DNA of 64,000 nucleotides from Escherichia coli (lineage in GTDB: Bacteria; Pseudomonadota; Gammaproteobacteria; Enterobacterales; Enterobacteriaceae): NCBI RefSeq assembly GCF_009931435.1, contig NZ_CP043414.1; one strand, 5' to 3'. Of the stretch, positions 1 to 64,000 are shown one piece after another. The notes under the pieces are model-generated. The model ran no database searches, was not told the origin of the DNA, and saw nothing but the letters and a program-made list of their open reading frames with translations. Numbering within the stretch: position 1 is the first letter of the stretch; the number at the start of each line of letters is the position of its first letter. The position numbers and the translations under genes are program-made.

Positions 1-214
1 GGAAGTCCGGCGCGCTTTATACCACAAATACGTCGTGGACACCAATAATTGTTGGCGCTGTGTACAGCATCAGACGATGAATTTTCTATTATAGAAAACG
101 TTCAGTGGCACGTTTGGCGAAATTCAGAATGATTCTCAATTTGCCCGGGTGTGATACCATTGACGACACTTACATATATATTGTCGGTATCACCGACGCT
201 GATGGACAGAATTA

Positions 215-1009
215 ATGGCTATCTCAATCAAGACCCCAGAAGATATCGAAAAAATGCGCGTCGCTGGCCGACTGGCTGCCGAAGTGCTGGAAATGATCGA
301 ACCGTATGTTAAACCGGGCGTCAGCACCGGCGAGCTGGATCGCATCTGTAATGATTACATTGTTAATGAACAACACGCGGTTTCTGCCTGCCTCGGCTAT
401 CACGGCTATCCGAAATCCGTGTGTATCTCTATTAATGAAGTGGTATGCCACGGTATCCCTGACGACGCCAAGCTGCTGAAAGATGGCGATATCGTTAACA
501 TCGACGTCACTGTAATCAAAGATGGTTTCCACGGCGATACCTCAAAAATGTTTATCGTCGGTAAGCCAACCATCATGGGCGAACGTCTGTGCCGCGTAAC
601 GCAAGAGAGTCTTTACCTGGCGCTGCGCATGGTAAAACCGGGCATTAATCTGCGCGAAATCGGTGCGGCGATTCAGAAATTTGTCGAAGCAGAAGGCTTC
701 TCCGTCGTTCGTGAATATTGCGGACACGGTATTGGTCGCGGCTTCCACGAAGAACCGCAGGTGCTGCACTATGACTCCCGTGAAACCAACGTCGTGCTGA
801 AACCGGGGATGACCTTCACCATCGAGCCAATGGTCAACGCGGGCAAAAAAGAGATCCGCACCATGAAAGATGGCTGGACGGTAAAAACCAAAGATCGCAG
901 CTTGTCTGCACAATATGAGCATACTATTGTGGTGACCGATAACGGCTGCGAAATTCTGACGCTACGCAAGGATGACACCATCCCGGCGATAATCTCGCAC
1001 GAAGAATAA
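215..1009 (+). CDS. map: methionine aminopeptidase
   Basis: 264-aa ORF with the type I MetAP fold sequence; followed by an intrinsic terminator; synteny with glnD. Confidence 0.95.
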   Translation: MAISIKTPEDIEKMRVAGRLAAEVLEMIEPYVKPGVSTGELDRICNDYIVNEQHAVSACLGYHGYPKSVCISINEVVCHGIPDDAKLLKDGDIVNIDVTVIKDGFHGDTSKMFIVGKPTIMGERLCRVTQESLYLALRMVKPGINLREIGAAIQKFVEAEGFSVVREYCGHGIGRGFHEEPQVLHYDSRETNVVLKPGMTFTIEPMVNAGKKEIRTMKDGWTVKTKDRSLSAQYEHTIVVTDNGCEILTLRKDDTIPAIISHEE

Positions 1010-1013
1010 GATG

Positions 1014-1038
1014 AAGCCGGCGAATGCCGGCTTTTTTA
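1014..1038 (+). terminator. rho-independent terminator after map
   Basis: GC stem AAGCCGGC/GCCGGCTT with 4-nt loop followed by a T-run, 5 bp after the map stop. Confidence 0.75.
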
Positions 1039-1052
1039 ATACGATAATTTAA

Positions 1053-3743
<2,691 letters not shown>

Positions 3744-3773
3744 TGTGTTTACTGATATGAAAAGAGTTTAACA

Positions 3774-4598
3774 ATGCAGCAGTTACAGAACATTATTGAA
3801 ACCGCTTTTGAACGCCGTGCCGAGATCACGCCAGCCAATGCAGACACCGTTACCCGCGAAGCGGTAAATCAGGTGATCGCCCTGCTGGATTCCGGCGCAC
3901 TGCGTGTAGCGGAAAAAATTGACGGTCAGTGGGTGACGCATCAGTGGTTGAAAAAAGCGGTGCTGCTCTCTTTCCGTATTAATGATAATCAGGTGATCGA
4001 AGGGGCAGAAAGCCGCTACTTCGACAAAGTGCCGATGAAATTCGCTAACTACGATGAAGCACGTTTCCAGAAAGAAGGCTTCCGCGTCGTGCCACCAGCG
4101 GCAGTGCGTCAGGGCGCGTTCATTGCCCGTAACACCGTGCTGATGCCGTCTTACGTCAACATCGGCGCATATGTTGATGAAGGCACCATGGTTGATACCT
4201 GGGCGACCGTCGGTTCCTGTGCGCAGATTGGTAAAAACGTCCACCTTTCCGGTGGCGTGGGTATCGGCGGCGTGCTGGAGCCGCTGCAGGCTAACCCGAC
4301 CATTATTGAAGATAACTGCTTCATCGGCGCACGCTCTGAAGTGGTTGAAGGGGTGATTGTCGAAGAAGGTTCCGTCATCTCTATGGGCGTATACATTGGT
4401 CAGAGCACCCGTATTTACGACCGTGAAACCGGCGAAATCCACTACGGTCGCGTTCCGGCGGGGTCTGTGGTTGTGTCAGGTAATCTGCCGTCGAAAGATG
4501 GCAAATACAGCCTCTACTGTGCGGTTATCGTTAAGAAAGTTGACGCGAAAACTCGCGGCAAAGTTGGTATTAACGAACTGCTGCGTACCATTGACTAA
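3774..4598 (+). CDS. dapD: 2,3,4,5-tetrahydropyridine-2,6-dicarboxylate N-succinyltransferase
   Basis: 274-aa ORF with hexapeptide-repeat left-handed beta-helix sequence; synteny. Confidence 0.95.
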
Positions 4599-4910
4599 AA
4601 GTATGTACACGGGCAGCACGACGCTGCCCGATTGCTTTCTGGTTCAGAATAATTCGTCCTACTCATTCTTCTTCCCCTTTTTTAAATACTTTTTCATCTT
4701 GTTTCGGACTGTCATGTAATTCGCAAAACAAAGATAAATGTGCTAATCCATCCCATGGAATATCGCCAGAATAAAGCAGGTAATTTTTTGATTTTTACGC
4801 CATGATAGAAGTCTGGAAGAAAAAGGCTTTCTGCGATCACAGTCGAGCCGGGCGGGCCAGGCCAAATGCTAAAATAAGCACAATTTACTGACTCATTTTG
4901 AGGTAACGCT

Positions 4911-5297
4911 ATGTACGACAATCTGAAAAGTCTGGGTATTACCAATCCTGAAGAAATTGATCGTTACAGCCTCCGGCAGGAAGCCAACAACGATATTCTG
5001 AAAATCTATTTCCAGAAAGACAAAGGCGAGTTTTTCGCCAAGAGCGTGAAATTTAAATATCCACGTCAGCGCAAAACGGTCGTCGCTGATGGTGTGGGTC
5101 AAGGTTATAAAGAAGTACAGGAAATCAGCCCGAACCTGCGGTATATCATTGATGAACTTGATCAAATCTGCCAGCGTGACCGCAGCGAGGTCGATCTTAA
5201 GCGTAAGATCCTCGACGATTTACGTCACCTGGAATCAGTCGTCACTAACAAAATCAGCGAGATTGAAGCCGATCTGGAAAAACTGACGCGTAAATAA
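4911..5297 (+). CDS. yaeH: UPF0325/DUF3461 family protein YaeH
   Basis: 128-aa ORF recognised as YaeH; conserved neighbour of cdaR. Confidence 0.85.
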
Positions 5298-5309
5298 TGT
5301 CATTCTGTG

Positions 5310-5342
5310 GGCCGGGTAAAGTCTCACCCGGCTGTAATTTTG
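5310..5342 (+). terminator. candidate intrinsic terminator after yaeH
   Basis: stem GCCGGGT...ACCCGGC followed by TGTAATTTT. Confidence 0.45.
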
Positions 5343-5350
5343 TAATCGAC

Positions 5351-6508
5351 CTACCGCTCTTCATCTAGTTGCAGCGCCACATACAGCAGCAACCTGTCAT
5401 CAAAATTGCCCAAATCAAGCCCGGTCAGTTCCGATATACGATTAAGCCGATACTCAAGAGTATTACGATGAATAAACAACGCCTTTGACGTTGCCAGCGG
5501 TTGCACATTGTGGCGAAACCACGCCGCCAGCGTTCGCCGCAGCAAGCCGTTATTGTCCATCGCTTTCAGCCGCGCCAGCGGTCGCGCCAGTTCGTTGGCC
5601 TGCCAGTCGCCACGCAAACTGTCTAGCAACACAGGCAACATCAAATCCTGATAAAAATAGCAGCGACTTTCGGGCATCCGCTGTTTACCCACCACCATCG
5701 TCGTTTTCGCCGTACGATAAGAGCGGGCAATACTGCCTGGTCCGGTAAAATAGTTACCCAGCGAAACGCGAAAACGTAGCTGACCATACTCTTTCATGCG
5801 GGCAATCAGTTGTTCAACTCGCTTACGATGATCTTCTGCATCCCAGCGCCCAAACGAATTCAACGCCGGTTTCAACACCACCATTTCGGTCAGTGAAACA
5901 ATCGCCACCAGATTATTACGCTCGGGCGTAGTCAGCGCGTTTTGCAGTTGCTGTAACTCCGCCATTGCGCTATCCACGCCAAGTTGACCGCTATCGACCT
6001 CAACAATAGCCACCACTCGCGGTTGATTGAGATCGATCCCCAACCGTTGCGCCCATTCAGTGAGTGCGGGAGTATTCTCCTCCGCCTGAATCAGGTTCAT
6101 CACCAACTCTTCCCGCAAACGGCTATCCTGCGCCAACAGATGCATCAACCGCGACTGTTCCAGCATCATTTCAGCCGTCATGCAGACCAGTTCGCCATAT
6201 TTACGCAGATTCTCTGGTTCACCAGTCAGGCCGATTACGCCGACAATTTCACCTTCCAGCCGTAATGGTAGATTAATCCCCTGCCGCACACCGTGCAGAT
6301 GACGTGCCACCGCGTCATCGATATCGACGACTCGTCCCTGTGAAAGTACCAGCAATGCACCTTCGTGCAATTCACCAATACGCTCACGATCGCCGCTGCC
6401 GATAATACGCCCGCGGGCATCCATTACGTTAATATTGGTATCAATGATGCGCATGGTGCGCGCCACGATATCCTGCGCCATTTTGGTATCAAGATGCCAG
6501 CCAGCCAT
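5351..6508 (-). CDS. cdaR: carbohydrate diacid regulator (CdaR/SdaR)
   Basis: ORF 5351..6526; start placed at MAGWHLDT (385 aa); C-terminal PucR-type HTH. Confidence 0.9.
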   Translation of the reverse strand: MAGWHLDTKMAQDIVARTMRIIDTNINVMDARGRIIGSGDRERIGELHEGALLVLSQGRVVDIDDAVARHLHGVRQGINLPLRLEGEIVGVIGLTGEPENLRKYGELVCMTAEMMLEQSRLMHLLAQDSRLREELVMNLIQAEENTPALTEWAQRLGIDLNQPRVVAIVEVDSGQLGVDSAMAELQQLQNALTTPERNNLVAIVSLTEMVVLKPALNSFGRWDAEDHRKRVEQLIARMKEYGQLRFRVSLGNYFTGPGSIARSYRTAKTTMVVGKQRMPESRCYFYQDLMLPVLLDSLRGDWQANELARPLARLKAMDNNGLLRRTLAAWFRHNVQPLATSKALFIHRNTLEYRLNRISELTGLDLGNFDDRLLLYVALQLDEER

Positions 6509-6627
6509 AAGTCCTCCGTTATGCACGGCTTAGCATAAGGAAGTACGTAACGTACGGCATTGTGCAAATGCCCAAAGGATGAGGAAGATGTATGGAGTTG
6601 TGGTGAAGTTCACAGATTGTAAGGAGA

Positions 6628-6655
6628 ACCCCTTCCCGTTTTCAGGAAGGGGTTG
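6628..6655 (-). terminator. stem-loop downstream of degP
   Basis: perfect 10-bp palindrome AACCCCTTCC/GGAAGGGGTT 8 bp after the degP stop; no clear U-tract. Confidence 0.4.
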
Positions 6656-6662
6656 AGGAAGA

Positions 6663-8087
6663 TTACTGCATTAACAGATAGATGGTGCTGTCGCCGCGCT
6701 GAATATTCAGTGCCAGCACAGACGGTTTGCTGTCGAGAACTTTACGCAGTTCAGCGATGTTTTTCACTGCCTGCTGGTTCGCACCAATAATCACATCACC
6801 TTTCTTCAGGCCGATCTGCGCAGCTGGAGTGCCCGTTTTCACGTTGTTCACCACCACGCCCTGATCTTTGCCTTTGTTGCTCATCTCAGCGCCTTCAATG
6901 CCGTTGAAGATGGTGCTGGAATCAACCTGATTCTGGCTGCTCTGCTGCAGTTCCAGGTTCACGTTAACCTGCTTCCCGTCGCGCAGTAAGCCCAGGGTCA
7001 GTTTGCTGCCTACCGGCATAGTGCCCACCTGAGCACGCAGTGCGGCAAAGCTGCTGATTGGCTTACCGTTCAGTGAGGTGATCACATCACCCGCTTTAAT
7101 GCCCGCTTTCGCGGCGGAAGAATTCGGCAGAACCTGGCTTACGAAAGCACCGCGCTGGGCGTCAACTTTCATCGCTTTCGCCAGATCGGAGTTCAGCTCA
7201 GTCCCCATAATACCCAGCTCACCGCGTTTCACCTGGCCGTATTCCACCATCTGCGAGGTCAGGTTTTTCACCATGTTACTCGGGATAGCAAAACCGATAC
7301 CGATGTTGCCGCCGTCCGGTGCGAGGATCGCGGTGTTGATACCGATCAGTTCGCCGTTCAGGTTAACCAGCGCACCACCGGAGTTACCACGGTTGATCGC
7401 AGCATCGGTCTGGATGAAGTTTTCATAGTTTTCGGCATTCAGACCGCTACGCCCCAGCGCAGAGACAATCCCGGAAGTTACCGTCTCACCCAGACCAAAC
7501 GGGTTACCAATTGCTACGGTGTAATCACCCACGCGCAGTGCATCAGAATCCGCCATCTTAATTGCGGTCAGATTTTTCGGGTTCTGGATCTGGATCAGCG
7601 CGATATCAGAGCGCGGATCTTTGCCAACCATCTTCGCGTCGAACTTACGACCATCGCTCAGCTGGACTTTAATCACCGTCGCGTTATCAACAACGTGGTT
7701 GTTGGTGACGACATAGCCTTTATCGGCATCAATGATGACGCCGGAACCCAGCGCCATGAATTTCTGTTGCTGGCCGCCGCCATTACCGCCCTGGCCCCCC
7801 TGGCAGAACGGAGAGCTCTGGAACGGAGAACCTTCCTGGCAGAACGGAGAATCATCACCGAAGAACTGCTGGAAATTACGCGGCATACGCGGCGTATTAA
7901 CGGTTGTGCTACCTTCTACGTTAATGCTGACCACTGAAGGCATCACCTTTTCGAGCATCGGTGCAAGGCTTGGCATCTGCTGGGCTGTCGTTGCTGAAGA
8001 AGTCTCAGCCGCCGTTGCAGAGAGCGGAGATAACGCCAAACCTAAACTCAGAGCCAGTGCACTCAGTGCTAATGTGGTTTTTTTCAT
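6663..8087 (-). CDS. degP: periplasmic serine endoprotease DegP/HtrA
   Basis: 474-aa ORF with signal peptide, trypsin-like catalytic region (GNSGGAL) and two PDZ domains. Confidence 0.95.
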   Translation of the reverse strand: MKKTTLALSALALSLGLALSPLSATAAETSSATTAQQMPSLAPMLEKVMPSVVSINVEGSTTVNTPRMPRNFQQFFGDDSPFCQEGSPFQSSPFCQGGQGGNGGGQQQKFMALGSGVIIDADKGYVVTNNHVVDNATVIKVQLSDGRKFDAKMVGKDPRSDIALIQIQNPKNLTAIKMADSDALRVGDYTVAIGNPFGLGETVTSGIVSALGRSGLNAENYENFIQTDAAINRGNSGGALVNLNGELIGINTAILAPDGGNIGIGFAIPSNMVKNLTSQMVEYGQVKRGELGIMGTELNSDLAKAMKVDAQRGAFVSQVLPNSSAAKAGIKAGDVITSLNGKPISSFAALRAQVGTMPVGSKLTLGLLRDGKQVNVNLELQQSSQNQVDSSTIFNGIEGAEMSNKGKDQGVVVNNVKTGTPAAQIGLKKGDVIIGANQQAVKNIAELRKVLDSKPSVLALNIQRGDSTIYLLMQ

Positions 8088-8132
8088 GTATTTCAGTCTC
8101 GATTAACAGATAACGCAAAATTGCTGTGTTCT

Positions 8133-8160
8133 TCAGATTCGTTTTATAGCGCGAAGTTCC
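8133..8160 (-). promoter_or_regulatory. sigmaE-type promoter upstream of degP
   Basis: on the minus strand GGAACTT, 16-bp spacer, TCTGA, about 45 bp upstream of the degP start; GTAAA-type CpxR half-sites lie further upstream. Confidence 0.55.
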
Positions 8161-8216
8161 GAACTAAAGTTTCTGCAAAAGGTAAAAATTTATTGTTCGT
8201 CTTTACAAAAGCCTGG

Positions 8217-9734
8217 TTATTGTTCTACGGCCATCAGACGTCGGTATTCATCCCAGGCATAGAGGTCGGTCATACCGCTGATATAATCCTGCAGCAGGCG
8301 GCAACGGTAATAATATTCCCATAGCGGAAACTCAGGAGAATCTGACGGTAATTTACTGACAGCCTCGACATAGGCCAGCCGATGGCGCGTCGAGAGTTTG
8401 TGGAATAAGCGCGATTCAATAGGGAAACGTTTCACCCGTTCTTTTTCTACCAGTTCAGTAAAGTCTGATAACGACAGGCTTAATAAAGGGCGATAAATCT
8501 CTAATAATCCGCTAATGACCCGATAGCCCTGCAATTCAAGCTGCTCGACATCTGGATGGCTAAACACATGTTTTACAGCGACATTTTTATATAGCTTTAG
8601 AAGATCGCTGCATTCGCTGGCATCTTCCAATAATGCATGATTAAACGTTCCGGCGAAAATCGCAGGCAGATTATCAATAAATCGTTGTGCCGCGTAGGGT
8701 ACCAGTTTATTTAGGGTGTTTACCCGTAAATACATAAAAAACTGATCTTCCGTACTGCGGCTTAAACTATTTGAGCGTGATTTTTCCCAGGCATTTTCAA
8801 CCACCAGCGAAAAGAGCGAACCTTTCTCATGCTGGCCCCACGCTTCGTGCAAATGATGATAAAGCTGCTCAACGCTGAATATTCTTTTCTCTACCGCATC
8901 TTCAAGATCTGCCACACAATAGGAGATGTCGTCGGCAGCTTCCATAATCCACGTTAATGGAAAACGACTGTAAAGCGCCAAATTAAGTTCTTTACGCAAC
9001 CGGGCAATATAGGCTTCTTCAGAAAGATAATAACCCGGCTTTTTCATTAAATAGTGATGTGTCTCAGGCGTTTCACCACGCCACCACGCCGGACGAGTAT
9101 ATTTTAAAATACCGCCAACCTGTGCCCAGGTGAGATTCATCCGCATCAATGTATGCACCAGACGAATGCCTTGTGCATTCCCCTCAAAATGACATAAGTC
9201 CTGACGTATTTTGCGCCGCAGCTCGTTAAGCGGTTCTTCCCCGTCCCGTAAACGTAGTGCTGCCACGCTGCAGCGATCGTCAGTCAGAGGCTGGCTTTCG
9301 GCATCAGCCGGATACAAACGCTGGCGAAACCAGTCATTTATCGCCGCTTCGCCAAAATGGCCAAACGGCGGATTGCCGATATCGTGCATCAGGCATGACA
9401 TCTCAACAATACTTTCAAAAGGGCCGGTCAGTTCATCCAGACCATACTCTTCCAGTAATTTAAGCTCTTTCAGACGGCTTAAAATTTCTTTGGCGATGTA
9501 GCGCCCCACCTGCTGGACTTCCATTGAATGGGTAAGACGCGTGCGCACGGCGGCATTTCGCTCCAGCGGAAAAACCTGGGTCTTTTGTTGCAGACGACGA
9601 ATTGCCGGAGAGTTGATAATACGCCCGCGATCGCTCTCAAAGATTCGCAGGATCTCATGTTCGGTTTTAACGCCCTGTGGTGAACGGTAACGACGATGCC
9701 AGTTTATTTTTTTTCGGAAATCAATCTGTGCCAT
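8217..9734 (-). CDS. dgt: dGTP triphosphohydrolase
   Basis: 505-aa ORF with HD-domain motifs ([10 protein letters not shown]). Confidence 0.93.
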
Positions 9735-9817
9735 GTCCTCTCCCGCGTGAGAAATACGCTTCCCCGTAAGCGCATGGTAAACTATGCCTTCAAATCGGGC
9801 TTATCGCGAGTAAATCT

Positions 9818-10516
9818 ATGAAAATCGGCATCATTGGTGCAATGGAAGAAGAAGTTACGCTGCTGCGTGACAAAATCGAAAACCGCCAAACTATCAGTCT
9901 GGGCGGTTGCGAAATCTATACCGGCCAACTGAATGGAACCGAAGTTGCGCTTCTGAAATCGGGCATCGGTAAAGTCGCTGCGGCACTGGGTGCAACTCTG
10001 CTGTTGGAACACTGCAAGCCAGATGTGATTATTAACACCGGTTCTGCCGGTGGCCTGGCGCCAACGCTGAAAGTGGGCGATATCGTTGTCTCGGACGAAG
10101 CACGTTATCACGACGCGGATGTCACGGCATTTGGTTACGAATACGGTCAGTTACCTGGCTGCCCGGCTGGCTTCAAAGCTGACGATAAACTGATCGCTGC
10201 CGCTGAGGCCTGCATTGCCGAACTGAATCTTAACGCTGTACGTGGCCTGATTGTCAGCGGCGACGCTTTCATCAACGGTTCTGTTGGCCTGGCGAAAATC
10301 CGCCACAACTTCCCGCAGGCCATTGCTGTAGAGATGGAAGCGACGGCAATCGCTCATGTCTGCCACAATTTTAACGTCCCGTTTGTTGTCGTACGCGCCA
10401 TCTCCGACGTGGCCGATCAACAGTCTCATCTTAGCTTCGATGAGTTCCTGGCTGTTGCTGCTAAACAGTCCAGCCTGATGGTTGAGTCACTGGTGCAGAA
10501 ACTGGCACATGGCTAA
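9818..10516 (+). CDS. mtnN: 5'-methylthioadenosine/S-adenosylhomocysteine nucleosidase
   Basis: 232-aa ORF recognised as Pfs/MtnN. Confidence 0.95.
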
Positions 10517-11309
10517 GTCACTGTTCAGGGCGCTGGTCGCCCTGTCTTTTCTCGCCCCTCTGTGGCTCAACGCCGCACCGCGCGTCATCACGCTTTCACC
10601 CGCCAACACTGAACTTGCTTTTGCCGCCGGGATCACGCCGGTTGGGGTCAGCAGTTATTCCGACTACCCTCCACAAGCGCAAAAGATTGAGCAGGTTTCA
10701 ACCTGGCAGGGGATGAATCTCGAACGCATTGTGGCCCTTAAACCCGATCTGGTGATTGCCTGGCGTGGAGGTAATGCCGAGCGGCAGGTTGGCCAGTTAG
10801 CTTCGCTGGGAATAAAAGTGATGTGGGTCGATGCGACAAGCATTGAACAAATTGCCAATGCGTTACGTCAACTGGCCCCCTGGAGTCCACAACCAGACAA
10901 GGCCGAACAAGCCGCACAATCCCTGCTGGACCAGTACGCACAATTGAAAGCGCAATATGCTGATAAACCTAAAAAACGTGTTTTTCTGCAATTCGGCATT
11001 AATCCGCCATTTACCAGTGGAAAAGAGTCGATTCAAAACCAGGTACTCGAAGTTTGTGGCGGAGAAAACATCTTTAAAGACAGCCGGGTTCCCTGGCCGC
11101 AAGTTAGCCGCGAACAGGTGTTAGCACGCGCGCCACAGGCGATTGTCATTACAGGCGGACCGGACCAAATTCCTAAAATCAAACAATACTGGGGTGAACA
11201 GCTCAAAATTCCCGTTATTCCTCTCACGAGTGACTGGTTTGAACGTGCAAGCCCACGTATTATCCTCGCTGCACAACAGCTCTGTAATGCGCTTTCACAG
11301 GTAGATTAG
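10509..11309 (+). CDS. btuF: vitamin B12 periplasmic binding protein
   Basis: ORF 10482..11309; start placed at MAKSLFRAL with signal peptide (266 aa); overlaps mtnN 3' end by 8 nt. Confidence 0.9.
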
Positions 11310-11346
11310 CGCCTGATCTTTTCAGGTGCTCAGTGGGGATTGAACA

Positions 11347-11970
11347 ATGCTCGTCTATTGGCTGGATATAGTCGGCACAGCGGTATTTGCCATCTCCGGC
11401 GTTTTGTTAGCCGGAAAATTGCGTATGGACCCTTTTGGTGTTCTGGTACTGGGCGTGGTTACCGCAGTAGGCGGCGGGACAATTCGCGACATGGCGCTGG
11501 ATCACGGCCCGGTCTTTTGGGTGAAAGATCCCACCGATCTGGTTGTTGCAATGGTGACCAGCATGCTGACGATCGTGCTGGTGCGCCAGCCAAGACGCTT
11601 ACCGAAATGGATGTTGCCGGTGCTGGATGCCGTTGGTCTGGCGGTGTTTGTCGGCATTGGCGTGAATAAAGCCTTTAATGCGGAAGCCGGTCCGTTAATC
11701 GCGGTTTGTATGGGCGTCATTACTGGCGTTGGCGGCGGGATCATTCGTGATGTACTGGCCCGCGAAATCCCCATGATTTTACGCACAGAAATCTACGCAA
11801 CGGCCTGTATTATCGGCGGTATTGTCCACGCTACGGCTTATTACACATTTTCCGTACCACTGGAAACAGCCAGTATGATGGGCATGGTCGTGACGCTATT
11901 GATTCGGCTGGCGGCTATTCGTTGGCATCTTAAGCTACCGACGTTTGCGCTGGATGAGAATGGGCGTTGA
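11347..11970 (+). CDS. yadS: UPF0126 inner-membrane protein YadS
   Basis: 207-aa hydrophobic ORF with duplicated glycine-rich motif (GGGTIRD / GGGIIRD). Confidence 0.85.
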   Translation: MLVYWLDIVGTAVFAISGVLLAGKLRMDPFGVLVLGVVTAVGGGTIRDMALDHGPVFWVKDPTDLVVAMVTSMLTIVLVRQPRRLPKWMLPVLDAVGLAVFVGIGVNKAFNAEAGPLIAVCMGVITGVGGGIIRDVLAREIPMILRTEIYATACIIGGIVHATAYYTFSVPLETASMMGMVVTLLIRLAAIRWHLKLPTFALDENGR

Positions 11971-11979
11971 AGAGAGAAG

Positions 11980-12006
11980 ATGTGCCGGATAGTTTATCCG
12001 GCACAT
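11980..12006. terminator. hairpin between convergent yadS and erpA
   Basis: 11-bp inverted repeat ATGTGCCGGAT/ATCCGGCACAT with 5-nt loop; no strong U-tract. Confidence 0.4.
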
Positions 12007-12016
12007 GAACAACAGA

Positions 12017-12361
12017 TTAGATGCTGAAGGAAGAACCGCAACCGCAGGTGCTTTTCGCGTTCGGGTTGGTCACGATGAAACGAGAACCTTCCAGACCTTC
12101 GGTATAGTCAACGGAACCGCCGACCAGATATTGCAGGCTCATCGGGTCAACCACCAGGCCAACGCCCTGTTTTTCGATGGTCATATCGCCTTCGTTCACC
12201 TGATCATCAAAGGTGAAACCATACTGGAAGCCGCTGCAACCGCCACCGGTGATATACACGCGTAATTTCAGATTCGGGTTATCTTCGTCAGCGATCAGGC
12301 TTTTAACTTTGTTGGCTGCTGCGTCGGTAAACTCCAGCGGCAGTGCTACGTCATCACTCAT
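12017..12361 (-). CDS. erpA: iron-sulfur cluster insertion protein ErpA (A-type carrier)
   Basis: ORF 12017..12394; start placed at MSDDVALPL (114 aa); C-terminal CGCGSSF motif. Confidence 0.92.
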
Positions 12362-12442
12362 ATTTTGCTCCAAACGACATCGGCAATTGGGCAAATTCTA
12401 ACCCAATAATAATCGCCATTATCTAATACCCTGGTATTTCGT

Positions 12443-13882
<1,440 letters not shown>

Positions 13883-14088
13883 TCATACAAATAAGATGAC
13901 GGCATTTTACTCGCACGTTCCATGAAAATCCTTTGCAAAGCGTAATGTTTCAAATGTACAAAACTTTTATACTCTACGAAATCAGGATTGCACCAGCAGA
14001 AGCAACCTGACGTTTGACGAGTATTTAACTTGTTATGAATAAAATAGAATAGCAGCCATTCACTTTTTCTACGAATCAGGAACCCTCC

Positions 14089-15369
14089 ATGAGTAAGTCT
14101 GAAAATCTATACAGCGCAGCGCGCGAGCTGATCCCTGGCGGTGTGAACTCCCCTGTTCGCGCCTTTACCGGCGTGGGCGGCACTCCACTGTTTATCGAAA
14201 AAGCGGACGGCGCTTATCTGTACGATGTTGATGGCAAAGCCTATATCGATTATGTCGGTTCCTGGGGGCCGATGGTGCTGGGCCATAACCATCCGGCGAT
14301 CCGCAATGCCGTGATTGAAGCCGCCGAACGTGGTCTGAGCTTTGGCGCACCGACCGAAATGGAAGTGAAAATGGCGCAACTGGTGACCGAACTGGTGCCG
14401 ACGATGGATATGGTGCGCATGGTGAACTCCGGCACCGAAGCGACGATGAGCGCCATCCGCCTGGCCCGTGGTTTTACCGGTCGCGACAAAATCATTAAAT
14501 TCGAAGGTTGCTACCACGGTCACGCTGACTGTCTGCTGGTAAAAGCCGGTTCTGGCGCACTCACTTTAGGCCAGCCAAACTCGCCGGGCGTTCCGGCAGA
14601 TTTCGCCAAACATACATTAACCTGTACTTATAACGATCTGGCCTCTGTACGCGCCGCGTTTGAGCAATACCCGCAAGAGATTGCCTGTATTATTGTCGAG
14701 CCAGTAGCAGGCAACATGAACTGTGTTCCGCCGCTGCCAGAGTTCCTACCGGGTCTGCGCGCACTGTGCGACGAATTTGGCGCATTGCTGATCATCGATG
14801 AAGTGATGACCGGTTTCCGCGTGGCGCTGGCTGGCGCGCAGGATTATTACGACGTGGTGCCAGACCTCACCTGCCTGGGCAAAATCATCGGCGGTGGAAT
14901 GCCGGTAGGCGCATTCGGGGGTCGTCGTGATGTGATGGATGCGCTGGCCCCAACCGGTCCGGTCTATCAGGCGGGTACGCTTTCCGGTAACCCGATTGCG
15001 ATGGCAGCCGGTTTCGCCTGTCTGAATGAAGTCGCGCAGCCGGGCGTTCACGAGACGCTGGATGAGCTGACAACACGTCTGGCAGAAGGTCTGCTGGAAG
15101 CGGCAGAAGAAGCGGGAATTCCATTGGTCGTTAACCACGTTGGCGGCATGTTCGGTATTTTCTTTACCGACGCCGAGTCCGTGACGTGCTATCAGGATGT
15201 GATGGCCTGCGACGTCGAGCGCTTTAAGCGTTTCTTCCATATGATGCTGGATGAAGGTGTTTACCTGGCACCGTCAGCGTTTGAAGCGGGCTTTATGTCT
15301 GTGGCGCACAGCATGGAAGATATCAATAACACCATCGATGCTGCACGTCGGGTGTTTGCGAAGTTGTGA
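14089..15369 (+). CDS. hemL: glutamate-1-semialdehyde 2,1-aminomutase
   Basis: 426-aa ORF, class III aminotransferase sequence. Confidence 0.95.
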
Positions 15370-15382
15370 TCCAGCATGGTTT

Positions 15383-15470
15383 GTCGGATGCGGCGTAAAC
15401 GCCTTATCCGACCTACAGATCAGGACCGTTTGTAGGCCCGATAAGACGCCACAGCGTCGCATCGGGCATC
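15383..15470. repeat. REP pair (BIME) in the hemL-fhuB intergenic region
   Basis: GTCGGATGCGGCGTAAACGCCTTATCCGACCTAC and inverted GTAGGCCCGATAAGACGCC...GCATCGGGCATC match the REP consensus. Confidence 0.8.
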
Positions 15471-15526
15471 CGTTGCCGCGTAAAAGCTTTATCCATCCAG
15501 GAGTTAAGGGCCGTTATATGGAAAAA

Positions 15527-17509
15527 TTAACGGCTCTGCTTTCTCAACAAATAGATAAAATACGGCGCGCCGATAAAGGTCGACAGCAGCCCCGCTGGGA
15601 TCTGGAATGGAAACAGCACCATCCGCCCACACCAGTCAGCGAACACCAGCAACAATCCCCCTACCAGCGCCGAAATCACGATGTGCGGCATCGTCCGTCG
15701 AAAGCCCATCATCCGTGCGATATGCGGTGCCATCAGGCCAACAAAACTCAACGGCCCGATGGTCATTGTCGCGGTCGCCGTCAGGCAAGCCGCCAGCAGC
15801 AGTAGCGCAATTCGCGTCGGCGTCAGCGCCATTCCCACGGCTCGTGCGGTATCACCTCCCAGCGGTAAAATGGTCAGCCAGCGGCGGCACAGCGGGGTAA
15901 TCGCCAGCAAAATCACCATCACAATTCCGGTGCGCCAGACCTGCGCCTCGGTCGCGTTGTAGGTCGAACCGGAAATCCAGGTCAGCACTTGCGCCATTCG
16001 CGGGTCACCACTTGCCTGCAACATCATCAAAAGCATGGTGAACGCAGTACTTAAGGCCATCCCCGCCAGTAACATGCGGTGTGGGGAAAATCCACCGCGC
16101 CCGGCAGCGATCATAATGATCAACAGCGTCACCGCCGCGCCGAGACTGCCCGCGGGTAACAGCCAGCCAAAGGCATTACCCGGCACCAGAAACAGCATCA
16201 ACACCACACCAAACGCCGCGCCTGAACTAATCCCCAGCACTTCGGGGCTTGCCATCGGGTTTCCGGTCAGCCGCTGAATAATACAGCCCGCCACTGCCAG
16301 CATGATGCCCGCAAACAGTGCCGCCATAATTCGCGGCCAGCGCCAGGGCATTAAATCATCGAGCAGCGCCCCGCTCGCCCACGTCCAGCCGTGCGCATCA
16401 CGACCAAACGACAGCGCCACCACCACAGCAATTATCAGCAGCACACCGCCAGCAAGGGCAAACGCCAGCACATGTTGGCGTTCAGTCGCGACACGATCGT
16501 TGGCCTTCATATCCGGCGCACTGATGCTGCGTAAACGCGGCAGCAGCCACAGTAACAGCGGCGCACCTATCAACGCCGTCACCGAACCGGTAGAAACTTC
16601 CATCCACACGCGAGTCAGCCAGAGGATGATTTGATCGGAAAGCCAGAGGATCAGCGCACCAATCAGTGACGCCAGCAGCAGTCTTGGCAGCAGACGCCGC
16701 GCCCCCAGCATTTTTGCCAGCAGTGGCGCGAACAACCCGATAAAGCCGATAATCCCCACCGCGTTCACCAACAGAGCACTGATGACTATCGCCAGCGACA
16801 GCGCCGCCAGACGCGCGAGCGATAAGGCCAGCCCGAGATTACGCGCCACGCCATCATCAAGCCCCATCAGGGTTAATGGACGAAGTAGCAGTAACGTCAG
16901 CATCACGCCGCCCAGCAGCTGTGGCCATAAACGCTCAACGCCGCCCCAGTCGGTTTGCGTCAGCGTTCCGGTACTCCACAGGAACATGCTTTGCAGCTGG
17001 TCGTGATGGAAGATAACCAGTAGCTGATTAATTGCCCCACAATAAAGGCTCACCACCAGCCCCGCGAGGATCAGTGTTACCGGCGAAAGCCGTTTCCCCC
17101 ACGCGACGCCAAAGACAATTAAGCCAACAACGCAAGCCCCCGCCAATGCAGCAAACTGGCTCGCCATAGCACCAGGGATCGCCCAGAGCGTGGTGACGGT
17201 AATCCCCAGTTGCGCGCCTGTAGCAACGCCCAACGTCGTCGGCTCCGCCAGCGGGTTACGCAGCACTTGCTGAAATAGCACGCCCACCAGCCCCAGACCC
17301 GCGCCCACCAGCAGCGAAATCGCCAGACGCGGCAGCAAGCTGTAGTGAAAAATCATCTGCTCGATGACATCGATATCCGGCGACCAGGTGGCCTGCACCC
17401 ACTGGCTACGCGGCAGCGCCTGCGAGAAGTTCATCCAGGTTAGCATCGCTGCGGCAATCACCAGCAGCGCCAGCAATAACGCCGGGAAAAGCGCAATACG
17501 TTTACTCAC
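15527..17509 (-). CDS. fhuB: ferric hydroxamate ABC transporter permease
   Basis: 660-aa ORF with internally duplicated FecCD-type permease halves; last gene of fhuACDB. Confidence 0.95.
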   Translation of the reverse strand: MSKRIALFPALLLALLVIAAAMLTWMNFSQALPRSQWVQATWSPDIDVIEQMIFHYSLLPRLAISLLVGAGLGLVGVLFQQVLRNPLAEPTTLGVATGAQLGITVTTLWAIPGAMASQFAALAGACVVGLIVFGVAWGKRLSPVTLILAGLVVSLYCGAINQLLVIFHHDQLQSMFLWSTGTLTQTDWGGVERLWPQLLGGVMLTLLLLRPLTLMGLDDGVARNLGLALSLARLAALSLAIVISALLVNAVGIIGFIGLFAPLLAKMLGARRLLPRLLLASLIGALILWLSDQIILWLTRVWMEVSTGSVTALIGAPLLLWLLPRLRSISAPDMKANDRVATERQHVLAFALAGGVLLIIAVVVALSFGRDAHGWTWASGALLDDLMPWRWPRIMAALFAGIMLAVAGCIIQRLTGNPMASPEVLGISSGAAFGVVLMLFLVPGNAFGWLLPAGSLGAAVTLLIIMIAAGRGGFSPHRMLLAGMALSTAFTMLLMMLQASGDPRMAQVLTWISGSTYNATEAQVWRTGIVMVILLAITPLCRRWLTILPLGGDTARAVGMALTPTRIALLLLAACLTATATMTIGPLSFVGLMAPHIARMMGFRRTMPHIVISALVGGLLLVFADWCGRMVLFPFQIPAGLLSTFIGAPYFIYLLRKQSR

Positions 17510-18399
17510 GCTTTACCTCCAATAGCATTATCCAGAATACGCACAAAATGCATTGCCGAGAGCGTCGCACCATAAAACCAGACTGCGGGGACGCGCTGAA
17601 AGCGTCCGGCACGGACAAACGGCATGGCCTGCCACAGCGGGGTTGCCATTAGTGCGTCCATGTCTCTGCTGTTGTCGTGATCAAAACAGAGCACATCAAC
17701 GTCCTTATACGCTGCCAGACGATCGATACTGACGGCAGTACTGCCCCAGAAGTTGGTTTCTCCTTGCCAGGCATTTGGGATGCCGTACTCATCGAGAATT
17801 TCCTGGAACAGGCTGTTCGGGCCGAAGACCAGCATATGGCGCGGATCGATAAGTGTCGTCAGCAATAACGGGCGCGCACCACGCTTCACAAAGCGGGGTT
17901 TCATGCTGCGGATAAAGTCTTCATAGTGCGCTAAATGCGTTTCCGCTGCGCTTTGCAGGTTAAGTAAATCTGCCATTTCCGTCAGTGACTTACGCGCCAT
18001 CGCCAGCGGCTGTTTGCCGTCGCTGAAGTTAAATCCGCGCCCAGGCGCAATGCGTGCCAGCATTTCTGGTGAAGGGCCATACCCTGCCGACCAGACCATA
18101 AACGACGGTTTCATTTCGGTCAGCAGTTCAAGGTTAGGTTCTGTCCGCAAACCAACGTCAATCACTGAATCCGGCAATGGTGGCTCGCTGACCCACAGGC
18201 GATAGTTGATGGTATCCGCCACGCCGTAAGGTACGATGCCGAGCGCCAGCAGTAATTCCACCGGCAACCACTCCAGCGCCACAATACGATTGGGATCAAT
18301 AGCCGCCGCGCGGGCGGTATTCATCTGCCATAACAACGGAGAAAGCGCCATCGCTGTTAACAGTCGACGGCGCGTAATTAGAGGTAAGCTGCTCATCAA
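17506..18399 (-). CDS. fhuD: ferric hydroxamate periplasmic binding protein
   Basis: 297-aa ORF with signal peptide; its stop overlaps the fhuB start (ATGA); exact start (18399 or 18396) uncertain. Confidence 0.93.
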   Translation of the reverse strand: MMSSLPLITRRRLLTAMALSPLLWQMNTARAAAIDPNRIVALEWLPVELLLALGIVPYGVADTINYRLWVSEPPLPDSVIDVGLRTEPNLELLTEMKPSFMVWSAGYGPSPEMLARIAPGRGFNFSDGKQPLAMARKSLTEMADLLNLQSAAETHLAHYEDFIRSMKPRFVKRGARPLLLTTLIDPRHMLVFGPNSLFQEILDEYGIPNAWQGETNFWGSTAVSIDRLAAYKDVDVLCFDHDNSRDMDALMATPLWQAMPFVRAGRFQRVPAVWFYGATLSAMHFVRILDNAIGGKA

Positions 18400-19193
18400 T
18401 AAACAAAACTCACAGGTGCAGCACCCGCCGGATGCGGCAAAATACCCATCGGGATGCCATAAATCATTTCGAGGGTTTCGCCGCGCATAATTTCCGCAGG
18501 CGTTCCCTGAGCAATCATTTCACCGCCGCGCAGGGCGACCAGATAATCACAGTAACGCGCAGCCATATTGATATCGTGCAGCACGGCAATGACCGTCAGG
18601 CCACGCTCCTGACTTAAACGATGCACCAGCGCCAGCACATCAACCTGGTGGGCGATATCCAGCGCCGAGGTCGGTTCGTCGAGCAACAGACAACGGCTAT
18701 CCTGCGCCACCAGCATGGCGATCCACGCCCGTTGACGTTCGCCGCCAGAGAGGCTATCGACCAGCCGATGCGCCAGCGGTTTTAAGCCAACCAGCGAGAT
18801 AGCCTCTTCGACCTTTTCGCGATCTGCCGCGCCAAAGCGCCCCAGCGCGCCATGCCACGGGTAACGACCAATCGCCACCAGTTCACGCACCGTCATCCCT
18901 TCTGCCGGAGGAAGCTGCTGCGGCAAATAAGCCACTTTGCGAGCAAACGCTTTGCTGCTCCAGCTTTCCAGCGGCTGGGCATCAAGAAGAATCTCCCCTT
19001 CTGACGGTGGCTGATGGCGGCCCAACATTTTTAACAGCGTGGATTTACCAGAGCCGTTGTGACCAATCAGACCGGTCACTTTCCCGGCAGGAAAGGTTAA
19101 CGACAGCGGATGCAAAAGCGTGCGCCCGGGCACACGAAAGGAGATATTACGCAGTGCAAAAGTGGTATCGGAATGATTCGTGTATTCCTGCAT
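18396..19193 (-). CDS. fhuC: ferric hydroxamate ABC transporter ATP-binding protein
   Basis: ORF 18396..19235; start placed at MQEYTNHSD (265 aa); Walker A GHNGSGKST and ABC signature LSGGERQR. Confidence 0.93.
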   Translation of the reverse strand: MQEYTNHSDTTFALRNISFRVPGRTLLHPLSLTFPAGKVTGLIGHNGSGKSTLLKMLGRHQPPSEGEILLDAQPLESWSSKAFARKVAYLPQQLPPAEGMTVRELVAIGRYPWHGALGRFGAADREKVEEAISLVGLKPLAHRLVDSLSGGERQRAWIAMLVAQDSRCLLLDEPTSALDIAHQVDVLALVHRLSQERGLTVIAVLHDINMAARYCDYLVALRGGEMIAQGTPAEIMRGETLEMIYGIPMGILPHPAGAAPVSFVY

Positions 19194-19243
19194 AACAGCC
19201 AACTTGTGAAACGGGCACGGAAATCCGTGCCCCAAAAGAGAAA

Positions 19244-21487
19244 TTAGAAACGGAAGGTTGCGGTTGCAACGACCTGACGTTCTGCGCCCCAGAAGCAGCC
19301 ATAGGTATTAAAGCAGCTGGCGACGTATTCACGATCGAACAGGTTGTTGACATGCAGCGCCACGTTGGAGCCAGCCATGCCGACCCGCGCCAGATCATAA
19401 CGCACTAACGCATCCACGACCGTATAACTTCCCACTTTAAAGGAGTTAGCCGGATCACCATAGCTGGAGCCAGTATAACGACCACCAGTACCCAGCGTCA
19501 GGCCAGAAAGCGGACCATCAAAGAAGGTGTAGTCAGCCCACAGCGAAGCCATATGTTTTGGCACCTGCGCAGGCGTATTGCCTTTATAGGTAGTGTCGGT
19601 GGTGTATTCTGCATCGGTGTAAGTATAAGAACCAACTACGTTAACACTCGCCGACAGCGCCGCTTTCGCTTCGATTTCTACGCCACGCGCGCGGATTTCA
19701 CCACCTTCAACCGAGAAGAAGGAACCCTCAGGGTCCGCCATCAGGTTGTTGGTTTTAGTGAGATTATACACAGCACCAGTAACCACAATTGGGCGATCTT
19801 CCGGTACATATTTCACGCCGACCTCATACTGCTTACCTTTAGACGGCGCAAAAATATTACCATCCTTCCCAACTTGTGAAGAAGGTTCAAACGATTCGCT
19901 ATAGCTGAAGTAAGGTGTTACACCATTATCAAACAGGTAGTTAACACCACCACGCCAGGTAAACTGTTTGTCATCACGTTTATCGGTCGTCCCTTCAACG
20001 CGGTTATGAGACTCTTGATCCGCCCAGTCATAACGACCGCCCAGGGTGACCAGCACTTTATCCCACTGCGCCTGATCCTGAACATAAACACCCGTTTGTT
20101 TCTGCTTATTCAGAATGCGGTAAGGGCCGGAGTTTGCCGGATCTTTCGCATTGAAGTCGAAATCGGTATTCACCGGATTGTACAGATCGAGCAGCGGTAC
20201 GGAGTCGTCGTAACCAAACCAGGCGTTGATGTCATTACGCATACGCATAAAGTCGACACCGGTCAGCAGAGTGTGGTCGATATCGCCAGTGGCAAACTTG
20301 CTCTGCAACTGGGTATCAACGGAGAAGTTTTGCAGCTTCTCATCATCAACGACGTATTTACGTGCCAGGTAGTGACCTTTATCGGCTGGCGCTAAAGCGG
20401 CACACTGTTTGCTGTAAGCATTCGCCGGATCGGAGCAGACGCCGTAACCATAAACGCTGTTTTGCGAGGTTTTGTTTTCAGCAAAGCGCAGGTTCTGACG
20501 CACAGTAAAGGTGTCGTTAAATTCGTGATCGAAGCTGTAGCCCACCATCTTCTCATTACGAGAATAGGTGTTGTTCTTCGCCCCTTCGTTAAAATCTGTC
20601 GGCAGACGCTTACCGTTCGGCAGCGGCTCAACGGTTCCCTCTTTCGGCAGCCAGCCGTAATAACCGGTTTCCGGCTCGTTCTGGAAGTAAGAAAGGAAGG
20701 TGAAATTGGTTTTATCATCCGGACGCCAGGTAAACGCTGGCGCAATGGCATAACGCTGCTCTTCCGCGCCCTTTTGCTGGGCATTGGCAGAGCGCGCCAG
20801 TCCGGTCAGACGATAAGAGTAAACGCCGTCATCATCCAGCGCATCGCTAAAGTCGAAACCGGTCTGGAACAGGCTGTCTGTGCCCGCTTTAAATTGGATT
20901 TCTTTCAGCGGTTCGGTGGTTGGGCGCTTGCTGACCATATTTAACAGGCCGCCAGGGCTACTTTTACCGTAAAGAACAGAAACAGGGCCACGCATAATTT
21001 CAGCGCGTTCCAGCATATACGGGTCAATAACTGCATCGTTATAGAAGTTGCCTTGCAACTTCAGACCATTCAGATAGTTATTCTGGCTTTGGCCTTCTGC
21101 TGCAAAACCACGAATAATCAAATGATCATAAGTGTTTGATGCACCACGCGTACCGACCGAAACGCCTGGCGTATAGCTAAGCGCTTCTTTTACTGACTTA
21201 GGCTGATGCAGCGCCATTTCTTCGGCAGTGACAACAGAAATTGACTGCGGCACTTTTTGAATCGGTGTATCGGTTTTGGTGCCGGTAGCGGACTGTCGCG
21301 CCGCAATAGTTGCAGCTGGCCCCCATGCGCTTTCTTGCGGCGCTGGTGCAGCGGTAACGGTGATAGTGTCTTCTTTCGGTTCAACCGCTGCCTGTGCATA
21401 AACAGACATGCCGCTAACCGCTGTGGCTACTACAACTGCGATTTTACGCAGTGAGTGTTTTGGCTGAGCAGTTTTGGAACGCGCCAT
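19244..21487 (-). CDS. fhuA: TonB-dependent ferrichrome outer-membrane transporter (phage T1/T5/phi80 and colicin M receptor)
   Basis: 747-aa ORF with signal peptide, TonB box and C-terminal aromatic residue. Confidence 0.95.
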   Translation of the reverse strand: MARSKTAQPKHSLRKIAVVVATAVSGMSVYAQAAVEPKEDTITVTAAPAPQESAWGPAATIAARQSATGTKTDTPIQKVPQSISVVTAEEMALHQPKSVKEALSYTPGVSVGTRGASNTYDHLIIRGFAAEGQSQNNYLNGLKLQGNFYNDAVIDPYMLERAEIMRGPVSVLYGKSSPGGLLNMVSKRPTTEPLKEIQFKAGTDSLFQTGFDFSDALDDDGVYSYRLTGLARSANAQQKGAEEQRYAIAPAFTWRPDDKTNFTFLSYFQNEPETGYYGWLPKEGTVEPLPNGKRLPTDFNEGAKNNTYSRNEKMVGYSFDHEFNDTFTVRQNLRFAENKTSQNSVYGYGVCSDPANAYSKQCAALAPADKGHYLARKYVVDDEKLQNFSVDTQLQSKFATGDIDHTLLTGVDFMRMRNDINAWFGYDDSVPLLDLYNPVNTDFDFNAKDPANSGPYRILNKQKQTGVYVQDQAQWDKVLVTLGGRYDWADQESHNRVEGTTDKRDDKQFTWRGGVNYLFDNGVTPYFSYSESFEPSSQVGKDGNIFAPSKGKQYEVGVKYVPEDRPIVVTGAVYNLTKTNNLMADPEGSFFSVEGGEIRARGVEIEAKAALSASVNVVGSYTYTDAEYTTDTTYKGNTPAQVPKHMASLWADYTFFDGPLSGLTLGTGGRYTGSSYGDPANSFKVGSYTVVDALVRYDLARVGMAGSNVALHVNNLFDREYVASCFNTYGCFWGAERQVVATATFRF

Positions 21488-21508
21488 TGGTATATCTCTG
21501 ATGTAAAG

Positions 21509-21558
21509 TGAATGATAACGTAAACGAGAATGATTATTATAAAGATGAGATAATATTC
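21509..21558 (-). promoter_or_regulatory. Fur box(es) in the fhuA promoter
   Basis: GAGAATGATTATTATAAAG and GATGAGATAATATTC resemble the Fur consensus GATAATGATAATCATTATC, 25-70 bp upstream of the fhuA start. Confidence 0.6.
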
Positions 21559-21705
21559 GAAACGCTGGCGGGTTCGCAAGCGGTACGCAATCTGAGCATT
21601 CCTGAGGGGTTAATAAACAATCAGATGAAAAGAAAGGGTTAATACTTTGGGTAGGATGTTATTTTACCGGATGGCGACTCGCCATCCGGTATGTCAGCTT
21701 AGACG

Positions 21706-24240
21706 TTAATTACTACCAAACATATCCTTGATCCAACCTGCTACGCCGTCACTGTCTTTCTGCTCTTGCTGAGCAGGTTGCTGTTGCGGCTGTTGCTGCG
21801 GCTGAGAAGACTGATCAAACGGATTGCCTGACGGTTGCTGCTGAATCTCACTCTGCTGGCACAGCGATTGCGGATCGCTGGTCCAGACCGGCAAGACACG
21901 CATGCCACCGCTGCAAACAAAGTTGCCGTCGTAGTCCACGCCCATATCTGCAATATCTTCTGGTGGAACAAGATTCAGCGGTGTTGGCGTCTGGTTAGCC
22001 AGATAACGCTGATAAATCGACATTGCCCCGCTGGCTCCATACAGTTTGGTCGGCTGGTTGTTATCACGGCCTACCCAGGTGATGGTCACCGTGCTGCCGT
22101 CAATGCCCGCAAACCAGGTATCTACGTTGTTGTTGGTAGTACCCGTTTTCCCTGCCAGATGCAGATTTGGATATTTCGCCCCAAGCTGACGTCCCGTACC
22201 GCGTTGTACTACCTGCTGCATGGTCCATAGTGTCAGATACGCCGCCTGAGCCGGAACAGCGCGTTCCGCCTGCGGGAAGCTCTGATACAGTACCTTGCCA
22301 TCTTCCGCGATTACCGAACGCAGCGCAGAAAGCGGTGCTCGGTTACCACCACTAGCGATGGTCTGGAACGCCTGCGCCACTTCAATTGGCGTTAAGTTCA
22401 ACGCCCCCAGCAGCATTGCCGGAACCGGATGCAGCTGATCTTTCGGTACGCCCAGTTTAATCCAGGTATCCGTAACCGCAGGCAGACCCAGCGCCATCCC
22501 CAGATTCACCGTCGGCACGTTCATCGAACGTGTCAACGCATCCACCAGCATCACTCTGCCACTTTCGCTATAACGACGGTCATCGTTCTGCGGTGACCAG
22601 ACCTGGCCATTCGGCTGACGCAGCGCGATTGGCGCATCGGCAATCCACGTGTTCAGGCGATAGATTTTCGGCTGGCTTAAGGCCGTCAGATAAGTCGCTG
22701 GTTTTGCAAGAGAACCAATCGAACGACGCGCCTGCATCGCACGGTTGTAACCCGCAAACTGCGGCTCAGAACCACCGACCATCGCACGAACTTCACCACT
22801 AAAGCGGTCGACGACCACAATCGCGGTTTCAAGATCGCTCAACTTACGCTGTTTCTTCAGTGCCGGAATGCCTTCCACGGCGGCTTTTTCTGCCGCGTCC
22901 TGGGCCACCGAGTCAAAGGTTGTGAAGATCTTCACGCCGGAGAGATCTTTTACCTTATCGCCCAGTTTTGCCTGCAACTCCTGACGCACCAGCTGCATAA
23001 AGGCTGGCTGTGGAGAGATTACCCCACCGCGCGGCTGAACGCCCAGCGGACGTGCACTCAACATGTCATAGAGCTCTTGATCAATAATCTGCTGTTGTTG
23101 CAGCAGACGCAGTACCAGATTACGTCGCTCCAGCGCCAGTTTCGGGTTACGCCACGGGTTATAGATCGACGCCCCTTTCACCATACCAACCAACAGCGCC
23201 TGCTGGTCGAGACTCAGCTCTTCTACCGGGCGACCAAAGTAGTACAGGCTCGCCAGCGGGAAACCGCGGATTTCGTTGTCGCCGCTCTGACCGAGATACA
23301 CCTCGTTCATATACAGCTCAAGAATGCGGTCTTTGCTGTAACGCGCATCCATAATCAGCGCCATGTAGGCTTCGTTAGCTTTACGCCAGTAAGAACGTTC
23401 GCTGGAGAGGAACAGGTTTTTCACCAACTGTTGCGTCAGCGTACTCGCTCCCTGCACCGTGCGTCCGGCGGTCAGGTTTGCCAGCACCGCTCGTCCGATG
23501 GAGTAGAGACTGATCCCATCATGCTCGTAGAAATGACGGTCTTCAGTCGCCAACAACGTATCCACCAGCAAATCCGGGAACCCACTGCGCGGCACAAACA
23601 GACGCTGCTCGCCGTTTGGTGAGGAGATCATGGTGATCAGGCGCGGATCAAGACGGAAGAAACCGAACTGACGGTTGTTCTCCATATTGACGATGGTCGC
23701 CAGATGATCGCCATCAAAGGTCAGACGTGCACGCACCTGCCCTTCTTTACTGTCCGGGAAATCAAACGGACGGCGGATCATTTCAATGCTGTTGGCCTGC
23801 ACGGTAAATTCGCCAGGACGGGTCATTTTCGACACCTGACGATACTGGGTCGCCTCCAGCAGTTTCACCATCTCGTTTTTGCTGATGGTCATGTCTGGCT
23901 CAAGGTTGACCATTCGGCCATAAACAGCCGCAGGCAATTGCCAGACTTTGCCATCAATACGGCTACGAATTTTTTGATCGAGATAAACGCCGTAAATGGC
24001 GATCAGCACGGCAAAAACGATAGCAAGTTTTAGCAGTAGCCATAGCCAGCCGCGTTTGCCACGAGGCTTACGCCCTTTGCCTTTGCCCTTACCTTTGCGC
24101 GGCATCGGTTCTTCATCCTCATAGTCATCATAATCGTCGTAATCATCGTCATCTTCATAACGACGACGGCTTACCTTTTGTTTGACCGGACGCGTCGGTT
24201 TCCCTTTGCGTCCAATTGGCTCGCGGTCATTCCCGGCCAT
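21706..24240 (-). CDS. mrcB: penicillin-binding protein 1B (glycosyltransferase/transpeptidase)
   Basis: ORF 21706..24255; start placed at MAGNDREP (844 aa); acidic then Lys/Gly-rich N-terminus, TM helix, TG and TP domains. Confidence 0.95.
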
Positions 24241-24333
24241 GCTTTTTCTCCGCAATATTCAGGCGCAAAAGCCCGATTTTCTGTTCTTCTGTAACAAGAC
24301 AGAAGAAGATATCTCTCAAATTTACTTTGGTCT

Positions 24334-26763
24334 TCATGAATACTTTTTCGTCCGTCGCGTCGGTGCGGTATTTGCCGGATCATCCGGCCAGACGTGTTTG
24401 GGATAACGCCCTTTCATCTCTTTTTGCACCTCGCGATACGCACCTTTCCAGAAGGCGCTCAAATCTCGTGTGATTTGCAGCGGCCTTTGGGCAGGAGAAA
24501 GCAACTCCAGCACCAGCGGCACACGCCCCTGGGCGATCGTCGGATTGGTGGCCTCGCCAAACATCTCCTGCATTCTCACCGCCAGCGCGGGCGGGTTATC
24601 TTCATGGTAACGAATGGCGATCCGGCTCCCCGTCGGCACAGTGTAATGCGCAGGCAATTCACTATCCAGACGTTGCTGCATCCCCCAATCAAGTAATCCG
24701 CGTAGCGCCTGATAAATATCGAGTGATTTCAGGCCGCGTAGCGAATGTACGCCTGCCATATGCGGCAGTAGCCACGTTTCCAGCGTCGCCAACAAACTTG
24801 CATCATCAACCGCTGGCCAGTCATATTCCGGCAACCACTTTGCGGCGCATAACAAACGCAAGCGTAGCTGTTCCGCTTCCGCCGTCCAGTTGAGCACGCT
24901 TAAACCTTTATCACGAATGCCGTTAAGCATTGCCTGATGCAACTCGTCTTCCGAGGGTTTCGCCAGCGGCTGCACTTTCACCGTCAACTGACCGATTTGC
25001 AGCCGACGCCACGCTTTCAGCGTACCTTGCGCATCATCCCACTCCACAGTGTCAGACTGCTGTACCAACTGCGGACAGCGTTGTACTAATTCATCGATAT
25101 CGACCGGTAGCGCCAGTAAAATCCGCGCATCCGGCGAGGCGCTGCCCTGCAATAATAACGGTGCGATCAACCATTCGTGGCGGCTTAGCGCATCGTCGGC
25201 ATCGAGCATTGCCCCCATGCCGTTTGCCAGTTGATAGCGTCCATCTTGCCCACGGCGACGAGCAATGCGATCGGCATACGCCCCGGCAAGTAGCGGCGCG
25301 ATAAGAGAACTGTCTGCCTCACCGCCGCGTACGTTTAAACGTTTTAACAGTTGCTGGCTACGTTGCTGCCAGGCAGGTTGATTGCGCGAAAACGCCACAT
25401 CCAGATCGATATTGCCCATCCGTGGTGGCTCTTCGAGAATAGCGGCAATTTTTGCAGCGGTAGCAGCTTCGTCGTCGCTCCTTGCGCTCACCAGCATTGC
25501 CGCTAAACGCGGATCGTTACCCAGCGTCGCCATTTTCTGCCCTTTCGTGCTTAGCCGTTCACCGTCCATCGCCCCCAGCATCCGTAACAGGCGTTTCGCG
25601 GCCTGTAAATTCACGGCTGGCGGTTGATCCAGCCAGCTCATCTGCGTCGGATCGCTGCATCCCCATTGCAGTAATTCCATCAGCAAACCGGAGAGATCGC
25701 TTTGTAAGATTTCCGGTTCACTTTGCGCGGAGGCGCGTTCTGCTTGTTCTTTGGCGATTAAATGTAAACAGATCCCCGGCTCCAGACGTCCGGCACGCCC
25801 GGCGCGTTGCGTCATTGATGCCTGGCTAATGCGTTGGGTAATCAGCCGCGTTAGCCCCGTGCGCGGATCAAAGCGCGCCACACGTTCCTGAGCACAATCC
25901 ACCACCAGACGAATACCTTCGATGGTTAAACTGGTTTCAGCAATATTGGTTGCCAGCACCACTTTGCGCATCCCTTCTGGTGCCGGAAGGATCGCTTTTC
26001 GCTGATCGTTCAGCGACAACGCGCCATACAGCGGGCAGAGCAACACATCACTACCGATGCGCGAAGCTAGTTGTTCCTGAACGCGCTGAATTTCTCCGAC
26101 ACCAGGTAAAAATAACAGTAATGAGCCGCTTTCCTGATGCAGCAATTCGGCGGTGGCAACCGCCACGGCTTCATCAAAACGCTGATGAGCGAGCAGCGGT
26201 AAATATCGGCGTTCAACCGGAAATGAGCGCCCTTCTGAGATGACGACGGGCGCTTCTGGCAGCATCTGCTGCAAGCGGTCATTGTCCAGCGTAGCCGACA
26301 TAATCAGTAGTTTAAGGTCATCACGCAGACCTTGTTGCACATCGAGTAACAGCGCCAACGCCAGATCCGCCTGCAAGCTGCGCTCATGAAACTCATCGAG
26401 GATCACCAATCCAACGCCGCTCAGTTCAGGGTCACGCTGGATCATGCGCGTCAACACGCCTTCGGTAACTACTTCCAGGCGAGTATTTGGCCCGACACAG
26501 TTTTGCGCGCGCATCCGGTAGCCTACCGTATCACCTGTTTTTTCGTTAAGCAGTTCCGCCAGTCGTTGCGCAACGTTACGCGCCGCCAGGCGACGCGGCT
26601 CCAGCAGGATAATTTTTCCGTTAATGCCGGGATGCGCCAGCAGTTGCAGCGGCAGCCAGGTTGATTTCCCGGCCCCGGTCGGCGCACTTAATAACACCTG
26701 CGGTGCACCATCGAGGGCAGCAAGTAACTCAGGTAAGACGGCGGCAACGGGCAACGACGACAC
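24334..26763 (-). CDS. hrpB: ATP-dependent RNA helicase HrpB (DEAH-box)
   Basis: ORF 24334..26808; start placed at the GTG at 26763 (VSSLPVAAV, 809 aa); motifs GAGKST and DEFH. Confidence 0.9.
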   Translation of the reverse strand: MSSLPVAAVLPELLAALDGAPQVLLSAPTGAGKSTWLPLQLLAHPGINGKIILLEPRRLAARNVAQRLAELLNEKTGDTVGYRMRAQNCVGPNTRLEVVTEGVLTRMIQRDPELSGVGLVILDEFHERSLQADLALALLLDVQQGLRDDLKLLIMSATLDNDRLQQMLPEAPVVISEGRSFPVERRYLPLLAHQRFDEAVAVATAELLHQESGSLLLFLPGVGEIQRVQEQLASRIGSDVLLCPLYGALSLNDQRKAILPAPEGMRKVVLATNIAETSLTIEGIRLVVDCAQERVARFDPRTGLTRLITQRISQASMTQRAGRAGRLEPGICLHLIAKEQAERASAQSEPEILQSDLSGLLMELLQWGCSDPTQMSWLDQPPAVNLQAAKRLLRMLGAMDGERLSTKGQKMATLGNDPRLAAMLVSARSDDEAATAAKIAAILEEPPRMGNIDLDVAFSRNQPAWQQRSQQLLKRLNVRGGEADSSLIAPLLAGAYADRIARRRGQDGRYQLANGMGAMLDADDALSRHEWLIAPLLLQGSASPDARILLALPVDIDELVQRCPQLVQQSDTVEWDDAQGTLKAWRRLQIGQLTVKVQPLAKPSEDELHQAMLNGIRDKGLSVLNWTAEAEQLRLRLLCAAKWLPEYDWPAVDDASLLATLETWLLPHMAGVHSLRGLKSLDIYQALRGLLDWGMQQRLDSELPAHYTVPTGSRIAIRYHEDNPPALAVRMQEMFGEATNPTIAQGRVPLVLELLSPAQRPLQITRDLSAFWKGAYREVQKEMKGRYPKHVWPDDPANTAPTRRTKKYS

Positions 26764-26836
26764 AAAACGCTCCAGAGGGTTAACATTCTTCGCGCCACAT
26801 TGTAGCATCGCGGTAATGCATAACCGAGTACCTCAC

Positions 26837-28086
<1,250 letters not shown>

Positions 28087-28263
28087 TAGAGTAAGTAACT
28101 GGTTAATTTACATTCTGGTCGCGTGCGCAAATACGCTTTTCCTCACACAGTTGTCAAGTGTTACGTTTAGATAATTGCTATCCGGAAAAGCTTCTGCTAT
28201 TTATAGCGGCCTCATTTTTCCCCCGAACATGGGGATCGATAGTGCGTGTTAAGGAGAAGCAAC

Positions 28264-28719
28264 ATGCAAGAAGGGCAAAACCGTAAAACATCGTCCCTGA
28301 GTATTCTCGCCATCGCTGGGGTGGAGCCATATCAGGAGAAGCCGGGCGAAGAGTATATGAACGAAGCCCAGCTGGCGCACTTCCGTCGTATTCTGGAAGC
28401 ATGGCGTAATCAACTCAGGGATGAAGTCGATCGCACCGTTACACATATGCAGGATGAAGCAGCCAACTTCCCGGATCCGGTAGACCGTGCAGCCCAGGAA
28501 GAAGAGTTCAGCCTCGAACTGCGTAACCGCGATCGCGAGCGTAAGCTGATCAAAAAGATCGAGAAAACGCTGAAAAAAGTGGAAGACGAAGATTTCGGCT
28601 ACTGCGAGTCCTGCGGTGTTGAAATTGGTATTCGTCGTCTGGAAGCGCGCCCGACAGCCGATCTGTGCATTGACTGCAAAACGCTGGCTGAAATTCGCGA
28701 AAAACAAATGGCTGGCTAA
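28264..28719 (+). CDS. dksA: RNA polymerase-binding transcription factor DksA
   Basis: ORF 28246..28719; start placed at MQEGQNRK (151 aa); C4 zinc finger [25 protein letters not shown]. Confidence 0.95.
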
Positions 28720-28746
28720 TTACAGCCGTTCCATCACGTTTACCAC

Positions 28747-28776
28747 AGGCGGGAAATGCTCCCGCCTTATTTTTTG
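28747..28776 (+). terminator. rho-independent terminator after dksA
   Basis: stem AGGCGGGA/TCCCGCCT with 5-nt loop followed by TTATTTTTT; overlaps the 5' end of the gluQ ORF. Confidence 0.75.
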
Positions 28777-29682
28777 TTCAACGAGATGACAGACACACAC
28801 TATATTGGCCGCTTTGCCCCCTCTCCTTCCGGCGAGCTTCATTTTGGCTCTCTGATTGCCGCGCTTGGAAGCTTTCTACAGGCTCGCGCCCGGCAAGGTC
28901 GCTGGCTTGTTCGCATTGAAGATATCGATCCGCCTCGTGAAGTTCCCGGTGCCGCAGAGACCATCCTGCGCCAGCTGGAACATTACGGTTTACACTGGGA
29001 CGGCGATGTTCTCTGGCAATCGCAACGTCACAACGCCTATCGCGAAGCACTCGCATGGTTACATGAGCAAGGGTTAAGTTATTACTGCACCTGCACGCGC
29101 GCACGTATTCAAAGCATTGGCGGTATTTACGACGGTCATTGCCGGGAGTTGCATCATGGGCCAGAAAACGCTGCTGTACGTATTCGCCAGCAGCATCCGG
29201 TCACCCAGTTTACTGACCAGCTGCGCGGCATTATTCATGCCGACCAAAAACTGGCGCGGGAAGATTTTATTATTCATCGTCGTGATGGTCTATTTGCCTA
29301 TAACCTGGCGGTGGTCGTTGACGATCACTACCAGGGCGTGACAGAAATTGTTCGTGGCGCGGATTTGATCGAACCCACGGTGCGCCAAATCTCGCTGTAC
29401 CAGCTTTTTGGCTGGCAGGTGCCAGATTACATTCATTTGCCACTGGCACTTAATCCACAAGGCGCTAAACTTTCCAAGCAGAATCATGCGCCTGCGTTGC
29501 CAAAAGGCGATCCTCGGCCGGTGTTAATCGCGGCACTTCAATTTCTGGGCCAGCAGGCAGAAACACACTGGCAGGATTTCAGCGTCGCGCAAATTCTCCA
29601 GTCAGCCGTCAAAAACTGGCGGCTCACCGCAGTGCCTGAGTCGGCAATTGTAAATTCAACATTCTCAAATGCGTCATGCTGA
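28756..29682 (+). CDS. gluQ: glutamyl-Q tRNA(Asp) synthetase
   Basis: 308-aa ORF from the ATG at 28756, which lies inside the dksA terminator; alternative in-frame ATG at 28786 (MTDTHY); class I aaRS HIGH-like motif ([10 protein letters not shown]). Confidence 0.85.
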
Positions 29683-29741
29683 GCTATGATTAGCCGCTAT
29701 TTTTTTGTCCTGAATGATGTTTGACACTACCGAGGTGTACT

Positions 29742-31139
29742 ATTTTTACCCGAGTCGCTAATTTTTGCCGCAAGGTGCTAAGCCGCGAGGAAAGCGAGGC
29801 TGAACAGGCAGTCGCCCGTCCACAGGTGACGGTGATCCCGCGTGAGCAGCATGCTATTTCCCGCAAAGATATCAGTGAAAATGCCCTGAAGGTAATGTAC
29901 AGGCTCAATAAAGCGGGATACGAAGCCTGGCTGGTTGGCGGCGGCGTGCGCGACCTGTTACTTGGCAAAAAGCCGAAAGATTTTGACGTGACTACTAACG
30001 CCACGCCAGAGCAAGTGCGCAAACTGTTCCGTAACTGCCGCCTGGTGGGTCGCCGTTTCCGTCTGGCTCATGTGATGTTTGGCCCGGAGATTATCGAAGT
30101 TGCGACCTTCCGGGGACATCACGAAGGTAACGTCAGCGACCGTACGACCTCCCAACGCGGGCAAAACGGCATGTTGCTGCGCGACAACATTTTCGGTTCC
30201 ATCGAAGAAGACGCCCAGCGCCGCGATTTCACTATTAATAGTCTGTATTACAGCGTGGCAGATTTTACCGTCCGTGATTACGTTGGCGGCATGAAGGATC
30301 TGAAGGACGGCGTTATCCGTCTGATTGGTAACCCGGAAACGCGCTACCGTGAAGATCCGGTACGTATGCTGCGCGCGGTTCGTTTTGCCGCCAAATTGGG
30401 CATGCGCATCAGCCCGGAAACCGCAGAACCGATCCCACGCCTGGCTACCCTGCTGAACGATATTCCTCCTGCACGCCTGTTTGAAGAATCGCTTAAACTG
30501 CTACAAGCGGGCTACGGTTACGAAACCTATAAACTGTTGTGTGAATACCATCTGTTCCAGCCGCTGTTCCCGACCATTACCCGCTACTTTACGGAAAATG
30601 GTGACAGTCCAATGGAGCGGATCATTGAGCAGGTGCTGAAGAATACTGACACGCGTATTCATAACGATATGCGCGTCAACCCGGCGTTCCTGTTTGCCGC
30701 CATGTTCTGGTATCCCCTGCTGGAAACAGCACAGAAAATCGCGCAAGAGAGCGGCCTGACTTATCACGACGCTTTCGCGCTGGCAATGAACGATGTGTTA
30801 GACGAAGCCTGCCGTTCACTGGCGATCCCGAAACGGCTAACCACTTTAACGCGTGATATCTGGCAGTTACAGTTGCGCATGTCCCGCCGTCAGGGTAAAC
30901 GCGCATGGAAATTACTCGAACATCCGAAGTTCCGTGCCGCTTATGACCTGCTGGCACTGCGTGCTGAAGTAGAACGCAACGCCGAGCTACAACGTCTGGC
31001 GAAATGGTGGGGTGAGTTCCAGGTTTCCGCGCCGCCGGACCAAAAAGGGATGCTTAACGAACTGGATGAAGAACCGTCACCGCGTCGTCGTACTCGTCGC
31101 CCGCGCAGACGTGCGCCGCGCCGTGAGGGCACCGCATGA
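29742..31139 (+). CDS. pcnB: poly(A) polymerase I
   Basis: ORF track opens at the TTG at 29721; no ATG near the 5' end; start placed at the ATT codon at 29742 (IFTRVANF), as reported for E. coli pcnB; nucleotidyltransferase GGGVRD motif. Confidence 0.85.
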
Positions 31140-31612
31140 CAGTGGCGTATATTGCTATCGGCAGCAATCTGGCCTCTCCGCTGGAGCAGGTCAATGCTGC
31201 CCTGAAGGCAATAGATGACATTCCTGAAAGCCGCATTCTTGCCGTTTCTTCGTTTTACCGCACCCCACCACTGGGGCCGCAAGATCAACCCGATTACTTA
31301 AACGCAGCCGTGGCGCTGGAAACCTCTCTTACAGCTGAAGAACTCCTCAACCACACACAGCGTATTGAGTTGCAGCAAGGTCGCGTCCGCAAAGCTGAAC
31401 GCTGGGGACCGCGCACGCTCGATCTTGATATCATGTTGTTTGGTAATCAGGTCATAAACACTGAGCGCCTGACCGTTCCGCACTATGATATGAAGAATCG
31501 TGGATTTATGTTGTGGCCGCTGTTTGAGATCGCGCCGGAACTGGTGTTTCCTGATGGTGAAACGCTGCAAGCAAGACTCACTACTTTCCCTCCCTGCCCA
31601 CAGCACTGGTAA
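31136..31612 (+). CDS. folK: 2-amino-4-hydroxy-6-hydroxymethyldihydropteridine pyrophosphokinase
   Basis: 158-aa ORF recognised as HPPK; start overlaps the pcnB stop (ATGA). Confidence 0.93.
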
Positions 31613-32115
31613 ACCACATTTCTGGAAAAGCGTATTGGGTAATGCAATGTTGTATAATATTATTTTATAGTTTCAATGAATTAATTCTCTCTCCCCCATC
31701 ATAAAAATCACAAAAAAACAGCATTAAACATATAATTACGGCAAATATATTTTCATTACCTATATTAACTTTTCTCTTTATAAGAGGTTTTTAATGATAA
31801 TGAACCAGTTTATTCTGGGTACTATGCCTCACTCCCGGTATTAGCACTGGATAGCGCTTAACTGGATTCTGTCAGGCTGGGACGGGGCAACAAGAGCATA
31901 CAACGACCAGTCCTTAACGCGTGATTATTAATTTCTACAGCGTATCATCATATTATTTAAATCTGCCCAACCTCACCAAATACATTCATAAAATGCATAA
32001 TGATAATAAATCATAAAATACATTCACCGAAGATATTTCTCTTTAAAGAGCGTGACATTTATAATAAGTATTGGTGAGAAAAATCACCCCCATTAATTTT
32101 TATAAGGATATTCCC

Positions 32116-32685
32116 ATGTTAAAAAAAAGTGCTATTGCTGCGGCATTAGTGATGTTCACCACTTCTGCTTTCGCGCTGGATGGCGGTCAATTAGATTTCG
32201 CGGGTTTGGTGAGTGACAACACTTGCGTCTTGCACGTCAACGGTGGCGCCCAGGACGGTCAGATTACCCTGCAAACCGCCACAACCACTGAAGTTAATCA
32301 GGCCGGTGTTGTCCAACTTGCCAGCCCTGGCGCAAAACCGGAAGCCTTCTCTATTACGATCGATTGCTCGGACGATCCACAGGGCGCCTCTGCCAATCTG
32401 AGCATGGGTTCCGTGTTCTTCAGCAACAGTCAGGGCACTCTGAACAACGATCTCTCCATTAGCCAGGCGGCTACCGGGGTCGCGATTGCCATTCACTACC
32501 TTACCGATGCCACTACCTACGAACAGATGAGAGTGAACGACAGCACTGATGTTAAAAACCTGCTGTTTACCAACGGCAAAGCGGTTTACAACTTTAAAGC
32601 GTCATATGTAAAACAGGCAGCAACAGTTAACGCAACGGCAGGTTATGTCAAAACCAACGCCGCTTATACAGTGACTTACCAGTAA
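32116..32685 (+). CDS. yadN: fimbrial major subunit, YadN family
   Basis: ORF 32071..32685; start placed at MLKKSAIAAALVMFTTSAFA (signal peptide); C-terminal ...YTVTYQ donor-strand motif; first gene of the operon next to folK; appears to be a divergent allele. Confidence 0.8.
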   Translation: MLKKSAIAAALVMFTTSAFALDGGQLDFAGLVSDNTCVLHVNGGAQDGQITLQTATTTEVNQAGVVQLASPGAKPEAFSITIDCSDDPQGASANLSMGSVFFSNSQGTLNNDLSISQAATGVAIAIHYLTDATTYEQMRVNDSTDVKNLLFTNGKAVYNFKASYVKQAATVNATAGYVKTNAAYTVTYQ

Positions 32686-32742
32686 ATATCTGCATCACCC
32701 GACAGCCCACGGGCTGTTGGGTCACTCAATAAGGATAGTGTT

Positions 32743-33486
32743 ATGACCAGGATGTGTCAGTTTATTGTTTCCACTGCTTTCGTCGCATCGACAGCCGTTT
32801 TCAGCCTCACCGCGCAAGCAGATATTGTGCTTTCCGGTACGCGCATTATTTATAATGCCGACCAGAAAGACGTCACATTGCGCATGGAAAACAAAGGTGC
32901 CCGCCCACTATTAGTTCAGACCTGGATTGATACCGGCAGCGAAAATGCCGACCCCAGCACACTGAAAGTGCCTTTTACCGTGACGCCGCCGGTTTCCCGC
33001 GTTGATGGTAAAAAAGGCCAAACGGTTAAAATTGCCTGGAGCGCCAGCCAGACCCTTCCAGCCGATCGCGAAAGCGTTTATTGGTTCAATGCGCTGGAAG
33101 TTCCCCCCAAGATGAACGATGCCGATGCCAAGGGAAAAAACATTCTGCAATTGGCTTTCCGTACCCGTATCAAGCTGTTCTATCGCCCAACCGGCCTGGC
33201 GGGTAACCCGGCTGATGCACCAAAACAGTTAACCTGGCGTCTCCAGTCTTCAGCCGGAAAAGTGGTGTTGCAGGCAACAAACCCAACGCCTTATCACGTC
33301 TCATTCAGCAGTATTACCCTTGCCTCAGGCGGTAATAAATATACCGTGGAAAGCAGTATGGTCGAGCCCAAAAGCAGTGCGGAAATGGTGGTAAAAGGCG
33401 CTCCCCGTTCTGTGTCTGGCGCAACAGTTGAGTACTCAGCCATTAATGATTTTGGCGGTGGCATTGACGGCAAAGTCAAACTTTGA
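32743..33486 (+). CDS. ecpD: PapD-like periplasmic fimbrial chaperone
   Basis: 247-aa ORF with signal peptide and chaperone N-domain sequence (DIVLSGTRIIY...LLVQTWID); symbol by synteny (yadV/ecpD). Confidence 0.8.
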   Translation: MTRMCQFIVSTAFVASTAVFSLTAQADIVLSGTRIIYNADQKDVTLRMENKGARPLLVQTWIDTGSENADPSTLKVPFTVTPPVSRVDGKKGQTVKIAWSASQTLPADRESVYWFNALEVPPKMNDADAKGKNILQLAFRTRIKLFYRPTGLAGNPADAPKQLTWRLQSSAGKVVLQATNPTPYHVSFSSITLASGGNKYTVESSMVEPKSSAEMVVKGAPRSVSGATVEYSAINDFGGGIDGKVKL

Positions 33487-33518
33487 TGCCCACAGACGAG
33501 ATCGGCTGAGATCGTACA

Positions 33519-36125
33519 ATGAAGATCCCCCACGATGGCAAAAGAATTCAACGATCGCCGCTCGCTTGCCTGATTGCGTGTAGCCTGCTGCCCTGCACAC
33601 AAAATGTGTGGGGGGCAAACGAGACCGTTGAGTTTGATAACACGTTCCTGATGGGCGCAGGTGCCAGAGATATTGATGTCAATCGTTACAGCAAAGGTAA
33701 CGCAACATTGCCGGGGCGCTATGACGTCAGCGTGTTTATTAATAACCAGGCCAGCGCCAATCTGAAAATCGAGTTTATTGAATTAGACCCTGAACACGCT
33801 GCTCAGCCCTGTATCTCCACCAACACATTATTACAACTGCATATTCGCCAGCCAGAAAAGTTAGCGGATAACGCAATTTTGCAAAAACGCGAAAATGCTG
33901 CGCAGGATTGCCTGAACGTAGAGGTTGCTATTCCGCAATCGAGCGTCGCTTACAATAGCAACGATCAGCGGCTTGATATCAGCATGCCGCAAATCTGGCT
34001 GCAGAGAACCTATGCCAACTATGTCGATCCGTCGCTGTGGGATGAAGGCATCAATGCCGCAATGCTCTCTTACACCCTTAACGGCTGGCGCAGTGAATCC
34101 CCCAATCAAACCACAGAAACCAGCTACGCCGGACTGATGGGCGGTATCAATTTATGGGGATGGCATTTTCGCTCACATGGTAACTATTCGTGGGACAAAG
34201 AAGACGGCGGCAGTTTTGAATTTCAGGATAAATATCTGCAACGCGATATCGCCGCGCTCCGCTCTCAGCTGGTAATGGGTGAAACCAATACCACAGGAGA
34301 AACCTTCGACTCGGTGCCTATTCGCGGGCTGCGACTCTATAGCGAAAGCCGCATGTTGCCCCCTACGCTGGCGTCGTATGCGCCTGTTATCCGTGGCGTG
34401 GCAAACTCTAACGCGAAAGTCACGATCACCCAAAACGGTTATAAAATTTATGAAACGACCGTGCCGCCTGGTCCATTCGCGATTGACGATCTCACGCCGG
34501 CAGGGTTCGGCGCCGATCTCGAGGTGACCATCACCGAATCGGACGGTTCAAAACGTACGTTTAGTCAGGCTTATTCATCGGTGATCCAGATGATGCGTCC
34601 CGGCGTGGGCAAATGGGATATCAGCGCCGGTGAGGTCAATAAAGCGGAACTCCAGGATAAACCTAACCTGCTGCAAGGTACCTACTATTACGGGTTGAGT
34701 AACACCTTCACCGGCTACACCGGCCTGCAAATGACCGATAACGGTTACTGGGCCGGTTTATTAGGGGTGGGCATGAATACATCGCTGGGCGCTTTCTCCT
34801 TCGATGTTACTCAGTCTCATGCCGAAATTCCTGACGATAAAACCTATAGTGGACAGAGTTACCGTGTTTCATGGAACAAATATTTCGCCCCGACCGAAAC
34901 CTCACTCAACATTGCCGCCTATCGCTACTCCACTGAAAACTATCTGGGGCTGAACGACGCGTTAACGCTGATTAATTCTGCCAACCATCCTGATGAAGAA
35001 GGCTATTCGGGGATTGTCAGTTATGCACGCATGAAAAATCAGTTCAGCGTTAGCATTAATCAAACGTTAAAAAGTGATGAACGTGACTATGGCTCTTTCT
35101 ATGTGAATGGCACATGGACAGATTACTGGGTAACCAACGAATCACAGAGCAGTTTTGCCTTTGGCTACAGCAATGCCTTTAACTGGGCGAGCTACAGCGT
35201 CAGCCTGCAACGGACATACGATGAAGACAATAAGAAGGATGACTCGATTTATCTGAGTGTGACCATTCCGCTTGATAAACTGCTTGGCCGCGATAGCCAT
35301 CAGGGCGGGTTCAAAACCCTGAACACCAGCGTTAACAGCGACATGAAAGGGAGCTCACAATTTAACGCCAATGCCTCGGGCTACAGCCAGGATAATCGCT
35401 GGAGTTACAGCGTGAATACCGCCTATAACGTGCAGAAAAACAGCGACAGCCTGAAAAGTATCAGCGGTTATACCAGCTATGAGTCGCCGTGGGGAACATT
35501 TTCAGGCTCAGCCTCCACCAGCAGCGATCGCTCACGTCAGTATGGGCTCAGCACCGATGGCGGTTTTGTACTCCACCGCCACGGTCTGACCTTCAGTAAC
35601 GACAGTTTTACCGACTCTGACACGTTGGCGCTGATCAACGCCCCGGGTGCAAAAGGCGCGCGCATTAACTTTGGTAACAGCACCATCGACCGTTTTGGCT
35701 ACGGCGTGACCAGTTCACTGTCACCGTACCGGGAAAATACCGTCGCGCTCGATGTTAACGATCTGGATAACGACGTGGAGCTCAAAAACACCAGTAGCGT
35801 CGCCATTCCGCGCCAGGGTTCCGTCATTTTCAGCCACTTTGACACCGATACCGGGCGCTCCGCCATTCTCAATTTACTGCGTAGCAACAATCAGCCCGTG
35901 CCGTTTGCTTCCGATATTACCGACGAAAAAGGGACCTCTATCGGGACCGTCGGTCAGGGCAGTCAGGCATTTGTACGCGGCATTGCCGACAGCGGTGAAC
36001 TGACGGTCACCTGGTATGAGAAAAATAGTCGCCAGCAGTGCCGTATTCATTATCAGATACCGTCATCACCCACCATGACCGGTAAAACCATCGTACTCAA
36101 CGGCGTGCCATGCACCCAGCAATAA
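33519..36125 (+). CDS. htrE: fimbrial outer-membrane usher
   Basis: 868-aa ORF, size and sequence typical of FimD/PapC ushers; symbol by synteny. Confidence 0.85.
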   Translation: MKIPHDGKRIQRSPLACLIACSLLPCTQNVWGANETVEFDNTFLMGAGARDIDVNRYSKGNATLPGRYDVSVFINNQASANLKIEFIELDPEHAAQPCISTNTLLQLHIRQPEKLADNAILQKRENAAQDCLNVEVAIPQSSVAYNSNDQRLDISMPQIWLQRTYANYVDPSLWDEGINAAMLSYTLNGWRSESPNQTTETSYAGLMGGINLWGWHFRSHGNYSWDKEDGGSFEFQDKYLQRDIAALRSQLVMGETNTTGETFDSVPIRGLRLYSESRMLPPTLASYAPVIRGVANSNAKVTITQNGYKIYETTVPPGPFAIDDLTPAGFGADLEVTITESDGSKRTFSQAYSSVIQMMRPGVGKWDISAGEVNKAELQDKPNLLQGTYYYGLSNTFTGYTGLQMTDNGYWAGLLGVGMNTSLGAFSFDVTQSHAEIPDDKTYSGQSYRVSWNKYFAPTETSLNIAAYRYSTENYLGLNDALTLINSANHPDEEGYSGIVSYARMKNQFSVSINQTLKSDERDYGSFYVNGTWTDYWVTNESQSSFAFGYSNAFNWASYSVSLQRTYDEDNKKDDSIYLSVTIPLDKLLGRDSHQGGFKTLNTSVNSDMKGSSQFNANASGYSQDNRWSYSVNTAYNVQKNSDSLKSISGYTSYESPWGTFSGSASTSSDRSRQYGLSTDGGFVLHRHGLTFSNDSFTDSDTLALINAPGAKGARINFGNSTIDRFGYGVTSSLSPYRENTVALDVNDLDNDVELKNTSSVAIPRQGSVIFSHFDTDTGRSAILNLLRSNNQPVPFASDITDEKGTSIGTVGQGSQAFVRGIADSGELTVTWYEKNSRQQCRIHYQIPSSPTMTGKTIVLNGVPCTQQ

Positions 36126-36141
36126 TGTTCCAGGAGAGGAA

Positions 36142-36714
36142 ATGAGAGCTTTTTTACTACCGCCCCTGCTGCTGCTGACGTCGCTTTGTCTGCGCCCCGC
36201 ACTGGCAACCGATCTTTCGGTGAACTTTACCGCGACCATCAAAGAGACGACCTGTGCCATGACGCTCAACGCATTGAATGGGGCCAATATCAGCGGTGAT
36301 ACCGCAACAAATAACTATTATCTGGATCTGCCTGATATGGGTGTTTCAGACATTGTGAATAAATCGTCACTGTCGGAGGCTAATTTTAAAATCCTTGCCA
36401 GCAATTGTAATAACTATATTTCCGGCCTGTCGATGACCCTCAATGGCGCAGTCAGCAGCTATACAGATTCGTTAATCGGTAATGACCAGACCGTTTCCGG
36501 ACATACCAACTATGTTGGTCTTGGTATTAAACGTATGAACGCTGATGAAAATCTCCGCTTTAAACTCAACGGTAGCCAGCGAGTTACCTGGACGAATGAT
36601 GAAATAAGTAATGGATTAGATCTTACAGCCATGCTTCGTCAGACCACCACCGGGAATACGATCACCACAGGCCAATTCCAGGCCAAAGTGACTTTCGTCT
36701 TTACCTACCAATAG
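36142..36714 (+). CDS. yadM: fimbrial minor subunit, YadM-like
   Basis: 190-aa ORF with signal peptide and C-terminal VTFVFTYQ. Confidence 0.75.
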   Translation: MRAFLLPPLLLLTSLCLRPALATDLSVNFTATIKETTCAMTLNALNGANISGDTATNNYYLDLPDMGVSDIVNKSSLSEANFKILASNCNNYISGLSMTLNGAVSSYTDSLIGNDQTVSGHTNYVGLGIKRMNADENLRFKLNGSQRVTWTNDEISNGLDLTAMLRQTTTGNTITTGQFQAKVTFVFTYQ

Positions 36715-36719
36715 CAGGT

Positions 36720-37322
36720 TTGTTTATGAATTATCACAATATAACCTTTGTCTTGCTGCTGTGCTTTGGATATATCGCCATCGGCCACGCCGCCAGTAGC
36801 TCTATGGACGTTACGGTACGTGCTAAGGTCACTGCCAGTACCTGCACGGCGGAATTACGCGATGCGCAGGATCAGCAAGCCACCACCATCGCTATTGGCG
36901 ATGTCTATCTCAACGAGCTTTCCGCTAAATCGAAATACCAGAACTTCAGCCTGGTGTTTTCAAACTGCGAAGGGTTAGCAAAGGATCAGGCAAAAGTTGT
37001 GCTTTCTGCACAGACGGGCTGCGATGGCGCTTCCAGTACCGGTGGCGGATACCGTAATGCACTGACGACGGCGGACGATGATGCGGCAACCGGTGTTGCG
37101 GTTGAAGTGTGGACGACCAATCAGCCAGAAGGTCAGGGCAGCATTCAGCTTAATTGTAAAACCAAACCGACCAGTATTGTTGATTTAGCTGCGGCAACAG
37201 GCTCGAATATTGTCCAATGGCCGCTCAGTGCCCGGATTGTAGTAGCTTCCGATAACACCATCGCTGATGTACGCGCCGGGCAATTCTCCACTAATGCAGT
37301 CTTTTCTGTGACCTATGAGTAG
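36720..37322 (+). CDS. yadL: fimbrial subunit, YadL-like
   Basis: 200-aa ORF with signal peptide, Cys pair and C-terminal VFSVTYE. Confidence 0.75.
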   Translation: MFMNYHNITFVLLLCFGYIAIGHAASSSMDVTVRAKVTASTCTAELRDAQDQQATTIAIGDVYLNELSAKSKYQNFSLVFSNCEGLAKDQAKVVLSAQTGCDGASSTGGGYRNALTTADDDAATGVAVEVWTTNQPEGQGSIQLNCKTKPTSIVDLAAATGSNIVQWPLSARIVVASDNTIADVRAGQFSTNAVFSVTYE

Positions 37323-37895
37323 ATGATTATGAAAACAGTTATCTACATGATTGCGTTTTGGTTTTCTTACAACGTCATTGCAGCCAGTACCAATATTAAT
37401 ATGACTGCCAATATCATCAGCACCAGTTGCCGGGTCACGCTCGACAATAATGGAAATATTGATTTAGGCACAGTGGATTATAGCTATCTGAATAATAATA
37501 CCTCTGTCGATCGCGTCTATTCTGGCGGGCACCCCTTTTATATTACCGTCAGCGACTGCGCGCAGGTAGCGGGGAAAAATCCGGCCCACCTGACCGTCAG
37601 CTTTACGCCTTTGGCAGGCACCCTTGCGCCAACCAACCTCCAGGTATTCGCCAACCAGCAGGTCAACGGTGCAAAAAATGTCGGCGTGGTTATTTTATCG
37701 ACCGAGGACGCACAGCATATTTTCAATGTGCTCGACACGCGTGGTCAACCGCAAAGTATTTACCCCGTGACGCCCGAAACGATCGCTAACGCGACATACC
37801 ACTTTTACGCTCGGATGCAAAAAATTGACCCTACACAAGCGGTAACCAGCGGCGTGGTAAAAGCGAGCGTATTTGTTGGGGTTTATTATGAATAA
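37323..37895 (+). CDS. yadK: fimbrial subunit, YadK-like
   Basis: 190-aa ORF with signal peptide and C-terminal FVGVYYE; start abuts the previous stop. Confidence 0.75.
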   Translation: MIMKTVIYMIAFWFSYNVIAASTNINMTANIISTSCRVTLDNNGNIDLGTVDYSYLNNNTSVDRVYSGGHPFYITVSDCAQVAGKNPAHLTVSFTPLAGTLAPTNLQVFANQQVNGAKNVGVVILSTEDAQHIFNVLDTRGQPQSIYPVTPETIANATYHFYARMQKIDPTQAVTSGVVKASVFVGVYYE

Positions 37896-37921
37896 TCTAT
37901 ATCACTCTCAAGGATGAAGAG

Positions 37922-47812: not shown

Positions 47813-50203
47813 ATGGCAATTAACAATACCGGCTCGCGACGATTACTCGTCACGCTAACAGCCCTATTTGCAGCGCTTTGCGGGCTGTATCTTCTCATTG
47901 GCGGAGGCTGGTTGGTCGCGATCGGCGGCTCCTGGTACTACCCTATCGCTGGCCTTGTGATGCTCGGCGTCGCCTGGATGCTGTGGCGCAGCAAACGCGC
48001 CGCACTTTGGCTTTACGCGGCATTGCTGCTTGGCACCATGATTTGGGGCGTCTGGGAAGTGGGTTTCGATTTCTGGGCGCTGACGCCGCGTAGCGACATT
48101 CTGGTCTTCTTTGGCATCTGGCTGATCCTTCCGTTTGTCTGGCGTCGCCTGGTCATTCCTGCCAGCGGCGCAGTTGCCGCGTTGGTGGTCGCGCTGTTGA
48201 TTAGCGGTGGTATCCTCACCTGGGCCGGATTTAACGATCCACAGGAAATCAACGGCACCTTAAGCGCTGATGCTACACCTGCCGAAGCTATCTCCCCCGT
48301 TGCCGATCAAGACTGGCCTGCCTATGGTCGCAATCAGGAAGGTCAACGCTTTTCACCACTGAAACAAATTAACGCTGATAACGTCCACAAGCTGAAAGAA
48401 GCCTGGGTGTTCCGTACAGGCGATGTGAAACAGCCGAACGATCCGGGCGAAATCACCAATGAAGTGACGCCGATTAAAGTAGGCGACACGCTTTACCTGT
48501 GTACCGCTCACCAGCGTTTGTTTGCGCTCGATGCCGCCAGCGGCAAAGAGAAATGGCATTACGATCCTGAGCTGAAAACCAACGAGTCTTTCCAGCATGT
48601 AACCTGCCGTGGTGTCTCTTATCATGAAGCCAAAGCAGAAACTGCTTCGCCGGAAGTGATGGCGGATTGCCCACGTCGTATCATTCTTCCGGTCAATGAT
48701 GGTCGCCTGATTGCACTCAACGCCGAAAATGGCAAGCTGTGTGAAACCTTCGCTAATAAAGGCGTGCTCAACCTGCAAAGCAACATGCCGGACACCAAAC
48801 CGGGTCTGTATGAGCCGACTTCACCACCGATTATCACTGATAAAACCATCGTGATGGCGGGTTCCGTCACTGATAACTTCTCAACCCGCGAAACGTCTGG
48901 CGTGATCCGTGGTTTTGATGTCAATACCGGGGAGCTGTTGTGGGCCTTTGATCCAGGCGCGAAAGATCCGAATGCGATCCCGTCTGACGAACACACCTTT
49001 ACCTTTAACTCGCCAAACTCGTGGGCACCTGCGGCCTATGACGCGAAGCTGGATCTGGTGTATCTGCCGATGGGTGTGACCACGCCAGATATCTGGGGCG
49101 GTAACCGCACCCCAGAACAGGAACGTTATGCCAGCTCGATTCTGGCGCTGAATGCCACTACCGGGAAACTGGCGTGGAGCTATCAGACCGTTCACCACGA
49201 CCTGTGGGATATGGATCTTCCGGCACAGCCAACGCTGGCAGATATCACCGTTAATGGTCAAAAAGTTCCGGTTATTTACGCTCCAGCGAAAACCGGCAAC
49301 ATTTTTGTGCTTGATCGCCGCAATGGTGAACTGGTGGTTCCGGCCCCGGAAAAACCGGTGCCGCAAGGCGCAGCGAAAGGTGATTACGTTACCCCTACTC
49401 AACCGTTTTCTGAACTGAGCTTCCGTCCGACGAAAGATTTAAGCGGTGCGGATATGTGGGGCGCCACCATGTTTGACCAACTGGTGTGCCGCGTAATGTT
49501 CCACCAGATGCGTTATGAAGGTATTTTCACCCCGCCATCTGAACAGGGTACGCTGGTCTTCCCGGGTAACCTGGGGATGTTCGAATGGGGCGGGATTTCC
49601 GTTGATCCGAATCGTGAAGTGGCAATTGCCAACCCAATGGCGCTGCCGTTCGTTTCGAAACTGATCCCACGCGGTCCTGGCAACCCGATGGAACAGCCGA
49701 AAGATGCCAAAGGCACCGGTACGGAATCCGGCATTCAGCCACAGTACGGCGTACCGTATGGCGTTACGCTCAACCCGTTCCTTTCACCGTTTGGTCTGCC
49801 GTGTAAACAGCCAGCATGGGGCTATATCTCGGCCTTGGATCTGAAAACCAACGAAGTGGTGTGGAAGAAACGCATTGGTACGCCGCAGGACAGCATGCCG
49901 TTCCCGATGCCCGTTCCGGTGCCGTTCAATATGGGTATGCCGATGCTGGGCGGGCCAATCTCCACGGCGGGTAACGTGCTATTTATCGCCGCTACGGCAG
50001 ATAACTACCTGCGCGCTTACAACATGAGCAACGGTGAAAAACTGTGGCAGGGCCGTTTACCGGCGGGTGGTCAGGCAACACCGATGACCTATGAAGTGAA
50101 TGGTAAGCAGTATGTGGTGATCTCCGCAGGCGGTCACGGTTCATTTGGTACGAAGATGGGCGACTATATTGTGGCTTATGCGTTGCCGGATGATGTGAAT
50201 TAA
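47813..50203 (+). CDS. gcd: PQQ-dependent membrane glucose dehydrogenase
   Basis: ORF 47795..50203; start placed at MAINNTGSRR (796 aa); N-terminal TM helices plus PQQ beta-propeller. Confidence 0.93.
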   Translation: MAINNTGSRRLLVTLTALFAALCGLYLLIGGGWLVAIGGSWYYPIAGLVMLGVAWMLWRSKRAALWLYAALLLGTMIWGVWEVGFDFWALTPRSDILVFFGIWLILPFVWRRLVIPASGAVAALVVALLISGGILTWAGFNDPQEINGTLSADATPAEAISPVADQDWPAYGRNQEGQRFSPLKQINADNVHKLKEAWVFRTGDVKQPNDPGEITNEVTPIKVGDTLYLCTAHQRLFALDAASGKEKWHYDPELKTNESFQHVTCRGVSYHEAKAETASPEVMADCPRRIILPVNDGRLIALNAENGKLCETFANKGVLNLQSNMPDTKPGLYEPTSPPIITDKTIVMAGSVTDNFSTRETSGVIRGFDVNTGELLWAFDPGAKDPNAIPSDEHTFTFNSPNSWAPAAYDAKLDLVYLPMGVTTPDIWGGNRTPEQERYASSILALNATTGKLAWSYQTVHHDLWDMDLPAQPTLADITVNGQKVPVIYAPAKTGNIFVLDRRNGELVVPAPEKPVPQGAAKGDYVTPTQPFSELSFRPTKDLSGADMWGATMFDQLVCRVMFHQMRYEGIFTPPSEQGTLVFPGNLGMFEWGGISVDPNREVAIANPMALPFVSKLIPRGPGNPMEQPKDAKGTGTESGIQPQYGVPYGVTLNPFLSPFGLPCKQPAWGYISALDLKTNEVVWKKRIGTPQDSMPFPMPVPVPFNMGMPMLGGPISTAGNVLFIAATADNYLRAYNMSNGEKLWQGRLPAGGQATPMTYEVNGKQYVVISAGGHGSFGTKMGDYIVAYALPDDVN

Positions 50204-50215
50204 GATTGACTCATA

Positions 50216-50359
50216 TTGCTGACAAAGTGCGCTTTGTTCATGCCGGATGCGGCGAAAACGCCTTATCCGGCCTACTAAAACTCGCAAATTCAATAAATTG
50301 CAGAGTTCACGTAGGCCTGATAAGCGTAGCGCATCAGGCAGTTTTGCGTTTGTCAGCAG
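50216..50359. repeat. REP pair (BIME) in the gcd-cueO intergenic region
   Basis: GCCGGATGCGGCGAAAACGCCTTATCCGGCCTAC and inverted GTAGGCCTGATAAGCGTAGCGCATCAGGC; flanked by inverted 10-mers TGCTGACAAA / TTTGTCAGCA. Confidence 0.8.
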
Positions 50360-50404
50360 AATAATGCCCGGAGAGATCCGGGCATATTTCCGAATACGGT
50401 CTTT

Positions 50405-51955
50405 TTATACCGTAAACCCTAACATCATCCCCGTATCTTCATGCTCCAGCAGATGGCAGTGCGCCATATATGCATGTTCTTTCGGGGCGTCATGATTAAA
50501 CTTCACCAGGACTTCGCTGACATTACCTTCTACCTTAACGGTATCTTTCCAGCCTGCGCGATGCGTCGCTGGCGGTTTGCCATTTTCCGACAAGATACGG
50601 AACTGCGTACCGTGGATATGGAACGGATGCAGCATCATGTCGCCCACGCCAGAGATAACCCAACGCTCGTACTGCCCTTTTGCTGCCGCAAACATCGGCT
50701 TGTTCATATCAAACGCCTGACCGTTGATTTTATTGGCATGGTGGAAATCGAACTTCCCGTCGTGGTTCATATGATTCATATTGCCGTGCCCCATATGGCC
50801 CATCATCTGGCTGTGGTCCATCCCGGCCATCGCCTGATCGCCATATTTCTCCATCAGCATCTGCATACCAATCATATCGAGCATCGGGTCCATAGAGAGT
50901 TGCAGCTTGCGTACCGTTAATCCATCCAGCGAAGGTAACGCTGGCAGGCTACCTAACGCGTCAGGTAAGGCACCTGAAGCACTAATGGAAATCGGCTGGA
51001 TCCGCATTACCGGATGCGGCTTGTCAAACGGTGCAATTGCCATTCCCATCTGGCTGACCGGTAGCGTCACCAGATCAAAGGGTTTGTTGTCGTTAACCTC
51101 CACCAGCACTTCGAAACGCTCGCCCATCAGCACCGGCAGCTCGCTCACCTTCACTGGTTCAGGTAGCAGACCACCGTCGCTGGCAATCACATACAGCGGG
51201 CGATTGTCACTGGTAGCGAAATTGAGCGAGCGGGCGTTACAGCCATTGAGCAAACGCAGGCGCAGCCAGCCGCGCGGGGCGGCGTGTTGCGGGTAGATAG
51301 CACCGTTGGTCAGCAGCGTATCGCCAAACCAACCCACGGCAGCGGTCATCACATCCAGTTGATAATCAATCTGCCCGTCAGCGTTAAATTTTTTATCCTG
51401 CACGATCACCGGGACATCATCGATACCCCACTGTTTTGGCAGCATTAATTTTAGAATCTCGTCATCTTCAATCACTACCAGCCCCGCCAGCCCCATCGCC
51501 ACCTGTCGCCCGGTTTTGCCATGTTGATGCGGATGGAACCAGCAGGTAGCGGCAGGTTGATCAACGTTCAACGTCACCGTACGCTTGCCACCTGGCGGAA
51601 TAATTCCCTGCGGGCCGCCGTCGACTTCACCCGGTACTTCCAGCCCGTGCCAGTGCAACGTCGTTTCTTCCGTCAGTTGGTTATAGATATCAACCGTTAC
51701 CGCTTTGCCGCGCTGTAATTTCACCGCCGGCCCCAGCAGATTGCCGTTATAGCCCCAGGTAGTTGCCGTTTTTCCGGCAAAGGTGGACTGGCCTGTGCCA
51801 ACAGTTAACTGAATACGATTGCGGGCATCAGTCGTGAGCAAATCAGGGATCGGTAACGTTGGACGCTCCGCCGCAAATACTGCGCGGCTCCACAGCGGCA
51901 AGGCTGAAGCTACGCCCAGCGCAATGGAATATTTCAAGAAATCACGACGTTGCAT
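50405..51955 (-). CDS. cueO: multicopper oxidase CueO (Tat-secreted)
   Basis: ORF 50405..51994; start placed at MQRRDFLK (twin-arginine signal); copper-binding HxH motifs and Met-rich segment. Confidence 0.93.
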
Positions 51956-52120
51956 AGTTATTTCCTTATTCTTAAGCAGGCGAAACAAAATCAAACGTTG
52001 AGCATAGTCCTTCCCCTTACGGGAAGGTCAAGCCGCAGACACAATTTAATCAACAATAATGGTCGTCGCCTCGCTCGCAGTGTGCTAACGTTTATCTTCT
52101 TTAAGCCCCTGGTAGAAGCA

Positions 52121-52468
52121 ATGAAGACGTTTTTCAGAACAGTGTTATTCGGCAGCTTGATGGCCGTCTGCGCAAACAGTTACGCGCTCAGCGAGTCTGA
52201 AGCCGAAGATATGGCCGATTTAACGGCAGTTTTTGTCTTTCTGAAGAACGATTGTGGTTACCAGAACTTACCAAACGGGCAGATTCGTCGCGCACTGGTC
52301 TTTTTCGCCCAGCAAAACCAGTGGGATCTCAGCAACTACGATACCTTCGACATGAAAGCCCTCGGTGAAGACAGCTACCGCGATCTCAGCGGCATCGGCA
52401 TTCCCGTCGCTAAAAAATGCAAAGCCCTGGCTCGCGATTCCTTAAGCCTGCTTGCCTACGTCAAATAA
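52121..52468 (+). CDS. yacC: uncharacterised periplasmic protein YacC
   Basis: ORF 51950..52468; start placed at MKTFFRTVLFGSLMAVCANSYA (signal peptide; 115 aa). Confidence 0.85.
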   Translation: MKTFFRTVLFGSLMAVCANSYALSESEAEDMADLTAVFVFLKNDCGYQNLPNGQIRRALVFFAQQNQWDLSNYDTFDMKALGEDSYRDLSGIGIPVAKKCKALARDSLSLLAYVK

Positions 52469-52573
52469 TCCCTGATACCTTTTTGTAGAAATATTGACCG
52501 TGCATCCGCGGTCAATGTTAGCTATTATGTTGCGCCCTTTTTTTACGGGTGTTAACAAAGGAGGTATCAACCC

Positions 52574-53440
52574 ATGGCCGAAAAAAAACAGTGGCATGAA
52601 ACGCTACACGACCAGTTTGGGCAGTACTTTGCGGTAGATAACGTTCTGTATCATGAAAAGACCGATCACCAGGATCTGATCATTTTTGAGAACGCTGCAT
52701 TTGGCCGCGTAATGGCGCTGGATGGCGTAGTACAAACCACCGAGCGCGACGAGTTTATCTATCATGAGATGATGACCCACGTTCCGCTATTAGCCCACGG
52801 TCACGCGAAACATGTGCTGATTATCGGCGGCGGCGACGGTGCCATGCTGCGTGAAGTGACCCGACATAAAAACGTTGAGTCAATCACGATGGTGGAAATC
52901 GATGCGGGTGTCGTGTCGTTCTGCCGTCAGTATCTGCCCAACCATAACGCCGGTAGCTACGACGATCCGCGCTTTAAACTGGTGATCGACGATGGCGTCA
53001 ATTTCGTTAATCAAACCAGCCAGACCTTTGATGTCATTATCTCCGACTGCACCGATCCTATCGGTCCCGGCGAAAGTCTGTTCACCTCAGCATTTTATGA
53101 AGGCTGCAAACGTTGCCTGAATCCAGGCGGTATTTTTGTCGCACAGAACGGCGTCTGCTTTTTACAGCAGGAAGAGGCCATTGACAGCTATCGTAAACTC
53201 AGCCATTACTTCAGCGATGTTGGCTTTTATCAGGCGGCAATCCCGACCTATTACGGCGGCATCATGACCTTTGCATGGGCGACAGATAACGACGCCTTAC
53301 GCCATCTCTCAAGCGAAATTATTCAGGCGCGTTTTCTCGCCTCTGGCCTGAAATGCCGTTATTACAATCCGGCAGTCCATACGGCAGCTTTTGCCTTACC
53401 TCAGTATCTGCAAGACGCACTGGCCTCACAGCCGTCCTAA
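52574..53440 (+). CDS. speE: spermidine synthase
   Basis: 288-aa ORF with aminopropyltransferase motifs (GGGDG). Confidence 0.95.
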
Positions 53441-53455
53441 GGAGAAGATAAGAAA

Positions 53456-54250
53456 TTGAAAAAACTGAAACTGCATGGCTTTAATAATCTGACCAAAAGT
53501 CTGAGTTTTTGTATTTACGATATCTGCTATGCCAAAACTGCCGAAGAGCGCGACGGTTATATCGCTTATATCGATGAACTCTATAATGCCAACCGCCTGA
53601 CCGAAATTCTGTCAGAAACCTGTTCCATTATCGGAGCCAATATTCTTAACATCGCCCGCCAGGATTACGAACCACAGGGTGCCAGCGTCACTATTCTGGT
53701 GAGTGAAGAACCGGTCGACCCGAAACTTATCGACAAAACAGAACACCCTGGACCACTGCCAGAAACGGTCGTTGCCCATCTCGATAAAAGTCATATTTGC
53801 GTACATACCTATCCGGAAAGCCATCCTGAAGGCGGTTTATGTACCTTCCGCGCTGATATTGAAGTCTCGACCTGCGGCGTGATTTCTCCGTTGAAGGCAC
53901 TGAATTACCTGATCCACCAGCTTGAATCCGATATCGTGACCATTGATTATCGCGTGCGCGGTTTTACCCGCGACATTAACGGTATGAAGCACTTTATCGA
54001 CCATGAGATTAATTCGATTCAGAACTTTATGTCCGAGGATATGAAGGCGCTGTATGACATGGTGGATGTGAACGTCTATCAGGAAAATATCTTCCATACA
54101 AAAATGTTGCTTAAAGAGTTCGATCTTAAGCACTACATGTTCCACACTAAACCGGAAGATTTAACCGACAGCGAGCGCCAGGAAATTACCGCTGCGCTGT
54201 GGAAAGAAATGCGCGAGATTTATTACGGGCGCAATATGCCAGCTGTTTAA
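53456..54250 (+). CDS. speD: S-adenosylmethionine decarboxylase proenzyme
   Basis: 264-aa ORF starting at TTG (MKKLKLHGF); pyruvoyl-enzyme cleavage region. Confidence 0.93.
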
Positions 54251-54287
54251 CGGCTCTGGCGGAGCTCGCAGGCTCCGCCAGATTTAT

Positions 54288-54650
54288 CTACTTCTGCTGC
54301 ACAAAATCGCGATAAGCCGCCACTACCTGCAAGAAGTCCTCAACGCCGCACAGCGACAGGCTTTCCTCGTCGTAGTAGTTCATCCCCTCTTCCATTTCAT
54401 CGCCAGCGAATTCCAGTTGATTGGCGCGAACCATCACCTCTTCACCGTCCATCCACAGGGTGTATTCATGCCCTGCCCGCTGCCAGGAACGTTCGCTGCC
54501 TTTGAGCGTGCGCGCTGCGTCTTCCACTTCGTCAAGCAAGGCCAGGTTTTCTTTCACCTCTTCATTAAACCAGTGCCCGATGACTTCATGCCCCATGGAC
54601 ATGCGCACCTTTACCACTCCGGTTACATCGCGCAGAAATTCGTAATCCAT
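54288..54650 (-). CDS. yacL: UPF0231 protein YacL
   Basis: ORF 54288..54698; start placed at MDYEFLRDV (120 aa). Confidence 0.85.
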
Positions 54651-54752
54651 AGTGTGTTCCTCTGCTCCCGGCAATGCGCCGAAATCGCATTGCGCCATTG
54701 ATTTAATTATCGCAGCCTTATCGGAGAAAAACAGCGGAACGGCGATGGTTTA

Positions 54753-54790
54753 GAAATAAAAAATGCCCGGGAATCTCATTCACCGGGCAT
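54753..54790 (-). terminator. rho-independent terminator after acnB
   Basis: stem ATGCCCGG/CCGGGCAT with a minus-strand T-run (TTTTTATTT), ~35 bp after the acnB stop. Confidence 0.65.
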
Positions 54791-54824
54791 TGTCTCGTTT
54801 ATGCGCAGCGGGTGCGCTTACTTA

Positions 54825-57422
54825 TTAAACCGCAGTCTGGAAAATCACCCCATCCGCTTTTTCGGTGTACTGAGAAAGCTGGTTGAAGTTCAGATAACGA
54901 TAAGTATCAACGGCTGTTTTATCTACCTGCGCCACGTAGGTCTGGTACTCTTCCGGCGTCGGCAGTTTGCCAATCAGCGCCGCAACAGCAGCCAGTTCCG
55001 CAGAAGCCAGGAAGACGTTCGCGCCAGTCCCCAGACGGTTCGGGAAGTTACGGGTAGAGGTGGAAACCACCGTCGCACCGTCCGCTACACGCGCCTGGTT
55101 ACCCATACACAGGGAACAGCCAGGGATCTCGATACGCGCACCACTCTTACCGAAGACGCTGTAGTAGCCTTCTTCGGTCAACTGCGCGGCGTCCATACGC
55201 GTTGGCGGTGCCACCCACAGGCGGGTCGGCAACTGACCTTTGTGCGCATCCAGCAGTTTACCGGCGGCACGGAAGTGACCGATGTTGGTCATGCAAGAAC
55301 CGATAAACACTTCGTCGATCTTCTCGCCCTGTACCGCAGACAGCGGACGTGCGTCGTCCGGGTCGTTCGGTGCACAGAGGATTGGCTCTTTGATATCAGC
55401 CAGATCGATATCGATTACTGCTGCGTATTCTGCATCAGCATCGGCTTCCAGCAGCTCAGGATTCGCCAACCATTTTTCCATACCCTGAATACGGCGTTCC
55501 AGGGTACGACGATCGCCATAACCTTCCGCGATCATCCACTTCAGCAGGACGATGTTAGAGTTCAGGTATTCAATGATCGGCTCTTTGTTCAGCTTGATGG
55601 TACAACCGGCAGCAGAACGCTCGGCGGACGCATCGGTCAGCTCAAAGGCCTGCTCAACTTTCAGATCCGGCAGACCTTCGATTTCCAGAATGCGACCAGA
55701 GAAGATGTTTTTCTTGCCTTTCTTCTCAACGGTCAGCAGACCTTGTTTGATCGCATACAGCGGAATGGCGTGTACCAGATCGCGCAGGGTGATGCCTGGC
55801 TGCATTTTGCCTTTGAAGCGAACCAGAACGGATTCCGGCATATCCAGCGGCATTACGCCTGTTGCAGCTGCAAATGCCACCAGACCAGAGCCCGCCGGGA
55901 AAGAGATACCGATCGGGAAACGGGTATGGGAGTCACCGCCAGTACCGACGGTATCCGGCAGCAGCATACGGTTCAGCCAGGAGTGGATTACGCCATCACC
56001 CGGACGCAGCGACACACCGCCACGGTTCATGATGAAGTCCGGCAGCGTGTGGTGCGTGTTCACGTCAACTGGTTTCGGATAAGCCGCTGTGTGACAGAAA
56101 GACTGCATCACCAGATCAGCCGAGAAGCCCAGGCACGCCAGGTCTTTCAGTTCATCACGGGTCATTGGGCCGGTGGTGTCCTGGGAACCTACAGAGGTCA
56201 TTTTCGGTTCGCAGTACGCCCCCGGACGAATGCCTTTCACGCCGCAGGCACGACCGACCATTTTCTGCGCCAGCGAGAAGCCGCGATCGCTCTCAGCGAC
56301 ATCTTTCGCCTGACGGAACACATCGCTCTGCGGCAGGCCGAGTGCTTCACGTGCTTTGGTGGTCAGGCCACGCCCGATAATCAGCGGAATACGGCCACCT
56401 GCTCGCACTTCATCAATCAGCACGTCGGTTTTCAGTTCGAAGGTCGCCAGCAGTTCGCCGGTTTCGTGGTTACGCACTTCACCTTTGTACGGGTAAACGT
56501 CAATCACGTCGCCCATGTTCAGGTTAGAGACGTCGACTTCGATTGGCAGTGCACCCGCGTCTTCCATCGTATTAAAGAAGATTGGTGCAATTTTACCACC
56601 GAGGCACAAACCACCGCCGCGTTTGTTCGGTACATGAGGAATGTCTTCACCCATAAACCACAGCACGGAGTTAGTCGCAGATTTACGTGAGGAACCGGTA
56701 CCCACAACGTCACCCACATAGGCCAGCGGGAAACCTTTCTGTTGCAGAGCTTCGATTTGCTTGATCGGACCAACAACACCCGGCTGATCTGGCTCAATAC
56801 CTTCACGCGCGTTTTTCAGCATCGCCAGCGCGTGCAGTGGGATATCCGGGCGCGACCACGCATCCGGTGCCGGAGAGAGGTCATCGGTGTTGGTTTCGCC
56901 AGTTACTTTGAAGACGGTAACGGTCAGTTTTTCAGCCAGCGCCGGGCGATTCAGGAACCATTCGGCATCCGCCCAGGACTGCATTACCTGCTTCGCATAT
57001 TCGTTACCTGCTTTCGCTTTCTCTTCTACGTCATAGAAGTTATCGAACATCAGCAGCGTGTGAGAAAGTGCTTTGGCAGCGATCGGTGCCAGTTTGGCAT
57101 CATCCAGCGCGTCGATCAGCGGATGAATATTATAACCACCCTGCATGGTGCCCAGCAGTTCGATGGCTTTTTCCGGAGTCAGCAGTGGGGATTTAGCTTC
57201 GCCTTTGGCGACAGCAGCCAGGAAGCCTGCTTTGACATAGGCGGCTTCATCGACGCCAGGGGGAACACGGTTGGTTAACAGATCTAACAGGAATTCTTCA
57301 TCGCCCGCGGGCGGGTTTTTCAGCAGCTCTACAAGTGCGGCCATTTGGTTTGCATCCAGGGGTTTGGGCGCAATCCCCTCAGCGGCACGCTCAGCTACGT
57401 GCTTACGGTATTCTTCTAGCAC
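54825..57422 (-). CDS. acnB: aconitate hydratase B / 2-methylisocitrate dehydratase
   Basis: ORF 54825..57575; start placed at the GTG at 57422 (VLEEYRKHV) preceded by AGGAGAA; 865 aa; Fe-S ligand cysteines. Confidence 0.93.
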
Positions 57423-57776
57423 GACGGTTCTCCTCGCTCTCATTGTCATAGTGCGGCAGGCGATTCTCTTCACGCTCCTGTGAGACAGCAGTTTGTAGGG
57501 TAAATGCCCAGTACCGCAACGGGCAGAATAGCAGGATTTTGACGATGTGTTAATCTGTTTACAAAAAAGCAACATAAAAAAGTGGCTGAATCGTTAAGGA
57601 TAGTCTAGAGATTGTTTCCCTCCGTAAAAACCTCGTTAATTCGCATGGTGATAATCACCTTTCTCAACGAATCCCAAGATTAGTCAAAATTTAAACTACC
57701 GCCTCTTTATACTCGGATTCATAGCACCTGCGGGTGGCAGTTCGCCGACCATTGCGATTTCCTTGAGATCCGAATT

Positions 57777-59522
57777 ATGAAAATGACTTTGCCGTTTAAA
57801 CCCCATGTGCTGGCGCTAATTTGCAGTGCCGGGCTTTGTGCCGCCTCTGCCGGGCTATATATAAAAAGCCGCACAGTGGAAGCGCCTGTGGAAGCGCAAT
57901 CGACACAACTGGCTGCGCCTGACATCACCGCAGTTACGCTTCCTGCAACGGTTTCCGCACCGCCCGTAACGCCCGCCGTCGTTAAAACCGCATTCAGCAC
58001 TGCGCAAATAGATCAATGGGTTGCACCTGTCGCGCTGTACCCCGACTCTCTGCTTTCACAAGTGTTAATGGCATCAACCTATCCGACAAACGTTGCGCAA
58101 GCAGTGCAATGGTCGCACGATAATCCACTTAAACAAGGCGATGCTGCTATTCAGGCGGTATCTGACCAGCCGTGGGACGCCAGCGTCAAATCGCTGGTGG
58201 CTTTTCCGCAATTGATGGCGTTAATGGGCGAAAACCCGCAGTGGGTGCAAAATCTTGGCGACGCATTTCTGGCGCAACCACAGGACGTAATGGACTCGGT
58301 ACAGCGGTTGCGGCAACTGGCGCAACAAACCGGCTCGCTGAAGTCATCAACCGAACAGAAAGTTATTACCACAACGAAGAAAGCTATACCGGTAAAACAG
58401 ACAGTCACGGCTCCCGTCATACCATCCAATACCGTTACAACTGCCAACCCTGTCATTACAGAGCCTGCAACAACCGTCATTTCCATTGAGCCCGCCAATC
58501 CTGATGTGGTCTATATTCCCAACTACAACCCAACCGTGGTTTACGGGAACTGGGCCAATACTGCGTATCCGCCGGTTTATCTGCCACCACCAGCCGGAGA
58601 ACCGTTTGTTGACAGCTTTGTGCGCGGATTCGGCTATAGCATGGGCGTTGCTACCACGTACGCACTATTCAGCAGCATCGACTGGGACGATGACCATCAT
58701 CATGACGATGATGATTATCACCACCACGATGGCGGTCATCGTGACGGTAATGGCTGGCAACACAACGGCGACAACATCAATATCGACGTCAACAATTTCA
58801 ACCGTATCACCGGTGAGCATCTTACTGATAAGAACATGGCATGGCGGCACAATCCAAACTACCGTAATGGTGTGCCCTATCATGATCAGGATATGGCAAA
58901 GCGGTTTCACCAAACCGATGTCAACGGCGGCATGAGCGCCACGCAGTTACCTGCTCCAACACGCGACAGCCAGCGTCAGGCGGCAGCAAGTCAGTTTCAG
59001 CAACGAACACACGCCACACCCGTCATTACGCGAGATACACAACGTCAGGCGGCGGCACAGCGATTTAATGAAGCGGAACACTATGGGAGCTATGACGACT
59101 TCCGCGAGTTCAGCTGTCGCCAACCACTGACCCAGCAACAAAAGGACGCCGCTCGTCAGCGTTATCAGTCGGCCTCTCCTGAGCAGCGCCAGGCAGTCCG
59201 CGAGAGAATGCAGACTAACCCGCAGAACCAGCAGAGAAGAGAAGCGGCACGTGAGCGTATTCAGTCAGCCTCGCCTGAGCAGCGCCAGGCGGTTCGCGAG
59301 AAAATGCAGACTAACCCGCAGAACCAGCAGCGAAGAGAGGCAGCGCGTGAGCGTATACAATCAGCATCACCTGAACAACGTCAGGTTTTTCGGGAGAAAG
59401 TTCAGGAGAGCCGCCCACAACGTCTAAACGACAGTAACCGTACTGCCCGATTGAATAACGAGCAACGGTCAGCAGTACGCGAACGTCTCTCTGAGCACGG
59501 AGCAAGGCGACTGGAAAGGTAA
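57777..59522 (+). CDS. yacH: DUF3300-family secreted protein YacH
   Basis: 581-aa ORF with signal peptide, Asp/His-rich segment and C-terminal tandem repeats; divergent from acnB. Confidence 0.8.
   Translation: MKMTLPFKPHVLALICSAGLCAASAGLYIKSRTVEAPVEAQSTQLAAPDITAVTLPATVSAPPVTPAVVKTAFSTAQIDQWVAPVALYPDSLLSQVLMASTYPTNVAQAVQWSHDNPLKQGDAAIQAVSDQPWDASVKSLVAFPQLMALMGENPQWVQNLGDAFLAQPQDVMDSVQRLRQLAQQTGSLKSSTEQKVITTTKKAIPVKQTVTAPVIPSNTVTTANPVITEPATTVISIEPANPDVVYIPNYNPTVVYGNWANTAYPPVYLPPPAGEPFVDSFVRGFGYSMGVATTYALFSSIDWDDDHHHDDDDYHHHDGGHRDGNGWQHNGDNINIDVNNFNRITGEHLTDKNMAWRHNPNYRNGVPYHDQDMAKRFHQTDVNGGMSATQLPAPTRDSQRQAAASQFQQRTHATPVITRDTQRQAAAQRFNEAEHYGSYDDFREFSCRQPLTQQQKDAARQRYQSASPEQRQAVRERMQTNPQNQQRREAARERIQSASPEQRQAVREKMQTNPQNQQRREAARERIQSASPEQRQVFREKVQESRPQRLNDSNRTARLNNEQRSAVRERLSEHGARRLER
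59154..59410 (+). repeat. ~96-bp in-frame tandem repeat (about 2.7 copies) within yacH
   Basis: units start at 59154, 59250 and 59346; encode ...QSASPEQRQAVRE(R/K)MQTNPQNQQRREAARERI... Confidence 0.85.
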
Positions 59523-59532
59523 ATTACAGACG

Positions 59533-64000: not shown

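Follow-up and report, generated by a model that had tools for sequence, protein, structure and literature searches.

Introduction

UUG and GUG start codons tend to be accompanied by stronger, compensating Shine–Dalgarno (SD) elements (Belinky et al. 2017, PMC5622118). As an initiation codon, TTG is inherently less efficient than ATG, and changing UUG to AUG in gshA increased GshA–LacZ synthesis 3-fold (PMC4405209). Start codon and SD position are also the features by which members of the polyamine modulon are classed: mRNAs with an SD placed about 10 nt before the start are stimulated by polyamines, and too much spermidine represses this distant-SD class (PMC7177335, PMC4405209). Membership also calls for translational stimulation by polyamines that disappears once UUG is replaced by AUG or the SD is moved. 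The UUG/GUG class of the modulon comprises cya, cra, spoT, gshA, frr and uvrY, and the distant-SD class comprises oppA, fis, rpoN, soxR, emrR and others. For E. coli K-12, just 81 previously annotated UUG starts are counted by Nakahigashi 2016 (PMC4909307), and the TetRP supplements of that study do not mention speD. Start sites in this organism have been mapped in vitro by INRI-seq (Hör et al. 2022, PMC9825163), which uses a synthetic E. coli transcriptome, a purified translation system and retapamulin; each transcript carries 30 nt of 5′ UTR and 153 nt of coding sequence. The non-ATG start treated in PMC8674398 is the GTG of argA, not that of speD, and our literature search found no paper on the speD start codon or its translational coupling.

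Here, we analyse the start of speD in a window of 64,000 nucleotides of E. coli DNA (RefSeq assembly GCF_009931435.1, contig NZ_CP043414.1), to which all coordinates refer unless a K-12 position is named. That speD starts with TTG is already known from the RefSeq annotation and from in-vitro footprints; the start site itself is textbook annotation that changes nothing, and the finding is in that sense ordinary. The added value is comparative, namely a sub-optimal TTG that is frozen across the Enterobacterales, tiny symbiont genomes included. The depth of this conservation, together with an inverse relation between start codon and SD strength within the family, is a small addition that we did not find stated in the searchable literature, and it illustrates a known principle.

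Results

Relationship of the window to K-12 and other E. coli

The window shares with K-12 the gene order yacC-speE-speD / yacL-acnB, and its speD shares with K-12 speD (b0120) the TTG start, a 264-aa product and a junction identical from −30 to +73. The two genes differ at 26 of 795 nucleotides, none of them in the start region, and window SpeD has E194 where K-12 has D. Across the window, K-12 MG1655 and RMDEC465, the speE/speD junction is identical from −30 to +64. The surrounding 2-kb region (52400–54400) has a match in 5,425 of the 5,426 complete E. coli genomes, and for most of them, K-12 included, identity is about 96.7%. Only five genomes reach at least 99% identity over 52400–54400, the best being RMDEC465 (99.8%), which was isolated from human stool in Thailand. 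Because most E. coli are about 96.7% identical here and only five genomes come as close as 99%, the window lineage appears to be a divergent Escherichia. Three of 5,433 matches to the speE-speD region fall on plasmid-typed records, and in HT-948 the region is split at the speE/speD junction.

Anatomy of the speE–speD junction

The gene for spermidine synthase (polyamine aminopropyltransferase), speE, occupies 52574–53440 on the plus strand and encodes 288 aa, as given by the open reading frame list, profile matches (NCBIfam NF002010, 424 bits; TIGR00417, 413 bits) and the RefSeq K-12 locus. It opens with an ATG preceded by AAGGAGGT and closes with a TAA at 53438–53440 (+). The speD initiation codon, TTG, lies at 53456–53458 (+), leaving a gap of exactly 15 nt (53441–53455), the same spacing that the preliminary description had given. 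The SD element, UAAGGAG (53438–53444, +), forms a 7-bp duplex with the 3′ tail of 16S rRNA at −9.1 kcal/mol, and at AAGGAGAAG (53439–53447) the SD core and the speE stop codon overlap. Between this element and the start codon runs an A-rich spacer of 11 nt (AAGAUAAGAAA, 53445–53455, +) that is unpaired in both the minimum free energy and the centroid folds. The GGAG core is thereby 11 nt from the speD TTG, a long distance.

The speE TAA and the speD TTG lie in one frame with no stop codon between them (TAA GGA GAA GAT AAG AAA TTG), and the in-frame stop upstream of speD is therefore the speE TAA itself, 6 codons before the TTG and at −36 from the His7 codon. Loss of the speE stop, or its read-through, would yield a SpeE–SpeD fusion; since the frames differ in other species, the shared frame is probably incidental.

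Operon annotation and a single terminator after speD suggest a shared transcript for speE and speD. The terminator-like element begins 5 nt past the speD stop (54255–54282, +) and consists of a hairpin of 12 bp (8 G-C pairs) with a 4-nt loop and, after it, a T-run. Placed between speD and yacL, which converge, it is probably a bidirectional terminator. The longest open reading frame of yacL (54288–54698, minus strand) has 136 aa, and the RefSeq coding sequence has 120 aa, 16 codons fewer, starting at an internal ATG of the 136-aa frame.

The speD product

The speD gene (53456–54250, +) encodes a class 1a (E. coli-type) S-adenosylmethionine decarboxylase (AdoMetDC) proenzyme of 264 aa. Its product scores 491.9 bits against TIGR03331 (cut-off 255.8), with residues 3–261 aligned to all 259 profile positions (1–259); speD homologues carry PF02675. 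The 264-codon frame begins MKKLKLHGF, and the conserved N-terminus that the preliminary description had read from TTG 53456 is indeed encoded there. The codon for Ser112, the precursor of the pyruvoyl cofactor, lies at 53789–53791 (+), where residues 111–112 are K-S, and S112, H113 and H117 are invariant across the speD protein alignment. The role of the serine in AdoMetDC self-processing is established (PMC10407285), and Lys111–Ser112 is the predicted self-processing site of window SpeD.

The AlphaFold model of SpeD has a moderate mean pLDDT of 66.5. A Foldseek search with this model returned Thermotoga (T. maritima) and Aquifex AdoMetDC structures as its top five PDB matches, with E-values of about 1e-5 and target-normalised TM-scores of 0.62–0.77; a PDB sequence search with SpeD gave zero matching entries. 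Because residues 1–10 have a pLDDT below 50, the model is silent on any structural need for the SpeD N-terminus. The subunit N-terminal sequences of E. coli AdoMetDC were reportedly given by Anton & Kutny and by Tabor & Tabor, both in 1987.

Several public speD calls are longer, at 298–414 aa (P0001, P0003, P0004, P0012, P0026 and P0079), owing to a frameshift near the C-terminus, after which they continue along the antisense strand of yacL. An origin of these calls as SpeE–SpeD fusions was rejected, the extensions being C-terminal; they are sequencing errors or pseudogenes. In the JGI calls of speD the first residue is shown as L, the TTG being left untranslated as Met.

The initiation codon of speD

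From the preceding in-frame stop up to codon 82, which is a GTG, TTG 53456 is the only in-frame ATG, GTG or TTG. No in-frame ATG occurs before codon 177, past Ser112. A single ATG lies near the speD start (53475–53477, +), in the +1 frame, where it begins an open reading frame of 5 codons (MALII and a stop). In K-12 MG1655 as well as in RMDEC465, RefSeq/PGAP starts the speD coding sequence at this TTG.

The published in-vitro data bear directly on this site, the window being identical to the INRI-seq speD construct from −30 to +73. INRI-seq reports a translation initiation site at the speD start (K-12 position 135582, minus strand) in five of five replicates, with footprints of 47.7, 45.7, 61.2, 35.0 and 37.9, and calls the site identified (Table S2, PMC9825163). 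An alternative speD initiation site is absent from Table S3 within the first 153 nt of the coding sequence, and the in vivo Ribo-RET column beside the INRI-seq data reads 0 for speD and speE alike and is therefore uninformative (PMC9825163). The claim of the preliminary description that speD starts at TTG 53456 is thus borne out: the codon is the sole candidate, is annotated in RefSeq, is footprinted in INRI-seq and, as described below, is invariant in at least 80 species.

Conservation of the TTG

For the comparative set, one genome per GTDB species was scanned, and the best 80 loci, all from Enterobacteriaceae or Erwiniaceae, were anchored on the invariant HGFNNLTKS motif; these are the most similar loci and no unbiased sample. 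The TTG is invariant in 80 of these 80 loci and in all 81 sequences of the alignment, which represent 80 species. Most of the best 80 loci have an in-frame stop 1–6 codons before the TTG and no rival start. Of the 62 silent third positions that this alignment has in codons for invariant residues, 59 vary, and transversions are present at nearly all fourfold sites of speD, with the T of the TTG constant. As 3 of the 62 silent sites are likewise invariant, invariance of the TTG under neutrality has a chance of roughly 5%, in an argument for purifying selection that rests on one site. We infer that selection maintains the speD TTG.

Among E. coli genomes, a 61-mer around the TTG is present at 99% identity or above in 5,351 of 5,425; the other 74 carry variant 61-mers and are covered by the queries at that threshold only. 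The same 61-mer with ATG or GTG swapped in was found in 0 of the 5,425 genomes at 99% identity or above. Outside the best 80 loci, the speD genes of Yersinia (with UAAGGAGGUGA) and of two symbionts with reduced genomes, Arsenophonus and Ca. Dasytiphilus (590 kb), also start with TTG. So do those of Permianibacter, where speE ends 166 nt upstream, and Marinobacterium, where speE is absent upstream and the TTG was chosen by the gene caller over a GTG as the sole alternative. The speD of Gallaecimonas (L087) starts with GTG, and six speD homologues of about 44–60% identity, mostly located after osmC, have ATG starts.

In more distant Gammaproteobacteria (L087–L092), speD follows an OsmC-family gene, in the order crp / osmC / speD, and not speE. 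Five of these six combine an ATG start with no recognisable SD, the sixth being Gallaecimonas.

The Shine–Dalgarno partner

SD duplexes were computed against ACCUCCUUA for the 81 sequences. The median is −12.5 kcal/mol, corresponding to a 9-bp duplex of the form UAAGG(A/G)GGU, and the spacing to the TTG is the same in 62 of 81. The Escherichia element, with its 7 bp and −9.1 kcal/mol, has a spacer 1 nt longer, and the alignment presents it as a degenerate version of the UAAGGAGGUGA of most relatives, 1 nt further upstream. It has decayed from UAAGGAGGUGA to UAAGGAGAAGA, and because of this decay and the added nucleotide the Escherichia speD site is probably weaker than that of most relatives.

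Beyond the best 80 loci, the non-ATG starts have SD duplexes of −6.4 to −13.4 kcal/mol in varying geometry; that of the Gallaecimonas GTG is −8.0 kcal/mol. The six ATG-start homologues have values of +1.0 to −3.2 kcal/mol, which amounts to no SD, in a sample for compensation that is small and confounded, as these are metagenomic lineages that may use SDs little generally.

Initiation strength and coupling to speE

The preliminary description had read the TTG, the sequence before it and its distance of 15 bp from the speE stop as pointing to a weak, coupled start. Dividing INRI-seq peak by transcript abundance (Table S4), a crude normalisation of our own applied to in-vitro data, gives about 0.90 for speD (45.5/50.7) and about 0.35 for speE (121.7/344.8). 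With a per-transcript footprint above that of the speE ATG, the speD start region as a whole is not supported as weak in the form stated.

Coupling deserves closer consideration. If it were obligate or predominant, ribosomes ending at the speE TAA would re-initiate 15 nt further on, the weak TTG would limit de novo initiation, and SpeD output would be tied to SpeE output. The gap of 15 nt and the overlap of the SD with the stop codon speak for such a reading, and the speE stop lies between −14 and +49 nt from the TTG in all 81 Enterobacteriaceae/Erwiniaceae sequences (14 nt is commonest, in 27 of 81). A consensus scan of 51900–54800 found no promoter-like site between the two genes, in a scan crude enough to have missed the known operon promoter as well. 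Set against this is the INRI-seq construct, which has a 30-nt leader and no speE, so that speD initiation in vitro is independent of upstream translation; it occurred in five of five replicates, with a per-transcript footprint at least equal to that of the speE ATG region. Moreover, the TTG is retained across the 166-nt gap of Permianibacter and in Marinobacterium with no speE upstream, settings that make coupling unlikely or impossible, the stop-to-start geometry varies among species where the SD and TTG are fixed, and the near-perfect SD of most relatives is a hallmark of efficient independent recruitment. On balance we consider obligate or predominant coupling, and with it a tie of SpeD output to SpeE output, rather doubtful. 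As stated, then, the claim of a coupled start is unsupported: coupling is unnecessary for in-vitro initiation and does not explain the TTG, and geometrically it is still plausible.

Polyamine-responsive initiation

A different account of the TTG would make it part of a sensor. Given its UUG start and the 11 nt between SD and start, speD translation could respond to putrescine or spermidine, in feedback or feed-forward, and the invariant UUG with its extended SD would be a conserved translational sensor in which polyamines or Mg2+ modulate UUG-dependent initiation. That the TTG is so deeply conserved needs explaining, and the polyamine modulon has both a distant-SD class and a UUG/GUG class, the features of which are united in E. 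coli speD (PMC7177335, PMC4405209). However, speD is outside the roughly 20 listed members of the modulon and is unmentioned in both of these sources, and if polyamines stimulated speD, their synthesis would feed back positively on itself, an arrangement with no obvious homeostatic value. The distant SD is also specific to Escherichia, whereas the TTG is general and most relatives have strong, normally spaced SDs. We therefore regard polyamine-responsive initiation as improbable, and we hold the wider proposal of a conserved polyamine or Mg2+ sensor to be a long shot of the same order. If it were true, the Enterobacterales would have a translational control point on AdoMetDC, and a change of UUG to AUG would be deleterious, uncoupling SpeD synthesis from polyamine status.

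RNA structure and other functions of the junction

Conservation extends beyond the TTG to its flanks: A occurs at −1 and −2 in 80 of 81 sequences, codon 2 is AAA in 79 of 81, and positions −3 to +8 are almost invariant in nucleotides. It could be supposed that the TTG and its flanks (AAAUUGAAAAA) are kept for binding of a protein or small RNA, or as an RNase site, and not for start-codon strength, the more so as codon 2 would allow synonymous or conservative change. The structural evidence speaks against this. RNAalifold on 19 diverse junctions gave 0 conserved pairs, and the single-sequence fold has z = +0.61 with the start region open; on the same two results, we rejected structure that masks the SD or the start. 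Rfam has no family at the junction, either in the gathering-threshold scan of the whole window or in a permissive scan of 52300–54500 with E-values up to 1. Flank conservation needs no second function, because initiation is known to depend on the very features conserved here, A-rich flanks free of structure and positions −1 to −3 (PMC5622118), and in Erwiniaceae codon 2 has changed from AAA to CAA with the TTG kept. A second function of this kind is thus very unlikely.

Two Rfam matches above the gathering threshold lie elsewhere in the window, namely an HtrA 5′ UTR thermometer at 8082–8127 (minus strand, 77 bits) and an ES036/CssrF small RNA at 50277–50318 (plus strand, 41.3 bits), the latter just downstream of cueO. 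Short hairpin-forming palindromes, for example CGCCGGGGCAACCCGGCG and CACTGTCCGCACAGTG, occur at the speE 3′ end or in the gap before the SD in several species (about 2440–2465 in L026 and L027, about 610–630 in L005, and in several Pantoea loci); they are conserved in neither position nor sequence, and RNAalifold did not detect them.

A true start further downstream, at GTG codon 82 or ATG codon 177, with the TTG noncoding or a plain leucine, has nothing but the rarity of TTG starts to recommend it and can be dismissed, as the former would lose dozens of invariant positions, the latter lies beyond the Ser112 processing site, an internal leucine is barred by the in-frame stop 1–6 codons upstream in most species, and INRI-seq shows no alternative site in the first 153 nt. 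The downstream ATG that the preliminary description had named as its refutation is likewise excluded for a functional enzyme, because the ATG at 53475 is in another frame and codon 177, before which no in-frame ATG occurs, follows Lys111–Ser112; a start beyond Ser112 would yield no active enzyme.

Discussion

Taken together, we are confident that TTG 53456 is the genuine and sole initiation codon of speD, the second gene of the speE-speD operon, and that it belongs to an SD site usable by free ribosomes; it is probably held by selection together with its SD. In the mechanism that we propose, the SD UAAGGAG overlapping the speE stop would recruit ribosomes, and the unstructured A-rich spacer would follow. 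As the published in-vitro data demonstrate, free ribosomes can initiate at the speD TTG with speE untranslated, and, judging from the geometry, ribosomes finishing speE may use the same site. The TTG is in this view no passive accident, being unchanged across the Enterobacterales and some other Gammaproteobacteria, usually with a near-perfect SD. Its pairing with the SD probably caps or tunes SpeD synthesis, and output would in this way be set at a level that selection maintains.

Because AdoMetDC consumes S-adenosylmethionine irreversibly, it is plausible that selection limits how much of the enzyme is made. The speD start may reasonably be considered as a candidate site of dosage-sensitive or polyamine-responsive initiation, and for overexpression of the spermidine pathway a swap of TTG for ATG in speD would be an obvious and cheap lever.

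Compared with translationally coupled cistrons, speE and speD are similar in lying on the same strand with a 15-nt gap and an SD overlapping the TAA. They differ in that the isolated speD start region works in vitro with speE absent. The likeness to the polyamine modulon lies in a UUG start, an SD core 11 nt away and a place in polyamine metabolism, but speD is absent from the published member lists. A polyamine-responsive uORF is known for eukaryotic AdoMetDC, and a speD sensor, were it true, would be analogous to it in purpose and not in mechanism.

The genome-wide comparison of Belinky, Rogozin & Koonin 2017 (PMC5622118) offers a further close parallel. Its tendency for UUG to be replaced by AUG is not followed by speD, a slowly evolving gene in which UUG has been retained in at least two families and beyond, and in Escherichia the SD that compensates for it has lost part of its strength (−9.1 kcal/mol). 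In other respects the agreement is close: the speD TTG is paired with a 9-bp SD at fixed spacing in 62 of 81 sequences, positions −1 to −3 are conserved, and the ATG-start homologues are without an SD. With distant homologues that have ATG and no SD, speD is a clear case from nature of start codon and SD compensating for each other.

Follow-up and report, generated by a model that had tools for sequence, protein, structure and literature searches.

The minus strand of the window, by which we designate the whole 64 kb stretch of DNA analysed, carries acnB, the gene coding for aconitate hydratase 2 / 2-methylisocitrate dehydratase. The reading frame, the elements at its beginning and the upstream ATG that opens a longer version of the same frame are the following:

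54825..57422, minus strand: acnB coding sequence, 865 codons and a TAA stop (ORF list, RefSeq, 1L5J, TIGR00117 and Pfam)
57420..57422, minus strand: GTG initiation codon (sequence, RefSeq-annotated start and conservation)
57429..57434, minus strand: Shine-Dalgarno (SD) sequence AGGAGA (sequence, predicted 16S pairing and purine conservation)
57573..57575, minus strand: upstream in-frame ATG of a 916-aa ORF, not a start codon (transcript, SD and conservation)

The minus strand of segment 57400-57440 contains GAGCGAGGAGAACCGTCGTGCTAGAAGAATACCGT. As the initial annotation had read it, GTG (57422-57420) is found 6 nt after AGGAGA and is followed by CTA GAA GAA TAC. The spacer is ACCGTC (57428..57423), and the distance becomes 7 nt when counted from the AGGAG core. 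The last base of the TAA stop is position 54825. In the longest-ORF listing the frame covers 54825..57575 and has 916 aa from ATG versus 865 aa from GTG; the extension, previously given as about 50 residues, thus has exactly 51 codons. Translation from ATG 57575, by which AcnB would have 916 aa and 51 additional N-terminal residues, has in its favour that this ORF is uninterrupted, in frame and ATG-initiated, and that the long frame is open in E. albertii too. The evidence against it comes from databases, from the transcript and from the ribosome-binding site, as detailed below.

Segment 57200-57800, whose features are acnB and yacH, has a match in 5425 of 5426 complete genomes (E. coli), with an identity of 93.5-99.5%. 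Three E. coli genomes were inspected, namely those with the best and the most divergent match and that of a K-12-like strain (O16:H48). The RefSeq/PGAP CDS has 2598 nt and starts at the same GTG in all three, at locus position 879, which converts to window position 57422. The gene is the same as acnB (b0118) of E. coli K-12. The segment is 98.7% identical to the K-12-like genome, and the GTG start, the SD, the 865-aa product and the neighbours (yacH divergent upstream; lpd, aceF and aceE beyond) are shared. The aconitate hydratase 2 of PDB entry 1L5J also has 865 aa and is ~99% identical; its deposited sequence begins MLEEYRK and its residues 2-865 align to ORF residues 53-916. The differences are at strain level only (D41 and V71 here versus E and I, and, at protein residue 365 or ORF residue 416, Q versus H). 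The acnB equivalog model TIGR00117 gives a full-length match of 1714.7 bits, the curated cut-off being 1287.2. Model positions 1-844 fall on ORF residues 52-905, so that position 1 lies on residue 52, the GTG codon. Pfam analysis of the 916-aa ORF locates Aconitase_B_N (PF11791) at residues 55-207, Aconitase_2_N (PF06434) at 219-433 and Aconitase (PF00330) at 523-869. This is the AcnB domain order: Aconitase_B_N (HEAT-like), Aconitase_2_N (swivel) and the aconitase catalytic domains.

The initial protein search returned near-identical enterobacterial AcnB only, and it took 50% representatives and a profile search to find distant relatives. Among the 120 best matches, 118 have their N-terminus at the GTG codon, with the sequence MLEEYRKH, MLKEYREH or VLEEYRKH, and two at the internal Met27; the length is 865 aa in 110 of them. 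None of the 120 closest protein clusters of the 5.8-billion-protein collection carries the 51-residue extension. Edman N-terminal data for AcnB are said to have been published. A full-text literature search with MLEEYRK gave a single irrelevant match, nothing relevant was found in the literature on the acnB GTG/GUG start codon, and no acnB entry was found in the available text of the TRAINSPOTTER N-terminomics supplements.

Two further features describe transcription of the gene:

57553-57548 and 57530-57525, minus strand: acnB promoter, with -35 TTAACA, a 17-nt spacer and a TG-extended -10 TATTCT (scan)
57423..57518, minus strand: 5′ UTR of 96 nt, the mRNA 5′ end being at 57518 (construct numbering and oligonucleotides of PMC4150767)

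The acnB mRNA studied by Benjamin and Masse begins TGCGGTACTGGG, which is window position 57518, and the T7 and “promoter-less” oligonucleotides EM125 and EM1259 of that work start at TGCGGTACTGGGCATTTACCC, from 57518 onwards (PMC4150767). Benjamin and Masse (2014, PMC4150767) reported the transcript to be 2761 nt long in total and to end 67 nt past the ORF, and constructed in-frame fusions at nt 177 and nt 2688. These values fit only one leader length, 96 nt. The TTAACA-17-TATTCT site is the sole sigma-70-like site in 57380-57800, and 7 nt separate it from the published 5′ end downstream. It does not vary across four E. coli lineages, including the strain at 93.5% identity, in which the entire promoter and leader are unchanged while the DNA farther upstream diverges. 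A search of Rfam found no known cis-regulatory RNA in the leader.

ATG 57575 precedes even the -35 box, and 57 nt separate this codon from the mRNA 5′ end. Given a 5′ end at 57518 it is therefore not on the transcript, on which its competitor GUG 57422 is found. The AcnB177-LacZ translational fusion, which carries only nt 1-177 of the mRNA, is expressed and RyhB-repressed, and the 30S toeprint on acnB maps to the initiation region (PMC4150767). ATG 57575 is absent from the insert of this fusion, which is nonetheless expressed. The codon at the ATG 57575 position is GTG in one divergent E. coli. At the 80 species loci listed (see below) the frame upstream of the acnB start is open for 4-79 codons before a stop, the extension being interrupted in this way in other genera; the extension had been described as non-conserved, which this comparison of orthologues confirms.

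The predicted pairing with the 16S rRNA 3′ end (ACCUCCUUA) is -8.9 kcal/mol at the GTG, which ranks among the best 0.6% of positions in the window. At ATG 57575 the value is +0.3 kcal/mol, in line with the initial proposal of a strong SD at the GTG and of no such ribosome-binding site at the ATG. The values for the other in-frame starts are -2.9 (AUG 57449), +1.3 (AUG 57443) and -3.4 kcal/mol (GUG 57473). From -12 to -8 only purines are found in each of the 80 species listed, and AGGAG at 7 nt falls within the 5-9 nt at which an SD precedes AUG, GUG or UUG in canonical initiation. The arrangement AGGAG-N5-9-GTG has five copies in the window, where shuffled sequences predict 5.8 ± 2.7, and is thus at chance frequency; by itself the pattern therefore has no value as proof. 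The acnB copy is taken as real because it is placed exactly where AcnB homology begins and because it is conserved.

GTG 57422 is almost certainly the start codon of E. coli acnB, an ordinary one that databases already annotate. RefSeq, 1L5J, TIGR00117, the closest proteins and the transcript 5′ end all agree with the original assignment of this codon. Translation from ATG 57575 is effectively refuted and its probability is negligible: the ATG is upstream of both mRNA and promoter, the extension is absent from the closest proteins, and the family models and 1L5J begin at the GTG. In the most plausible scheme, the sigma-70 promoter TTAACA / TATTCT drives synthesis of the mRNA starting at 57518. 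The 30S subunit binds AGGAG 7 nt upstream of GUG 57422, and fMet-tRNA reads GUG as methionine to yield the 865-residue MLEEYRKH... protein. The 51 in-frame codons up to ATG 57575 are promoter and leader DNA that is stop-free by chance. GUG starts are found in ~14% of E. coli genes, roughly one in seven, and the one of acnB is already known, being present in databases. With a longest-ORF rule, a central enzyme of the TCA cycle would receive 51 spurious residues, an error that current pipelines already avoid.

The leader also holds two AUG codons, at 57449 and 57443, that are on the mRNA, in frame and followed by no stop up to the GUG. Minor isoforms initiated there would have 9 or 7 additional residues (MTMRARRTV-). 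AUG is an intrinsically stronger initiator than GUG, which counts in favour of such isoforms. Neither codon has a usable SD, however (-2.9 and +1.3 kcal/mol, as above), and the MTMRARRTV-extended protein is absent from the 120 closest database proteins. Furthermore, an additional spacer base in Citrobacter, Pseudocitrobacter and Kluyvera puts the motif out of frame, with a stop 6 codons upstream. The conserved CAAUGAGAGC thus behaves as an RNA motif and not as codons. We consider initiation at these AUGs very unlikely, and the preferred start remains GUG 57422.

Conservation of this start was investigated in a genome scan at 80 loci, one per species, out of roughly 600 matching species. The loci span Escherichia, Citrobacter, Yersinia, Serratia, Erwinia, Proteus, Photorhabdus and Aeromonas, among others, and also include Vibrio, Photobacterium, Pseudoalteromonas, Shewanella and Agarivorans. 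GTG is found at the codon aligned to Met1 in all 80 species listed, from Enterobacterales to Shewanella. Parsimony changes were counted on a neighbour-joining tree built from first and second codon positions. The start codon has undergone 0 changes in the 80 species listed, compared to a mean of 11.4 (minimum 4) at A/G two-fold sites and of 25.8 (minimum 14) at four-fold sites. The constraint extends to the flanks. Non-coding positions -3, -2 and -1 display 2, 1 and 3 changes while -4, -5 and -6 display 16, 14 and 10. The first base of Leu2, where both C and T are possible, shows 0 changes whereas that of nine other invariant Leu codons shows 7-14. Position +6 has 3 changes. The 51 nt that surround the start are at least 99% identical in all 5425 matching E. 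coli genomes. The nearly invariant core and a second segment, discussed below, are:

57418..57425, minus strand: conserved octamer GTCGTGCT, -3 to +5 (column conservation, parsimony and RyhB complementarity)
57430..57442, minus strand: upstream arm of the predicted RyhB duplex, UGAGAGCGAGGAG, -20 to -8, overlapping the SD (RNAduplex)

Each column of the octamer is 94-100% conserved, with 2, 1, 3, 0, 0, 0, 0 and 0 parsimony changes, so that GTCGTGCT is nearly frozen amid neighbouring and synonymous sites that are saturated. Frozen bases that are non-coding or synonymous point to selection on the RNA GUCGUGCU(A/U) and not on the protein alone. The acnB start is in this respect a clean case in which an initiation codon is, together with its flanks, under selection at the nucleotide level (0-3 changes versus 10-26 at neutral sites).

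Nine contigs from metagenome-assembled genomes (MAGs) were read for more distant proteobacteria. The start is GTG in five (two Pseudomonas, Rhodocyclaceae, Sedimenticola and Chromatiales) and ATG in four (Burkholderiales, Methylobacter, Achromobacter and a Polyangiales-labelled bin). As GTG reaches distant taxa while ATG is used in some, the acnB GTG appears to be ancient but not obligatory.

The initiation region is a known target of the iron-stress small RNA RyhB, which represses acnB translation when iron is limiting. In E. coli K-12 RyhB represses acnB by pairing at this region, as seen by in-line probing; a 6-nt RyhB mutant loses acnB repression, and RyhB reduces the 30S toeprint on acnB 10-fold, an analysis in which lacZ fusions were also used (PMC4150767). 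The window has an initiation region identical to the one of that study. The RyhB sequence is present in 5424 E. coli genomes and scores 83 bits with RF00057, a family with the consensus core GCACGACAUUGCUCACAUUGCUUCCAGU. The octamer GUCGUGCU is perfectly complementary to RyhB core AGCACGAC, yielding a predicted perfect helix of 8 bp that includes the start codon. The predicted duplex combines this octamer helix with a UGAGAGCGAGGAG/CUCACAUUGCUUCCA pairing across the SD. When the complete 136-nt leader was paired with the whole of RyhB, the resulting duplex extended unrealistically over the entire length (-54.4 kcal/mol), and the local segment -35 to +20 paired with the RyhB core was used instead. 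For this segment RNAduplex gives -24.7 kcal/mol, a value matched by 0.2% of shuffles. The score is not unique, being reached by 0.85% of the 55-nt windows in the 64 kb.

A change of GUG to AUG weakens the predicted duplex from -24.7 to -18.9 kcal/mol, a cost of ~5.8 kcal/mol. In the 80 species listed the duplexes, which include the start codon in every case, have a mean energy of -25.0 kcal/mol and are weakened by 5.7 kcal/mol on average when GUG is replaced with AUG. Duplexes of the four taxa with an ATG start are at -7.7 to -12 kcal/mol compared to a window-wide background of -13.8 ± 4.0. Relative to the RyhB repression demonstrated in PMC4150767, the present analysis adds the predicted 8-bp helix with the start codon, its near-invariance in 80 species and the predicted AUG penalty. 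What appears to be new here is the depth of start-codon conservation and the overlap of the octamer with the complement of the RyhB core.

From these sequence comparisons we infer that GUG and its flanks (-3 to +6) may be held constant partly through the RyhB seed helix. GUC, GUG and CU would together form the seed for the RyhB core. A GUG to AUG change, normally favoured in the gene of an abundant enzyme, would introduce an A-C mismatch in the middle of the helix and possibly loosen iron-sparing repression. The stronger proposal that RyhB pairing locks the identity of the acnB start codon in Enterobacterales, Vibrionales and Aeromonadales is tentative, and we regard it as possible yet somewhat doubtful.

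The same conservation of GUG and its -3 to +6 context could have a reason unrelated to RyhB, such as expression tuning, a hairpin or another binding factor, and we judge the chances of this alternative to be evenly balanced. GTG starts are found in the distant Pseudomonas, Rhodocyclaceae, Sedimenticola and Chromatiales MAGs, and the last three taxa show background RyhB complementarity only (-11.7 to -16.4 kcal/mol). Since GTG persists where this complementarity is missing, RyhB would be at most part of the reason, and the idea of RyhB as the sole cause of the GTG is weakened. In Shewanella, Agarivorans, Pseudoalteromonas and Tolumonas GUGCU is conserved and GUC is not. Shewanella ryhB has the conserved core but controls neither acnA nor sdhA (PMC2964681).

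Among the RyhB-independent reasons, a hairpin finds some support in RNAalifold, which detects a helix between CGUG at the start codon and CACG (+22 to +25). This helix has only 4 bp, however, with -1.29 kcal/mol and no covariation, and a conserved intramolecular structure at the start was rejected on these grounds. Tuning of expression by a weak start does not explain why non-coding bases (-3 to -1), a synonymous C (+4) and base +6 are frozen. The frozen octamer is, moreover, exactly complementary to the RyhB core, for which the calculated chance of an exact 8-mer match in the 32-nt core is 25/65536, or ~4e-4.

RyhB pairing offers a concrete and testable reason why a highly expressed gene might retain a weak GUG. 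If true, a start codon locked by RyhB would be a plausible and modest refinement of the published interaction. A conserved non-AUG codon is also known in infC, whose AUU start serves IF3 autoregulation and is sensed by the initiation factor that the gene encodes. The acnB start resembles it as a weak start kept across many species in the gene of an abundant protein, with a codon identity that is suggested to be under selection. It would differ in the nature of the constraint, which for acnB is proposed to be base pairing to a trans-acting small RNA.

The acnB promoter and its full 96-nt leader (57380-57560, minus strand) are 100% identical in the four E. coli lineages compared, among them a strain whose identity across the 601-nt query is just 93.5%. 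Many substitutions were found in the same comparison just upstream of the promoter, at 57560-57800. Judged from these alignments, constraint is stronger on the acnB leader than on the intergenic DNA that flanks it. When the segment 57200-57800 was searched in the E. coli genome collection, three of the 5460 matching places fell in records that carry a plasmid label, probably through mislabelling or misassembly of the replicons.

The 5′ UTR carries several start-like codons upstream of the GUG initiation codon of acnB. Two AUGs at 57449 and 57443 (minus strand; AUGACAAUGAGAGCGAGGAGAACCGUC GUG, 57441-57449) are in frame with this GUG and are not followed by a stop codon before it. Both lack a Shine-Dalgarno sequence, and in Citrobacter-like genera a spacer change of one nucleotide places them out of frame. 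A conserved CAAUG(A/U)GAGC in the leader resembles the complement of GCUCACAUUG in RyhB, the iron-stress small RNA that pairs with the acnB initiation region. A second AGGAG (57481-57477, minus strand) is followed after one base by an in-frame GUG at 57473, positioned 17 codons upstream of the real acnB start. A single-base spacing is too short for initiation.

A GTG start is likewise found in acnB of the Pseudomonas metagenome-assembled genomes L085 and L093 (ACU GUG CUU, positions 370-410). The predicted pairing energy of the Pseudomonas initiation region with the enterobacterial RyhB core, its conserved pairing segment, is -22 kcal/mol, clearly stronger than background. In Pseudomonas, PrrF takes the place of RyhB. 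The Sedimenticola metagenome-assembled genome L091 has acnB split into two called genes (401-1420): the upstream one codes for 206 amino acids with the N-terminal domains and is followed, ~100 nt further on, by a separate 468-amino-acid ORF with the aconitase domain. Either a frameshift or an assembly error lies behind this split, or acnB is a pseudogene here.

At the other end of the gene, the acnB 3′ UTR (54758-54824, minus strand) agrees with the published 67-nt UTR and includes two elements:

54817-54803, minus strand, stem-loop GCGCACCCGCUGCGC directly past the acnB stop codon
about 54791-54759, minus strand, terminator AAUGCCCGG...CCGGGCAUUUUUU

The stem-loop reported as the apo-AcnB binding site occupies the same position as the first element, just past the stop codon. 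The terminator loop has one G more in the window than in the K-12 oligonucleotide EM1573 (PMC4150767).

The acnB leader gave no Rfam match at the gathering threshold, at which two elements were identified elsewhere in the window:

8082-8127, minus strand, HtrA 5′ UTR thermometer (RF02700, 77 bits)
50277-50318, plus strand, ES036/CssrF small RNA (RF02751, 41.3 bits)

The yacH ORF (DUF3300; 57777-59522, plus strand) codes for 581 amino acids, as compared to 616-619 in the three RefSeq genomes inspected. The shorter ORF points to a difference in length that keeps the frame, or else to a premature stop, in this strain.

Follow-up and report, generated by a model that had tools for sequence, protein, structure and literature searches.

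The Escherichia coli yacH gene carries an Asp/His-rich tract and a 96-bp in-frame tandem repeat, both variable in length among strains

Known systems resembling YacH

Histidine/aspartate-rich metal-binding segments are known in bacteria from the periplasmic His-rich loop of ZnuA and from the tails of SlyD and HypB. Similar to the Asp/His-rich tract of the E. coli protein YacH, these segments are disordered, contain alternating runs of His and Asp/Glu and vary in length between species, and ZnuA is periplasmic, likely the same location as that of the YacH tract. However, the three proteins have no homology to YacH and metal-responsive regulation was not found for yacH. A second resemblance is to the CpxP/Spy/ZraP proteins, as the YacH sequence (A)SPEQRQAVRE(K/R)MQ recalls their LTxxQ-type helix starts, the repeat units are short paired helices, and Cpx regulation, a shared trait, has been reported for yacH. 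Membership in that group was rejected, as no Pfam LTXXQ/Spy match was obtained at E<=10, a phmmer search of the tail against PDB sequences matched none of their chains at E<=10, and there was no fold match.

In-frame variable-number tandem repeats (VNTRs) of envelope and surface proteins have unit lengths that are multiples of 3 bp, strain-variable copy numbers and chimeric junction units, all of which are found in yacH. Compared with them, the range of yacH is small (2–5 units), its units are diverged (66–88% nt identity) and its alleles are apparently clonally stable; to our knowledge, the yacH repeats have not been tied to antigenic variation or adhesion. As for its own family, the N-terminal 330 residues of YacH are a full-length match to DUF3300, in which basic, repetitive C-terminal tails are common. 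DUF3300 genes usually come paired with a DUF2950 gene, and those of distant homologues overlap a downstream DUF2950 gene, whereas the enterobacterial yacH is a singleton without a DUF2950 partner, flanked instead by the minus-strand genes acnB and lpdA. The YacH tail was considered as a fused DUF2950 and rejected, as BLASTP of the C-terminal half against the DUF2950 partners of distant homologues showed no similarity.

In this study, the yacH allele in a 64,000-nt stretch of E. coli DNA (hereafter the window; RefSeq GCF_009931435.1, contig NZ_CP043414.1) was analyzed. The features are listed in Table 1. The first-pass annotation had called the gene yacH, coding for an exported protein without assigned function, in agreement with the annotation and the DUF3300 match. 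Among 5,426 complete E. coli genomes, 5,425 carry the yacH/DUF3300 annotation, and the family counts 9,613 cluster representatives at E<=0.001. YacH covers the DUF3300 profile over its full length (model positions 2–227 of 227), the match comprising a helical domain (aa 75–184) and a beta-rich part with a Thr/Pro/Val linker between them; pLDDT in the AlphaFold model is 95–98 across aa 71–200. The dN/dS values were 0.01–0.06 in the domains vs. 0.2–0.8 in the linkers, the Thr/Pro/Val linker evolving fast. In the N-terminus, K2 and K8 precede a hydrophobic stretch of 19 residues, an A-S-A/G motif lies at aa 23–26, and inspection revealed no lipobox; judging from sequence and model, aa 9–30 would be a putative Sec signal peptide or signal anchor. 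Signal peptides have been reported for DUF3300 proteins, a family without a characterised member (PMC4653623).

An NCBIfam scan of YacH matched no family, neither the Pfam scan nor the comparison of the tail with PDB sequences revealed a relationship to known metal-binding or chaperone families, and the full-length model gave no significant fold match. Rfam and promoter/terminator scans of both strands of the yacH region yielded nothing relevant. The intrinsic terminator listed in Table 1 folds at -20 kcal/mol (z -3.45).

Table 1. Positions of yacH and of its sequence features in the window (aa, residues of YacH).
Feature	Position	Strand	Description
yacH CDS	57777..59522	+	581 aa, DUF3300-family exported protein (ORF, annotation, Pfam)
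N-terminal hydrophobic helix	57801..57866	+	aa 9-30 (AlphaFold helix and sequence)
Pfam DUF3300 (PF11737) match	57999..58763	+	aa 75-329, E 1.1e-77
Asp/His-rich tract DDDHHHDDDDYHHHDGGHRDG	58686..58748	+	aa 304-324, GAY/CAY codon repeats, disordered loop
Two-copy degenerate 69-nt (23-aa) repeat	58959..59057	+	TRDSQRQAAA... / TRDTQRQAAA..., upstream of main array
Repeat unit 1, type A1	59151..59246	+	ARQRYQSASPEQRQAVRERMQTNPQNQQRREA
Repeat unit 2, type A2	59247..59342	+	ARERIQSASPEQRQAVREKMQTNPQNQQRREA
Repeat unit 3, diverged chimera	59343..59438	+	A2/B-type head, then C body
Degenerate half-unit LNNEQRSAVRERLSE	59451..59495	+	aa 559-573, last tail helix (562-574)
Bidirectional intrinsic terminator	59534..59564	.	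A8 - GCGGC stem - U6, common to convergent yacH and lpdA

The 96-bp array and its length polymorphism

Tandem Repeats Finder (TRF) detected a period of 96 in the region 59154–59385, with 2.4 copies, 86% matches, no indels and a score of 331, and a repeat search found three in-register 96-nt copies in 59124–59411, of which copies 2 and 3 had 80% and 66% identity with the first. The first-pass annotation had placed about 2.7 copies at 59154–59410 and described a charged, Gln/Arg-rich module in frame; the former is a fair count beside TRF, the repeat search and the in-frame units, and the latter holds for the 96-bp units spanning 59151–59438. Units 1 and 2 have 84 of 96 nt and 29 of 32 aa in common, and the codons that differ between them comprise 8 synonymous and 3 non-synonymous ones, an excess of synonymous change that points to constraint on the peptide. 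The half-unit behind the array is kept in other genera as LN(N/T)xQR(S/A)AV.

The length and repeat number of YacH were not uniform among alleles: the proteins ranged from 553 to 662 aa with 2–5 units. Allele structures were taken from 120 proteins in the database and from 16 alleles that were fetched, and the array types in Escherichia were A/B-chimera plus C (two units), ABC, AAC, AABC and AAABC. By estimates from systematic sampling of the 5,425 complete genomes, four-unit alleles (1848–1854 bp, or 1815 bp with a short tract) made up ~53–60% (about 55%) of samples and three-unit alleles (1746–1782 bp) ~40%, while the two-unit allele was found in 1 of 60 sampled rows. All fetched alleles with an intact-CDS annotation kept the reading frame. 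Thus yacH holds an in-frame VNTR with a 96-bp period, 2–5 units and chimeric junction units. The first-pass annotation had given the K-12 protein as somewhat longer, and rightly so: the BL21/K-12-type YacH has 617 aa vs. 581 aa for the window allele, and the cause is a difference in repeat copy number. In the alignment, the shortfall of 36 aa consists of one 32-aa gap in the tail (a 96-bp unit) and a 4-aa gap (DHDH) in the tract.

The structure of the third unit bears on the origin of the short allele. Compared with the A2, B and C consensus sequences, nt 1–14 of unit 3 equal the B/A2 head (14/14) and nt 16–96 the terminal C unit (81/81). The closest protein, P0014, has 616 aa and four units, and differs from the window allele by 7 substitutions plus gaps; the other near relatives, 2013C-4282 and MFDS1022581, contain B and are 98.0–98.5% identical over the 909-nt N-terminal part. 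Relative to the closest alleles, the window tract lacks GAT-CAT-GAC. Because the closest relative is the 616-aa four-unit allele, the window array arose by the in-frame loss of 96 bp: the deletion took out the B unit, and its junction falls within the first ~15 nt of B and C. A 9-bp deletion (GAT-CAT-GAC) shortened the tract, and the two deletions account for the 36-aa difference from K-12. Sequence comparison thus shows two repetitive modules that vary in length in frame and a window allele that goes back to a four-unit AABC ancestor; to this reading, together with the roles proposed below for the two modules, we give a probability of roughly 0.7. Arrays of 2 to 5 units result in general from recombination or slippage among 96-bp units. 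The breakpoints of the chimeric units are clean; in the two-unit allele of strain 158274-3, for example, unit 1 joins an A1 head (nt 1–43) to a B body.

It is unlikely that the three-unit array of the window is instead ancestral and the fourth (B) unit of the K-12 type a later duplication, which would make the difference an insertion in K-12. Three units are indeed found in E. albertii and in phylogroup B2 (UTI89), in arrays of the A-A-C kind whose third unit is A-like in its head to about nt 38, and a genus ancestor with three units is plausible; the three-unit arrays of phylogroup B2 and E. albertii may themselves be ancestral and not deletions. However, unit 3 of the window is unlike that third unit, its body matching the derived C unit of B-containing alleles at 81/81 nt, B is an old, diverged unit that also occurs in E. 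whittamii and Escherichia sp. E1V33, and the nearest relatives P0014, 2013C-4282 and MFDS1022581 all carry it. An assembly artefact is scarcely credible as the source of the short allele. An array of three to four 96-bp units (about 300–400 bp) can outrun the read length and be collapsed by short-read assembly, but the independent assembly GCA_036360105.1 agrees at 3744 of 3746 nt over the gene and its flanks, the exact protein is present in 265 collection blocks, five of them with contigs >1 Mb, complete, closed genomes commonly carry three-unit alleles, and the junction is a clean in-frame chimera.

Phase variation was also considered, as the repeats lie inside an envelope-protein gene and a Salmonella isolate has an 8-bp frameshifting deletion in the Asp/His tract (PMC10048834). 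Nevertheless, a contingency locus, switched on and off at high frequency by frameshift or promoter spacing, is very improbable here. Because every repeat period is a multiple of three, slippage alters the length of the protein and not its expression. Moreover, the alleles look clonally stable, since, in the genome samples, the O157:H7 rows that resolved as one full-length match were all 1854 bp, as were likewise the laboratory-strain rows (BL21, EPI300), and a unit-to-unit identity of only about 66–88% (nt) disfavours high-frequency slippage.

Composition and possible roles of the tract and the tail

The Asp/His-rich tract had been placed at about 58690–58750 in the first-pass annotation, essentially where it was found here; the 4-aa DHDH gap within it had not been foreseen. 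It contains 7 His and 9 Asp, that is, 16 D+H per 21 residues, compared with a mean of 5.6 and a maximum of 9 D+H in the best 21-residue window of shuffled YacH (n=2,000). TRF resolved it as an imperfect 21-bp duplication (58689–58731). In the AlphaFold model, it is flanked by conserved beta-strands at 299–301 and 334–337, and pLDDT is <50 for aa 315–330. With clustered His among Asp/Glu in a flexible segment, its composition is that of a His-rich metal-binding segment. Among Escherichia alleles, the W-to-W segment holding the tract is 14–35 aa long and the tract itself has a natural range of 11–32 residues, down to 11 in the shortest alleles; its length changes by short slippage events. Asp/His tracts stand at the same position in Escherichia, Salmonella, Atlantibacter, Kluyvera, Raoultella, Rahnella and Ewingella, where they are themselves 12–27-bp tandem repeats, and those of Buttiauxella and Yokenella have only a few residues. 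A strong Asp/His tract is limited to the Enterobacterales subfamily of DUF3300, most members of the family having a short 'DW..G..NINV' segment in its place.

The tail (residues 395–581) has a net charge of +14, with 19% Arg and 18% Gln. AlphaFold models its helices at 468–479, 482–497, 500–512, 514–528 and 532–549 with moderate confidence (mostly pLDDT 70–89), and the 23-aa repeat pair as helices 396–412 and 419–434; each 32-aa unit is thus predicted to form a pair of short helices with Ser-Pro and Asn-Pro as N-caps. A coiled coil had been raised for the repeat module in the first-pass annotation. That the module is a long coiled coil, which would turn the tail into a rod for oligomerisation with a length governed by copy number, is not favoured and we consider it quite improbable. 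The tail is helical and charge-rich, and its weak PDB matches include designed helical bundles and prefoldin (E 0.2–2, not significant). However, prolines occur at two fixed positions per 32-aa unit, every 13–19 residues, the modelled helices are 12–18 residues long and broken at S-P and N-P, so that no uninterrupted heptad helix of at least about 28 residues is predicted, the sequence offers about three small hydrophobic residues per helix (A, V/I, M), and no fold match was significant.

Repetitive tails recur in the family with other units: independent 54-bp (18-aa) tail arrays were found in other genera, and short, mostly Arg-rich tandem repeats in the tails of 51 of 96 distant DUF3300 representatives. 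An ancient 'RDAARxR' tail motif across distant homologues was considered and dropped, as it occurred in 5 of 104 only.

It is possible, though on balance doubtful, that the tract and the tail are neutral low-complexity filler: DNA prone to slippage that loops and tails can tolerate, without any role in metal or ligand binding. The wide length variation with the reading frame kept, the short tract of Buttiauxella and Yokenella, the loss or disruption of yacH in some strains, the lack of homology to known metal-binding or chaperone families and the failure to find an upstream metal-regulator box all fit such neutrality. Scans for Fur, Zur and CRP boxes upstream of yacH found none, the sole regulatory candidate there being a weak CpxR-like direct repeat with non-canonical N6 spacing; as no Fur/Zur-box-like site lies upstream, regulation offers no pointer to a function in metal binding. 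Also, because large length changes are tolerated and the gene is sometimes disrupted, any function of the tract or tail must be dispensable and not length-critical. Against neutrality, the Asp/His composition is kept at one site from Escherichia to Rahnella and Ewingella although the sequence has turned over completely, synonymous differences exceed non-synonymous ones between the repeat units (8 vs. 3), and basic repetitive tails recur throughout the DUF3300 family.

We infer that the Asp/His loop is kept by selection on composition, not on sequence. Going by composition, the tract would most likely be a periplasmic loop that binds divalent cations (Zn/Ni/Cu) with low affinity, metal binding by it being plausible, or an acidic one that is titrated by pH. 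The basic tail would most likely serve for multivalent electrostatic binding or as a spacer, with the unit number setting reach and valency. yacH is reported to be regulated by CpxR and to depend on Rob, and a yacH deletion mutant to survive protamine better (PMC9600279; PMC7537768); the tract and the tail may contribute to this reported effect on cationic antimicrobial peptide susceptibility. More speculatively, and we regard it as a long shot, the acidic loop and the basic tail could form a metal- or pH-gated electrostatic switch in the periplasm, controlled by Cpx/Rob, which sets cationic-peptide susceptibility and is tuned among lineages by the 2–5-unit and 11–32-residue variants.

Meaning of the polymorphism

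The literature search on yacH with MLVA, VNTR or tandem repeats found no description of this polymorphism. The length variation of YacH is real and fairly ordinary, a modest new instance of a familiar type of polymorphism; it is a standard result of slippage and unequal recombination and alone reveals no new mechanism. The yacH repeats could act as a typing marker. YacH is among the remaining E. coli proteins without assigned function and comes from a very large family in which no member is characterised and no structural relative has been solved. The unit number differs from that of K-12 in about half of E. coli, a warning against taking the K-12 YacH as typical, and the two modules that vary naturally in length provide a ready-made allelic series for probing YacH function.

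The yacH locus and its two repetitive modules

In the window, yacH has acnB on one side and lpdA on the other, each encoded on the − strand, in the order acnB–yacH–lpdA annotated in E. coli BL21(DE3), and the gene, annotated as 'DUF3300 domain-containing protein', was matched in 5,425 of 5,426 complete E. coli genomes. Pfam searches placed a full-length DUF3300 at YacH aa 75-329 (E 1.1e-77) with no second family at E<=10, and no NCBIfam model matched YacH. The mechanical acnB ORF (54825-57575, −) encodes 916 aa vs. 865 aa (2,598 nt) for the annotated E. coli AcnB; its true start probably lies near 57422, which would leave about 354 bp between acnB and yacH. The palindrome and direct repeat found there showed no good fit to the Fur, Zur or CRP consensus.

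Features of yacH, its product and its upstream region
Feature	Position	Strand	Remarks
CpxR-like direct repeat GTAAA-N6-GTTAA	57624-57639		acnB-yacH intergenic region
Perfect 13-bp palindrome GGTGATAATCACC	57647-57659		acnB-yacH intergenic region
yacH ORF	57777..59522	+	581 aa; holds both tract and repeat array
Asp/His tract DDDHHHDDDDYHHHDGGHRDG	58686-58748	+	YacH aa 304-324
Degenerate two-copy repeat, 69 nt (23 aa), TRD(S/T)QRQAAA...	58959-59057		upstream of main array
Unit 1	59151-59246	+	in-frame repeat
Unit 2	59247-59342	+	in-frame repeat
Unit 3	59343-59438	+	in-frame repeat
N-terminal helix	aa 9-30		AlphaFold2; then disordered linker
Helical domain	aa 75-184		AlphaFold2; very confident
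Beta-rich region			AlphaFold2; after helical domain
Tract loop	between strands aa 299-301 and 334-337		AlphaFold2; low confidence, pLDDT <50 at aa 315-330
Array helices	aa 468-479, 482-497, 500-512, 514-528, 532-549		AlphaFold2; in helical tail

The Asp/His-rich segment noticed in the first-pass annotation proved real, as Asp and His account for 16 of the 21 tract residues vs. a mean of 5.6 and a maximum of 9 in the best windows of 2,000 shuffled YacH sequences. The 96-bp tandem repeat reported with it was likewise recovered, both by TRF (period 96 bp at 59154-59385, 2.4 copies, 86% matches, zero indels, score 331) and by a repeat search that found three 96-nt copies in register. Units 1 and 2 have 84/96 nt and 29/32 aa in common, and their differing codons are 8 synonymous vs. 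3 non-synonymous, a pattern that points to constraint on the unit peptide. Because an independent assembly agreed with the window at 3744 of 3746 nt and 265 blocks of the collection index the protein, an assembly artefact was ruled out as the source of this allele.

Allelic variation in Escherichia and origin of the window allele

The acnB gene of the window is 95-99% identical to that of nearly all E. coli (best 99.1%), and the window yacH allele was not found in the complete E. coli genome set, where the best whole-gene identity was 95.7%; the exact YacH protein has been deposited under both 'Escherichia coli' and 'Escherichia sp.'. The acnB identities and these deposits place the window in E. 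coli, broadly defined. Alignment of alleles showed that strains do vary in yacH length and repeat number, with proteins of 553 to 662 aa and 2-5 units among 120 database proteins and 16 fetched alleles. The units are of type A (...QAVREKMQTNPQNQQRREA), B (...QVFKEKVQQRPLNQQQRDN) and the terminal C (...QVFREKVQESRPQRLND). The array is AABC in K-12/BL21, E. whittamii and Escherichia sp. E1V33, ABC in E. coli W/KO11FL and others, A-A-C in the window, UTI89 (phylogroup B2) and E. albertii, AAABC in one 648-aa allele, and an A/B chimera plus C in the 553-aa allele of strain 158274-3; the O157:H7 gene is placed with the AABC alleles on their shared length of 1854 bp. Some alleles have gained or lost 3, 4, 11, 17 or 45 aa in frame through smaller duplications and deletions, and a 662-aa E. 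coli allele has a 45-aa block duplicated that takes in the second copy of the 69-nt repeat. As rough estimates from two systematic 'spread' samples of complete E. coli genomes, rather than a census, alleles with four units, of 1848-1854 bp (1815 bp where the tract is short), make up about 53-60% and three-unit alleles (1746-1782 bp) about 40%; a two-unit allele occurred in 1 of 60 rows and disrupted genes occasionally.

The BL21/K-12-type YacH is 617 aa long and aligns to the window protein with exactly two gaps, one of 4 aa (DHDH) within the tract and one of 32 aa, an entire tail unit. This supports the earlier suggestion that a copy-number or indel difference in the tail sets K-12 apart, and goes beyond it by adding a second length-variable site, an exact deletion scar, and the population and cross-genus context. 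The scar emerged when unit 3 was compared, position by position, with consensus sequences for the A2, B and C units in four-unit alleles: nt 1-14 are exactly the A2/B head, differing from C at four sites, and nt 16-96 match C throughout (81/81), so unit 3 is a B-head/C-body chimera. Unequal recombination or slipped mispairing taking out exactly 96 bp would be expected to leave such a unit. The nearest protein, the four-unit P0014 (616 aa), differs by 7 substitutions plus gap columns, and the DNA flanks match B-containing alleles at 98.0-98.5% (N-terminal part) and 97.9-98.4% (middle part). The first unit of the two-unit allele joins an A1 head (nt 1-43) to a B body, and the B2 third unit is A-like to about nt 38; these differing breakpoints imply several independent events. 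The three-unit state of B2 and E. albertii may be ancestral instead of arising by deletion.

An unrelated 581-aa allele (L038, E. coli 2013C_3963) arrives at the window's length differently: its array is ABC, its Asp/His segment measures 27 aa, and unit 1 has lost 12 bp. Equal gene length thus does not identify an allele or its repeat structure. In NZ_CM129855.1 (H41), E. coli E69 (L007) and strain AST85 (H40/H100), yacH is disrupted, the types, one strain each, being an IS1 insertion, a frame truncated past about aa 370 and a 98-bp remnant; the gene is thus dispensable.

Between BL21 and UTI89, dS of yacH was 0.30 over the N-terminal part (909 nt, window 57777-58685), reaching about 1.1 across the Thr/Pro/Val linker (aa 191-235). 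In the folded domains dN/dS was 0.01-0.06; the neighbouring LpdA was identical (WP_000102485.1) in all E. coli strains fetched from the complete-genome set. The allelic divergence of yacH within E. coli is unusually deep, which suggests old allelic lineages or recombination imports. Codon 449 of the window (59122-59124; gapped alignment columns C450/C451) is Cys ('...EFSCRQP...'), and Arg in all other Escherichia alleles examined but one (E. coli SCPM, Gly); E. albertii ('...FSHHQAP...') aligns less clearly here. On these alignments, the R-to-C change is private, giving a third Cys in a likely periplasmic protein.

The tract and tail across the DUF3300 family

Among Escherichia alleles, the W-to-W segment holding the tract was shortest in strain 29A20CPO013 (14 aa) and longest in strain 401656 (35 aa), with 23 aa in the window vs. 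26-27 in most alleles; compared with its closest relatives, the window lacks GAT-CAT-GAC, 9 bp flanked by GAC repeats. Across 36 loci recovered from species-representative genomes, an Asp/His tract follows directly behind the conserved 'SSIDW' in Escherichia, Salmonella, Atlantibacter, Kluyvera, Raoultella, Rahnella and Ewingella, varying freely in sequence and length over a 12-27-bp tandem repeat in the DNA. Buttiauxella and Yokenella have a short tract, and a Bordetella homologue has none. The consensus at this site among 135 aligned family members is merely 'DWxxGxxNINVN', and strongly Asp/His-rich segments occurred only in enterobacterial representatives, so the tract is a lineage-specific loop expansion, apparently kept for its composition. 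An 8-bp frameshifting deletion within the homologous tract of a Salmonella isolate (PMC10048834) makes it a mutational hotspot there too.

The 96-bp array was found in Escherichia only. Other genera carry independent 54-bp arrays (18-aa, QNPTAQQQQRRExAKSH) in 2-3 copies, and a short, mostly Arg-rich tail tandem repeat was present in 51 of 96 distant DUF3300 representatives. In distant homologues the DUF3300 gene runs into the start of a DUF2950 gene downstream of it, as in the metagenomic loci L047 (5001-7444) and L050 (5001-7537). This pairing is also reported in PMC4653623, and a published note describes universal co-localisation of both genes in rhizobia. In contrast, enterobacterial yacH has no DUF2950 partner, which was either lost or never present, and the YacH tail showed no similarity to these partners. 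A record titled Chryseobacterium sp. 18061 (L034) contains a typical enterobacterial yacH, 50% identical to the query, with a three-copy 54-bp array and very like the gene in a record titled Citrobacter sp. 18056; mislabelling or contamination of that assembly is the probable cause.

Predicted structure and possible roles

AlphaFold2 was run on YacH with a 135-sequence alignment (mean pLDDT 74.6). Each 32-aa unit was modelled as two helices of 12-18 residues interrupted at Ser-Pro and Asn-Pro, which argues against a long coiled coil. The tail (aa 395-581) has a net charge of +14 and is 19% Arg and 18% Gln.

The literature searched gave no functional characterisation of YacH. Regulation of yacH by CpxR has been reported; its transcript falls upon protamine exposure, which the deletion mutant survives better than the wild type (PMC9600279). 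Expression of the gene is reduced when rob is mutated (PMC7537768) and mildly induced in UTI89 by a cathelicidin (PMC6737244). We infer that the tract loop is a putative periplasmic acidic patch that either binds divalent cations or titrates with pH, and the basic helical-hairpin array a putative multivalent electrostatic binding or spacer element. That both modules are neutral filler stays a serious rival, since no Fur or Zur box was found upstream of yacH, large changes in length are tolerated in both modules, and occasional strains have a destroyed gene. No published description of the yacH repeat polymorphism was found in the literature searched; the case is one of in-frame tandem-repeat polymorphism in an envelope protein, a known kind of phenomenon.
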